From NCBI RefSeq assembly GCF_009914755.1, contig NC_060927.1: DNA of 64,000 nt; one strand, given 5' to 3'. Each line of letters starts with the position of its first letter. Within the stretch, counting starts at the first letter, position 1. This stretch comes from the human T2T-CHM13v2.0 reference genome, Homo sapiens. Positions 1 to 64,000 of this stretch are shown here, in pieces. The translations under genes were made by a program, and so were the position numbers. The notes beneath the pieces were generated by a model. It did no database searches. It saw only the letters and a list, made by a program, of their open reading frames with translations, and had not been told where the DNA came from.

Positions 1-60
1 GGTGACAGAGTGAGACTCCATCTAAAAAAATAAATAAATAAATAAATAAAATAAAAATAA
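1..60 (+). mobile_element. Alu 3' end with (TAAA)n tail
   Basis: GGTGACAGAGTGAGACTCCATCT followed by an A/TAAA tail. Confidence 0.9.
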
Positions 61-235
61 ATACTGGGCTAGAAGACCCAGGAGACCCAAAGATTCTCTC
101 AAAACTAAGGAAAATAATCTAGGTCACATATATATTCTCTTTCTCCTTCTCCTCATTGCCCCTCTCCACCAGTAATCTTTATAGACTCAAATAGAGTTGA
201 TGTTCTATAATCAATTCTAGTCACTTTTATTTATA

Positions 236-365
236 TTTATTTATTTTAGAGATGGGGGTCTCACTATGTTGCTCAGGCTGGTCTCAAATTCCCGGGCTCA
301 AGTGATCCATCCACCTCGGTCTCCCAAAGTGCTAGGATTACAGGCATCAGCCACTGCACTTGGCC
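236..365 (-). mobile_element. Alu left monomer (FLAM-like)
   Basis: Single monomer; TSD-like GTCACTTTTATTT / GTTACTTTTATTT. Confidence 0.8.
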
Positions 366-922
366 GTTACTTTTATTTTTGATGTTCAAATTATAAGCTA
401 ATGTCTGTGAGACCATAGATTCTTTTTATGCACTCAATACGTTTTTGTGTTTACCTTACATTTTTATTATGGAAAAGATTCTGTTTTTTCCACTTGTTTC
501 TATTTGATAATGAAGCCCTCTGTGCCTATCGCCAGCCTCAGCCGCCATCATCTCATTACCAAGCTGGGTTATTTTGAAGCAAACATCTTCAATATTTAGC
601 CGGTGTTCAAATTTACCAAACCATCCTAAATGAGTGTTTAGAATAGTTGTCTCATTGGAAACAAGGTCAAAACAAGTACATTTTACATTTTTAGGCCAGT
701 CTTGAAAGTAAGCGTAAAACCATGTGTGGGATAGGAGGTGGAACTAGCCTCTCAAGGTGGGACCTGGATACCAGACCCAATTGAGGACTAGCTAAGACAG
801 ATTCCACAGTGAATAACACCAGGAGGTGGGAATATTAAGGTCCATTGCAAAGGCTGGCTACCACAATTATTTGATCAACTAGTTATCAAACCTGACTGCA
901 GCTGAGAGAGATTTGTTTTTGC

Positions 923-1053
923 TTTTTTTTTTTTTTCAGAGACAGGGTCTTGCTATATTGCCCAGGCTGGACTCAAACTCCTGGGCTCAAGTGATTCTTC
1001 TGCCTCAGTATCCCGAGTAGCTGAGACTACAGGTGTGTGCCACTGTGCCCAGC
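923..1053 (-). mobile_element. Alu monomer (FLAM-like)
   Basis: Poly-T, then AGAGACAGGGTCTTGCTATATTGCCCAGGCTGG. Confidence 0.75.
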
Positions 1054-1876
1054 AAGATATTAAAAAATACATATGCGCGGACACCACTCTAAACCAACTA
1101 AATCAGAATCAGATATAGTGAAGTCATTAATCATTTTGCTCCTGGGTCTTTATGACAGTTTTGCTCCTGGGAAACTCCTGGGAATGTGGTAGAGAGAGAG
1201 AAAGAGATGGGAAAATACGATTTTAAGAAGTGTTGCTATGCATTTTGAAAATAATATTTCTTTGGTGTTTGTCTTGAGGGATGGCAATAAACATTTCAAT
1301 TGCTTTTAAGTATGCTTGCATGCTGGAATGATGGTTCTATGAATGCAGCATCGAACTGGGATTGGGCCACATGGCAGCCAGCATGAGACTTTATGCCACA
1401 TTTATAAAACATGAATGTCATGAGCCCACTCTCAGGGACCTTACTATTTGGAGGGTTAGGTCAGATCCACAAATCTCTTCTATCTCATGGTAAAGGAAGC
1501 CTGGCGTGTAGCAGGAGATGGTGTGAAACAATATCATATTGCATGATCAATATTTGTATTCTTAGCAATATTAAACTTTTTGACCCCCTCCATTGTGTCA
1601 TCAATTTGCTTAATACAGTTTCTGCTTCAGCGTCGGTTTTTAAGCCTGGTGTAAGCTGTTTGAAACCCAGGCACGTACCCCGCCCATTATCTTTGGCCTA
1701 GTTAACACCTCCCGTCCCTGCGTGGTGGTTTGGAGAACCTGCTTGTTCCTCATCCCACTGATCCCAAACCCAGGACACCCCACAGCTGCTGACCATGACT
1801 AAACCTAATGGAGATTTAATGCCTTTCTTCTGATTCTCAGGGTCTGACATTCATTCACTTAAATACTTGCAGAGTC

Positions 1877-2190
<314 letters not shown>

Positions 2191-2478
2191 TTAGGAAACC
2201 ATGAAGTCTAGAGTTTGATCCAATCCCTTCCTTTTTCTCTTTCTCAAATATTTTGAGCCAGGTGTTATTCTAGATTGTCTTGTGATATTTACAATCTAGG
2301 AGAAGGCAGGAGAGAGAACTAAGAACAGAGAGCATGTTCTGAGATGTCTGTTGTGTTTGCATGTACCTTCCCTCAATTTCCCTACTCATTGGCCATGCTA
2401 GAAAGCAGGTCTTGGCGCCATATTTGTACCATGGTACTTCCCCTCCCTATACTCAATTGGTTGGCCAGAAGCACAATT

Positions 2479-2484
<6 letters not shown>

Positions 2485-2523
<39 letters not shown>

Positions 2524-2565
2524 TCCCTCTCCCTCTCCCTCTCCCTCTCTCCCTCCCTCCCTCTC
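2485..2565. repeat. (TC)n-(CTCTCC)n pyrimidine microsatellite
   Basis: Seen directly. Confidence 0.95.
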
Positions 2566-2707
2566 CAAGATATCCAGTAACTGACTGATCAGCTGGTGGT
2601 GGGCTCTGCTGGCTGCCATGATGGGCCACCAGAAAAGGGGGAAAATTGTTTGTGAGTGAGAGAAGCAGAGATAAGAAAGTCCACAGGGCTGATAAGAAAG
2701 ACCATGG

Positions 2708-3017
2708 GCTGCCGGACGTGGTGGCTCACGCCTGTAATCCCAGCACTTTGGGAGGCCAAGACGGGTGGATCACGAAGTCAGGAGATCGAGACCATCCTGG
2801 CTCACATGGTGAAATCCCATCTCTACTAAAAATACAAAAAATTAGCCAGGTATGGTGGCGGGTGCCTGTAGTCCCAGCTAATTGGGAGGCTGAGGTGGGA
2901 GAATGGCGTGAACCCCGGGAGGTGGAGCTTGCAGTAAGCTGAGATCGCACGACTACACTCCAGCCTGGGCGACAGAGCAAGACTGCGTCTCAAAAAAAGA
3001 AAAAAAAAAAGAAAAAA
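2708..3017 (+). mobile_element. AluY/Sc
   Basis: GAGATCGAGACCATCCTGGCT and GAATGGCGTGAACCC motifs; TSD AGACCATGG. Confidence 0.9.
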
Positions 3018-3564
3018 GAGACCATGGGCTTCTGAGAGCCAGAAAGAGGCATTTTGGTTTCTGTAACTGCAGTTTCCATTCTCTCATGGCCTCTCATTTG
3101 TTTCTCGTGCCCATGAGTTTTCCTGTTAGAGATAAGGTGTGCTCCTTTCCCTCCAGCTCATGCAAATGGGTTTCTGTTTCTTACAATCATTGTTCCCAGA
3201 TATGGATGGTGACTGATGCTCTACTAAATGCTGAAAAAAAGCAGAGTGGAAGCACAGAAAAGAGGGCTTCTCTGAGGAGGTGACGTTAGAGCCCAGTTGG
3301 AAGGCAGGGGTAAATGCGCACCATGATTTTTTAGGATTAAAACCAAGTATCTCACTGCTTGGGCACATGTAGATAGCTGTGATTTAACAGTAAACTGTCC
3401 CAGTTATACCCATTGTCAGTTACCTCACCACAGGGATTATGTAGCCCTGAGTTTGCTTAGTGATTATTTATTTTAGGTTGTTGTTTATCCAAACCTCTTA
3501 AACGGCACGCGTTTGGACCAAGTGACAGCATCGTTCATTGATGTTGTGGGCAAACCACTATTTT

Positions 3565-3700
3565 ATTACTCAAGACTGGGTAATTTATAAAGAAAAAGAG
3601 GTTTAATGGGCTCACAGTTCCATTTGGCTGAAGAAGCCTTAAAATCATGGTAGAAGGCAAAAGGCACATCTTACATGGTGGCAGACAAGAGTGATGAGAG
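3565..3700 (-). mobile_element. THE1/MST (MaLR) LTR fragment
   Basis: AGACTGGGTAATTTATAAAGAAAAAGAGGTTTAATGG..CTCACAGTTCCA. Confidence 0.75.
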
Positions 3701-3802
3701 CTATTTTGGTTATTGTTCACTGGCCATAGAATTTACTTCTATATTTTGAACTAAGAAAAGAGCCGGGAACACAAGACGGTTACAGGTCTGTCTTTTGTTT
3801 TT

Positions 3803-3828
3803 GATAATGATGATGATGATGATGATGA
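3803..3828. repeat. (GAT)n microsatellite
   Basis: Seen directly. Confidence 0.9.
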
Positions 3829-4112
3829 AATGGCTGACATGGTTCATGATTGCTTTTTCTCATCATCTCAGACCTAGATTTTTGGCTGGACTATTGGCTT
3901 GGGATAGATGAAAATCATTCCTTGTATCCCCTGATCTTAAAGTCAAGACTGAACCAACCTCCAGACACAAGCCTTCATGGGGCTTCAGATACCATGAGGA
4001 ATGGGCATCCCTGCAATATTGTCATGGCTGTCAAAATTGTTATTGGAGCTGAGCAAGTGGGCCCTCTCCTGCCATTCCATCCTGCTTAGATTTCCCATTC
4101 AACATCAATCGT

Positions 4113-4574
<462 letters not shown>

Positions 4575-5779
4575 TAGGCATCCAACAAATGTTTAATTTC
4601 ATTCAACAGCTCCTCTTACCACTACCCCCACCTTATTTGCAGGTGGCTAAGTACAATCAGAACAAGTAGGTATCATAAGATTTAGTCCAGAGTCAATCTG
4701 GGAAGAAATTACTTTAGTGATATGAAAAGAAACCAAGCTATTTAGTCAGAATACTTCTGAGAGTATCCTCTGTCCAAGCATTTGCTGAATTTCGATCTAC
4801 TAATTTTCAGGTGGAACAGTATGGTTGCAGAGAGTCCATTTGGATATATATACACTTTCATGCATTCATGTCTTTAACAATAATTTGTGGCCCTGCTGTG
4901 TTTGTTCACTAACTCCTTCGAACCTACCATATAAGCTATATCTTTATTTTCCTTGTAATTTGGGAGGTCCAATGCTTCATTAAGCTCACATGCCTGAAAC
5001 TAATGAAGAAAATAGCTCGTTAACCAGCTAGTATAAAAATAGCCACCAAAATAAGTCAATCACCCGCCTTAAATCAGCTCAGTACTGCCATCTTGAGCGG
5101 AGAAGCCCATTCTGAATCGCAGTCAAGACACTGATGGAAAAGCAGCTCTCTCTGGGTATCAAAACCACGCTCGCCCCAAATCCTTCTCCCCAGAATTCTA
5201 CTCATTGCTCACCCACTAAACCCAGAACAAACCAGAAGTGCTTGAAATGAGGATGGGTAGCTCCGTGTACCAATCAGAATTTAAAACTGTATCAATTCCT
5301 GCTATAGAAATGAGGCTTCTCCCCAGGACCAGCATTCCATGAAGGCAGCCCTTTTCTAGATGGAGAAAACACAACCTGAAGACACCCGTTTCCCTAAACT
5401 GCTCTCGCTCATGTATAAGTACAAATGAAAAATGCTGACGCTGCTTCCGTTGGCATTGCTTTTTAATTACGGCCATCAATAAATCATTTTATCCTTGAAC
5501 AAGACTTGAGAATGGCCCGAAGGCAGAGGCATGATTCCTTAGGAATTAGGCCAAAAGAGAATGGGCTGTCTCTCTTCTCACCTCTTCTCTTACTCTGCTG
5601 TCAGAAACAGAAACGTTCTCTGTGAGTAGCTGGGAGCCGACGGCCGCACTTGAGTTCCATCTGGGGCTTCTGTTGACACAGTTTTACCCCAGCCTGCCTT
5701 GATGGCCACTGCCACACAAGCTGCATCTGTTCTTTCTTCTGCGCCTCTTGTTACATCGTTGTTGTTTTTCCTCTTTCTA

Positions 5780-6683
<904 letters not shown>

Positions 6684-7654
6684 TTCCTGTCTTCTTATAT
6701 TAATAAGAAAAATAAAATGAAATAGTGGTAAAGTGTTGGGACGGCGAAAATTTTTGGGGATGGTATGGAGAGATAATGGGCGATGTTTCTCAGGGCTGCT
6801 TTGAGTGGGATTAGGGGCAGCGTGGGAACCTAGAGTGGGAGAGATTAAGCTGAAGGAAGATTTTGTGGTAATAGGTGATATTGTGGGGTTGTTAGAGGAA
6901 ACATTTGTCATTTAGAATTATTGATGATGGCTTGGATACAGTTTTGTATGAATTGAAAAACTAAACAGAATAAGAGAAGGAGAAAAACAGGTATTAAAGG
7001 ACTAAGAATTGGGAGGACCTAGGACATCTAATTAGAGAGTGTCTAAGGAGGTTCAGCATAGCCTTGCCAGCAAAGATTATTTATTTAAGAGTTAAGAGTG
7101 GCGGTTTGGGGATAGCATCAGGAGATATCAGCTGTGATGGCTTGGAGAAACAGTGTAAATCAGCAGTGTAAACAAGAGCAGGGCATGTATGAGTAGTTGA
7201 GAACGGTGAATAAAAGTGTGACTAGAGAGAAGATAGTAGGGATGACAAGTTTTTTTGGGGCACAGTCCAAGTTGCTCTGGTGTCTGGAATGAGACTGGGG
7301 CTTAATAAAAAGGAGCATCTATACAGGAGCTCAAATGGGCTGTACCTTGTAGCATTCCAAGGACAGGCCTGAATTCTGAGAAGGGAAAGTGGTAAAAGTA
7401 TTGTCCAGTCCTTTTTAAGTTGGTGGCTGAGCTTGGTGAGGTGTGTTTTTAAAAGACCATTAGTCTGTTCTACCTTTCCTGAAGACTGAGGACTGTAAGG
7501 GATATAAAGGTTTCACTGAATACTAAGAGCCTGAAAAAATGCTTGGCTGACTTGATTAATAAAGGCCGGTCTACTATTGGACTGTATAGAGGTGGGAAGG
7601 CCAAACTGAGGAATTATGTCTGACAGAAGGGAAGAAATGACCGTGGTGGCCTTC

Positions 7655-9265
7655 TTAGACCCTGTGGGAAATGCCTCTACCTATCCGGTGAAAGTGTCTA
7701 CCTAGACCAAGAGGTATTTTAGTTTCCTGACTCAGGGCACGTTGAGTAAAGCTAATTTGCCAGTCCTGGGTGGGGGCAAATCCCTGAGCTTGATGTGTAG
7801 GGAAGGGAGGGGGCCTGAAGAATCCCCGAGGAGTAGAGAATAGCAGATGGAACACTGAGAAGTTATTTCTTTGTGGATAGATTTCCACACTGGAAAGGAA
7901 ATGAGCGGTTCTAAGAGGCGGGCTAGTGGCTTGTACTATAGGATAGCCTGCCTTTGCTGGTGTGTGGCGATTAGGCCTGGTGGAACTGCCATCAATAAGT
8001 GTGATCAGGGTGAGAAACAGGAAAGAAGGAAATGTGGGGAAATGGGGTGAACATCAGGTGGATCAGAGAGATACAGTCACGAGGGTCAAGTGTGGTATCA
8101 GGAATAATGTGGGAGGCCGGATTGAAGTCTGGGCCATGAACAGTGGTAATTGTGGGAGACTCAACAAAGAGTTAGTACAGCTGAAGGAGCCGGGGAGCAG
8201 AAAGTATATGTGTCATCTGTAAGGAAGAAAATAGATTTTGGAAATTATGAGAGCTGTAGAGAGTGAGTTGAGCATAGTTTGTGATTTTAAGGTCCTCTAA
8301 AAGTATTAGGGCAGCAAGAGCCACTGCATGGAGACATAATGGCCAGCCTAAAACAGTAAGGTCAAGTTGTTTGGACAAAGAGGCTACAGGATGCAATCCT
8401 GGTCCTTGTGTAAGAATTTCGACTACACAGCGCTGCACTTTGGCTGTGTGTAGTGAAAAGGGTTGGGATGAGTCAGGGAGAGCTAGGGTGGGGGCAGCCT
8501 TTAAAGCTGTCTTCAAGGAACAGAAAGAGGAGTGGGGAAAGGATTTAGGATCTATGGGGTCAGCTAGGTTTCCTTATTTGAGTTTATATAATGGTTTTGT
8601 TAGGATGGCAAAACCAAGTATCTAAAGGCAAAAGTATCCAACCATGCCCAGGAAGGAAAGGAGTTGTTGTTTTGTAGCTGGGGTTGGGGTTTGAGAGATT
8701 AGTCGGACACGATCGGCAGGGAGAGCACGTGTGTTTTTATGAGAATTATGCTGAGATAGGTAACAGACAAGGAAGAAATTTGGGCTTGACTGAAGTCATA
8801 GGGACTGTCCGTGAAGTTTTGTGGCAGTGCAGCCCAGGTAATTTGCTGAGCTTGATTGGTGTCAGGGTCAGTCCAAGTGAAAACAAGGAGAGACTGGGAT
8901 GAAGGGTGCAAAGGAATAGTAAAGAAAGCATGTTTGAGATCCAGAACAGAATAATGAGTTGTGGAGGGAGGAATTGAGGATAGGAGAGTATATGCGTTTG
9001 GCACCATGAGGTAGATAGGCAAAACAATTTTGTTGATAAGGCATAGATCCTGAACTAACTTGTAAGGCTTGTCTGGTTTTAGGACAGGTAAAATGGGGGA
9101 ATTGTAAGGAGAGTTTATAGGCTTTAAAAGGCCATGCTGTAGCAGGCGAGTGATAACAGGCTTTAATCCTTTCAAAGCATGCTGTGGGATGGGATATTGA
9201 CATTGAGCGGGGTAAGGGGGATTAGGTTTTAATGAGATGGCAAGGGGTGCATGATCGGTCGCCAA
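7655..9265 (-). pseudogene. HERV-H pol remnants (RT, tether, part of IN)
   Basis: SPYNSPILPVLKPDKPYKLVQDL and YSVLDLKHAFFTIPL (8699-9265); APTLALPDSSQPF (8172-8516); QGFAPTQDWQI; frameshifts and stops. Confidence 0.9.
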
Positions 9266-9774
9266 GGAGGGAGTAGAGGTATCTTATACTTGTGGGTTAA
9301 GGTGGGTAGCAATGAGTTGTAGCTATAGTCCAGGAATAGTCAGGGAAGCAGATAATTTAGTTAAAGTGCCTCAGCCTAATAAGGGAACTGGGCAGGTGGG
9401 GATAACTAAAAAGGAGTGCTTAAAAGAGTATTGTCTAAGTTGGCATCAGAGTTGGGGAGTTTTAAGAGGTTTAGGAGCCTGGCTGTCAACACCCACAACA
9501 GTTATGGAGGCAAGGGAAACAGGCACTTGAAAAGAAGGTAATGTGGCATGGGTAGCCTCTGTATTGATTAAAAAGGGGATGGACTTACCCTCCACTGTGA
9601 GAATTACCTAGAGCATCTGTGATGGTCCTGTAGGCTTCCAAAGTGATTGATCAGGCAGTGTCAGTCTTCAGCTGCTAAGCCAAGAAGATCTGGGAAGGAG
9701 TCAGTCAGAGAGCCTTGGGCCAGAGTTCCAGGGGCTCTGGGAGTGGCTGCCAGGTGAGTTGAACAGTCCAATTT

Positions 9775-9969
9775 CTAGTGGGGTCCCACACAGATGGGAC
9801 ATGGCTTAGGAGGAATCCCGGGTTGTGGGCATTCCTTGGCCTGGTGGCCAGATTTCTGGCACTTGTAGCAAGCTCCTGGGGGAGGTGGTTCTGTAGGAAC
9901 ACCTGGCCACTGTGCTTTAGGCGTTTGGAAGTTCTTGTGTGCTGGAGATGTGGCTGGGGTTTGTCTCAC
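9775..9969 (-). pseudogene. HERV-H gag NC remnant
   Basis: CYKCQKSGHQAKEC...CPICVGPH zinc knuckles. Confidence 0.88.
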
Positions 9970-10977
9970 AGTGGAGGCAAGGAATTACAACTCAGAAATA
10001 TGTTGCTACTTGGTTGCCTCTACTCTATTATTGTACACCTTGAAGGTGAGGTTAATTAAGTCCTGTTGTGGGGTTTGAGGGCCATAATTTAATTTTCAGA
10101 GTTTTATTTAATGTCGGGAGCAGATTGGGTAATACAATGTATATTGAGAATAAGACATCCTTTTGACCTTTTAGGGTATAGGGCTGTAAAGCATCTCAGG
10201 GTTGCTGCCAAATGAGCCATGAACTAGGCTGGATTTTTATATTTGATGAAAAGGAGCCTAAACTCTATCTGATTTGGGATAAAGAAAAAGGAGCATTAAC
10301 CTTGACTATGCCTTTAGCTTCAGCCACCTTTTTAAGAGTAAATTGCTGGGCAGGTCGGGGAGGGCTAGTCATGGAACAAAACTGTAAGCCGGACGCGGTG
10401 TGAGGAGGGGAGGTGACAAAAGTATTATAGGGTGGAGGAGCAGAGGCTGAGGAAGAATTGGGGCCTAGCTTGGCCTGGTGAGGAGGGGAGAGGTCAGATT
10501 TTTCTGTAGAAAAGGAAGATTAGAAAGACTCAGTGATGCTTGGGGTTGGGATTGAGGGGGCAGCTGGGAGGGAAAGAAGGAAGATTTGGGATGAGTTGCA
10601 CTGGGAACAGACTAGGGAGGGACCAATGTGTAAAAGAATGCCTGGACGTCAGTCACCTCAGACCGTTTGCCCATTTTATGACAAGAATTATCTAGATCAT
10701 GTAGGATGGAAAAATTGAAAGTGCCATTTTCTGGCTATTTGGAACTACTGTCAAGTTTGTATTGGGGTCAAGCAGCATTGTGGAAGAAAATAAGGCATTT
10801 AGGTTTTAGGTCAGGTGTGAGTTGAAGAGGTTTTAGGTTTTTAAGAACACAGGCTAAGGGAGAAGAAGGGGGAATGGTGGGCAGAAGCTTACCCATAGTG
10901 AAGGCGGCAAGCCTAGAGAAAAGAGAGAGTAGAGACACAGAGAGAAGGGGTGGGGGGTTCTTGCCTTCCAGAAAAGC

Positions 10978-11155
10978 AGGAAAGGGGTTGGGGTGCAGAA
11001 ATAAAGGGTTGTGATACAGAGCTAAGAGGTCAGGGCACAGAAATAAGGGGTTGGGGTGCAGAGATAAGAGGTCAGGTCACAGAAATAAGGGATTGGGTCA
11101 CAGAGATAAGAGGTTGGGGCATGGAAATAAGGGATCGGGGCACAGAGATAAGAGA
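10978..11155. repeat. About 21-bp tandem array in the HERV-H leader
   Basis: About 8 units resembling GAGATAAGAGGTTGGGGCACA. Confidence 0.85.
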
Positions 11156-11689
11156 GGGTTCCTGCCCCTCCCCCAGAAAAACAGGACTTGCTGCTAAGGG
11201 TGAAGGAGAAGGGGTTGAGGGGTTCTTGCCCCTTCCCCCAGAAAAGCGGGACTTGCCACTAAGGGTGAAGGACCAAGGCAGGCGTCCCTGCGTGGTCTGA
11301 CACCTCTGAAACCTGGGTGAATAATCAGAGAGGCATCCCTGCAATGATTAAACACCAAGGAAAGGGTGTCTTCCCAAGTCCGTGACAGGCGCTGGAGTTG
11401 TGGGTCCATGGATAAAACGTGTCTCCTTTGTCTCTACCAGAAAATGAAAGGAATTGAAATTAAGAGAAGGGAGAGATTGAAGTGTGGTGCCAAGATTGAA
11501 AGGATAAAGAGGTTGAGGGATAGTGAAGGAGGTTGGAGAAGAGAGTAAAAAGAAGTCACTTACTGGATTTGAAATTGGTGAGATGTTTCTTGGGCTGGTC
11601 AGCCTGAGGACCTGAGGTTGTAGCTGGATCTTTCTCTCAGAGCAAAGAGCAGGAGGACAGGGGATGGATCTCCCAAGGGAGGTCCCCCG

Positions 11690-11707
11690 ATCCGAGTCAC
11701 GGCACCA
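11690..11707 (-). other. Primer-binding site, tRNA-His
   Basis: + strand ATCCGAGTCACGGCACCA matches the recalled 3' 18 nt of tRNA-His. Confidence 0.95.
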
Positions 11708-11709
11708 AA

Positions 11710-12060
11710 TTTCACATGGGTCCGTGCGAAGAGACCACCAAACAGGCTTTGTGTGAGCAATAAAGCTGTATATTTCACCTGGGTGCAGGTGGGCTGAGTC
11801 CGAAAAGTGTGAGCGAAGGGAGATAGGGGTGGGGCCATTTTATAGGATTTGGGTAGGTAAAGGAAAAAGGGGGGTTGTTCTCTGGCAGGCAGGAGTGGGG
11901 GTCACAAGGTGCTCAGTAGGGGAGCTTTTGAGCCAGGATGAGTCAGGAGAAGGTATTTCACAAGATAATGTCATCAGTTAAGGCAGGAACTGGCCATCTG
12001 GATGTGTACGTGCAGGTCACAGGGGATACGATGGCTTAGCTTGGGCTCAGAGGCCTGACA
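11710..12060 (-). promoter_or_regulatory. HERV-H 5' LTR (LTR7 promoter)
   Basis: Starts TGTCAGGCCTCTGAGCCCAAGC; TATAAAA at 11838-11844 (-); GGGGTGGGG GT-box at 11826-11834. Confidence 0.93.
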
Positions 12061-12065
12061 CTCTT

Positions 12066-12578
<513 letters not shown>

Positions 12579-13345
12579 CAGACATTGTTTGAAGCCACCC
12601 ATTTCATAGTTCTTTGCTGCAGTGGTTGTGGAATATGAATGCACTCATGCTGTTGGTTGGACTTTGCTGATCTTGTGTCTGTTATGCCCTGGCAGTTCTA
12701 CAGGGCCTGGAGCTGATATGGAAAACCTCCCTTCTTTCCCAAATGGTCCCCAGTTTCCCCGTTCACTGAAGGCCCTGCAGTCAGGAACAGTCAGGACTTT
12801 GCACCCAGTTGTTGTGGGTGTTTGGCCGACCCCTCCTCTTGTGTGATTCGTGGACCAGCAGCATTGTGTCACCTGTGAGTTTTTGGAATTGAAGACTCTC
12901 AGGGCTCACCTGGGAGGACCTCCTGGGCCAGAATCTGCATTTTAACAAGATGCCTGGGTGATTTACGTAAACGTTCAGATCTGAGAAGCGCTGGTAGGAG
13001 AGGCTTTAAGGTGGTAATTAGATCTTTTCTCCACCTGCAAGAATCTTAGTTTCTTCATGTTAAATCTATTAACTGTGGCAATGGCATGGGGGTTATAAAA
13101 CAAAACAAAATCCTTACATCAAGAATGCACCCTGGTGTGTTATGGATGTGAGTGAAATGAAATGTCTGGAATTTGCTTTAAAATATTGTAAAATAGCAAG
13201 AAGGAAAATAAAAGCAGGAACTGGAATGAGATTGGTGAAATGTTGACAAGTTCTTGCAGTGGGATGATGGGTGCATGGGGGTTCATGGTGTAATTCTCTC
13301 CCTGCTTTTTGTGCACATGGGAAATTTCCATAATGAAAAGTTAGA

Positions 13346-13938
<593 letters not shown>

Positions 13939-13941
13939 TAA

Positions 13942-14256
<315 letters not shown>

Positions 14257-14645
14257 TCAACTGTTTTTCATGACTCCACTTTTTCTCACCTCTTGGAAAT
14301 GAGTAGTCTTTGAGGGAATGTCTTTTTTGTCTCAATCTCTGGTTTCTTTGCTCAGTGCACCTGTGTTTGGCGCTTTGTTGATCTCCAGGCCTTTTTCAGC
14401 AGTGTTGTCCCTGGAGAGCATGATGGCAGCTGATGGCTTCTCAGCATCTTTTAACTCAGTTTAAGATGACTATCAACATCATCTAGTCAGCAACTGTTGC
14501 TCTCGACAGCTGGGACTTCATTTCCTTTCTCTTTCTCCACCTCTCTAACCTCTTTAAGACTCTGTCTTTGTCATGGGTACAGCATCACCAGTGTGGCCCT
14601 TAGGCTCTCTTACTTACATGTGATCTGCGTATTATGTCTTTACTT

Positions 14646-14866
14646 CAGGGCTTCTCAACCAGGGGGTAATTTTGCCCCCCCAGAGAACATGTGCCTATGT
14701 CTGGAGACAGTTTTGGTTGTTGCAGCTGGAGGAGGTGGTGCTACTGGCAGCTAATGAGTAGAGGCCAGGGATGCTGCTAAACATCCTACAATGCCCTGGA
14801 CAACTCCCACTAAGACAAAATAATGATCCAGCCCCAAATGTCAATAGTGCTGAAAGTGAGAGACCC
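14646..14866. mobile_element. MER20-like hAT DNA transposon
   Basis: CAGGGCTTCTCAACC...GAGGCCAGGGATGCTGCTAAACATCCTACAATG...TGAGAGACCCTG. Confidence 0.8.
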
Positions 14867-16425
14867 TGATTCCATCTTAGAGCTTAGAGATCATCCAAGC
14901 ACATTTGGGCCAAATTGTTTTTGCTACTGTCCCATGAAGAAAAGGCAGACTCATGACTGATGGCAACATCGATGGGAATTTTGTTTACCTCTTCTTTGTG
15001 GACTTTGGGATACGATGACTTACCATTTGTGCAAGTTGTGCATCTCACACCTCCAGGCGCCACCCACATATTTATGAAAATGCCACCCCAGGAATTGCAC
15101 AGTACATAGTCTACATGGCTATAAGCAGTTGCTCTGGTTTTGGGGTTGCCCTGGTGTGCTCTGAAACTAGGAGGAACTTTATTTCTGGCCATTAGAGGCC
15201 CTGAGCATGACATTGAGTATTCCTTCAAGAAAGGAGAAATGTTGAACAGAGAGGACCTCATTTTTATAACTCTTGACCATCATCTAGTTGCAGAGCATCC
15301 ACTTTTCACCCCTGGGCCATATCCATTTGACGGATGTAAAATGATCAAATTATACTATCATGGCTTACGCTTTTGATAGCTTCTGCCCGGAACATAGTGG
15401 TAAGAGCCTCTCATTTTCAATTGATTCATTGGGGGAGAAAATATACACGGCTGCCCTAAGACTTTCTATTACACACCATTTGCTTGACGGGATTTCTTTA
15501 GTTTCTGTAGCATAACTTATTCTAACTGGTCCTCAATCACTTTGCAATAAAAACTGAGACTGTGAAAATGTTCATTGTCATTACCAGTGACAGAGCAGTA
15601 AGTACAGAGTTCTGGAGAGGGAAGGAATCGAGAGATTTAAACTAGCAGAATAAGCCACTCACCCTCAGAATTGCTTTTCTTCTTGGTGGGAACTGAGGGG
15701 AATTTCGACAGGGTTCAGAGGGACTGCGGGGAGTGGGGCTGGGAGATGGCTGTTTGCACGTGTGGTCAGCAAATCCAGTGAGGGGGTCCATGTACTGTGG
15801 GCAGCCCCACAGATGGAGTTGGGGTTGCCCTGGACTGAGTACTGGGTCATCAGACTGCAAACCGCCATTCTCAAGACATCGAGGCCCAGGCTGGTGCAGG
15901 AGATACATCGCAGTGTGTCAGCCTTTCTTCCATCGCTCCTCTCTAACGACAGTTCCCGATTTTCCACCAAGGAGTCACTAGTGCCCCAGGGCATGTGTGC
16001 GACTGGCCACTCCCCACCCTGATCTGGGGCTGGGGCATGTGGTCCCAGCCTGCATGTCAATATCCTTCCACCTCCTCCACCACCCTGGCCACAGTGATTG
16101 GGTCTGAGAAGCAGATTAGCCAAAGGAGAGACAATCTTGGAAATTTCATGTTCATGCTTAAGAAAGTAAAATGGAAAGTGGGGGGAGGGTGAGGGGTCAT
16201 TCTGATGATATAGTTTGAGGACCTGGATGTAGCCACACCTGTAGCTGTCAACTCTGTGCCATAGTACTGCTTTTTTTTTTTTCCTTCATATTTAAATACT
16301 TTCTAGAGGCAAGGTCTTTTTATGTTGCTTGGGCTGGTTTTGAAAAGTCTCTTTTGGGGGGATGCTTTCACTGCTTCACTTCCTTTCTATGACAGGTCAG
16401 GGAATCAGAAGACAAGGGAGATGAC

Positions 16426-16830
16426 TTTTTTTTTTTTTTAGACAGGGCTTGCTCTGTTGCCCAGGCTGGAGTGCAGTGGTGCAATCACAGCTCACCACAG
16501 CCTTGATCTTCTGGACTCAAGAGACCCTCCTGCTTCAGCCTCCTGAGTAGCTGGGCCTGTAGGCGGGTACCACCATGCCCAGCTAATTAAATAATTTTTT
16601 TTTTTTTTTTTTAGAAATGAGATCTCAGTATGTCACCCAGGCTGGCCTCAAACTCCTGGGATCAAGTGATTGCCCTGCCTTAGGTTCCCAAACTTACAGG
16701 TGTGAGTCCCCACACCAGTCAACACTGTGGTCTTATGCACCTGGTGTCCCCATAGGCCTGAGCAATGATCCTCCTGCTTCAACTTCCCAAAGTGCTGGGA
16801 TAAGAGATGTGAAGCACCATGTGTGGCCCA
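16426..16830 (-). mobile_element. AluJ plus an extra left-monomer piece
   Basis: Reverse Alu, then about 50 bp of other sequence, then a second left-monomer 5' end. Confidence 0.75.
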
Positions 16831-16912
16831 CACAGAATTCTTATGGGTTAAATTGAGTCCTCCTCAAAAGATGTTGAAATCCTAAATTCTAGTAGCTCAG
16901 AATGTGATCTTA

Positions 16913-17250
<338 letters not shown>

Positions 17251-17312
17251 ATAGGCTTATTGCAGATGCTATTGATTAGGATGAAGTCATCCTGGAGTAG
17301 GGAGGGCCCTAA

Positions 17313-17935
<623 letters not shown>

Positions 17936-18456
17936 AAATATAAGTACGTTTAAATTAACTCTCCTTTTCTCTCCCTCTTCTTCTAAATCATTTTTGCCTG
18001 AGCAACAGCTAGGGTCTAATACGGATGTGATGACTCACTTCAAAGTGGGGGAAGCCAGTCCCCATGTGCGCCCAAAGCTCCTGCTGCGTTGGCTCTGGGC
18101 TCAGAGACTGGACCATTATTCTGGAGGCTTGCTGAAGATCTGAGACAGGGCAGCATTCTCTGTTGCCTTTAAACAAAGGCTGGTGCTCGCCCAGGCATGT
18201 GAGCTCCACAGAGGATCTATTTGGAAGGCAGAATTCTGAGATGACCCCTTAGGTTCTTGCCCTGGATAAATCCCAGGTGTAATCTCCTCTCCCTTGGAGT
18301 GTAGGCAGGACTCGTGGCTTGCTTCTAATCTATACCTATGGAAAAGTTGAAAGGATTTTACAGATGTAACTAAGCCCCTAATCCGTTCCCTTTGAGTTAA
18401 TCAAAAGGGAGATTATTCAGGGTGGGCCTGACATCTTCAGGTGAGATCTTCAATGA

Positions 18457-18900
<444 letters not shown>

Positions 18901-19027
18901 TAATTCCAGCCAACATCTTGATCACAACCTTGTAAGAACCTGAGCAGAGGACCCAGCTAAAGCTGCACCCCCAGACTCCTGACCCACAGGAAAGGAGAGG
19001 TAATAGATGGGTGTTTTAAGCTGCTAA

Positions 19028-19413
<386 letters not shown>

Positions 19414-20050
19414 CTACACACCATTCAATTTTAAGGAACTTCCAGGTGCTGTGGCCAAGCCCCTCTTGTGTGGCATGGAGGATGGGGGAGATGGGTTGGA
19501 AGATGACTGGATGGGGGCACGGAGCTAGGTGGGAAGAGGAAAAGTGTCTTGAAGGAAGTAAGTCCCTTCAGATAAGGGAGGAAGAAGCTTGATCAGTATG
19601 CAGACTTTCACAGTCCTTCAGTCATGGGGATATTGGAGGAGAGACAGGTGTTGCCTTGTATTTGAGAGTTACCATCCCAGGCAGTGACCCTACTTCCACC
19701 TTCTTGCAGGTGGGGCTGGAGGGCAAATACTTAGAGGAGAAATGAACACCCTTTGTAAGCATGTGAAAAGTTTCTGGAGTGGAGAGATGATGAAGCAGGA
19801 TATTTGGAGTCAACAGCCAATGTTTTTATTTTATTTTTTATTTTTTATCATACTTTAAGTTTTAGGGTGCATGTGCACAACGTGCAGGTTTGTTACATAT
19901 GTATACATGTGCCCTGTTGGTGGGCTGCACCCATTAACTCGTCATTTACATTAGGTATATCTCCAAGTGCTATCCCTCCCCCCTTCCCCCACCTGATGAC
20001 AGGCCCCAGTGTGTGATGTTCCCCACGCTTTGTCCAAGTGTTCTTATCGT

Positions 20051-23861
<3,811 letters not shown>

Positions 23862-23924
23862 TATGATGTTAGCTGGTTATTTTGCTCGTTAGTTGATGCA
23901 GCTTCTCCCTAGCCTTGATGGTCT

Positions 23925-24959
23925 TTACAATTTGACATGATTTTGCAGTGGCTGGTACCGGTTGTTCCTTTCCATGTTTAGCACTTCCTTCAGGAGCTCT
24001 TGTAGGGCAGGCCTGGTGGTGACAAAATCTCTCAGCATTTGCTTGTGTGTAAAGGATTTTATTTCTCCTTCACTTGTGAAGCTTCGTTTCACTGGATATG
24101 AGATCTGGGTTGAAAATTCTTCTCTTTAAAATGTTGAAAATTGGCCCCCACTCTCTTCCGGCTTGTAGAGTTTCTGCTGAGAGATCAGTTGTTAGTCTGA
24201 TGGGCTTCCCTTTGCACGTAACCGGACCTTTCTCTCTGGCTGCCCTTAACATTTTTTCCTTCATTTTAACTTTCATGAATCTGACAATTGTGTGTCTTGG
24301 AGTTGCTCTTCTCGAGGAGTATCTTTGTGGCATTCTCTGTATTTCCTGAATTTGAATGTTGGCCTGCCTTGCTAGATTGGGGAAGTTCTCCTGCATAATA
24401 TCCTGCAGAGTGTTTTCCAACTTGGTTCCATTCTCCCCGTCACTTGCAGGTACACCAGTCAGACGTAGATTTGGTCTTTTCACATAGTCCCATATTTCTT
24501 GGAGGCTTTGTTCATTTCCTTATATTCTTTTTTCTCTAAACTTCTCTTCTCGCTTCATTTCATTCATTTCATCTTCCATCACTGATACCCTTTCTTCCAG
24601 TTGATCGAATCGGCTCCTGAGGCTTGTGCATTCGTCATGTAGTTCTCGTGCCTTGGTTTTCAGCTCCATCAGGTCCTTTAAGGACTTCTCTGCATTGGTT
24701 ATTCTAGTTAGCCATTCATCCATTCTAGTTAGCCATTCATCTAATCTTTTTTCAAGGATTTTAACTTCTTTGCCATGGGTTTGAACTTCCTCCTTTAGCT
24801 TGGAGTAGTTTGATCGTCTGAAGCCTTCTTCTCTCAACTCATCAAAGTCATTCTCTGTCCAGCTTTGTTCCATTGCTGGTGAGGAGCTGTATTCCTTTGG
24901 AGGAGGAGAGGCACTCTTATTTTTAGAGTTTCCCATTTTTCTGCTCTGTTTTTTCCCAT
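23925..24959 (-). pseudogene. L1 ORF1, broken
   Basis: EQSWTENDFDELREEGFRR, KRPNLRL, frameshifts. Confidence 0.93.
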
Positions 24960-25534
24960 CTTTGCGGTTTTATCTACCTTTGGTCTTTGATGATGGTGAC
25001 GTACAGATGGGGTTTTGGTGTGGATGTCCCTTCTCTTTGTTTGTTTTCCTTCTAACAGTCAGGAACCTCAGTGCAGGTCTGTTGGAGTTTGCTGGAGGTC
25101 CACTCCAGACCCTGTTAGCCTGCGTATCAGCAGCAGAGGCTGCAGAACAGTGGATATTGGTGAGCAGCAAATGTTGCTGCCTGATCGTTCCTCTGCAAGT
25201 TTTGTCTCAGAGGAGTACCCAGCCATGTGAGGTGTCAGTCTGCCCCTAGTGGGGGGGTGCCTCCCAGTTAGGCTACTCGGGGGTCAGGGACCCACTTGAG
25301 GAGGCAGTCTGTCCATTTTCAGATCTCCAGCTGCGTGCTGGGAGAACCACTACTCTTTTAAAAGCTGTCAGACAGGGACTTTTAAGTCTGCAGAGGATTC
25401 TGCTGCCTTTTGTTTGGCTATGCCCTGCCCCCAGAGGTGGAGTCCACAAAGGCAGTCAGGCCTCCTTAAGCTGCAGTGGGCTCCACCCAGTTCAAGCTTC
25501 CCAGCTGCTTTGTTTACCTACTGAAGCCTAGGCT

Positions 25535-26224
25535 ATGGTGGGCGCTCCTCCCACAGCCTTGCTGCCACCTTGCAGTTTGATCTCAGACTGCTGTGCTAGC
25601 AATGAGCGAGGCTCCGTGGATGTAGGACCCTCCGAGCCATGTGCGGGATATAATCTCCTGGTGTGCCATTTGCTAAGACTGTTGGAAAAGCACAGTATTA
25701 GGGTGGGAGTGACACAATTTTCCAGGTACCATCTATCACCCCTTTCTTTGACTAGGAAAGGGAATTCTCTGACCCCTTGTGCTTCCCGGGTGAGAGAATG
25801 CCTCACCCTGCTTGGGCTCACACTCAGTGCACTGCACCCACTGTCCTGCACCCACTTTCTGACACTCCCCACTGAGATGAACCCAGTACCTCATTTGGAA
25901 ATGCAGAAATCACCTGTCTTCTGTGTCGCTCATGCTGGGAGCTGTAGACTGGAGCTCTTTCTAGTCAGCCATCTTGGCTCCACCCCCGTTATTATGATGC
26001 TTACACAGAGTCCTTTGCTTTCCAGCCACCTCCTCTCCCTCCTTTTTAGGTTGGAATCCCTGTATTTTAGTGGCCACTGGGATTCTGAAATGACCAGGTC
26101 TTTGTCTCAGAGACCTCACACATGCTGTTCCCTCTGCCTGGAACATTTTTCCTTGCTCTGGTCCCCTGAGATCTCTTTCAGCTCAACTGCCCCATGCTCA
26201 GAGAGCCCCTTTCTCCCTCTCTAG
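25535..26224 (+). CDS. L1 antisense ORF0, open and extended into flanking DNA (229 aa; expression unknown)
   Basis: MVGAPPTALLPPCSLISDCCASN resembles the ORF0 N-terminus; Kozak GCTATGG. Confidence 0.4.
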   Translation: MVGAPPTALLPPCSLISDCCASNERGSVDVGPSEPCAGYNLLVCHLLRLLEKHSIRVGVTQFSRYHLSPLSLTRKGNSLTPCASRVRECLTLLGLTLSALHPLSCTHFLTLPTEMNPVPHLEMQKSPVFCVAHAGSCRLELFLVSHLGSTPVIMMLTQSPLLSSHLLSLLFRLESLYFSGHWDSEMTRSLSQRPHTCCSLCLEHFSLLWSPEISFSSTAPCSESPFLPL

Positions 26225-26350
26225 TTTGAAGCCAGTTTACCCCTGTAGTCTGTGCCTGGAAAACTCGTTTTCCTCCTTGGTGCCTCCTGAGTTGTCACAG
26301 GATGTATGTGCCTGTTAGGGTGTCTGGTGTCTGTCTCCCCAGCTAGACTG
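26000..26350 (+). mobile_element. L2 3' fragment
   Basis: CACATGCTGTTCCCTCTGCCTGGAACAT. Confidence 0.65.
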
Positions 26351-26674
26351 CATGCTCCTGGTGTGCTGGAGGGACTGGACTAGCACAGGCCAAGTCCCTG
26401 GGGCTGGAGGGAGCAGGGCAGAAGGCACAGGCAAAAGGCCTTTGTGATCTGGAGGGAAGTGAAGGAGAGGGAGAGAGATGAGAGAGGCTGGCAGAAGATA
26501 GGCCAGTGGCCAGGCTGCATGGGATCTTTTGGGCCACAGAAAGACATTTGAATTCTCATGTAAGAGAACCAGGACACCATTGGAGGGTATGAGTCACCTC
26601 ATCTAACTGAGCTCTGTAAATGTCAATGTTTTATTATTTTTATACAATTCTTTAAAAGTGATTTAAATTATTTA

Positions 26675-26996
26675 CCTTTTTATTTTTATTACTTTTATTT
26701 ATTTATTTATTTTTGAGACAAAATCTTGTGCTATTGGCCAAACTGGAGTGCAATGGCATGATCTCAGCTCACTTCAACTTCCACCTCCTGGGTTCAAGTG
26801 ATTCTCCTGTATCAGACTCCCGAGTAGCTGGGGTTATAGGCGTCTGCCACCACGCCCAGCTTATTTTTGTATTTTTAGGAGAGATGACGTTTCACCATGT
26901 TGGCCAGGCTGGTCTTGAACTCCTGACCTCAGGTAATCCACCTGCCTCAGCCTCCCAAGGTGCTGGGATTACAGGGGTGAGCCACCATGCCCGGCC
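26675..26996 (-). mobile_element. AluS
   Basis: Dimeric Alu in reverse orientation. Confidence 0.88.
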
Positions 26997-27020
26997 TTAT
27001 TTACTTTTTTAAAAAAGATC

Positions 27021-27305
27021 AGGCCAAGCACAGTAGCTCATGTCTCTAATCTCAGCACTTTGGGAGGCTGAGGCGGGATGATCACTTGAGGCCAGGAGTT
27101 CAAAACCAGCCTAGGCAACATAGTGAGACACCCCCTGCTCCAATCTCTAAAAAAATGAGAAAATTAGGCACAGTGGTTGGTCTGTATCCCCAGTTACTGG
27201 AGAGCCTGTAGTAGGCAGGACTGCTTGAGACCAGGAGTTTGAGGCTCCACTGAGCTGTGACTATCCCATTGAGCTACAGCCTGGGCAACAGAGTGAGACC
27301 CTGGA
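27021..27305 (+). mobile_element. AluJ, no tail
   Basis: Diverged dimeric Alu. Confidence 0.8.
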
Positions 27306-27412
27306 GCCGCCTCAGCCTCCCTAGAGCTGACTGAGGTCTGCTTCTTATTCCAGGAATGATGGGTGCTGGGGCTTTGATGGTCATCGGGTGAAATGGGCAG
27401 AGTGGTGCTTAC

Positions 27413-27661
27413 CCGGGATGGTGGTGAAGTGGGACGGGGAGGTCATCGTGACAAAGGGCGGCATGAGGTACTTGGCCTTGAGGCTCTCCCCGGCCTGACG
27501 GTCCAGTTTGGGGGTGTCCACATCCTGATCCTAGTCCCAGTGGAAGCCCTGGAAGGAGATCAGCAGTAGCTCTGAGTGCTCTTCCTCCCTGGGACAGGGT
27601 GGCTACCCAGTAGGACAGGCGGCAGCAGCAGCAGCAGCTGGAGAGCCCCGAGCCCTGTCAC
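27413..27661 (-). pseudogene. ENPP7P: ENPP7-like (alkaline sphingomyelinase/NPP family) unprocessed pseudogene, first coding exon
   Basis: Signal-peptide-like (V)TGLGALQLLLLLPPVLLG, a frameshift, then LLLISFQGFHWD*DQDVDTPKLDRQAGESLKAKYLMPPFVTMTSPSHFTTIPG; recalled ENPP7 reads LLLVSFDGFRWNYDQDVDTPNLD..TMTSPCHFTLVTG; donor GTAAGC at 27412-27407. Confidence 0.9.
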
Positions 27662-27949
27662 CCCACTAGCACCTGTTATGCACTCCTCACAGAGTTCATG
27701 GGCTTCTCCCTCTTTAGTCCGTTGTTGAACAAAGTCCACATTAATAATTCTGCCCAGTTCTGTTGTGAGACAAACAACCCGGAGTGTAGCAAGGTGCCGC
27801 ATATTTGCAGGACAGTATGAAAGCGTTCTGGAGATGGATGGGGGACATGGCTGTACAATGTGGTGGATGCACTTAACACCACTGAATTTTTCCTTTGAAA
27901 ATGGCTAAAATAATAGATTTTGTATGTATTTTACCACAATAAAAAATTA

Positions 27950-28315
<366 letters not shown>

Positions 28316-28404
28316 CTAGATTGGCGCTTTCCTTGGCTTGTATGTCCTGTTTTTATAGGGAGAGCAAATTATTGTTCAGCAGCACTATTAAAATAGCTAC
28401 AACA

Positions 28405-28734
<330 letters not shown>

Positions 28735-28884
28735 TCATGAGCCAGGCACTGTACACGTATACATCATCTCATTTAATTTTTTCTCTTGTTTAAAATTAGT
28801 TTTTCCTCTAATCCCCATGTTGATCAATACTTTCTTAATCCAAGGATTTTATTAGTTGAAAATTTCGCACAAGAATTAAAAATT

Positions 28885-29180
28885 GCCTGGCGTGATGGCT
28901 TACACCTGTTATCCCAGCACTTTGGGAGGCTGAGATGAGAGAATCGCTTGAAGCCAGGAGTTTGGGCTAGTCTGGGCAATATAGTGAGAATGCAACTCTA
29001 TAAAAAAAATTAGAAACCCTGGGTGTGGTAGCCTTCACCTGTAGTCCCAGCTACTTGGAAGACTAGGTGGGAGGATTGCTTGAGCCCAGGCGGTAAAGGC
29101 AGCAGTGAGCTATGATTGTGCCATTGCACTGCAGCCTGGGGGACAGAGTGAGACTCTATCTCTGAAATGAATGAATAAAA
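28885..29180 (+). mobile_element. AluJ
   Basis: Diverged dimeric Alu. Confidence 0.85.
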
Positions 29181-29530
29181 TTGTGGTATAATATATGCAA
29201 CATTTACCATTTTGTGCATCTGAAAGTGTACAATTCAGTGACATTTTGTACATTTATCATGATGTGCAATTATCACCACTACCTAGTTTCAGAGCTTTTT
29301 CAACACCTCCATTGGAAGCCTCATATCCATATCCATTCAGCAGTCACCCTGCATACCCCCTCCCGCAGCCCCTGGAAACCTCTCCTCTACTTTCTATCCC
29401 TGTCAATTGGCTTAGTCTCAACATTGCATATAAATGGAATTGTACAATATATGACCTTTCATGTCTGGTTCTTTCACTGAGCATGTTTTTAACGTTCATC
29501 CATATCACAGCATGGATAAGTTTTATTTTC
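29181..29530 (-). mobile_element. Old L1M 3' fragment
   Basis: AAGTGTACAATTCAGTGAC..CATATAAATGGAATTGTACAATAT. Confidence 0.7.
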
Positions 29531-31272
29531 TTTTTAGACCCTATCTAAAAAGAAAACAAAATGGTAAAACAAACAAAAAAAGTATATAGGATGGAGATCA
29601 GATGTGTCCTGCAAAGCTGATAATATTTACTATTTAGCACTTTACATAGAAGCTTGCCTACCTCTGAATGTTATGCAGGTACAGGGATGACATTTATCTT
29701 GGCACTTATAGAAAGACCTGTAAGTTGTATAAAGATGTCATCATTGGATTTCCAGTAACAAGAAGCGGCAAGACATGACGGTGTGTCCAGGTGTTCAGGT
29801 GAAGTTTAGGGAAGGTCTTGTCTCGATGAGGTCGGATGTGAGACCCAGATGAGATAACCCCATTTCCCCTGCTGAAATTGCCTGAGAATTTCATTCCAGT
29901 TATTTGCGTGGGTTGATTCTTTCGGTTGGGGGTGGGGTGGGTGAGGAGATGAAGTGTCAGGGGAGTTCTATTGTGTATTTGCACAACTTGGCTTTCTTTT
30001 CACTTGGTGTGGTGTTTTGCTGTATGAGGAATTTCATAGACTTTTGTAATGAATATGCAGCTTAGTGGTTTGAGTCCTGCCAGGCGGAGGGTCATATCTC
30101 AGCTCTGCAACTCATTATCTATGACGCCTTGGGGCAGGTCCCATAACTCTCTAAGCCTCTGTTCTATATTCCATGGGGTTGTGAGGTTCAGATGAAATAA
30201 TGCATGCTGGCAGGAATGGTTACTGCTCATGGGATTTCCATGTGCTCCCCGTATTCCCCAGACCCCCAGTAGTTAGATGGATCCATGCCGGGGTCCAATG
30301 CTCTATAAGTGGAAGTCACTGACATCACCTCTAGTCTACAGATTTGAGGGCTTGGGAATAACTATCTCATCCTCTCATCTCCTGGTGCAGTAACTATGGG
30401 AGAATCCCTGCATTAAGATGGTAGAATTTCCATTATTCTAGGTCTTTGAGTGGCCATATGGAGCACACCATACCCAGCCAACCCATTGTGGACATGGAAT
30501 GTAAGAAATCAACCTTGGTTGCTAAGCTGCTGAGACTCTGGGGTTAATTTGTTACTGCAGCATAACCTAGTCCATCCTGACACATGCAGCATGCAAGCCA
30601 CTTACGTTGACCCTTAGCCATGGTAAGTGCTCCACAGATGTTAGTTACTTTTGGTAGGAAGACAGATTGCCTCTGAAAGTTTTGTTAGCTGATCTCATGA
30701 TGCCAATGTTGCTATTTTCTAATTGGATAAATTGGACTTGGCTCTCCTTCCAGCATGTGGGAGAGACAGATGACTGAGAGACAATAAAGCACTATTATCT
30801 TCAGTTTGTGTCCTTGGATACCCTTGGTGGCAATGAACATTGTATGCTCCTCTGAGAAAACTGGACCTAAAGGAGAATGGGAGGTGATACCAGAATTGGG
30901 AATGTCCAAGGCCCCAGGTATTCCCTGGTCTGGAGTCCACTTTGAGTCCTTGGTTGGGAAGATTCTCCGAGGGAACATAAATGCTTTTACTATCTAGTTT
31001 GTCTCTTTGATAATTAAAACTCTTTTTTTTTTCATTCCAGTAGCTTTTGGGGTAGAGTTTGGCTCTTTGAGAATTGCATACTAATTAATTTTAGGGGTCA
31101 TCCATACACATCTCTATATTCCTGAAACACAGTAGAAACAGCCAGCAGTCAGGCAACCATCTACTGTGACCACTAAAACATCCCCAAAGTGAAACACCAG
31201 ATGTGATCTGCTAGGTTTAGTGGAGGTGGCTGGCTCGAGAGTTGATTATATTCATTATCGTCACTGTGGTGA

Positions 31273-31692
<420 letters not shown>

Positions 31693-32475
31693 TAGTGGAG
31701 GATGAACTGCAGGGGAGGGAGGAAGCCTCCTCCTGCCACTATGTTTTCAAGTTGTGCTAATACTCCACCATGGGACATGCAGGCTTGTGGGTCTCAGAGC
31801 TCCAGAAGCATCTCCCAACCACACCATCCTGACCCAGGTTCTACTGAAAAATACATGATTCTAGCAGAGCCATCTCTGACACTTCCCTTCTTTTGAATGG
31901 CTGATCTGTCAGTCATGGGGATCCCTTATGAAAGTGCAGTGTGCTTTGTGAAACTTGAGGTTGATCAAAGAATACCATTAAACTTTGTTAAGAAATGTAC
32001 ATATTGATGACATACGCAGTGGGGTGGAGGTGGGGAAATTCCCAAATACATTTTAGAAATTATCTCACAAGGAGGTAATAGTCAGAATCTTGGTTGCCAG
32101 TGACAGAAACTCATCCTACTAGTGTGGAGTGGAAAAGGGATCATGTTTTGGTCTGCACTCCCCAACCCCAACCCCAAGCAGATGCTGAAAGAGGGACAGG
32201 ATTGCAAGTGGATTATTTAGGAGATGATTCCAGGGAACACCAATAGGGGAGTGAGGAACTGATTCATGAAAAGGCAGGAGGCCACACAGGGGGCTTCAGT
32301 GAGAAGCTTACCACTCCAGGCAACTAGGATTTGACCCCACTGGGGACCTCTGGGAGGTGATGTGGAACACATTTCGAAGTTGTTCCATCTAGGGGACGAA
32401 GATACTGAAGCATTTATAGCCTGGTTCCCATCCGTCACTGGCTGAGGACTGGTCCCAGGGCATCAACTCTCTGGC

Positions 32476-32789
<314 letters not shown>

Positions 32790-33405
32790 TTCTGTGGCTT
32801 TTCTGACATATTCCATGCCTGACTTTGAAAAAACTCTCAGGTGAAAGTCTTGGTTGTATGCAGTAGCAAGCATGTACTAGATTGATAAATACAAAGGGGC
32901 TTACCACAAGATCTCTCTCTCCATCTCTGGATGGAGACACCATCAGATCTCTCTCTCCATCTCTGTCTCTAGGTTTGTCTGCATACTAGCTTAATTTCTT
33001 CTTACTCAAGCCTTTTCTCCATAAGGCGAGATATGTGGTCACAAAAGCTCCTGTATTTCTCATTACACACAGTTCCTGTCATCACAGAGAATGATTAACT
33101 TGGCCTGGTTCCAGTTTGGAAAAATATTCAAGGGAAGAATTCTGATTGGCCAATTTAGGCCAGATGTTCATCCCTGAGCCAATCAACTGAGGCCAGAGGG
33201 GTGGAGTCATGTGAGAACATGGCAGCCCCCATGAGAGGCACGTGACTGGAGTAGGAAGTGTGAGTCTCCATAGAGGGGAGAGGGCTGCTAGGCTGAAAAG
33301 GCAAAAGATGTCTGCAGTAAAAGGAATAGATTAGGAGATATATTCTGTTAAACCTGTTAATTATTAAAAAAAGAAACTTTCAATATACAGTTACAGTATA
33401 CGTGA

Positions 33406-33674
<269 letters not shown>

Positions 33675-33755
33675 TCAGCATGATTTATCAGAAAGGAAAA
33701 ACTTACCATATGCATATTTCCTATGCATAGGCTACTGCTATGAATTCAAATTCTT

Positions 33756-33834
33756 TTTTTTTTCTTTTTTTTTTTTTTTTACTATACTTTAAGTTTTAGG
33801 GTACATGTGCACATTGTGCAGGTTAGTTACATAT
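33756..33834 (-). mobile_element. Very short 5'-truncated young L1 3' end (L1PA2/L1HS-like)
   Basis: Poly-T + TATACTTTAAGTTTTAGGGTACATGTGCACATTGTGCAGGTTAGTTACATAT; TSD AAATTCTT at 33748-33755 and 33835-33842. Confidence 0.9.
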
Positions 33835-34027
33835 AAATTCTTAAGTTCCAAAGATTAATTACTATGTTTCTCAAGACACATAAACTGTGTTAGAATCTGC
33901 TTATAATAAGGCTGAAGTTGAGTAAGAAGAGAACTGGCATTTAGTACACTACTTTTCTTCTGTCGAGTACTGTCAAGTTTAAGTTCTGCCTGGAAGTAGA
34001 TGCACCTCAAGGGAGGGGTACATGTAA

Positions 34028-34029
<2 letters not shown>

Positions 34030-34076
<47 letters not shown>
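34030..34076. repeat. (TG)n microsatellite
   Basis: Seen directly. Confidence 0.97.
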
Positions 34077-34077
<1 letters not shown>

Positions 34078-34243
34078 TAGTTTCCAAAGATGGGTACAAT
34101 TTTCTGCAAACGCTCGTGTAGTGTAATTGAACCAATCTTTCCTTTAAGACGTAGAGTTTATATTCCTCTACATGAATCTGGGCTGCCTATGACTTGCTTT
34201 GGCCAGTGGAATGCTGCCAAAGTGATGGTGACCAACTTCTAGC

Positions 34244-35078
34244 CGTGAAAGGAAAATAAACCTTGGGGACCCAAGATCACTAAGCTAGGCCGGGCTCGGT
34301 GGCTCACGCCTGTAATCCCAGCACTTTGGGAAGCTGAGGCAGGCGGATCACCTGAGGTCAGGAGTTCCCAGCACTTTGGGAAGCTGAGGCGGGCAGATCA
34401 CCGGTCAGGAGCTCAAGACCAGCCTGGCCAACATGATGAAACCCCGTCTCTACTAAAAAATATGAAAATTAGCCAGGTGTGGTGGCAGGCGCCTGTAATC
34501 CCAGCTACTCGGGAGGCTGAGGCAGGGAAAATTGCTTGAACCCTGGAGTTGGAGGTTGCAGTGAGCCGAGATCACACCACTGCACTTCCGCCTGGGCAAT
34601 AGAGTGAGACTCTGTCCCCCCCCAACAAAAAAAAAAGTTACTAAGCTGAAGAGAAATGTCAAGCTGGGAACTGCTTAGGGCAAACCTGCCTCCCATTCTA
34701 TTCAAAGTCACCCCTTTGCTCACTGAGATAAATGTATATCTGATTGCCTCATTTGGAGAGTCTAATCAAGAACTCAAAAGAATGCAACCATTTGTCTCTT
34801 AACTACCTATGACCTGGAAGCCCCCTCCCCACTTCGAGTTGTCTCACCTTCACCTTCACCTGGAGTTGTCCTGCCTTTCCAGACTGGACCAATGTACATC
34901 TTGCACATATTGATTGATGTCTTATGTCTCTCTAAAATGTACGAAACCAAGCTGTGTCCCTACCACCTTAGGTACATGTTGTCAGGACCTCCTGAGGCTG
35001 TATCACAGGGGTGCATTCTCAACCTTGGCAAAATAAACTTTCTGAATTAACTGAGACCTCAGATTTTTGGGATGCATA
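34244..35078 (+). mobile_element. MER4A-type ERV1 solo LTR, interrupted by an Alu and inserted in an MLT1
   Basis: GTGAAAGGAAAATAAA..AAGCTGGGAACTGCTTAGGGCAAACCTGCCTCCC..GCAAAATAAACTT; TSD-like TAGC / TAGT. Confidence 0.8.
34288..34637 (+). mobile_element. AluS with an internal 50-bp duplication
   Basis: TSD ending ACTAAGCT on both sides. Confidence 0.9.
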
Positions 35079-36056
35079 TAGTCTTAGGCCTTGAGGGCCC
35101 TCTCGTAGTTTCCATATTTTTGCCCTCTTGGATGCTGGCACCAAGCAAACCTTGGCTATCCTGCTTAAAGGGTCATTTGGAGAGGGGCTCTGGAGGGCGA
35201 GGGGCCACATGGAGGAAAAGAAGGTTCCCCGGCTGACAGCCAGCACCAACTGCCAGGAACATGCGTGAGGCTGTCCTGGATGTTCCGCCCATCTGGCCCT
35301 CCAGCTGCAGGTAGCCACACAAATGAGCCCAGGTTAAGCCAGACAGGAAGTCCCCATGCAACTCACAGGGTCATGAGCAATAATGACTTATGGTGGTTTA
35401 AAGTTTCTAATTTTAGGGTGCAATAGGTAACTGAAATAGCCCACAAGGGTGTGAGCCTGTGGAGGGTGCATTTCCCACTTGAGGAAACTTCTCAATTCCC
35501 AGGATCCAATCCAGATAAGACTCTTGTTCTCAGTGTCCTTGATGGAAATGGCAATGAAATTTTTGCAGATTGGACCATCTCAGGGGAATCCCAAAGATCG
35601 GAAACTATTTTCTTTCTTAGAAACTTCCACACAGCATTGAGCCTTAGGAATTTCTAAGAAGGATCTGAAATGAAAAAAAAATCTTTTGAAAGGTATTTGT
35701 ATAGCTTCACTTCAGCAAGATTCATGGTGGGTGTTAAACTAAGTGCTGGTGTTAAGCCAAACCATGTTTTTCAAAGACTCATCTGGCCTTAAGGTTGGCA
35801 GGATCAGAGTGGCCTCCCAGGATCTAACACATCCTCAGAAGAGTTGGTTCAACAGGCATGTACCCAGATCTCTTTGAGCTAGTATAATACTCCCTTGAGT
35901 CAAAGGCTGCCACATCACATCTCCTTTAAGTCCCCCTAAGTACGACCCCAGAAGCATTGATAAAGTGTGCTATTACTGAAGATTTCAGGAGGACATAAAT
36001 GAAGAGATTAAACTGCAAGATACCAAAACTTCCATCTTTGCTAAAGACCCTCATCC

Positions 36057-36357
<301 letters not shown>

Positions 36358-36612
36358 CCTTATCCAATGGTCATGCCACTCTATCTCTCCATGTAATTTC
36401 TCCTCCTGGCTGTCTGTAGCAACAGCCTTCTGAGGAACCTCACTCTGCCTTTCAAAATCCCTTCAAATTGTACCCTTCATCAGCAAAGTATTTAGCTCAA
36501 CATGTATGCCTCTGGGGGAACTCATCCACATGCCATTTAAGGATATTTCCAGCAACATCATCTTCACTACCCCAGGACAGCATTTTAGAGTGGATTACGT
36601 GCCTGCTGGATG

Positions 36613-37172
36613 TGTTGTTCTTGAGAGAGTTAGAGAAAACGCTACAGTTTGAGATGAATTAAGAGTCTGTTTATTTAGCCGGCGGCTAAGGAACGGCTAA
36701 CGTTTAAAGTTCTCTCGGCTTCGAAGAAGGGGCTAAGATTTTCTTTTATACTTTGGTTTAGAAAGGGGAGGGGGGTCTAGTTAAAACAATTTTACATAAG
36801 TAAAGTAGGCAAAAAAGTTAAAAGGATAAATTGTTACAGGAAAGTAAACAGTTCTAGGTCTAGGGCCTTTAAGACTATTATAAGGTGATAGACACGGGAC
36901 TTTGGGCGTTATCAATAGGATGAATTCCTGGGAACTGCGGTTATTGCTCACCACAGTATCTTATCAGTTAATTGCATTCTTCGATGTGCTGGGAGTCAGC
37001 TTGCACAAGTTAAGTCCTTGAGGAAGGGGCTGCCAGTGAAAGAGCCAAGAAATGGAGTCTGTCTGGCTCTCTTAGCTAAGGGAGAGTCAATTCAGGTGGA
37101 AACAAGGCTAGGTCACTAAAAGAAAGGGAGAGTCTAAGAACACGGTTAGTAAAAACAAGGTTAGGCATTACA
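36613..37172 (-). repeat. HERV-T 3' LTR (LTR6A-like)
   Basis: TGTAATGCCTAACCTTG...ACAACA, preceded by a PPT. Confidence 0.93.
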
Positions 37173-37196
37173 TTCCTCACTTGTGTTTTTGGGGAA

Positions 37197-38281
37197 TCAA
37201 ATCATTGATTCTTCAGTTATAAAAAGGGGGTTATATTGAGTCTTAAGATACATAAGTTTGACAGAAGCTATGCGTTGTTCTACAAACTTAAGGAACTAAT
37301 TTAATATACAAGGCCCAAAAATTAGACTTATTAGTAGGATGGGGAGGGGGTCTGGCTAATTTAGTAATTAGAGTGGTTAGCTATGGGTTCTAGTTGAACA
37401 TGTTTTGATACTAGGGGATGTTATTTTCTTGTTCTTGTTGGCGCTTGTCTAGATTTTCTTGCACTTTTTGGAGTGTATCTTTTATGACTAAGAATGGTGG
37501 AGGAACTATTAAATCAACTTTGTCAGGGTGTTTCTGGAACATAGGGTTACTTAGATCAGTTAAAGGTCTGATTGGCTTGGGTGGGCTTCATGAGACTAGG
37601 GTTTTTTTGGATGGTGAACATAGACTTAACATTAAATCCTGGGATATAAAATCTTAATCTTCATGCCATGCCATGATACTATTGAGTTGAATTGAGGTCA
37701 TGGACAGTTATAATAAGAGGATTACAATTTTTTCTAGTACATAATTTAGGATGAGAAGCATGACTTATGGAAAGAGTTGAAGATCTGGTTGATCTTTTAG
37801 AGTAGGTGGCTAAAGTTACACATGTCTAATCAGGGCAGAAAAACTGATAAGCATCTTGACAGCTAGCATCAGGGTGATTTCTAGGACAGAGGTAAAAGTC
37901 AATATTTTGGAGTCTTTTTTCTGCACTTTTGGAGCTTCTTCATTTAGTTTGGCTCTTGGAATGTCTGAATCTTGCTGCAAGGTCGACACTTCCTGCCCCT
38001 GGGACTGGAAGATTGTGTTGCTTTTCGTGGGTATGGGCTGGCTTTGGGAAAAGTACAAATAAATCAACTGCGAAGGAGACTTCCTTGGAGGTACTGGCCT
38101 TCTAAGTGGTGTTTGCAAATACACGTCCTGTTGTGAAAGAGGTGAGGAGAAAGGAGTAGGAAGGCACAGAGGACATAAAGCGCAAAAACAAATAAGTGAG
38201 GTAGATAAAAAGAATTAATCTAATGGCTTCACCTGACTTAGGTGCAGTTTTAAGGGGTCTGACTTAGGCCTGGAGACTTAT
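37197..38281 (-). pseudogene. HERV-T env remnant
   Basis: VRPLKTAPKSGEAIRLILFIYL..SYSFLLTSFTTGRVFANTT*..; TM part ENNIP*YQNMFN*NP*LTTLIT; ATG changed to ATA. Confidence 0.9.
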
Positions 38282-40108
38282 GTTTTTAGCTGGGCTCTGT
38301 TGGCTTTTTTGATGCGGGGGTGATGAATCTAAGCAGGAATGCCGTCTACTTTCAGAGCAGTTGGAGTCGTGAGGATGACGGTGTGAGGTCTTTTCTAAGC
38401 AGGAGTGAGTCTTTCTTTTTGGAACTTTTTAACAAACACTAGGTCTCCTGGCTGGAATGAATGGCAGGAGTGCACCTTACTTTAAGTAGGGCTAAAGGAA
38501 GGAGACTTACTTAATTTACACTGGTTTTTAAGATTTTGTAAGAGTGTTTTTTAGGGTGTGGTTCACGCGTTCTACTTGCCTGGAGCTCTGGGGTTGATAG
38601 GCACAATGGAGCTTCTATTGAATGTTTAACGCCTTACTGACTGACTGAGCTATAGGCGAGGTGAAGGCTGGTCTATTATCAGACTTTATGGCAGCAGGCA
38701 ACCTATATTGAGGGATGATTTCATTGCATAAAAACTTAACTACTGTGTTGGTGGTTTCGTTTTCGGTAGCAAATGCCTTAGTCTATCTGGAGAAGGTGTC
38801 TACTCGTACTAGAAGGTATTTGTACTTAGCCTGGTGTGGTTTTACTTCTGTAAAGTCAATTTCTTACTTTTTTCTTGGCGAGTTTTTTCAGAGACAGTGG
38901 CCAGGGCTGGGTTTAGGACTCTGTTTGGCATTTACATGAGCGCAGGTTGTGCACTGGAGAGCTGCTTAATCTGTTAGGCTTTGAAGACGGGGGATCTTAA
39001 AATGGCTCCGGAGGAGCTGAGGTAGCTTTGCTCTTTTTAAGTGGGTGGTAGACTGTAGGTGACTGATTAAAGTTTCTTTAATAGTTCAGGATATGAAGAG
39101 TCTAGAGTCAGGAAGAATCTACTAACTTTCCTGATTTTTATTGGCTCTGAGATCTGAAGCCAGTTTTTTGTTGTTGTTGAGTATATGGGATTGTCAGGCA
39201 GATCTGGCTGTGGAAAGGAGACTGTGGGCAGCAAGTTTAGAGGCGTGACTGAAAGTGGCGCTGTGACCTTAGCTGCTGAATCAGCTTTCTGGTTACTATG
39301 GGCAACAGCCTTGTTTTCTTTTTGATGTCCTTTGCAGTGGATCACAGCTACCTGCTGAGGTGAGTAGCCTGCTTTCCTGGTAGATGGCTTTATGTACATG
39401 CACAGTAGCAAAGGCGTACTTGCTGCCAGTGTAAATGTTAATACGTTTATTCTTAGTTTATCGGAGAGCCTGAGTGAGGGCGATCAATTCAGCCTTTTGT
39501 GCTGAGGTGTTCGCTGGTAAAGCTTGAGCTTACAACACGTCTGTCTTCATGGTAACAGCTGCACTGGCTTTTCCTACTTCCTGCTTGAGGAAGCGGCTAC
39601 TGTCTGTGAACACGGCGGCATCTGCCTTTTCCAGGGGCACATCTTGAAGATCAGATCGGCCAGTTTCGATAGTTTCTAACAGTTCTTGACAGTCATGAGC
39701 AGGAATAGTGCACTCTGAGTCAGGAAGTAGTGTAGCTGGATTGAAACACTTTGTGGGATAGAAAGTCAAACGAGGCTGATCTAACAGTAAACTTCGATAC
39801 TGCAAGATGCGAGCATTTGACATCTATTTGCCAGAAGCACTTCGTAGTAAGGTCTTTACAGCACGAGGAGCTGTAAGGGTTAAATTTTGGCTTAGAGTAA
39901 ACTTATCTTCTTGGGCTAGGCTTGCTGTAGCCTCTACAGCTCACAGACAACTTGGCCATCTAGAGGCCACAGGATGTAGCCTCTTAGATAAATAGGCCAC
40001 TGGGTGTCTTTAGGGTCTTAAAGCCTGAGTAAGCACCTCTTTAGCAACTCCTTGGCTTTTATGGAGATATTAGGGAGGGCTAAAGCAGGGGCTTCAGTTA
40101 ATGCTAAA
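38214..40108 (-). pseudogene. HERV-T pol remnant (tether, RNase H, IN)
   Basis: LALTEAPALALP; VAVIHCKGHQK; EIDFTEV; VDTFS; KLHCAYQPQSS; protease and RT core absent. Confidence 0.9.
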
Positions 40109-41470
40109 TTAATGGGCTATTTTATTCTGCACTTCTTGGATAGCCGCCACTAAGATTTTTGTTTGTCTTTTGAATGCTTTATCAGCGGCCTTTTCAGCTG
40201 CCTGTGTTGCTTGTTTTTGTTTTTTAGCCTTTTGATGGTCAAAAGCTTTTTGGGCTATTTGTAAAAGCTGACTGATATTTATTCTAGCAAATCTTTCTAG
40301 TTTTTGGAGTTTCTTTTTAATATCCGGGGCTGCCTGAGCCACAAATGCTAAATTAAAAGCACGGCTATTTTCCGGAGCTGCCGGGTCAAAAGGGGTGTAA
40401 ATCCAATAAGCCTCCTGGAGACGCTCTAAAAACTTTCTTGGTGACTTATCGGGCCTTTGGACAACTTCAGTGATCTTAGACAAGTTTATGGGTTTCTGAG
40501 CGGCTCTTTTAATACTTGCGAGGAGATAGCGGTGAAAATCGCCTAAAGCTCTCCTTCTACTTGAGGAATTTGGGTCCCAGTTAGGCCAGGTAGAGGGAAA
40601 GACCTCTTCAAGGAGGTCTCTAGTGTCTTCTTCCGGTCTATTGGCTGATGTGAGGAATTATTTTTGGCTTCTTTTCGGATACGTTCGTTTTTTTCAGAGG
40701 TGAAAAGGGTTAAAAGGAGCTGTTGGCAATCATCTTAGGTGGTCAGGTGAGTCCAGAGTACGGACTCTATTAGAGAGGTCAAAGCCTGGGGCTTCTCAGA
40801 GAAGGGAGGATTATGGGTTTTCTAATTATATAAGTCAGAAGTAGAAAAAGGGACATAAACTAAGAAGGGGGCTGAGCGCTCATTACCTGGAGGGACTTGT
40901 GCCTCTCTCAGTGGTAGTAGAGGGGCTACTTCTTCCTGCCACGGTCGCGATTGAGAGGCAATGGGTGGCGAGCCTACAGGGGACGTCGTCGAGGAGACAT
41001 GGGATAACTTTAAGGGAGCAGGCTGGTTGTAAGGCGGTGGGACTGGGTGAGGGAGACTCTCCTCTTCTTCAGAGGGAGGCAGTACAGGGGAAGCCGAACC
41101 GGCTGAGGGTCGAGGTGAAAACGCGGTCTGGCTTAGGAGGACCTTGGAGGTAGAATTCTGAATGGCGCATGAGCGGAGCTATGGAGGGGCTCCTGACTAA
41201 ACTTAGCTATTGATCAAGGTAGGGAAACTGATCAGGGTGGCTAGGAGTTTCAGTAAGAACCTGCCACACAGTTTGAACAATTGTGAGGTTCAACGACCCT
41301 TCAGGGGGCCACTTGACTTTAAACTTTGGCCATTTTATTTTGCACAGTGTCTGGAGTTTGCCTTTTTTAAGGCGGACTTTATAATCCTCTGAGAAACTGA
41401 GAGGAAAATTCTGCAGCACACATTGGAGAGGGCTTTAACTTTTACAAGGCTGGGAGGAAGTGTTTCTTAT
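40109..41470 (-). pseudogene. HERV-T gag remnant (MA to CA)
   Basis: WPPEGSLN, HPDQFPY, FLERLQEAY, AFVAQAAPDI; start ATGGGA changed to ATAAGA. Confidence 0.9.
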
Positions 41471-42799
41471 TTTTTTTTGAAGGCAATTTAATAAGATTTG
41501 AGCATAAATATTAAACTTAGCATGGACAGAGAAACTTATTTCTTAGGGGACTGGAGTATTGAAAGAACAGAATCAACATGACTAGAAAGAGCAGAAAAAC
41601 TACAACAGCTAATGCTACTTGCTACATTACTGTAGCTTTAAGATTGAGGGAGGAGGACTAGAGCCAGCCTGAGATCTTCTGGGTCAGTTTGATCTAGGCG
41701 TTCTTCTTCTTCTAGATCTGTACTTTAAATACTTTTGGTGTCTTTATGACTTAAAGGCAAATAGCTTAAACTTAGCTTTTTCTTTTAAGGGTTTAAGGAG
41801 TGAGAGCAGAGTCAAGTCATGGAGATGCTGAACTTGCTGTCACACCAGAAAATGAGACGTGCAGGGTAGAGGGCAGGGACGATGCAAAAAGGACTACTCA
41901 GATCATTTTTAAGATGGGAGAGTAGCCACAGAGGAACAGAGTAAGAATCTCAACGAAGTAAAGTAGTACGGGCATACGTTCTACTTCAGGGCACAGGAAA
42001 AGTTACAGAATGACAAAAGAAGTGAGCAAGGAAATCTGCATGGTGGCTGTTTTGAATTTACTACTGGTTTAGTTTAGAGGAGGTCTAATCACTTGGACGT
42101 GGGGTATGACAATCCAAATACTTACAACTTTCATGGTGCTAGAAATCTTAATCAGGCAAATGTTTTTCACACTTGTTCTTGTAACAACACTTGACTTGCT
42201 TCTGGCAGAAAAGACAGGACTGTGGTGGCCAGCCTAAATGATTGATAAGAAATTTAACCTCCTGTGACAAAAAATCAGCACTAAGGACTTTGAAGAAGTT
42301 TTTACTTAGATGTCTTGGGCAATATCAACGTCTTGACATGCAAAACTTTGACAACTACTAAACAAGAAAATAGACACTGAACAGAACAATCAACATAAAC
42401 AATTGACTTTAGGGCATGTAAACAGTTATGACAGTTTCTTCCTTTTTTTTTTTTTTTTAGACAGACAAGGGGAGGGGGTCCTGTGATGAGATCAGTCAGA
42501 TGCCTGCCTGGCCGCTCCCCCTGAGGGAACTTGGGCTCCTCTTAGCATTGGCAGGCCGGTATAAACTTCCGGCTCAGATCGAGATATGCCTGATGCTGCC
42601 TTAAGCCTTATGAGGTCGCCACGGAACCGCAGGTGAGGGCCCACTTGAACTCCGTAGCTTTCACCGTGGAGCTATAAACTGGAGGACAAGCGCAAGCCCT
42701 TGTCCTCCCTCATTCATTCATTATTCACACAGAGTTTATAACAGTTTTTTTTTTCTTTCTTTCTTGGAGATTCTTCAAGAAACTTGAACAAGAGAAAGA

Positions 42800-42807
42800 T
42801 GAGAGAT

Positions 42808-42843
<36 letters not shown>
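42800..42843. repeat. (GA)n tract in the HERV-T leader
   Basis: Seen directly. Confidence 0.9.
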
Positions 42844-42846
<3 letters not shown>

Positions 42847-43271
42847 CCGGTCTGCCAGAAACCAGGACTCAGTCCTCCAGCATCCTGGGATGTGGACTGA
42901 GTCAAGGGAGGGCCCCTGTCAGGGCCACTTCCCTCCTAGACAGAGACACAGACGTGCCTAACAGAAAACCAGGGCTCTACCTTCTAGCATCCTAGGGAAA
43001 TGGGCAGAGTCAAAAGAGGGACGTCGTCATCAGGGCCGCTTCCCTCTTACTAGAACTGAAGTCAAATCTGACCTACCTGACCTCGGGGTCACAAGTTGAG
43101 GACTCAGAGGTGGAATTTTTGTGGGCACCCACACGGTAGTCGATCTGCTCTCCTCCGGAAGACGGTCACCTTTCGGGGACCTGAAAATTTTTTTTCAGGT
43201 GGCGCCCCCATTACAAGCCGGCCGTCCTTCCGGGGGGGCCCGGAGCAAGCCCGGCTCTCGCCTGGTGGCGT

Positions 43272-43289
43272 TTCTCACTAGGGCCTCCA
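43272..43289 (-). other. Primer-binding site, tRNA-Thr
   Basis: TGGAGGCCCTAGTGAGAA vs recalled tRNA-Thr(TGT) complement TGGAGGCCCCAGCGAGA. Confidence 0.85.
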
Positions 43290-43291
43290 AA

Positions 43292-43843
43292 TGTTGTACT
43301 TGAGCGAGTTAGAGAAAATGCCACAATTTGAGACGAATTATGAGTCTTTATTTAGCCGGTGGCCAAGATACGGCTAATGCTTAAAGTTCTCTCAGCCCCG
43401 AAGAAGGGGCTAGATTTTCTTTTATACTTTAGTTTAGAAAGGGGAAAGGGGTCTAGTTAAAACAATTTTACAGAAGTAGGCAAAGAAGTTAAAAGGATAA
43501 ATTGTTACAGGAAAGTAAACAGTTCTAGGTCTAAGGGCTTTAAGACTATTACAAAGTGATAGACACGGGGCTTTAGGCATTATCAATCAGACGAATTCCT
43601 AGGAACTGTGGATATTGCTCGCCCCACAGTATCTTATCAGTTAATTGCATTCTTAGATGTGCTAAGAGTCAGCTTGCACAAGTTAAGTCCTTGAGGAAGG
43701 GGCTGCCAGTGAAAAAGCCAAGATAAAGTCTGTCTAGCTCTCTTAGCTAAAAGAAAGTCAATTCAGGTAGAAACAAGGCTAAGTGATTAAAAGAAAAGGA
43801 ACGTCTACGAACAAAGTTAATAAAAACAAGGTTAGGCTTTACA
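43292..43843 (-). repeat. HERV-T 5' LTR (LTR6A-like)
   Basis: Direct repeat of 36613-37172, adjacent to the PBS. Confidence 0.93.
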
Positions 43844-44151
43844 GATGGGGTCATCCTTATATTCAGCACAGTGTTTGTTCTGAAACTTCAATGGAGTGTT
43901 CCTAGTTTGATAACTTGGGCCATGCCAAATAAATTGAATTTCTCTTTCTTAACAACAGATGTTTGAATACAGCCCCGTGTCCCTCTCTGCTCCTTCCTGC
44001 CTTCCTCCTCTCCTCTTCCTTCCCTTCCTTTTCAAGAGCAGGCTTTGTAAAATTTCTTGAAAGCATCAGATAGTAAATATTTTAGAATTCATGGGCCATA
44101 CAGTCTCTTGTAGTAGTTACTCAACTCTGCCACCCATAGCATGAAAGCAGC

Positions 44152-44547
44152 TGATATAGGGTGAATATGTCTCCCCGCCGAAATCTCATGTTGCAATGTA
44201 ATCCCCAGTGTTAGAGGTGGGGCCTGGTGGGGACAGATTGGATCATGGGGGTGGATTTCTCATGAATGATTTAGCATCATCCCTTTCGTCCTGTCCTTGC
44301 AATAGTGAGTGAGATCTTGCAAGATCTGGTTGTTTACGAGTGCGTAGCACCTCCCTCCTCACTCTCTTGTTCCCACTTCACCTTCTGCCATGATTGTAAG
44401 TTTCCTGAGGCCTCCACAGAAGCTCAGCAGATGTCAGTGTCATGCTCCCTGTACAGCCTACAAAACTGTGAGCAAATTAAGCCTCTTTTCTTTGTACATT
44501 ACCCAGTCTCAGGTATTTCCTTATAGCATGAGAGAACAGCCTAATCC
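44152..44547 (+). mobile_element. MST (MaLR) LTR nested in a MER58-like DNA transposon (about 44038-44665)
   Basis: AAATCTCATGTTGCAATGTAATCCCCAGTGTT..TACCCAGTCTCAGGTATTTC; MER58 motif CAATAAAACTTTATT. Confidence 0.75.
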
Positions 44548-44636
44548 AGCAGCCATAGACAATATGTAGCAAATGGGCATGGCTGTGTTTCAATAAAACT
44601 TTATTGACAAAAACTTGTGCAGCAGGTCAGATTTGA

Positions 44637-45175
<539 letters not shown>

Positions 45176-46019
45176 TGACCATGGCTTATTTGGTTTGACT
45201 TTCATTTTCTTCCCCATTGTGGTAGCCATTTTCTGAATGCCTGTTAGTTTGTCCATCTCTCTCCTCTGTAGTCCCTAGAGTCAGATGAACTCCTCTGCAG
45301 GTGCAATGGTGTAACACTCTCTAGTGCTGAATTTTGAGCAGGAGAAAGAGAGCAAGAGTGACAAGCACTCTTGGAAACTCTGGCCTCCTGAGAATTTGGT
45401 GTCTTCTCTGCAAAGGCTGCAAACCTGTTACCCCACAGGCCAGAGAGAGAGAGAAGCCAAAAGCATGATCTGTTAAGCTTGAGTTTAATATTTGATGCAC
45501 AGAGATCACTGTGTTTTTTGATGAGAATTAGAGGGGGAGACACGGCCACAGAGAACAATTTCTATCCCCACGTGATGACTTAGGAGATAATTCTGTGAAC
45601 AGAACTTCCTGAGAACTGAGATGGGGGAAAATCGCTAGTGTTAGAAGGGTGAAAACGTCACTAATTAAGGCTATGACTATGTCTGAGAGGCGAAAGAAGA
45701 AAATGAGACTGCCAGGCATGAAAAATGAGAAATCTTTGATGGAATTAGCCATGCAGAGCAAATCTAAATGCATCCTCATTCCCCTCATAGTCAAAAGTTT
45801 TTGCTTAAGCTGGATGGGAAAAAGAGAATCCCATTTCACTAAGTATAAAAGAGGGGATTTTAGAGAAGGTCTCAGAAGAAAGAGATGTGGGGGTTTGGTG
45901 AAACTCACCAGAGGCTGAACCCTCTCCAGCATAACACAGGGATTGGGAGGAGTGGGGTAGCATTAGGCCAGGTGCATGGCCCAGTGCTGCTCTCTCTGGA
46001 CTTTCTGCTCTCTCTGGAC

Positions 46020-47220
<1,201 letters not shown>

Positions 47221-47221
47221 T

Positions 47222-48285
47222 TGTTGTGGGAAGTCAGGGACCCCAAATGGAGGGACTGGCTGGAGCTGCAGCAGAGGAACATAAATTGTGAAGATTTCAT
47301 GGACATTTATCAGTTCCCAAATAATACTTTTATAATTTCTTATGCCTGTCTTTAATCTCTTAATCCTGTTATATTCATAAGCTAAGGATGTACATCACCT
47401 CAGGACCACTGTGATAATTGTGTTAACTGTACCAATTGATTTTAAAACATGTGTGTTTCAACAATATGAAATCAGTGCACCTTGAAAAAGAAGAGAATAA
47501 CAGCGATTTTTAGGGAACAAGGGAAGATAACCATAAGGTCTGACTGCCTGCAGGGTCGGGCAAAAAGAACCATATGTTTCTTCTTGCAGACAGTCTATAA
47601 ACGGATGTGCAAGTAGGAGAGATATCACTAAATTCTTTTCCTAGCAAGGAATATTAATACCCTGGGAAAGGAATGCACTCCTGGGGGGAGGTCTATAAAT
47701 GGCCGCTTTGGGAATGTCTGTCTTATGCGGTTGAGATAAGGACTGAGATAGGCCCTGGTCTCATGCAGTACCCAAAGGCTTACTAGGGTGGAGAAAAACT
47801 CCGCCCTGGTAAATCTGTGGTCAGACTGGTTCTCTTGTTTTCTGTTGTTTAAGATGTTTATCAAGACAATACATGCGCCAATGAACATAGACCCTTATCA
47901 GTGGTTCTGCTTTTGACCTTTGCTTTGTGATCATTGCTGGACCCTTATCAGTAGTTCTGCTTTTACCCTTTGCCCTGTTCCCTCAGAAGCATGTGATCTT
48001 TGTTAGACCCTTAGTAGTAATTCTGCTCTTTGCCCTTTGAAGCATGTGATCTTTGTACCTACTTCCTGTTCTTACACCCCCTCCCCTTTTGAAACCCTTA
48101 ATTAAGAACTTGCTGGTCTGAGACTCAGGGGGCATCATGGCCCTACTGATAGGTAATGTCACCTCCAGTGGCCCAGCTGTGAAATTCCTCTCTTTGTAGT
48201 GTCTCTCTTTATTTCTCAGCTGGCTGACACTTATGGAAAACAGAAAGAACCTATGTTGAAATATTGGGGGCAGGTTCCACCAATA
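47222..48285 (+). mobile_element. MER11C-like solo LTR (HERV-K HML-8)
   Basis: TGTTGTGGGAAGTCAGGGACCCC..AACATAAATTGTGAAGATTTCATGGACA...GAAATATTGGGGGCAGGTTCCACCAATA; TSD-like TTTCT / CTTCT. Confidence 0.9.
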
Positions 48286-48854
48286 CTTCTTTCATGGATT
48301 TACTTAATTTTTGTTTATCTCCCTCTGTATCCTAGAAACTCCTGGAGAGCAGAGCCATGCCTGCCATTTCCATCATTGCATTACCACCACCCAGCACAGT
48401 GCCTGGCACAAAAGAGTTGCTCAATAAATAAATCAGGATGAATGGATAAATACACGGATAGGCACTTTGAACTACAGATGAGCTTAAATACTTTGTGTTT
48501 TTCTTAGTCAAACATGTGCAATTAAGCATGTGATAAATTATATGATGACCACACCTGTGTCTTGCCTGATGATCTTTGCAATCACTAAACAAAGTCAATT
48601 TTGCCTGTTTTGACAGTTCTGTTTTCAACCTAATCTGGTTCTTTTAACTTCTGGCTGTTGGCTTTGTTTGCGTTGTTAGCCTGACAAAGTGGCAGATATT
48701 GGTATAAGCTCTTTTGTTTAAATGCCACGAACTTTAAAAATGCCTTTGCTTTTGGTAAGAAACCCTAGTTAGGACAGTCTAGTGGTCAGGATGATTTGGG
48801 TTCTGGTGCAGTAACAACAATCCCCAAATCTCAGTGGCTCCATGCAGTGAGGTA

Positions 48855-49153
<299 letters not shown>

Positions 49154-49574
49154 TGAGGCTTATTCTTGGTCATGTTACATGTCTGGGCTGTGTTAGGGCA
49201 TTGTGGTGTGGTCTGTTCATTGTGTTCACTCAGGGATCCAGGTTGACAAAAGTCCCATCTCTGCATATGTCCTTGATCATCACTTCAGGGGAAAGGGAAT
49301 GTGGTGGATCACAGAGCCTCTTAGCACTTCCACCTGGAGGTGACTCAAGTTGCTCCTGCTCATGGTTCATTGGACAAAACAGATCACAGAGTCATGGGCA
49401 ACTTCTCTGTGCCTGGAAGGGGAACCAAAATATGAATAGCTACATTGATTTTCTCTAGCTAGTACACAGAAGGCCTCATTTAAACACAGTTACTTATTTG
49501 TGTTTTGAAGCTAATTGTAGTCCATCAACTTTCACAGAAGATATGTGCACTTCCAAGCTATTTTTAAGCACAGC

Positions 49575-49874
49575 TTTTTTTTTTTTCTTTTGAGACAGAG
49601 TGTCACTCTCTTGCCCAGGCTGGAGTGCAGTGGCATGATCATGGATCACTGCAACTTCTGCCTCCTGGGTAAAAGTGATTTTTGTGCCTCAGCCTCCCAA
49701 AGTGCTGGGATTACAGACACCCACCACTGCGCCTGGCTAAGTTTTGTATTTTTAGTAGAGATGGGGTTTCACCATGTTGGCCTGGCTGGTCTGGAACTCC
49801 TGACCTCAGGTGATCCACCTGCCTCAGCCTCCCAAAGTGCTGAGATGACAGGCGTGAGCTGCCGTGCCCGGCCT
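49575..49874 (-). mobile_element. AluS
   Basis: Dimeric Alu in reverse orientation. Confidence 0.88.
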
Positions 49875-50148
49875 TGAGTATGATTTTTGATTGGGAACGT
49901 CAGAGTTTGGGATTTAGTCTGAGGACAGTATGACGTGAAGGTGAAAAGCAGAGCTTGGCTGTGAGTTTGCTGGGATTCCTGTGCTACTTCTACAGTTCTT
50001 TGGCTGTGTGAACATCACCTTTGGCAAGTTCCTTTACCTTTCTATGTGTTGGTTTCCACATCAATAAAATGGAAAAAAATAATCATAATCATAATATCTA
50101 TTGGTGTTGGGATAGCCCAGTGGTTGACACATAAGGACTCAAAAATAG

Positions 50149-50442
<294 letters not shown>

Positions 50443-50809
50443 CAAAAATACGATTATCAATTTTGGGGGGTAGTTACTATATTTTGTGAAAATCAGAGTT
50501 CAGTACCTTGTAACACTGGGTTGGGATCTAACCCTGAAAGAACAGGCTTCTAAAGAGGAAGGCATGGAGAGAGGGGCAAAATTTCATTGGATGTTGTAAT
50601 GACTTTAGGTATATGGATCTGGGGTTGAGTTCTAGCTGGGGCCACCAGATAGCAAGGTGGACTTTGCTAAATTCTATCACTTTCCTGGGCCTCAGACTCA
50701 CTTGTTACAAATGGGGTTAAAGCATCCCTCTTTCAAGGCTAAGATAAAGATGATTAAGTAAGAGGGGATGAAAGCAACTTCCATCAATGCTCAAAAGTTA
50801 TTCGTTTAA

Positions 50810-51108
<299 letters not shown>

Positions 51109-51826
51109 ACTTAACTTCTATATTACTTTCCTGTTGGTGGATTTACCAGTGCAAACTGAGCAGCTTAAACACCACCCAGTTATTATGTGTTTTCATGAGC
51201 CAAGGGTCTGGGCAGGGTTTAACTGGGTCTTCTATTCAGGGTCACAATACTGCAACCAGAGTGTCAGTTGGAGCTGGGGTCTCATCAGATGCTCAGGGTC
51301 CTCTTTCAAGCTTATTCAGTTTGTGGACTGAATTCAATTTCTTCCAATTGTTGAATGAAGGCCCTCAGCTACTAGAGCTGCCACCTCCAAAGACAGCTCA
51401 CAGCAGGGCCATTTGTGTCTCCTTGGAGGCTAAGAGTTGAATCTCTGAAACTTCACCTTTAAAAGGCTCACCTGATTAGGTCTGGCCCACCTAAGATCAT
51501 ACTGCTTTGGATGAACTCAAAGTCAGATGAGCAAATGTGTTTAACAAAGCAAGTGTGACCATAATTACATCTGCAAAATTCCTTCCCCTTGGCCAAATCA
51601 CAAGCTCTGGACACACTCAAGAATAGGAGATGATACAGGGAACAGATATAAGGGAGTGGGTCTCTTGGGAGCTGTCCTAGAATTCTGCCCATTACAACTT
51701 CCTTTCTCGAGGAACAGCAGGCCTGGGGAGAGATGATCATGGATGAGAACAGCCCACAGGTGGTGAGCACCTGGTGCTGGGGTAGGATGCAGGAGCCTGC
51801 AAAGCAAGTATGAAAAGCCTTCTCTG

Positions 51827-52002
51827 GGCCGGGTGCAGTGGTTCATGCCTGTAATCCCAGCACTTCGGGAGGCCGAGGTGGGCAGATCATGAGATCAAGA
51901 GATTGAGACTATCCTGGGCAACCAACATGGTGAAACCCCATCTCTACTAAAAATACAAAAATTAGCTGGGCATGGTGGCGCACATCTCTAATAACCCAGC
52001 TA
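51827..52002 (+). mobile_element. Alu, 3'-truncated
   Basis: Left monomer plus start of right monomer; no tail. Confidence 0.85.
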
Positions 52003-52004
52003 AC

Positions 52005-52130
52005 CAAGTGAGCAATTCCTGTCCCTTTTAAGGGCTCACAAGTCTAAGGGGGTCCATGTGAGAGGGTCGTGATCATGAGAGGGTCGTGATCGATTAACCA
52101 AGCAGGTAGTATGTGACTGGGGGCTGCATT
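52005..52130 (-). mobile_element. LTR10-family (HERV-I/IP10) internal LTR fragment
   Basis: GTGAGCAATTCCTGTCCCTTTTAAGGGCTCACA..GTGACTGGGGGCTGCAT (recalled consensus). Confidence 0.7.
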
Positions 52131-52160
52131 TGGCAAACTCCATCTCTACTAAAAATACCC

Positions 52161-53575
<1,415 letters not shown>

Positions 53576-53831
53576 TAAAAACTGTCTTACATCATGTACA
53601 TTACTGAGGGAAATGTAGAACCTGGATTTGAGCTCTGATTTCAGAGTTGTGGCCTCAGTCTCCCCAGGAAGACCTGTCCTGGGAGACAGTTATGCTAGGC
53701 TGTGATGCTGTGATTGTTCTCTTCCTACCCAGAAGCTTTCAATAGGCATGTCAAGCATGTGACCCCAGCTACATATACCAAATGTATTTCTGACAAATGC
53801 CAGGATATCGTGAACTTTCTTGTTTTACTGA

Positions 53832-54156
<325 letters not shown>

Positions 54157-54487
54157 TGTCTTTTTTATGCTATGTCCACGTGCAACAGCCCAGTGGTCAG
54201 CACACAAATGGGTCCAAATGTGAAAGGAAAGGGCAAACACAGGGGAAACATAGGGGTGTTCAGAAATAGTTCCCAGGTCACTGCCTGTTTCAATATGTAC
54301 AGTCCTCGGCCCCACCCACAAGATTCTGACTTGGCAGGTCAGAGTTGGAAATGGGAAGCTACCTGGTTATGAGGGATCCCAGTGCATTTTGAGGCAGCTG
54401 GTTGTTAGACTGCATTGTAAAAATTACTCCCCAAAGATGTGAAGTGAAACAGAAAGGCAAAGGCAGGCTAGAAAACAACACAAGTAA

Positions 54488-55030
<543 letters not shown>

Positions 55031-55659
55031 TCAGTATCATTAAATACATTCATAATGTTAAGCAATCATCATCTCTGTCTAGTTCCAAAACATTTTCATT
55101 AACGCCCCCCGCCCCCCCCCAAAAAAAACCCTGTATCCATCAAGAACCCCACATCCCCTCCCCTTTCCCCCAGCTCCTGGCAACCACTTACCTGCTTTCT
55201 GTCTCTATAGATTTGCCTATTCTGGACCTTTCACATAAATGGAATCATGTAATATATATAATAACCAAAAGGTAGCAACAACCAAGCTGGCCATTTGGTT
55301 GACGAATGAATAAACAAAATGTGCTGTATCCATACAGTGGAAGCACTGGTGCCTACTACATGGGGATGGACCTTGGAAACATCATGCTAAGTGAGAGAGA
55401 GCCTTGTTATTGTCTCATCTCCCCAGGAGATTCCAAGGTGCAGCAAAGGTTGAGACCCACTGACAAGCAATGGATATGGTTGGGTGCAGATGAAATAAGG
55501 CAGCCAGGGACAGGAGGGACGTCTCATTGAAGATGACTATTTGTGGATGCCTAGCAGGGGTGGGGAGGAGGTATGATAACAGCAACCCCAATCTCAACAC
55601 AGCGTGACCGATTTTATCTTCAGTCAGCTGATACACCTCATGGGGTGTGGACACAGGAC

Positions 55660-55893
<234 letters not shown>

Positions 55894-55997
55894 TGAAGTT
55901 TGACTTTCCACCTCCAGAAAATCCAAACCTTTGCCCAAGTCACAGTGGGACACTCCGGCATTAATTTGAGAGAAATGTGCTTTTAAAAACAACTCCA

Positions 55998-56298
<301 letters not shown>

Positions 56299-57364
56299 CC
56301 CTCCGATATGAACACCAAACTAGAATCACTCCATTGACTTCCCTCCGCCAAGCAGGGGGAGTGATGGTGATGGTGCGTGAGTGTCTATTTGCATTGAGTC
56401 TTAATGGAAAATAAGGTTGTGTCACTCAAAGGAAAAACAAATCACAGCCCAGACTGGAGCTGTGGATGAACAACATGGCTGAGTGTTGGTACAGGCTTTC
56501 CACAGCAATATTAAAACTGAAAAAATCAACAATGAAGCTCCCAGTCACATTTCTGACAAACATTTTGGGGGAAAACAACAGAGGCACTCCTCAACTTTTC
56601 CTTCGCTGCACAAAGTGGGTTTGGCTGGAAATGCCAAATGTGCTTGTTGCTGGGATCTTTCAAATGAAAGCAAGCTGGGAGTCAAACTCCTGCAGCCGCA
56701 GGCCAGAAATGGGTTGAGACCAAACCATTAGAGTAACACTGGTGCACATCTAAACAGATTTAACTCCCTCCCAGCAATCCAGATTAATTTAATATGCTTT
56801 CTTAATGGCATTCCGCAATTTCTCATTAAAGCAAATGAACGTCCATCCCTCTGTGATAAATTAGGGCAAAAACAATTCATATGTTTAGGGCAGAGGGAAG
56901 GAGGAGTTGTTGGCTGTTAAAAAAAAAAAAAGTAACTGCAAATGGCCTTTCAAAGTCTAGACATCTTCATCATCAACACAAACATTCCTCTTCACAAAGG
57001 GACCTCAAGTAACCTTAGGCTGGAGGGCCCATCTGCGTATGTTTTTCTTCTCATTCTTTCTTACCTTCCCTCCAGCCCACCCAACCCACATTCAGTGACC
57101 AAGTCACGTGGGTTTTACCTCCTAAATGTTTCTCAGATCCCTTCACTACTCAGACACTCTCCTGACACCACCATAAACAAAGCCACCATCACCTCCAGCT
57201 GTTTGACTGCAAATGCCTCCTGACTGGCCTCTGTTTTCCCCTGGCCCTGTGACAATCTGCACTCCTCACAGGGACCAAAGCAATCACTTCAGAAGGTGCA
57301 TCCAAACAGATCACTCACTTTCAATGGCTCCCACTGCTGCGTGGGTTAACAATGATAAAAGCTC

Positions 57365-57722
<358 letters not shown>

Positions 57723-57944
57723 TCAGACCATCCCTACATCAGCCCTTTATTTCACCAGTGGGGAAGCTGGGACACAGAGTAGTTACATGGGATGCCCAAG
57801 GTGGGACCACTCCTATGAAGTTTCAACACCCTAATGTGAGACCCTCCATGACCTAGCCCCTCTCTTTCTCCAGCCTCATTTCCTGATTCTCTCACTTGCC
57901 CTGCAGGCTACAGCCACACAAACTTCTTCAAAGTCCCTTAAATC

Positions 57945-58323
<379 letters not shown>

Positions 58324-58399
58324 TCATTTCTCCACCTGGTGAACTCATCCCACCCCCTAGGCCTCTCCTTAAGTGTCATCTCTTCAAGGAAGATTTTAC

Positions 58400-59155
<756 letters not shown>

Positions 59156-59554
59156 TAAGACAGAAAGCCTTTCCTCACCCTGTGAGACTGAGCTCCCTCT
59201 CTCCATTTATACGTTCTCTTTATGCCCTTTGCTTCTCTTTCAGAGCAATTCACATTGACCTGGGTCATCCTCAACTTAAGGTTCATAACTCCCCTAGACC
59301 CTCAGGGTCCACACTAAATGTGATGAAATATGATGCAAGCCACATATTTACTTTTGCATTTTGTAGTAACCACATTTTAAAAAGTAAAACAAAAGAAGTG
59401 AAGGTAATTGGAATAATATCACAGGTTTAAACAAATCTATCCAAAATACCAGGTCTAAGTGTATAAAATATTTTAACATTAACAAAATACTTTGCTTTCT
59501 TTTTATATTAAGGCGTCACAATCTAATGTGTATTTGACACTTCTCGCACATCTC

Positions 59555-60347
59555 AGTATCATGGCAGCACCCTATATGGGGGGCCCTCCCATGATGCCAA
59601 CGATGGGCCCTCCTCCTCCTGGGATGATGCCAGTGGGACATGCTCCTGGAATGAGGCCGCCCATGGGAGGCCACATGCCCATGATGCCTGGGTGCCCAAT
59701 GATGAGAACTCCTGCCCGTCTCATGATGGTGCCCAGTGAGCCCAGAATGACTCGAGCAGACAGATAAGGATAAAGCGGAGGCCTCATTACATCAGTGTTG
59801 TTTTTTTGTTATTGTTGTGTGTTTTTTGTTTTGTTTTGTTTTTGAGACAGAGTCTTCTGTTGCCCTGGCTGGAGGGCAGTGGCACGATCTCAGCTCACTG
59901 AAACCTCCACCTCCCGAGTTCAAGTGATTCCCCTGTCTCAGTCTCCTGAGTAGCTGGGACTACAGGCGTGCACACCATCCCCGGCTAAAATTTTTTTTAT
60001 TTTAGTACAGACAGGGTTTCACCATGTTGGCCAGGATGGTCTCAATCTCCTGACCTCATGACCCGCTCGCCTCAGCCTCCCAAAGTGCTGGGATTACAGT
60101 CGTGAGCCACTGCACCCGGCCTGTATGAGTTTTATATTTACTTGTTCCCTTCACCAGGAGATCATGTGCTGTGATGCCGGGTTTTCTTAACAGCATAAGG
60201 AAGACTTGCCCCCTTGCCCTATCAAAGAGAATAGTTTTGAAAGGGAGAAGTGGGACCAAAAAAGATGCAGTTTTCATTTGTATTGGGAAATGTGAAAATA
60301 AAATTGTCAACTCTTTTAGTTAAAAAAAAAAAAAAAGAAAAAGAAAA
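59555..60347 (+). pseudogene. SNRPCP: 5'-truncated processed pseudogene of U1 snRNP C, with an Alu in the 3' UTR
   Basis: [45 protein letters not shown] matches the SNRPC C-terminus; 3' UTR, AATAAA at 60297-60302, poly(A); zinc finger absent. Confidence 0.92.
59800..60121 (-). mobile_element. AluS inside the SNRPC retrocopy
   Basis: Dimeric Alu in reverse orientation. Confidence 0.9.
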
Positions 60348-61649
60348 GGAAACAAGATGTGGGGCTGCCATATGCAATACCGTGGATTACAAGGATCTTC
60401 TACTCTGGAGGAAAATATTATCTTTGCTGAAGCCAGACCAACCTGACACAAAGACCTTTTGTTTTTTTAATGTGACTGTGTTTTATTTTACAAAGTGTAA
60501 TTCACTTTAGAAGGGCAAAGTACCTGTCTGGGGACAACTATTTAATTTCCTGCATTTATTTAGAATGTGGGCTGATGTTATTATGAAGGGAAACAGCACT
60601 AACAAGTGAGTGACCCCACATAGACACAGCTCATGAGTTCACGGGGCAAAGGAATTGAACAGCAGCCTCCTAATAGCCGGCCTTCTTTGTGGTATGGAAA
60701 TAATTATCAGCATGTAAAAGACTATATATATATTCAACAATTCTGACCGCCTGTAAAATTCAAAATTACAACTGATTTGCTTCCTGGGCTCCTGAAAACA
60801 ACTTTGTCAAAGTTGTTCAGAAATAAAATCAGCCAATCGTTTTCCCTTGGGGACGCAGGACACAGCAAGTTAGCCATGACCAATGTGGAGTCGGCCGTAC
60901 ACAATTACATGCAGACCTGCAGGACATCAAGTCCCTGCTATGGTCCCTCCCCAGTCAGGCCCCCATTGCCTGGGCTGCAGCCAGAAGCATTCAGGCACAA
61001 GTGCATTCAACAAATACTTATTTAATGGTATTGGTGGTTAGAGGGTTGCCGTTGATTAAGGTACATTAATGGATCCATGTCCTCCCTGTATCCAAGACTC
61101 TGTCATTTGTCTCTGCAGTTCCTCCCACTGAAGAATCGGAGTATATTTCTCCAGCCGCTAATGTTGGGTTTAGTCATGTGTCTAGCTTTAGGCCACTGGA
61201 ATATTAATCTGCATGACCAAAACCTTGGGAAGTGTGCATTCATTTGTGCTCGCTCACTCCTGCTATCACCATGAGAACAAGCCCAGGCCAGCCTGCTGCT
61301 TCCAGCAGAAGATAAGAGACACCAAGAGCAAAGTCGAGCTTCCCAGACATGCTTATACCAGATTAACCAATCCTCAGCTGACCCATAGATCCATGAAAAT
61401 AAATGATTGTTGTATTAAGCCACTGAGATTTGGAGTGACTTGTTATGTAGCATTTTGTGACAACAACTAACTGATACAAGGGTCACCGTCCTTTATCTCT
61501 GTAGATTTTAACCAATTTTTAATGGCTAGATGGAGATCTTCTAGTTGCCTTTATTTATAATGAATATGACTGTAGAGCTAGTTTGGCCTGACACTACCAG
61601 TAACCCAGAAATTCAGAAATACTTTCTTCTCCAACCCGCCCCAAACAAC

Positions 61650-61939
61650 TTTTTTTTTTTTTTGGGTTCTCCCTCTTTGCCTCGGCTAGAGTACAAGTGG
61701 TACAGTCAGAGCTGACTGTAACCTCAAAATCCTGGACTCAAGTGATTTTCCCCTTCAGCCTCCTATGTAGCTAAGACTACAGACATGTGCCACCATGCCT
61801 GGCTAATTTTTTTATTCTTTGTGGAGACAGGGTCTCACTATATTTCCCAAGTTGGATTCAAACTCCTGGCCTCAAGCAGTCCTCCTGCTTCACCCTCCCA
61901 AAGTGCTAGGATTATAGGCATGAGCCACCACACCCAGCC
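61650..61939 (-). mobile_element. AluJ
   Basis: Diverged Alu in reverse orientation. Confidence 0.82.
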
Positions 61940-62057
61940 TCTTCTTCTTTTTAAATAGAAACCCTATTTTATTCTGACAGTGGGTTGCTTCCTTTTTTTT
62001 TTTTTTTTTAAGAAAAAGTTGACCCAGCCCCAGGGAATAAATTGTGACTGTTCTAAA

Positions 62058-62277
62058 CAGGGTTGGCAAACTATAGGCCAAGGGCCAAATCTGGCCCTCT
62101 GACTGTTTGTATAAATTAAGTTTTACTGGAATAAACCCAGGTCCATTCATTTATGCATTCTCTACATATGATTTTAGGCTACAATGGCACCGCTGTGTCA
62201 CTGCAACAGAGGTTATCTAGAACAAAAGCCTAAAATATTACCGTTTGCCTCTTTATGGAAAAAGTTTGCCATTCCCT
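62058..62277. mobile_element. MER58A-like hAT transposon
   Basis: CAGGGTTGGCAAACTATAGGCC..AAAAAGTTTGCCATTCCCT. Confidence 0.8.
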
Positions 62278-62539
62278 AGTCTAAGGTTTAGATTCTGAGC
62301 TTATCATTTTATCCTACCCCCCCTTACCAGTGACTGGCTCAAAACAAGTCTGTGATTCCATTCTGACTGTTCTACTGAGGGAATTCCCCCTTCTTCTCAT
62401 GCAGAGCTGATGAGGGTAAGTTGTATTAATAGGACATAGGCTCAGGTTTTCTGAAAAATACTTTTATCTAGAAATGCACAGGAATATGCTGGTGCCTGAA
62501 TGTTCCATCTGGGGGCCTGGAGATTGACTCACCCTGCCT

Positions 62540-64000
<1,461 letters not shown>

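What the first reader, a model, noticed from the sequence alone, without database searches (positions are those of the whole stretch)
37173..43291. HERV-T provirus carries a dense APOBEC3-type G>A hypermutation signature
Seen (proviral sense strand): Trp codons become stops at 41207 (DQ*), 39530 (VL*AQALP), 38864 (PRKK*EIDF), 38783 (DTFSR*TKAF), 38615 (IQ*KLHCAY) and 37411/37390/37381 (IP*YQNMFN*NP*L). Gly and Glu repeatedly become Arg or Lys (CKIKWPKFKVKWPP; LERFARIN). The gag start reads ATAAGA at 41470 and the env start reads ATAAGT at 38281. Known: GG>AG and GA>AA sense-strand changes are the APOBEC3G and A3F/H signatures and differ from CpG decay. Inference: this virus was inactivated before integration. 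The neighbouring HERV-H shows no such pattern, so it is not a regional mutation bias. Ancestral residues are from recalled gammaretroviral and HERV-T consensus.
Basis: partly seen in the sequence, partly recalled or inferred. Interest (0 to 1): 0.75.

Follow-up and report, generated by a model that had tools for sequence, protein, structure and literature searches.

The report
Hypermutated HERV-T provirus copied by duplication
An ancient retrovirus copy on human chromosome 3 was riddled with G-to-A changes by a host antiviral enzyme before it inserted, which is a known fate for this virus group, and the dead copy was later multiplied to fifteen places when the surrounding DNA was duplicated.

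Summary
The provirus (window 36613-43843, minus strand, 4-bp target-site duplication) carries 198 sense-strand G>A against 27 A>G, 39 C>T and 26 T>C when polarised by other natural HERV-T copies. Only 22 of the 198 are at CpG. Editing hits 53% of GG, 18% of GA and 5-6% of GC/GT sites, an APOBEC3G-type profile.

Editing before integration is supported. 175 of 198 edits are shared by at least 80% of 14 paralogous copies. Those paralogs share the host flanks, so they are segmental-duplication copies of one integration. An exact empty site survives on chr16.

The 5' LTR alone has 22 plus-strand C>T changes, mostly CC>CT. [quoted passage not shown]

The core finding is in print. Blanco-Melo et al. 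2017 catalogue this locus as HERV-T2 and describe that clade as derived from a hypermutated element. The possibly new parts are spread by duplication, the empty site, the LTR asymmetry, and two further, largely independently hypermutated HERV-T loci.

The parts
36609..36612 (-). Target-site duplication, copy next to the 3' LTR
   Evidence: The same 4 bases abut both LTR ends. The chr16 paralog has a single copy at the uninterrupted site.
36613..37172 (-). 3' LTR (560 bp). It carries 5 G>A changes that the 5' LTR lacks.
   Evidence: Direct repeats with a 6671-6677 bp offset. LTR alignment and counts.
37173..37190 (-). Purine-rich tract just upstream of the 3' LTR (presumed polypurine tract)
   Evidence: Read from the sequence. 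The function is inferred.
37173..38281 (-). env remnant of about 369 codons with many stops, including the three Trp-derived stops at 37381-37413
   Evidence: No Pfam match at E<=0.001. The published ancestral env is 631 codons (PMC5388530, passage).
38285..40108 (-). pol remnant: RNase H (about 39374-39619), integrase core (about 38591-38881) and MLV-type integrase C-terminal domain (about 38299-38463). Protease and reverse transcriptase are absent. A 199-bp deletion private to this copy lies near 38468.
   Evidence: Pfam with stops read as X. Deletion junctions from BLAST against other copies.
40109..41470 (-). gag: matrix (Gag_MA, about 41216-41395) and capsid (Gag_p30, about 40238-40618), interrupted by stops
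   Evidence: Pfam E 1.3e-10 and 1.2e-31. Stop at 41207-41209.
41471..43271 (-). Long leader shared with other HERV-T copies. G>A is lower next to the PBS.
   Evidence: Other copies align continuously across it. 10 of 106 G changed in the first 415 nt.
43272..43289 (-). Presumed 18-nt primer-binding site, two bases after the LTR end
   Evidence: Position read. The match to tRNA-Thr was not tested.
43292..43843 (-). 5' LTR (552 bp) with 22 plus-strand C>T changes confined to U3. They are absent from the 3' LTR and from both LTRs of other proviruses.
43844..43847 (-). Target-site duplication, copy next to the 5' LTR

Best explanation
This is one HERV-T provirus of the published T2 clade. Its DNA was deaminated by a virion-borne APOBEC3G-type cytidine deaminase during the single round of reverse transcription that produced it.

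Steps shown
- About one fifth of the conserved G positions on the sense strand read A.
- The changes sit mainly at GG, less at GA, and rarely at CpG.
- The edits predate every duplication of the locus.
- The 5' LTR alone carries CC>CT changes in U3, and the 3' LTR alone carries a few extra G>A.
- The insertion site is intact and empty in a chr16 paralog.
- All 14 close copies in this genome share the host flanks.

Steps inferred
- The enzyme was the A3G orthologue of a hominoid ancestor, packaged in the producer cell.
- Minus-strand cDNA was edited while single-stranded, giving sense-strand G>A.
- Plus-strand strong-stop DNA was edited before the minus strand copied it. That fixes C>T in the 5' LTR only.
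- The genome lacked protease and reverse transcriptase, so it travelled in particles made by a helper virus.
- It entered the germ line inside a duplicon whose provirus-free copy lies in 16p13.3. Host segmental duplication, not reinfection, then carried it to 15 loci on chromosomes 3, 4, 7, 8, 11 and 12.
For: Polarised counts: G>A 198, A>G 27, C>T 39, T>C 26; 22 of 198 at CpG.

Context: GG 120/228, GA 50/277, GC 14/240, GT 12/246. A Hypermut-style test of GRD against control sites gives OR 8.2, p = 4e-35.

Natural references: each of 15 natural loci used alone as reference gives the same result.

Sharing: 175 of 198 edits are present in at least 80% of 14 paralogs. Twenty edits are private, and only 3 of those are in GG context.

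Flanks: the 3'-side flank matches at 14 of 14 paralog loci. The 5'-side flank matches in full at 7 of 14 and in part at 7 of 14.

Empty site: chr16 reads straight across the site.

LTR asymmetry: 5'-only C>T 22 against 3'-only 2, binomial p = 4e-5. By preceding base the counts are CC 16/45, TC 4/36, AC 2/30 and GC 0/22; one site is at CpG. The same T's occur in the 5' LTRs of 3 of 3 paralogs examined (of 14), with C in their 3' LTRs.

Literature: for HIV-1, a passage in PMC5461918 states that plus-strand changes are restricted to the PBS and the U3 of the 5' LTR, where plus-strand DNA is transiently single-stranded.

No further viral spread: no hit lies between 87% and 92% identity among the matches listed (40 of 72 first-look candidates were scored), so no independent integration carries this edit set.

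Neighbour control: negative.
Against: There is no significant monotonic PBS-to-PPT gradient. The Spearman coefficient is 0.25 with p = 0.40 over 500-nt bins, and values run 13-29%. Only the LTRs (4/70 and 9/70) and the PBS-proximal 415 nt (10/106) are lower.

The GA component (18%, and 37% at GAG) exceeds background. One enzyme with pure GG preference is therefore too simple.

Edits overlap slightly more than chance with two other hypermutated copies: 47 against 39.8 expected and 62 against 52.3 expected, z = 2.6 and 3.2. A minority of edits could be inherited.

Polarity rests on what most other copies read, projected onto this copy by BLAST. Insertions relative to this copy are ignored.

Orthologues in other primates were not examined. 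LTR pairs were read for only 3 of 14 paralogs.
Confidence: 0.9

Rival explanations
1. Most of the G>A changes were inherited. An earlier hypermutated genome kept spreading by complementation in trans, as published for the HERV-T2 clade, and this locus is one of its descendants rather than the edited molecule itself.
For: [quoted passage not shown] This locus is listed as T2. It shares its pol deletion with other copies. There is a slight excess overlap of edits with two other hypermutated copies.
Against: Four other copies that match the paper's human T2 rows by chromosome, strand and similar position (chr2:124.1M, chr3:167.1M and chr6:87.7M), or that share the T2-type LTR (chr5:96.2M), keep G at these sites. 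They are not hypermutated themselves. Of 193 G>A sites covered by all three hypermutated copies, 95 are unique to this lineage. Overlaps are close to what shared hot spots predict. All 14 copies that carry the edit set share the host flanks. The LTR asymmetry can only come from the last reverse transcription.
Confidence: 0.07
2. The pattern arose after integration, through CpG decay or a regional or strand-biased mutation process such as transcription- or replication-linked asymmetry.
For: The sense strand is G-poor here (GC skew +0.17 to +0.30). The neighbouring ERV is also G-poor, with 13.6% G.
Against: Only 22 of 198 changes are at CpG. Changes since duplication are symmetric. The neighbouring ERV shows no copy-specific G>A. 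The two LTRs of the same element, 6.7 kb apart, show opposite-strand signatures.
Confidence: 0.01
3. The G>A hypermutation came from reverse-transcriptase misincorporation under a skewed nucleotide pool, with no deaminase involved.
For: Sense-strand G>A with some GA context is also the recalled signature of pool-imbalance hypermutation. This comes from recall, not from a call.
Against: The GG preference is 53% against 18% for GA. [quoted passage not shown]
Confidence: 0.02

Closest known systems
HERV-T2 clade of Blanco-Melo, Gifford and Bieniasz, eLife 2017 (PMC5388530; passages and source-data table read)
   Same: [quoted passage not shown] That is 7231 bp, the same length as found here. They ran Hypermut on 49 proviruses and state that T2 derives from a hypermutated element.
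   Different: They propose expansion by complementation in trans. Here the 15 copies of this lineage in T2T-CHM13 share host flanks, so they are duplication copies. Other copies that match their T2 rows are not hypermutated in my screen. The figure supplement with their per-provirus result is not held as text, so I could not see which proviruses they scored as hypermutated.
APOBEC3-edited chimpanzee and macaque gammaretroviruses (Perez-Caballero, Soll, Bieniasz 2008, PMC2564838; passages read)
   Same: Endogenous gammaretroviruses with GG>AG excess after CpG exclusion, and stops created from Trp codons.
   Different: In the passages read, that paper found no context bias in plus-strand C>T, and no passage compared the two LTRs; the search term 'LTRs' had 0 occurrences. 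Here the 5' LTR has a CC>CT cluster.
APOBEC3G editing of vif-deficient HIV-1 in culture, including rare plus-strand C>T in the 5' U3 and PBS (Yu et al. 2004, recalled; paper not held; the statement was seen as a passage in PMC5461918)
   Same: Minus-strand editing gives sense-strand GG>AG. Plus-strand edits are limited to the 5' LTR U3.
   Different: HIV-1 shows steep gradients peaking 5' of each polypurine tract (PMC1635257, abstract and passages). This fossil shows a plateau. It has no shared C>T in the PBS-proximal 415 nt.
Interchromosomal core duplicon (IAR/DA, '7E' duplications) of Mohajeri et al. 2016 (PMC5088589; passages and Supplemental Table 4 read)
   Same: Fifteen copies on chromosomes 3, 4, 7, 8, 11, 12 and 16, with 16p13.3 as the ancestral locus. 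Their listed bands (3p12.3, 4p16, 8p23.1, 11p15.4, 11q13, 12p13.31) match bands holding provirus copies. My provirus-free copy is in 16p13.3.
   Different: Their coordinates are GRCh37, and I could not show overlap with the stretch that carries the provirus. The terms 'retrovir', LTR6B and HERVS71 do not occur in their main text or the searched supplements.

Membership tests
APOBEC3-hypermutated provirus (A3G type) | Sense-strand G>A far exceeds A>G and C>T | tested here: met
   198 against 27 and 39. The same holds against each of 15 natural reference loci.
APOBEC3-hypermutated provirus (A3G type) | Edited G is followed by G (or A), not by C or T | tested here: met
   GG 53%, GA 18%, GC 6%, GT 5%. 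GRD against control gives OR 8.2, p = 4e-35.
APOBEC3-hypermutated provirus (A3G type) | Signal survives exclusion of CpG | tested here: met
   176 of 198 are non-CpG. The context tables were computed on non-CpG sites.
APOBEC3-hypermutated provirus (A3G type) | Edits were present at integration (shared by all descendants or orthologues) | tested here: met
   175 of 198 are shared by at least 80% of 14 duplication copies. Orthologues in other primates could not be examined with these tools.
APOBEC3-hypermutated provirus (A3G type) | Editing rises from the PBS towards the polypurine tract | tested here: inconclusive
   LTRs 6% and 13%, PBS-proximal stretch 9%, then 13-29% with no trend; Spearman p = 0.40.
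APOBEC3-hypermutated provirus (A3G type) | Identity of the deaminase | not testable with these tools
   It is inferred only from dinucleotide preference on both strands.
HERV-T (HERVS71), clade T2 | Gammaretrovirus-type gag and pol domains | tested here: met
   Gag_MA, Gag_p30, RNase_H, rve and MLVIN_C.
HERV-T (HERVS71), clade T2 | Listed as HERV-T2 in the published catalogue | tested here: met
   A source-data row with matching chromosome, strand and length.
HERV-T (HERVS71), clade T2 | Primer-binding site complementary to tRNA-Thr; LTR6B-type LTR | not tested
   No tRNA comparison was made and no repeat library is on hand. Both names are recalled or taken from the paper.
Segmental-duplication copies of one integration | Host flanks homologous on both sides of every copy | tested here: met
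   3'-side flank at 14 of 14 loci. 5'-side flank at 14 of 14 loci, 7 of them with a junction deletion of about 450 bp.
Segmental-duplication copies of one integration | A paralog with the unoccupied target site | tested here: met
   chr16:5.187 Mb reads straight across the site with one copy of the 4-bp target.

The most novel reading that the evidence does not exclude
[quoted passage not shown] That effect is described for HIV-1 in culture. My literature searches found no report of it for an endogenous retrovirus.

Two consequences follow.
- LTR-divergence dating of hypermutated proviruses is biased. Here it gives 23.6 My against 12.4 My once edit-type differences are set aside.
- Part of the published 'HERV-T2 expansion' is segmental duplication of a single dead provirus. 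Convergent hot-spot editing in at least three lineages can pull unrelated proviruses together in trees.
Probability: 0.55. Interest if true: 0.5.

Novelty: already known. Interest (0 to 1): 0.35.

Why it matters
APOBEC3 hypermutation of endogenous retroviruses, HERV-T included, is established. The core finding therefore adds a well-documented example rather than a discovery. Three side results could matter to specialists.

- Counts of 'proviruses' in a clade can be inflated by host segmental duplication. Here 15 copies trace to one integration.
- LTR-LTR divergence, the standard clock for proviruses, is distorted when the two LTRs were edited differently before integration.
- The provirus is absent from the 16p13.3 copy and present in all derived copies. 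That makes it a dated marker inside a duplicon family tied to 8p23.1 rearrangements.

Tried and rejected
Natural copies served as references instead.
Smaller stretches were fetched instead, so LTR pairs were read for only 3 of 14 paralogs and 2 independent proviruses.
- The PBS-to-PPT gradient test gave no trend.
- The idea that this lineage and the two other hypermutated copies share one nested editing event was rejected. The sharing pattern is not nested (AAg 26, AgA 39, gAA 5), and overlaps are near the expectation for independent events.
- Pfam found nothing in env at E<=0.001, and nothing in the p12-like ORF, the 97-aa RNase H ORF fragment or the 132-aa env ORF at E<=0.01.
- Yu et al. 2004 is not held.
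- Searches for LTR6B, HERVS71 or HERV-T together with segmental duplication found no paper linking them.
- I could not place the provirus inside the published GRCh37 duplicon coordinates.
Full report
ANATOMY

- Direct repeats offset by 6671-6677 bp mark the LTRs.
- Reading the sequence places the 3' LTR at 36613-37172 and the 5' LTR at 43292-43843.
- A presumed 18-nt primer-binding site lies two bases after the 5' LTR, and a purine-rich tract lies before the 3' LTR.
- The same four bases abut both ends.

Pfam finds Gag_MA and Gag_p30 in open pieces of gag. With stops read as X it finds RNase_H, the integrase core and the MLV-type integrase C-terminal domain. No protease or reverse transcriptase is found, and env gives no match.

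BLAST against other copies shows that the gag-pol deletion junction is shared with five other proviruses. Two proviruses hold more pol. The genome was therefore already helper-dependent.

THE OBSERVATION

In the non-hypermutated independent copies that cover each site, a Trp codon is the commonest reading: 12/12, 6/6, 2/4, 3/4, 3/4, 2/3, 3/3 and 3/3.

The Lys/Arg residues in the two quoted peptides are Glu/Gly in most of 12 other copies. Of 55 TGG triplets conserved elsewhere, 44 read as stop-type triplets here.

The env start reading is confirmed. The gag start is ambiguous, because other copies vary there.

IS IT HYPERMUTATION?

I built no consensus. I used natural copies from the same genome as references.

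Pairwise, against each of 15 independent loci:
- Reference-G/provirus-A sites number 140-264, against 37-94 for the reverse class. C/T differences are about symmetric.
- With CpG set aside, 45-57% of GG, 25-39% of GA, 7-16% of GC and 6-14% of GT sites differ in the G>A direction.
- Odds ratios are 4.0-8.8. The reverse direction shows no context effect.

Counting only sites where at least 75% of at least three independent copies agree gives G>A 198, A>G 27, C>T 39, T>C 26 and transversions 51. At 797 sites G is kept. 22 of the 198 are at CpG.

By the following base in the other copies:
- GG 120/228, GA 50/277, GC 14/240, GT 12/246.
- GGT, GGG and GGA are at 57-69%. GGC is at 28%.

This is the APOBEC3G-type profile described for other primate gammaretroviruses (PMC2564838, passages).

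The same screen was applied to each of the 14 other lineages.
- Two more are hypermutated: chr3:149.16 Mb and chr19:23.3 Mb.
- Twelve are clean. The method therefore does not call everything hypermutated.

A 2-kb sample of the neighbouring ERV was also tested. Window 6300-11900, minus strand, holds protease, RT, RNase H, integrase and zinc-knuckle matches. Its family-wide G content is only 13.6%, yet it shows G>A 12 against A>G 10 and no context bias.

WHEN DID IT HAPPEN?

Fourteen copies in T2T-CHM13 are 92-95% identical to this one.
- The 3'-side host flank matches next to 14 of 14 of them.
- The 5'-side flank matches at 14 of 14, seven of them with a shared junction deletion of about 450 bp.

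They are therefore duplication copies of one integration.

A sixteenth copy of the flanks, at chr16:5.187 Mb, reads straight through the insertion point with a single copy of the 4-bp target.

Of the 198 G>A sites, 175 are A in at least 80% of the paralogs. Twenty are private, and only 3 of those are in GG context. Differences that arose after duplication are symmetric.

Among the matches listed (40 of 72 first-look candidates were scored), nothing lies between 87% and 92% identity. No independent integration carrying this edit set was seen, so the edited genome did not go on replicating as a virus.

THE LTRs

Both LTRs were compared with seven LTRs of five independent proviruses.
- The 5' LTR alone has 22 C>T and the 3' LTR alone has 2 (binomial p = 4e-5).
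- By preceding base the 22 are CC 16/45, TC 4/36, AC 2/30 and GC 0/22. One is at CpG. All lie in U3.
- The 3' LTR alone has 5 G>A against 2 in the 5' LTR. Three G>A are shared.
- The same T's are in the 5' LTRs, and C's in the 3' LTRs, of 3 of 3 paralogs read (of 14).

[quoted passage not shown] Its U3 end stays single-stranded longest after the second jump. C>U changes made there are fixed in the 5' LTR only.

A passage in PMC5461918 states that in HIV-1 such plus-strand changes are restricted to the PBS and the 5' LTR U3. I recall the primary source as Yu et al. 2004, which is not held. [quoted passage not shown]

Because each replication cycle makes the LTRs identical again, this asymmetry dates the editing to the final cycle.

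It also inflates the LTR clock.
- This provirus has 57/550 LTR differences (23.6 My at 2.2e-9 per site per year).
- Without the 27 edit-type differences it has 30/550 (12.4 My).
- Two unedited proviruses have 27/552 and 30/557.

GRADIENT

Editing is 4/70 in the 5' LTR, 9/70 in the 3' LTR and 10/106 in the first 415 nt after the PBS. It then runs at 13-29% per 500 nt without a trend (Spearman 0.25, p = 0.40). This is weaker than the HIV-1 gradients (PMC1635257). Near-saturation of preferred sites, or several plus-strand start points, could explain it. Neither was tested.

RELATION TO PRINT

Blanco-Melo et al. 2017 (PMC5388530) list this locus as HERV-T2. [quoted passage not shown]

My data agree that this lineage is hypermutated. 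They add the following.
- Its 15 human copies arose by host duplication.
- Other copies that match their human T2 rows by chromosome, strand and position (chr2, chr3:167 Mb and chr6 in T2T-CHM13) are not hypermutated.
- Edits shared with the two other hypermutated copies are close to the number expected from independent hits on the same hot spots: 47 against 39.8, 62 against 52.3 and 30 against 25.5.
- A neighbour-joining tree changes when G/A differences are ignored. The two other edited copies stop grouping with this lineage, and the chr19:39.0 Mb copy becomes its sister (no support values were computed).

I could not see their figure supplement, so I cannot say which proviruses they scored.

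Mohajeri et al. 2016 (PMC5088589) describe a core duplicon with 15 copies on chromosomes 3, 4, 7, 8, 11, 12 and 16. It is ancestral at 16p13.3, was first copied to 4p16.1 about 19 Mya, and spread before 11-15 Mya. The bands in their table match the provirus loci.

If the provirus-bearing stretch belongs to that block, integration falls between those dates. This is an inference, because their coordinates are GRCh37 and I could not show overlap.

VERDICT

The core is already published, down to this locus being catalogued in a clade described as hypermutated. What may be new is the route of amplification, the empty site, the plus-strand signature in the 5' LTR with its effect on dating, and the evidence for at least three separate editing events in HERV-T.

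Noticed in passing
window 38466-38470: This copy has a private deletion of about 199 bp in the integrase region. All 14 paralogs, and the independent copies that cover the site, hold the extra stretch.
   Followed up: partly
L016/L032/L043 (chr3:149.16 Mb) and L025/L036 (chr19:23.3 Mb): Two other HERV-T proviruses are also GG-biased G>A hypermutated (113 and 109 G>A; OR 3.1 and 4.7). The events are largely independent of this one.
   Followed up: partly
paralog loci on chr4 (4.03 and 9.04 Mb), chr7 (7.11 Mb) and chr8 (7.45, 11.60, 12.27, 12.79 Mb): Seven of 14 paralogs match the 5'-side flank only from query base 353 onwards, about 450 bp closer to the provirus than expected. This looks like a shared deletion across the 5' LTR/flank junction and marks a subgroup of the duplications. 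Six of the seven also fall in one branch of the neighbour-joining tree, which includes the chr11:67.9 Mb copy as well; the chr4:4.03 Mb copy sits beside that branch.
   Followed up: no
window 6300-11900, minus strand: A second ERV with zinc-knuckle, protease, RT, RNase H and integrase matches lies here. It has only 13.6% G on its sense strand in the 2-kb sample, and more than 1200 first-look candidates genome-wide. Its nearest copies (94-97%) are at chr4:4.00 Mb, chr4:9.64 Mb and chr3:128.6 Mb, so it rides the same duplications. The name HERV-H was not verified.
   Followed up: partly
G000 chr8:6900903-6901524 and 6903216-6903705: Two fragments of the 5'-side flank lie here with no provirus hit nearby. 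This may be a rearranged or provirus-free piece of the duplicon.
   Followed up: no
window 42810-42860 and 42440-42462: A (CT)n run and a long A-run sit inside the proviral leader. Whether other copies share them was not examined.
   Followed up: no
window 36613-43843 relative to the annotation: The provirus lies antisense inside the span of the lncRNA LINC02018, with no exon in it (gene table supplied with the finding).
   Followed up: no

What the first reader, a model, noticed from the sequence alone, without database searches (positions are those of the whole stretch)
43292..43843. Opposite-strand editing in the two LTRs: plus-strand C>T confined to the 5' LTR U3
The two LTRs start out identical, so they can be compared directly. 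On the window + strand, the 5' LTR has G>A where the 3' LTR keeps G: GCTAAGAG (43661) vs GCTGGGAG (36988); CTAAAAGAAAGTC (43747) vs CTAAGGGAGAGTC (37076); ATAAAGTC vs ATGGAGTC; TTCCTAGG vs TTCCTGGG; TTTAGGCA vs TTTGGGCG; TCTAGCTC vs TCTGGCTC; GGTAGAAA vs GGTGGAAA; GAAAAAGCC vs GAAAGAGCC. This is C>T, mostly in CC context, on the proviral sense strand, the opposite polarity to the internal region. The 3' LTR R/U5 instead has private sense G>A changes (GCTACA vs GCCACA; GGCTAAG vs GGCCAAG; CTTCG vs CCCCG). The two PBS mismatches are also sense C>T. Known: APOBEC3G acts on single-stranded DNA, and plus-strand U3 and PBS are briefly single-stranded at second-strand transfer. Inference: this is a germline record of both strands of one reverse-transcription intermediate being edited. 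It would also make LTR-LTR dating overestimate the age of this provirus.
Basis: partly seen in the sequence, partly recalled or inferred. Interest (0 to 1): 0.82.

Follow-up and report, generated by a model that had tools for sequence, protein, structure and literature searches.

The report
Plus-strand editing scar in provirus LTR
An ancient human endogenous retrovirus carries about 27 C-to-T changes only in the front part of its 5' LTR and about 190 G-to-A changes inside, a fossil showing that an APOBEC3G-like enzyme hit both DNA strands while the virus was being copied.

Summary
A gammaretrovirus-like provirus (LTR6A-type LTRs, the HERV-T3 clade of PMC5388530) lies on the window's minus strand, with a 4-bp target-site duplication and an empty-site paralog on chr16. 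Its LTRs differ at 57 of 550 sites; 27 are 5'=T/3'=C, against 4 the other way. Polarised with 29 other LTR6A copies and 21 segmental-duplication paralogs, 27 C>T changes map to the 5' LTR branch before the duplications.

- They lie at LTR positions 10-413, upstream of the TATA box.
- 20 of 27 are in CC context.
- The edited fraction of CC sites falls from 63% to 0% along the LTR.

There is no such burst in the host flank, the 3' LTRs or later paralog history. The internal region has 189 G>A against 23 C>T, with 44% of GG sites hit. A second, independent provirus on chr19 shows a smaller burst at largely the same sites.

The PBS claim fails: those two changes are later. Best reading: APOBEC3G-type editing of displaced plus-strand U3 DNA late in reverse transcription. 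This is known from HIV-1 in culture; the seven literature searches that ran found no report of it in endogenous retroviruses. Naive LTR dating doubles the age (25 vs 12-14 My).

The parts
43292..43843 (-). 5' LTR (552 nt, LTR6A type)
   Evidence: Direct repeat with 36613-37172. TATAAAA at LTR 418 and AATAAA at LTR 492. Followed by the PBS.
43431..43834 (-). Zone of the sense-strand C>T burst (LTR positions 10-413): 27 sites, 20 in CC context, density falling from the LTR start towards the TATA box
   Evidence: CC sites edited: 10/16 (1-130), 4/10 (131-260), 6/24 (261-413), 0/7 (414-552). Spearman rho -0.35, p = 0.008.
43292..43430 (-). Unedited end of the 5' LTR (positions 414-552: TATA box, inferred R and U5)
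   Evidence: 0 of 35 C sites changed on the stem branch.
43272..43289 (-). Primer binding site. The two C>T here are later changes, not part of the burst.
   Evidence: 8 of 15 paralogs and 4 of 8 independent proviruses share one identical 17-mer. One focal change is private, the other a recurrent CpG change.
37173..43291 (-). Internal region, heavily G>A hypermutated on the sense strand
   Evidence: 189 G>A vs 23 C>T on the stem branch; GG 120/274, GA 50/305, GT 10/274, GC 9/263; first 1500 nt, 45 G>A, 34 of them before G. Gag_MA and Gag_p30.
36613..37172 (-). 3' LTR (560 nt). It keeps C at the burst sites.
   Evidence: It shares 8 lineage-specific changes with the 5' LTR.
36687..36721 (-). 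Three 3'-LTR-specific G>A on the pre-duplication branch (window 36721, 36703, 36687 = LTR 446, 464, 480; inferred R region)
   Evidence: the only 3 substitutions on that branch; 2 of 3 in GG context.
43844..43847 (.). Target-site duplication GATG (window + strand), upstream copy
   Evidence: The empty site on chr16 (L064) has the tetranucleotide once.
36609..36612 (.). Target-site duplication GATG, downstream copy
43848..44690 (.). Upstream host flank without a C>T burst
   Evidence: 35 fixed differences from the chr16 empty-site paralog, C>T 4, T>C 2. CC sites changed: 1/16 in the nearest 400 nt.

Best explanation
The virus particle that founded this provirus carried an APOBEC3G-type cytidine deaminase. 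During its single reverse transcription the enzyme deaminated the minus strand wherever it was single-stranded. That gave about 190 sense G>A changes, hitting 44% of GG sites.

[quoted passage not shown] The minus strand of the future 5' LTR is copied from this plus strand, so the C>U changes became fixed as C>T in the 5' LTR only.

The exposure most likely arose because plus-strand synthesis arriving from upstream of the polypurine tract peeled the strong-stop DNA off its template, starting at its 5' end. R-U5 would have stayed paired or been copied first. This accounts for the decline from the LTR start and the clean R-U5 and PBS.

The complementary displaced minus strand (R-U5 of the future 3' LTR) may have taken the three 3'-only G>A changes.

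The dead-on-arrival provirus then entered the germ line and was copied at least 15 times by segmental duplication.

Shown: polarity, context, gradient, confinement to the LTR, timing before the duplications, and recurrence in a second provirus. Inferred: the enzyme's identity, the timing before integration, and the displacement route.
For: (1) 25-27 C>T against 0-2 G>A and 1 transversion on the 5' LTR stem branch. The sister 3' LTR branch has only 3 substitutions; binomial 28 vs 3, p = 5e-6.

(2) The context profile mirrors the internal minus-strand profile. In U3: CC 20/50, TC 5/27, AC+GC 2/48. Internal: GG 120/274, GA 50/305, GT+GC 19/537.

(3) Strand polarity flips between the 5' LTR and the internal region: 27:2 vs 23:189, p = 8e-20.

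(4) The T alleles are shared by all 7 full paralogs at most sites, and by all 7 truncated paralogs at 14 of 15 retained sites. The spectrum after duplication is ordinary: C>T 13, G>A 9, T>C 13, A>G 8. It was a single early burst, not an ongoing process.

(5) The burst respects the provirus edge. The first edit is at LTR position 10. The flank has 1/16 CC sites changed in the nearest 400 nt against 20/50 in U3, p = 0.013. The first 500 internal nt have 0-1 C>T.

(6) TSD and empty site show one bona fide integration. The two LTRs share 8 private changes.

(7) An independent provirus, chr19:23.31 Mb (L069), has 13 5'-derived C>T. Nine are non-CpG, 8 of these in CC context. Eight of the 13 lie in the first 94 nt, and 7 are at sites also edited here, interleaved with unedited focal sites. 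Overlap p = 0.002.

[quoted passage not shown] LTR-specific editing through a displaced strand is proposed for mouse Mtv 3' LTRs (PMC12548423).
Against: No outgroup can separate 'just before integration' from 'just after integration but before the first duplication'.

The PBS, which the HIV-1 precedent also names, is unedited although it holds a CCCC run.

The absence of edits in R-U5 rests on 7 CC sites (p = 0.045), so a smooth gradient cannot be told from a sharp boundary.

The second case (L069) has no clear internal G>A hypermutation: 71 G>A vs 62 C>T. Plus-strand U3 editing does not simply scale with minus-strand editing.

In the textbook scheme the strong-stop DNA stays base-paired, so the exposure step is a hypothesis.

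The U3/R/U5 borders are inferred from TATA and AATAAA motifs only.

Only 40 best matches per genome search were scored.
Confidence: 0.75

Rival explanations
1. Post-integration clustered editing. After integration but before the first segmental duplication, an APOBEC3 enzyme deaminated a stretch of exposed single-stranded chromosomal DNA (repair, replication or transcription), and the stretch happened to be the 5' LTR U3.
For: The timing cannot be resolved more finely than 'before the duplications'. Germline clusters with APOBEC3G-like context have been described in hominid genomes; this is recalled and no paper on it was read here.
Against: The cluster begins 10 nt inside the LTR. The flank is clean (1/16 CC sites vs 20/50), and so are the PBS and leader. 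Forty percent of CC sites were hit over 400 nt, the same intensity as the virion-type editing inside the provirus. An unrelated provirus on chr19 has the same sites hit at the same end of its 5' LTR. The 15 paralogs accumulated no further such changes.
Confidence: 0.1
2. The single-stranded plus-strand U3 arose at the end of finished or nearly finished linear viral DNA, by end breathing or a minus strand not yet completed to the U3 terminus. On this reading a deaminase of the target cell, not the virion, did the editing.
For: The gradient is steepest at the very terminus (10/16 CC sites in the first 130 nt). The chr19 case has terminal U3 edits without clear internal hypermutation, as if the two strands were exposed independently.
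Against: In this provirus the per-site intensity and context profile on the two strands match closely, which is simplest if one enzyme pool acted in one reaction. Edits reach 400 nt inward, further than end breathing would suggest. That last point is inference.
Confidence: 0.1
3. Recombinant or gene-converted LTR: the 5' LTR was replaced by, or converted from, an LTR6 subfamily that carries T at these sites.
For: The 5' LTR is only 87-89% identical to other LTR6A copies, while the 3' LTR is 89-92% identical.
Against: No such donor exists among the best 40 genomic matches. 29 independent copies have C at 22-29 of 29 at these sites. The TSD is intact and an empty site exists. The two LTRs share 8 private changes. 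All the differences are of one type and context. The chr19 5' LTR shares only an interleaved subset, not a tract.
Confidence: 0.02
4. Ordinary neutral drift and CpG decay since integration.
For: Two of the 27 sites (251, 265) are CpG sites, and site 10 recurs in other copies.
Against: 25-27 C>T against 0-2 G>A on one branch, while the sister LTR has 3 changes. 25 of the 27 are non-CpG. Later evolution of the same sequence in 8 and 14 paralogs shows a balanced spectrum.
Confidence: 0.01

Closest known systems
Plus-strand C>T in the 5' LTR U3 and PBS of vif-deficient HIV-1 made in the presence of APOBEC3G (Yu et al. 2004, Nat Struct Mol Biol; not held; seen only through a passage in bioRxiv 10.1101/005256, and in PMC4549124)
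   Same: Sense-strand C>T confined to the 5' LTR U3, beside genome-wide sense G>A. The explanation is a transiently single-stranded plus strand.
   Different: That was a cell-culture observation in a lentivirus and was described as rare. Here it is a germline fossil of a gammaretrovirus-like virus with 40% of CC sites hit and a measurable gradient. The PBS is not edited here. The PBS part of the HIV-1 claim was itself disputed as alternative tRNA priming (PMC4549124, passages).
3'-LTR-specific G>A in endogenous mouse mammary tumor viruses and one MLV (Shaffer et al. 2025, J Virol, PMC12548423; abstract, section 7 and discussion passages read)
   Same: The two LTRs of one provirus were edited unequally in the last reverse transcription. 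The explanation given is strand displacement late in DNA synthesis. The paper also discusses distortion of age estimates.
   Different: There, all but one of the LTR mismatches are G>A in the 3' LTR, from the displaced minus strand. No 5'-LTR C>T is reported. Here the dominant signal is on the other strand and in the other LTR; the 3' LTR G>A counterpart is only 3 sites.
Classical APOBEC3G hypermutation of endogenous retroviruses (HERV-K, murine MLV and IAPE; PMC2531183 and PMC2041998, passages; HERV-T2 from a hypermutated HERV-T1 element, PMC5388530, passages)
   Same: The internal region shows GG>AG dominance, about 8-fold more G>A than C>T, acquired before integration.
   Different: Those studies, and the genome-wide scan PMC4866542, use sense C>T as the non-specific control. 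The murine MLV study analysed only PBS to PPT. A 5'-LTR C>T class would therefore be missed or counted as noise.

Membership tests
APOBEC3G-type retroviral hypermutation footprint | One substitution type on one strand, far above all others | tested here: met
   5' LTR stem: 25-27 C>T vs 0-2 G>A and 1 transversion. Internal: 189 G>A vs 23 C>T.
APOBEC3G-type retroviral hypermutation footprint | Edited C preceded by C (CC; GG>AG on the opposite strand), with TC/GA second | tested here: met
   CC 20/57, TC 5/40, AC 2/34, GC 0/29. GG 120/274, GA 50/305, GT 10/274, GC 9/263.
APOBEC3G-type retroviral hypermutation footprint | Acquired in the last reverse transcription, before integration | tested here: inconclusive
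   It predates all duplications, is confined to viral DNA and is absent from the sister LTR. The interval between integration and the first duplication cannot be excluded.
APOBEC3G-type retroviral hypermutation footprint | The enzyme is APOBEC3G itself | not testable with these tools
   Only the context preference is seen. Which primate paralogue acted is an inference.
Plus-strand strong-stop DNA editing as described for HIV-1 (U3 of the 5' LTR plus PBS) | Sense C>T restricted to the 5' LTR and absent from the 3' LTR | tested here: met
   the 3' paralogs keep C at 9-13 of 13 at these sites, except position 189 where most carry G.
Plus-strand strong-stop DNA editing as described for HIV-1 (U3 of the 5' LTR plus PBS) | PBS also edited | tested here: not met
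   The ancestral PBS of the group is identical to that of independent proviruses. The focal changes are later.
Plus-strand strong-stop DNA editing as described for HIV-1 (U3 of the 5' LTR plus PBS) | Accompanied by minus-strand G>A hypermutation of the same genome | tested here: met
   Met for this provirus. Not met for the second case, L069 (71 G>A vs 62 C>T).
3'-LTR-specific G>A (displaced minus strand; Mtv type) | Excess G>A private to the 3' LTR | tested here: inconclusive
   3 of 3 stem substitutions are G>A, at LTR 446, 464 and 480, two in GG context. Too few to test.
Chromosomal APOBEC mutation cluster (kataegis-like) | A cluster placed without regard to element borders, at chromosomal density | tested here: not met
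   It starts 10 nt inside the LTR, the flank and leader are clean, and 27 changes lie within 404 nt.
HERV-T3 / LTR6A provirus | Gammaretrovirus-like gag, 4-bp TSD, and LTRs matching the genomic LTR6A copies | tested here: met
   Gag_MA and Gag_p30. TSD. LTR matches at 87-92% to dozens of copies. The names LTR6A and HERV-T3 come from the finding and from PMC5388530, not from a repeat-library search here.

The most novel reading that the evidence does not exclude
Plus-strand editing of the 5' part of U3 may be a general, overlooked class of APOBEC3 footprint in endogenous retroviruses. It would be visible only as 5'-LTR-private CC>CT changes that decline from the LTR start. The gradient, together with 3'-LTR-private G>A in R-U5, would record where the two strand-displacement syntheses of late reverse transcription met. 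It could occur even without heavy minus-strand hypermutation, as in the chr19 case. If so, genome-wide scans that use sense C>T clusters as negative controls subtract a real signal, and LTR-LTR ages of such proviruses are inflated up to two-fold.
Probability: 0.4. Interest if true: 0.78.

Novelty: new variant of a known kind. Interest (0 to 1): 0.68.

Why it matters
- It gives in-vivo, germline evidence that a deaminase can reach retroviral plus-strand DNA. That point rests on one cell-culture study of HIV-1, part of which has been disputed.
- It provides a quantitative gradient bearing on how the LTRs are completed.
- It is the missing counterpart of the 3'-LTR-specific G>A that a 2025 paper described as not previously reported (PMC12548423).
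- Practically, LTR-divergence dating of this provirus is inflated about two-fold: 25 My against 12-14 My.
- Sense C>T, used as a neutral control in editing scans, is not always neutral inside 5' LTRs.
- A hypermutated, dead-on-arrival provirus reached at least 15 copies purely by segmental duplication.

Tried and rejected
- **Subfamily or recombinant LTR:** rejected.
- **Drift and CpG decay:** rejected.
- **PBS editing:** tested and rejected.
- **Extension of the burst into the host flank:** tested against the chr16 empty-site paralog and not found. That comparison has a single outgroup and is unpolarised.
- **An ongoing 5'-LTR-specific process:** rejected by the ordinary spectrum after duplication.
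- **Gene conversion between this family and the chr19 provirus:** rejected, because shared and unshared sites interleave and chr19 has two edits of its own.
- **Earlier findings of this scan:** not open.
- **Yu et al. 2004 and Das et al. 2005:** could not be read. The first was never requested, since earlier listings showed no PMC id for it; the second is not held. What they say is taken from passages in other papers or recalled.
- **Literature searches:** none of the seven that ran turned up a report of 5'-LTR-specific C>T in an endogenous retrovirus. The library lacks most subscription journals, and supplements were not opened.
- **LTR6B-type proviruses (L073-L076):** not polarised, for want of outgroups.

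Full report
**1. Anatomy**

The window holds a 7,231-nt provirus on the minus strand.
- The 5' LTR is 43292-43843 and the 3' LTR is 36613-37172.
- The 4-bp target-site duplication GATG (window + strand) lies at 43844-47 and 36609-12.
- Gag_MA (41207-41434) lies upstream of Gag_p30 (40109-40657) on the minus strand, and a PBS abuts the LTR at 43291. These fix the orientation.
- The LTRs match dozens of genomic copies at 87-92%. The finding calls them LTR6A, and PMC5388530 (passages) equates LTR6A with clade HERV-T3.

The locus is part of a segmental-duplication family.
- Seven further full copies lie on chr3 (two), chr4, chr11 (three) and chr12.
- Seven copies on chr4 (two), chr7 and chr8 (four) share a deletion of 358 nt of flank plus LTR positions 1-109.
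- A paralog on chr16 (L064) has the uninterrupted target site with the tetranucleotide once.

So this was one integration into an already duplicated segment, followed by at least 14 further duplications.

**2. The observation**

In sense orientation the LTRs differ at 57 of 550 aligned sites: 27 are 5'T/3'C, 4 are 5'C/3'T, 8 are 5'G/3'A, 5 are 5'A/3'G, and 13 are transversions.

**3. Polarisation**

I aligned three sets: 8 full 5' LTR paralogs, 14 3' LTR paralogs, and 29 LTR6A copies from other loci.

On the branch leading to all the 5' LTRs:
- there are 25 C>T and 1 G>C under strict thresholds;
- under looser thresholds there are 27 C>T among 160 C sites and 2 G>A among 90 G sites;
- both G>A sites also vary among the outgroup copies.

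The sister branch leading to all the 3' LTRs has 3 substitutions, all G>A, and one 5-nt deletion. Eight changes are shared by both LTRs against the outgroup, which confirms the two are sisters.

The seven truncated paralogs carry T at 14 of the 15 burst sites they retain. Site 243 is C in all seven.

After the duplications the 5' LTR copies evolved with an ordinary spectrum: C>T 13, G>A 9, T>C 13, A>G 8, transversions 32.

**4. Context and position**

| Preceding base | C sites edited |
|---|---|
| C (CC) | 20/57 |
| T (TC) | 5/40 |
| A (AC) | 2/34 |
| G (GC) | 0/29 |

CC against non-CC gives p = 1e-5.

All the edits lie at LTR positions 10-413. TATAAAA is at 418 and AATAAA at 492, so the edited zone is U3 upstream of the promoter core. 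These borders are inferred from motifs.

| LTR positions | CC sites edited |
|---|---|
| 1-130 | 10/16 |
| 131-260 | 4/10 |
| 261-413 | 6/24 |
| 414-552 | 0/7 |

The decline is significant (Spearman rho -0.35, p = 0.008).

**5. Boundaries**

Against the chr16 empty-site paralog, the 847-nt upstream flank shows 35 fixed differences, with C>T 4, T>C 2, G>A 8 and A>G 7. In the 400 nt nearest the LTR, 1 of 16 CC sites is changed, against 20 of 50 in U3 (p = 0.013).

Downstream, the PBS of the ancestral copy is identical to that of independent proviruses. The focal copy's two C>T changes are one private change and one recurrent CpG change. The first 500 internal nt carry 0-1 C>T.

**6. The other strand**

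I compared the provirus and four paralogs with five independent proviruses. The internal region has 189 G>A on the stem branch against 23 C>T.

| Following base | G sites edited |
|---|---|
| G (GG) | 120/274 |
| A (GA) | 50/305 |
| T (GT) | 10/274 |
| C (GC) | 9/263 |

. A second comparison of the first 1500 nt, using 15 paralogs and 8 outgroups, gives 45 G>A, 34 of them before G.

The per-site intensity and the context ranking on the two strands are nearly the same: 44% of GG against 40% of CC; 16% of GA against 19% of TC; about 4% for the rest. The polarity flip between the 5' LTR and the interior has p = 8e-20.

**7. A second case**

Counts of 5'T/3'C against 5'C/3'T in LTR pairs:

| Provirus | 5'T/3'C : 5'C/3'T |
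|---|---|
| This provirus | 27:4 |
| Its four fetched paralogs | 26:3, 23:4, 13:2, 28:6 |
| Seven other integrations | 6:6, 13:3, 7:4, 4:7, 5:2, 5:4, 5:2 |

The 13:3 provirus lies at chr19:23.31 Mb (L069). Polarised, it has 13 C>T derived in its 5' LTR. Four are CpG sites. Of the other nine, eight are in CC context. Eight of the 13 lie within the first 94 nt, and seven are at sites also edited here.

The shared sites interleave with focal sites that chr19 left unedited, and chr19 has two edits of its own. Conversion is therefore not the cause. Descent is excluded because the U3 of a 5' LTR is not transcribed into genomic RNA; this rests on established knowledge of retroviral replication.

Its interior is not clearly hypermutated: 71 G>A against 62 C>T.

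**8. Mechanism**

Established knowledge of reverse transcription: both LTRs take their U3 from the same RNA copy. [quoted passage not shown] A 5'-only sense C>T must therefore have arisen on the strong-stop plus strand, or later on the chromosome.

Four features point to the first: confinement to viral DNA, virion-like intensity, the mirror-image context, and recurrence in another provirus.

The decline from the LTR start fits progressive peeling of the strong-stop DNA from its 5' end by plus-strand synthesis arriving from upstream, with R-U5 copied first by the minus strand. The three 3'-only G>A changes in the inferred R region fit the complementary displaced minus strand, as proposed for mouse Mtv (PMC12548423). 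These routes are inference.

**9. Literature**

[quoted passage not shown] I could not read that study.
- PMC4549124 (passages) disputes the PBS part.
- PMC12548423 (abstract, section 7 and discussion passages) reports 3'-LTR-specific G>A and calls LTR G>A differences previously unreported. All but one of its LTR mismatches are 3' G>A.
- PMC4866542, PMC2531183 and PMC2041998 (passages) use sense C>T as the control class.
- PMC5388530 (passages) ran Hypermut on 49 HERV-T genomes. The passages I saw do not mention LTR asymmetry, and its source data were not opened.
- Ten searches were sent, of which three failed on term format and seven ran. None turned up a report of 5'-LTR-specific C>T in an endogenous retrovirus.

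**10. Consequence for dating**

With the rate used in PMC5388530 (2.2e-9 per site per year):
- the raw pair gives 25.3 My;
- removing the 25 burst sites that distinguish the pair gives 13.8 My;
- removing the three 3' G>A as well gives 12.4 My.

**11. Verdict**

It is a new variant of a known kind of footprint.

Noticed in passing
L069 (G000 chr19:23314400-23321750): An independent HERV-T provirus whose 5' LTR has 13 private C>T. Eight are in CC context, eight lie within the first 94 nt, and seven are at the sites edited in the window's provirus. Its interior is not clearly G>A hypermutated. Its TSD is not clean.
   Followed up: partly
L075/L076 (G000 chr6:28640800-28651500): An LTR6B-like provirus with 8 sites 5'G/3'A against 1 site 5'A/3'G. 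This may be 3'-LTR-specific G>A of the kind described for mouse Mtv. It was not polarised.
   Followed up: no
window 36613-43843 and loci L002-L008, L060-L067, L079-L082: The provirus was amplified by segmental duplication, not retrotransposition. At least 15 copies lie on chr3, 4, 7, 8, 11 and 12, and there is a pre-integration empty-site paralog on chr16 (L064).
   Followed up: partly
L060-L063, L065-L067 (chr8 x4, chr4 x2, chr7): Seven paralogs share one deletion that removes 358 nt of upstream flank and LTR positions 1-109. This marks a sub-lineage of the duplication family. The same seven have C at burst site 243.
   Followed up: partly
window about 38470: This copy alone lacks about 193 nt that are present at this point in at least 7 of the 9 other aligned copies. 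The genome-search hits in the paralogs and other proviruses are interrupted at the same point.
   Followed up: partly
window 41435-43271: About 1.85 kb lies between the PBS and the first recognisable Gag domain (MA), an unusually long leader. In the copy at chr2:124.12 Mb, part of this region (query 449-501) is present as many tandem units of about 50 nt.
   Followed up: no
PBS, window 43272-43289 and paralogs: The paralogs split between two PBS variants at one position (C or G after CCC). This suggests an early polymorphism or conversion among the duplicates.
   Followed up: no
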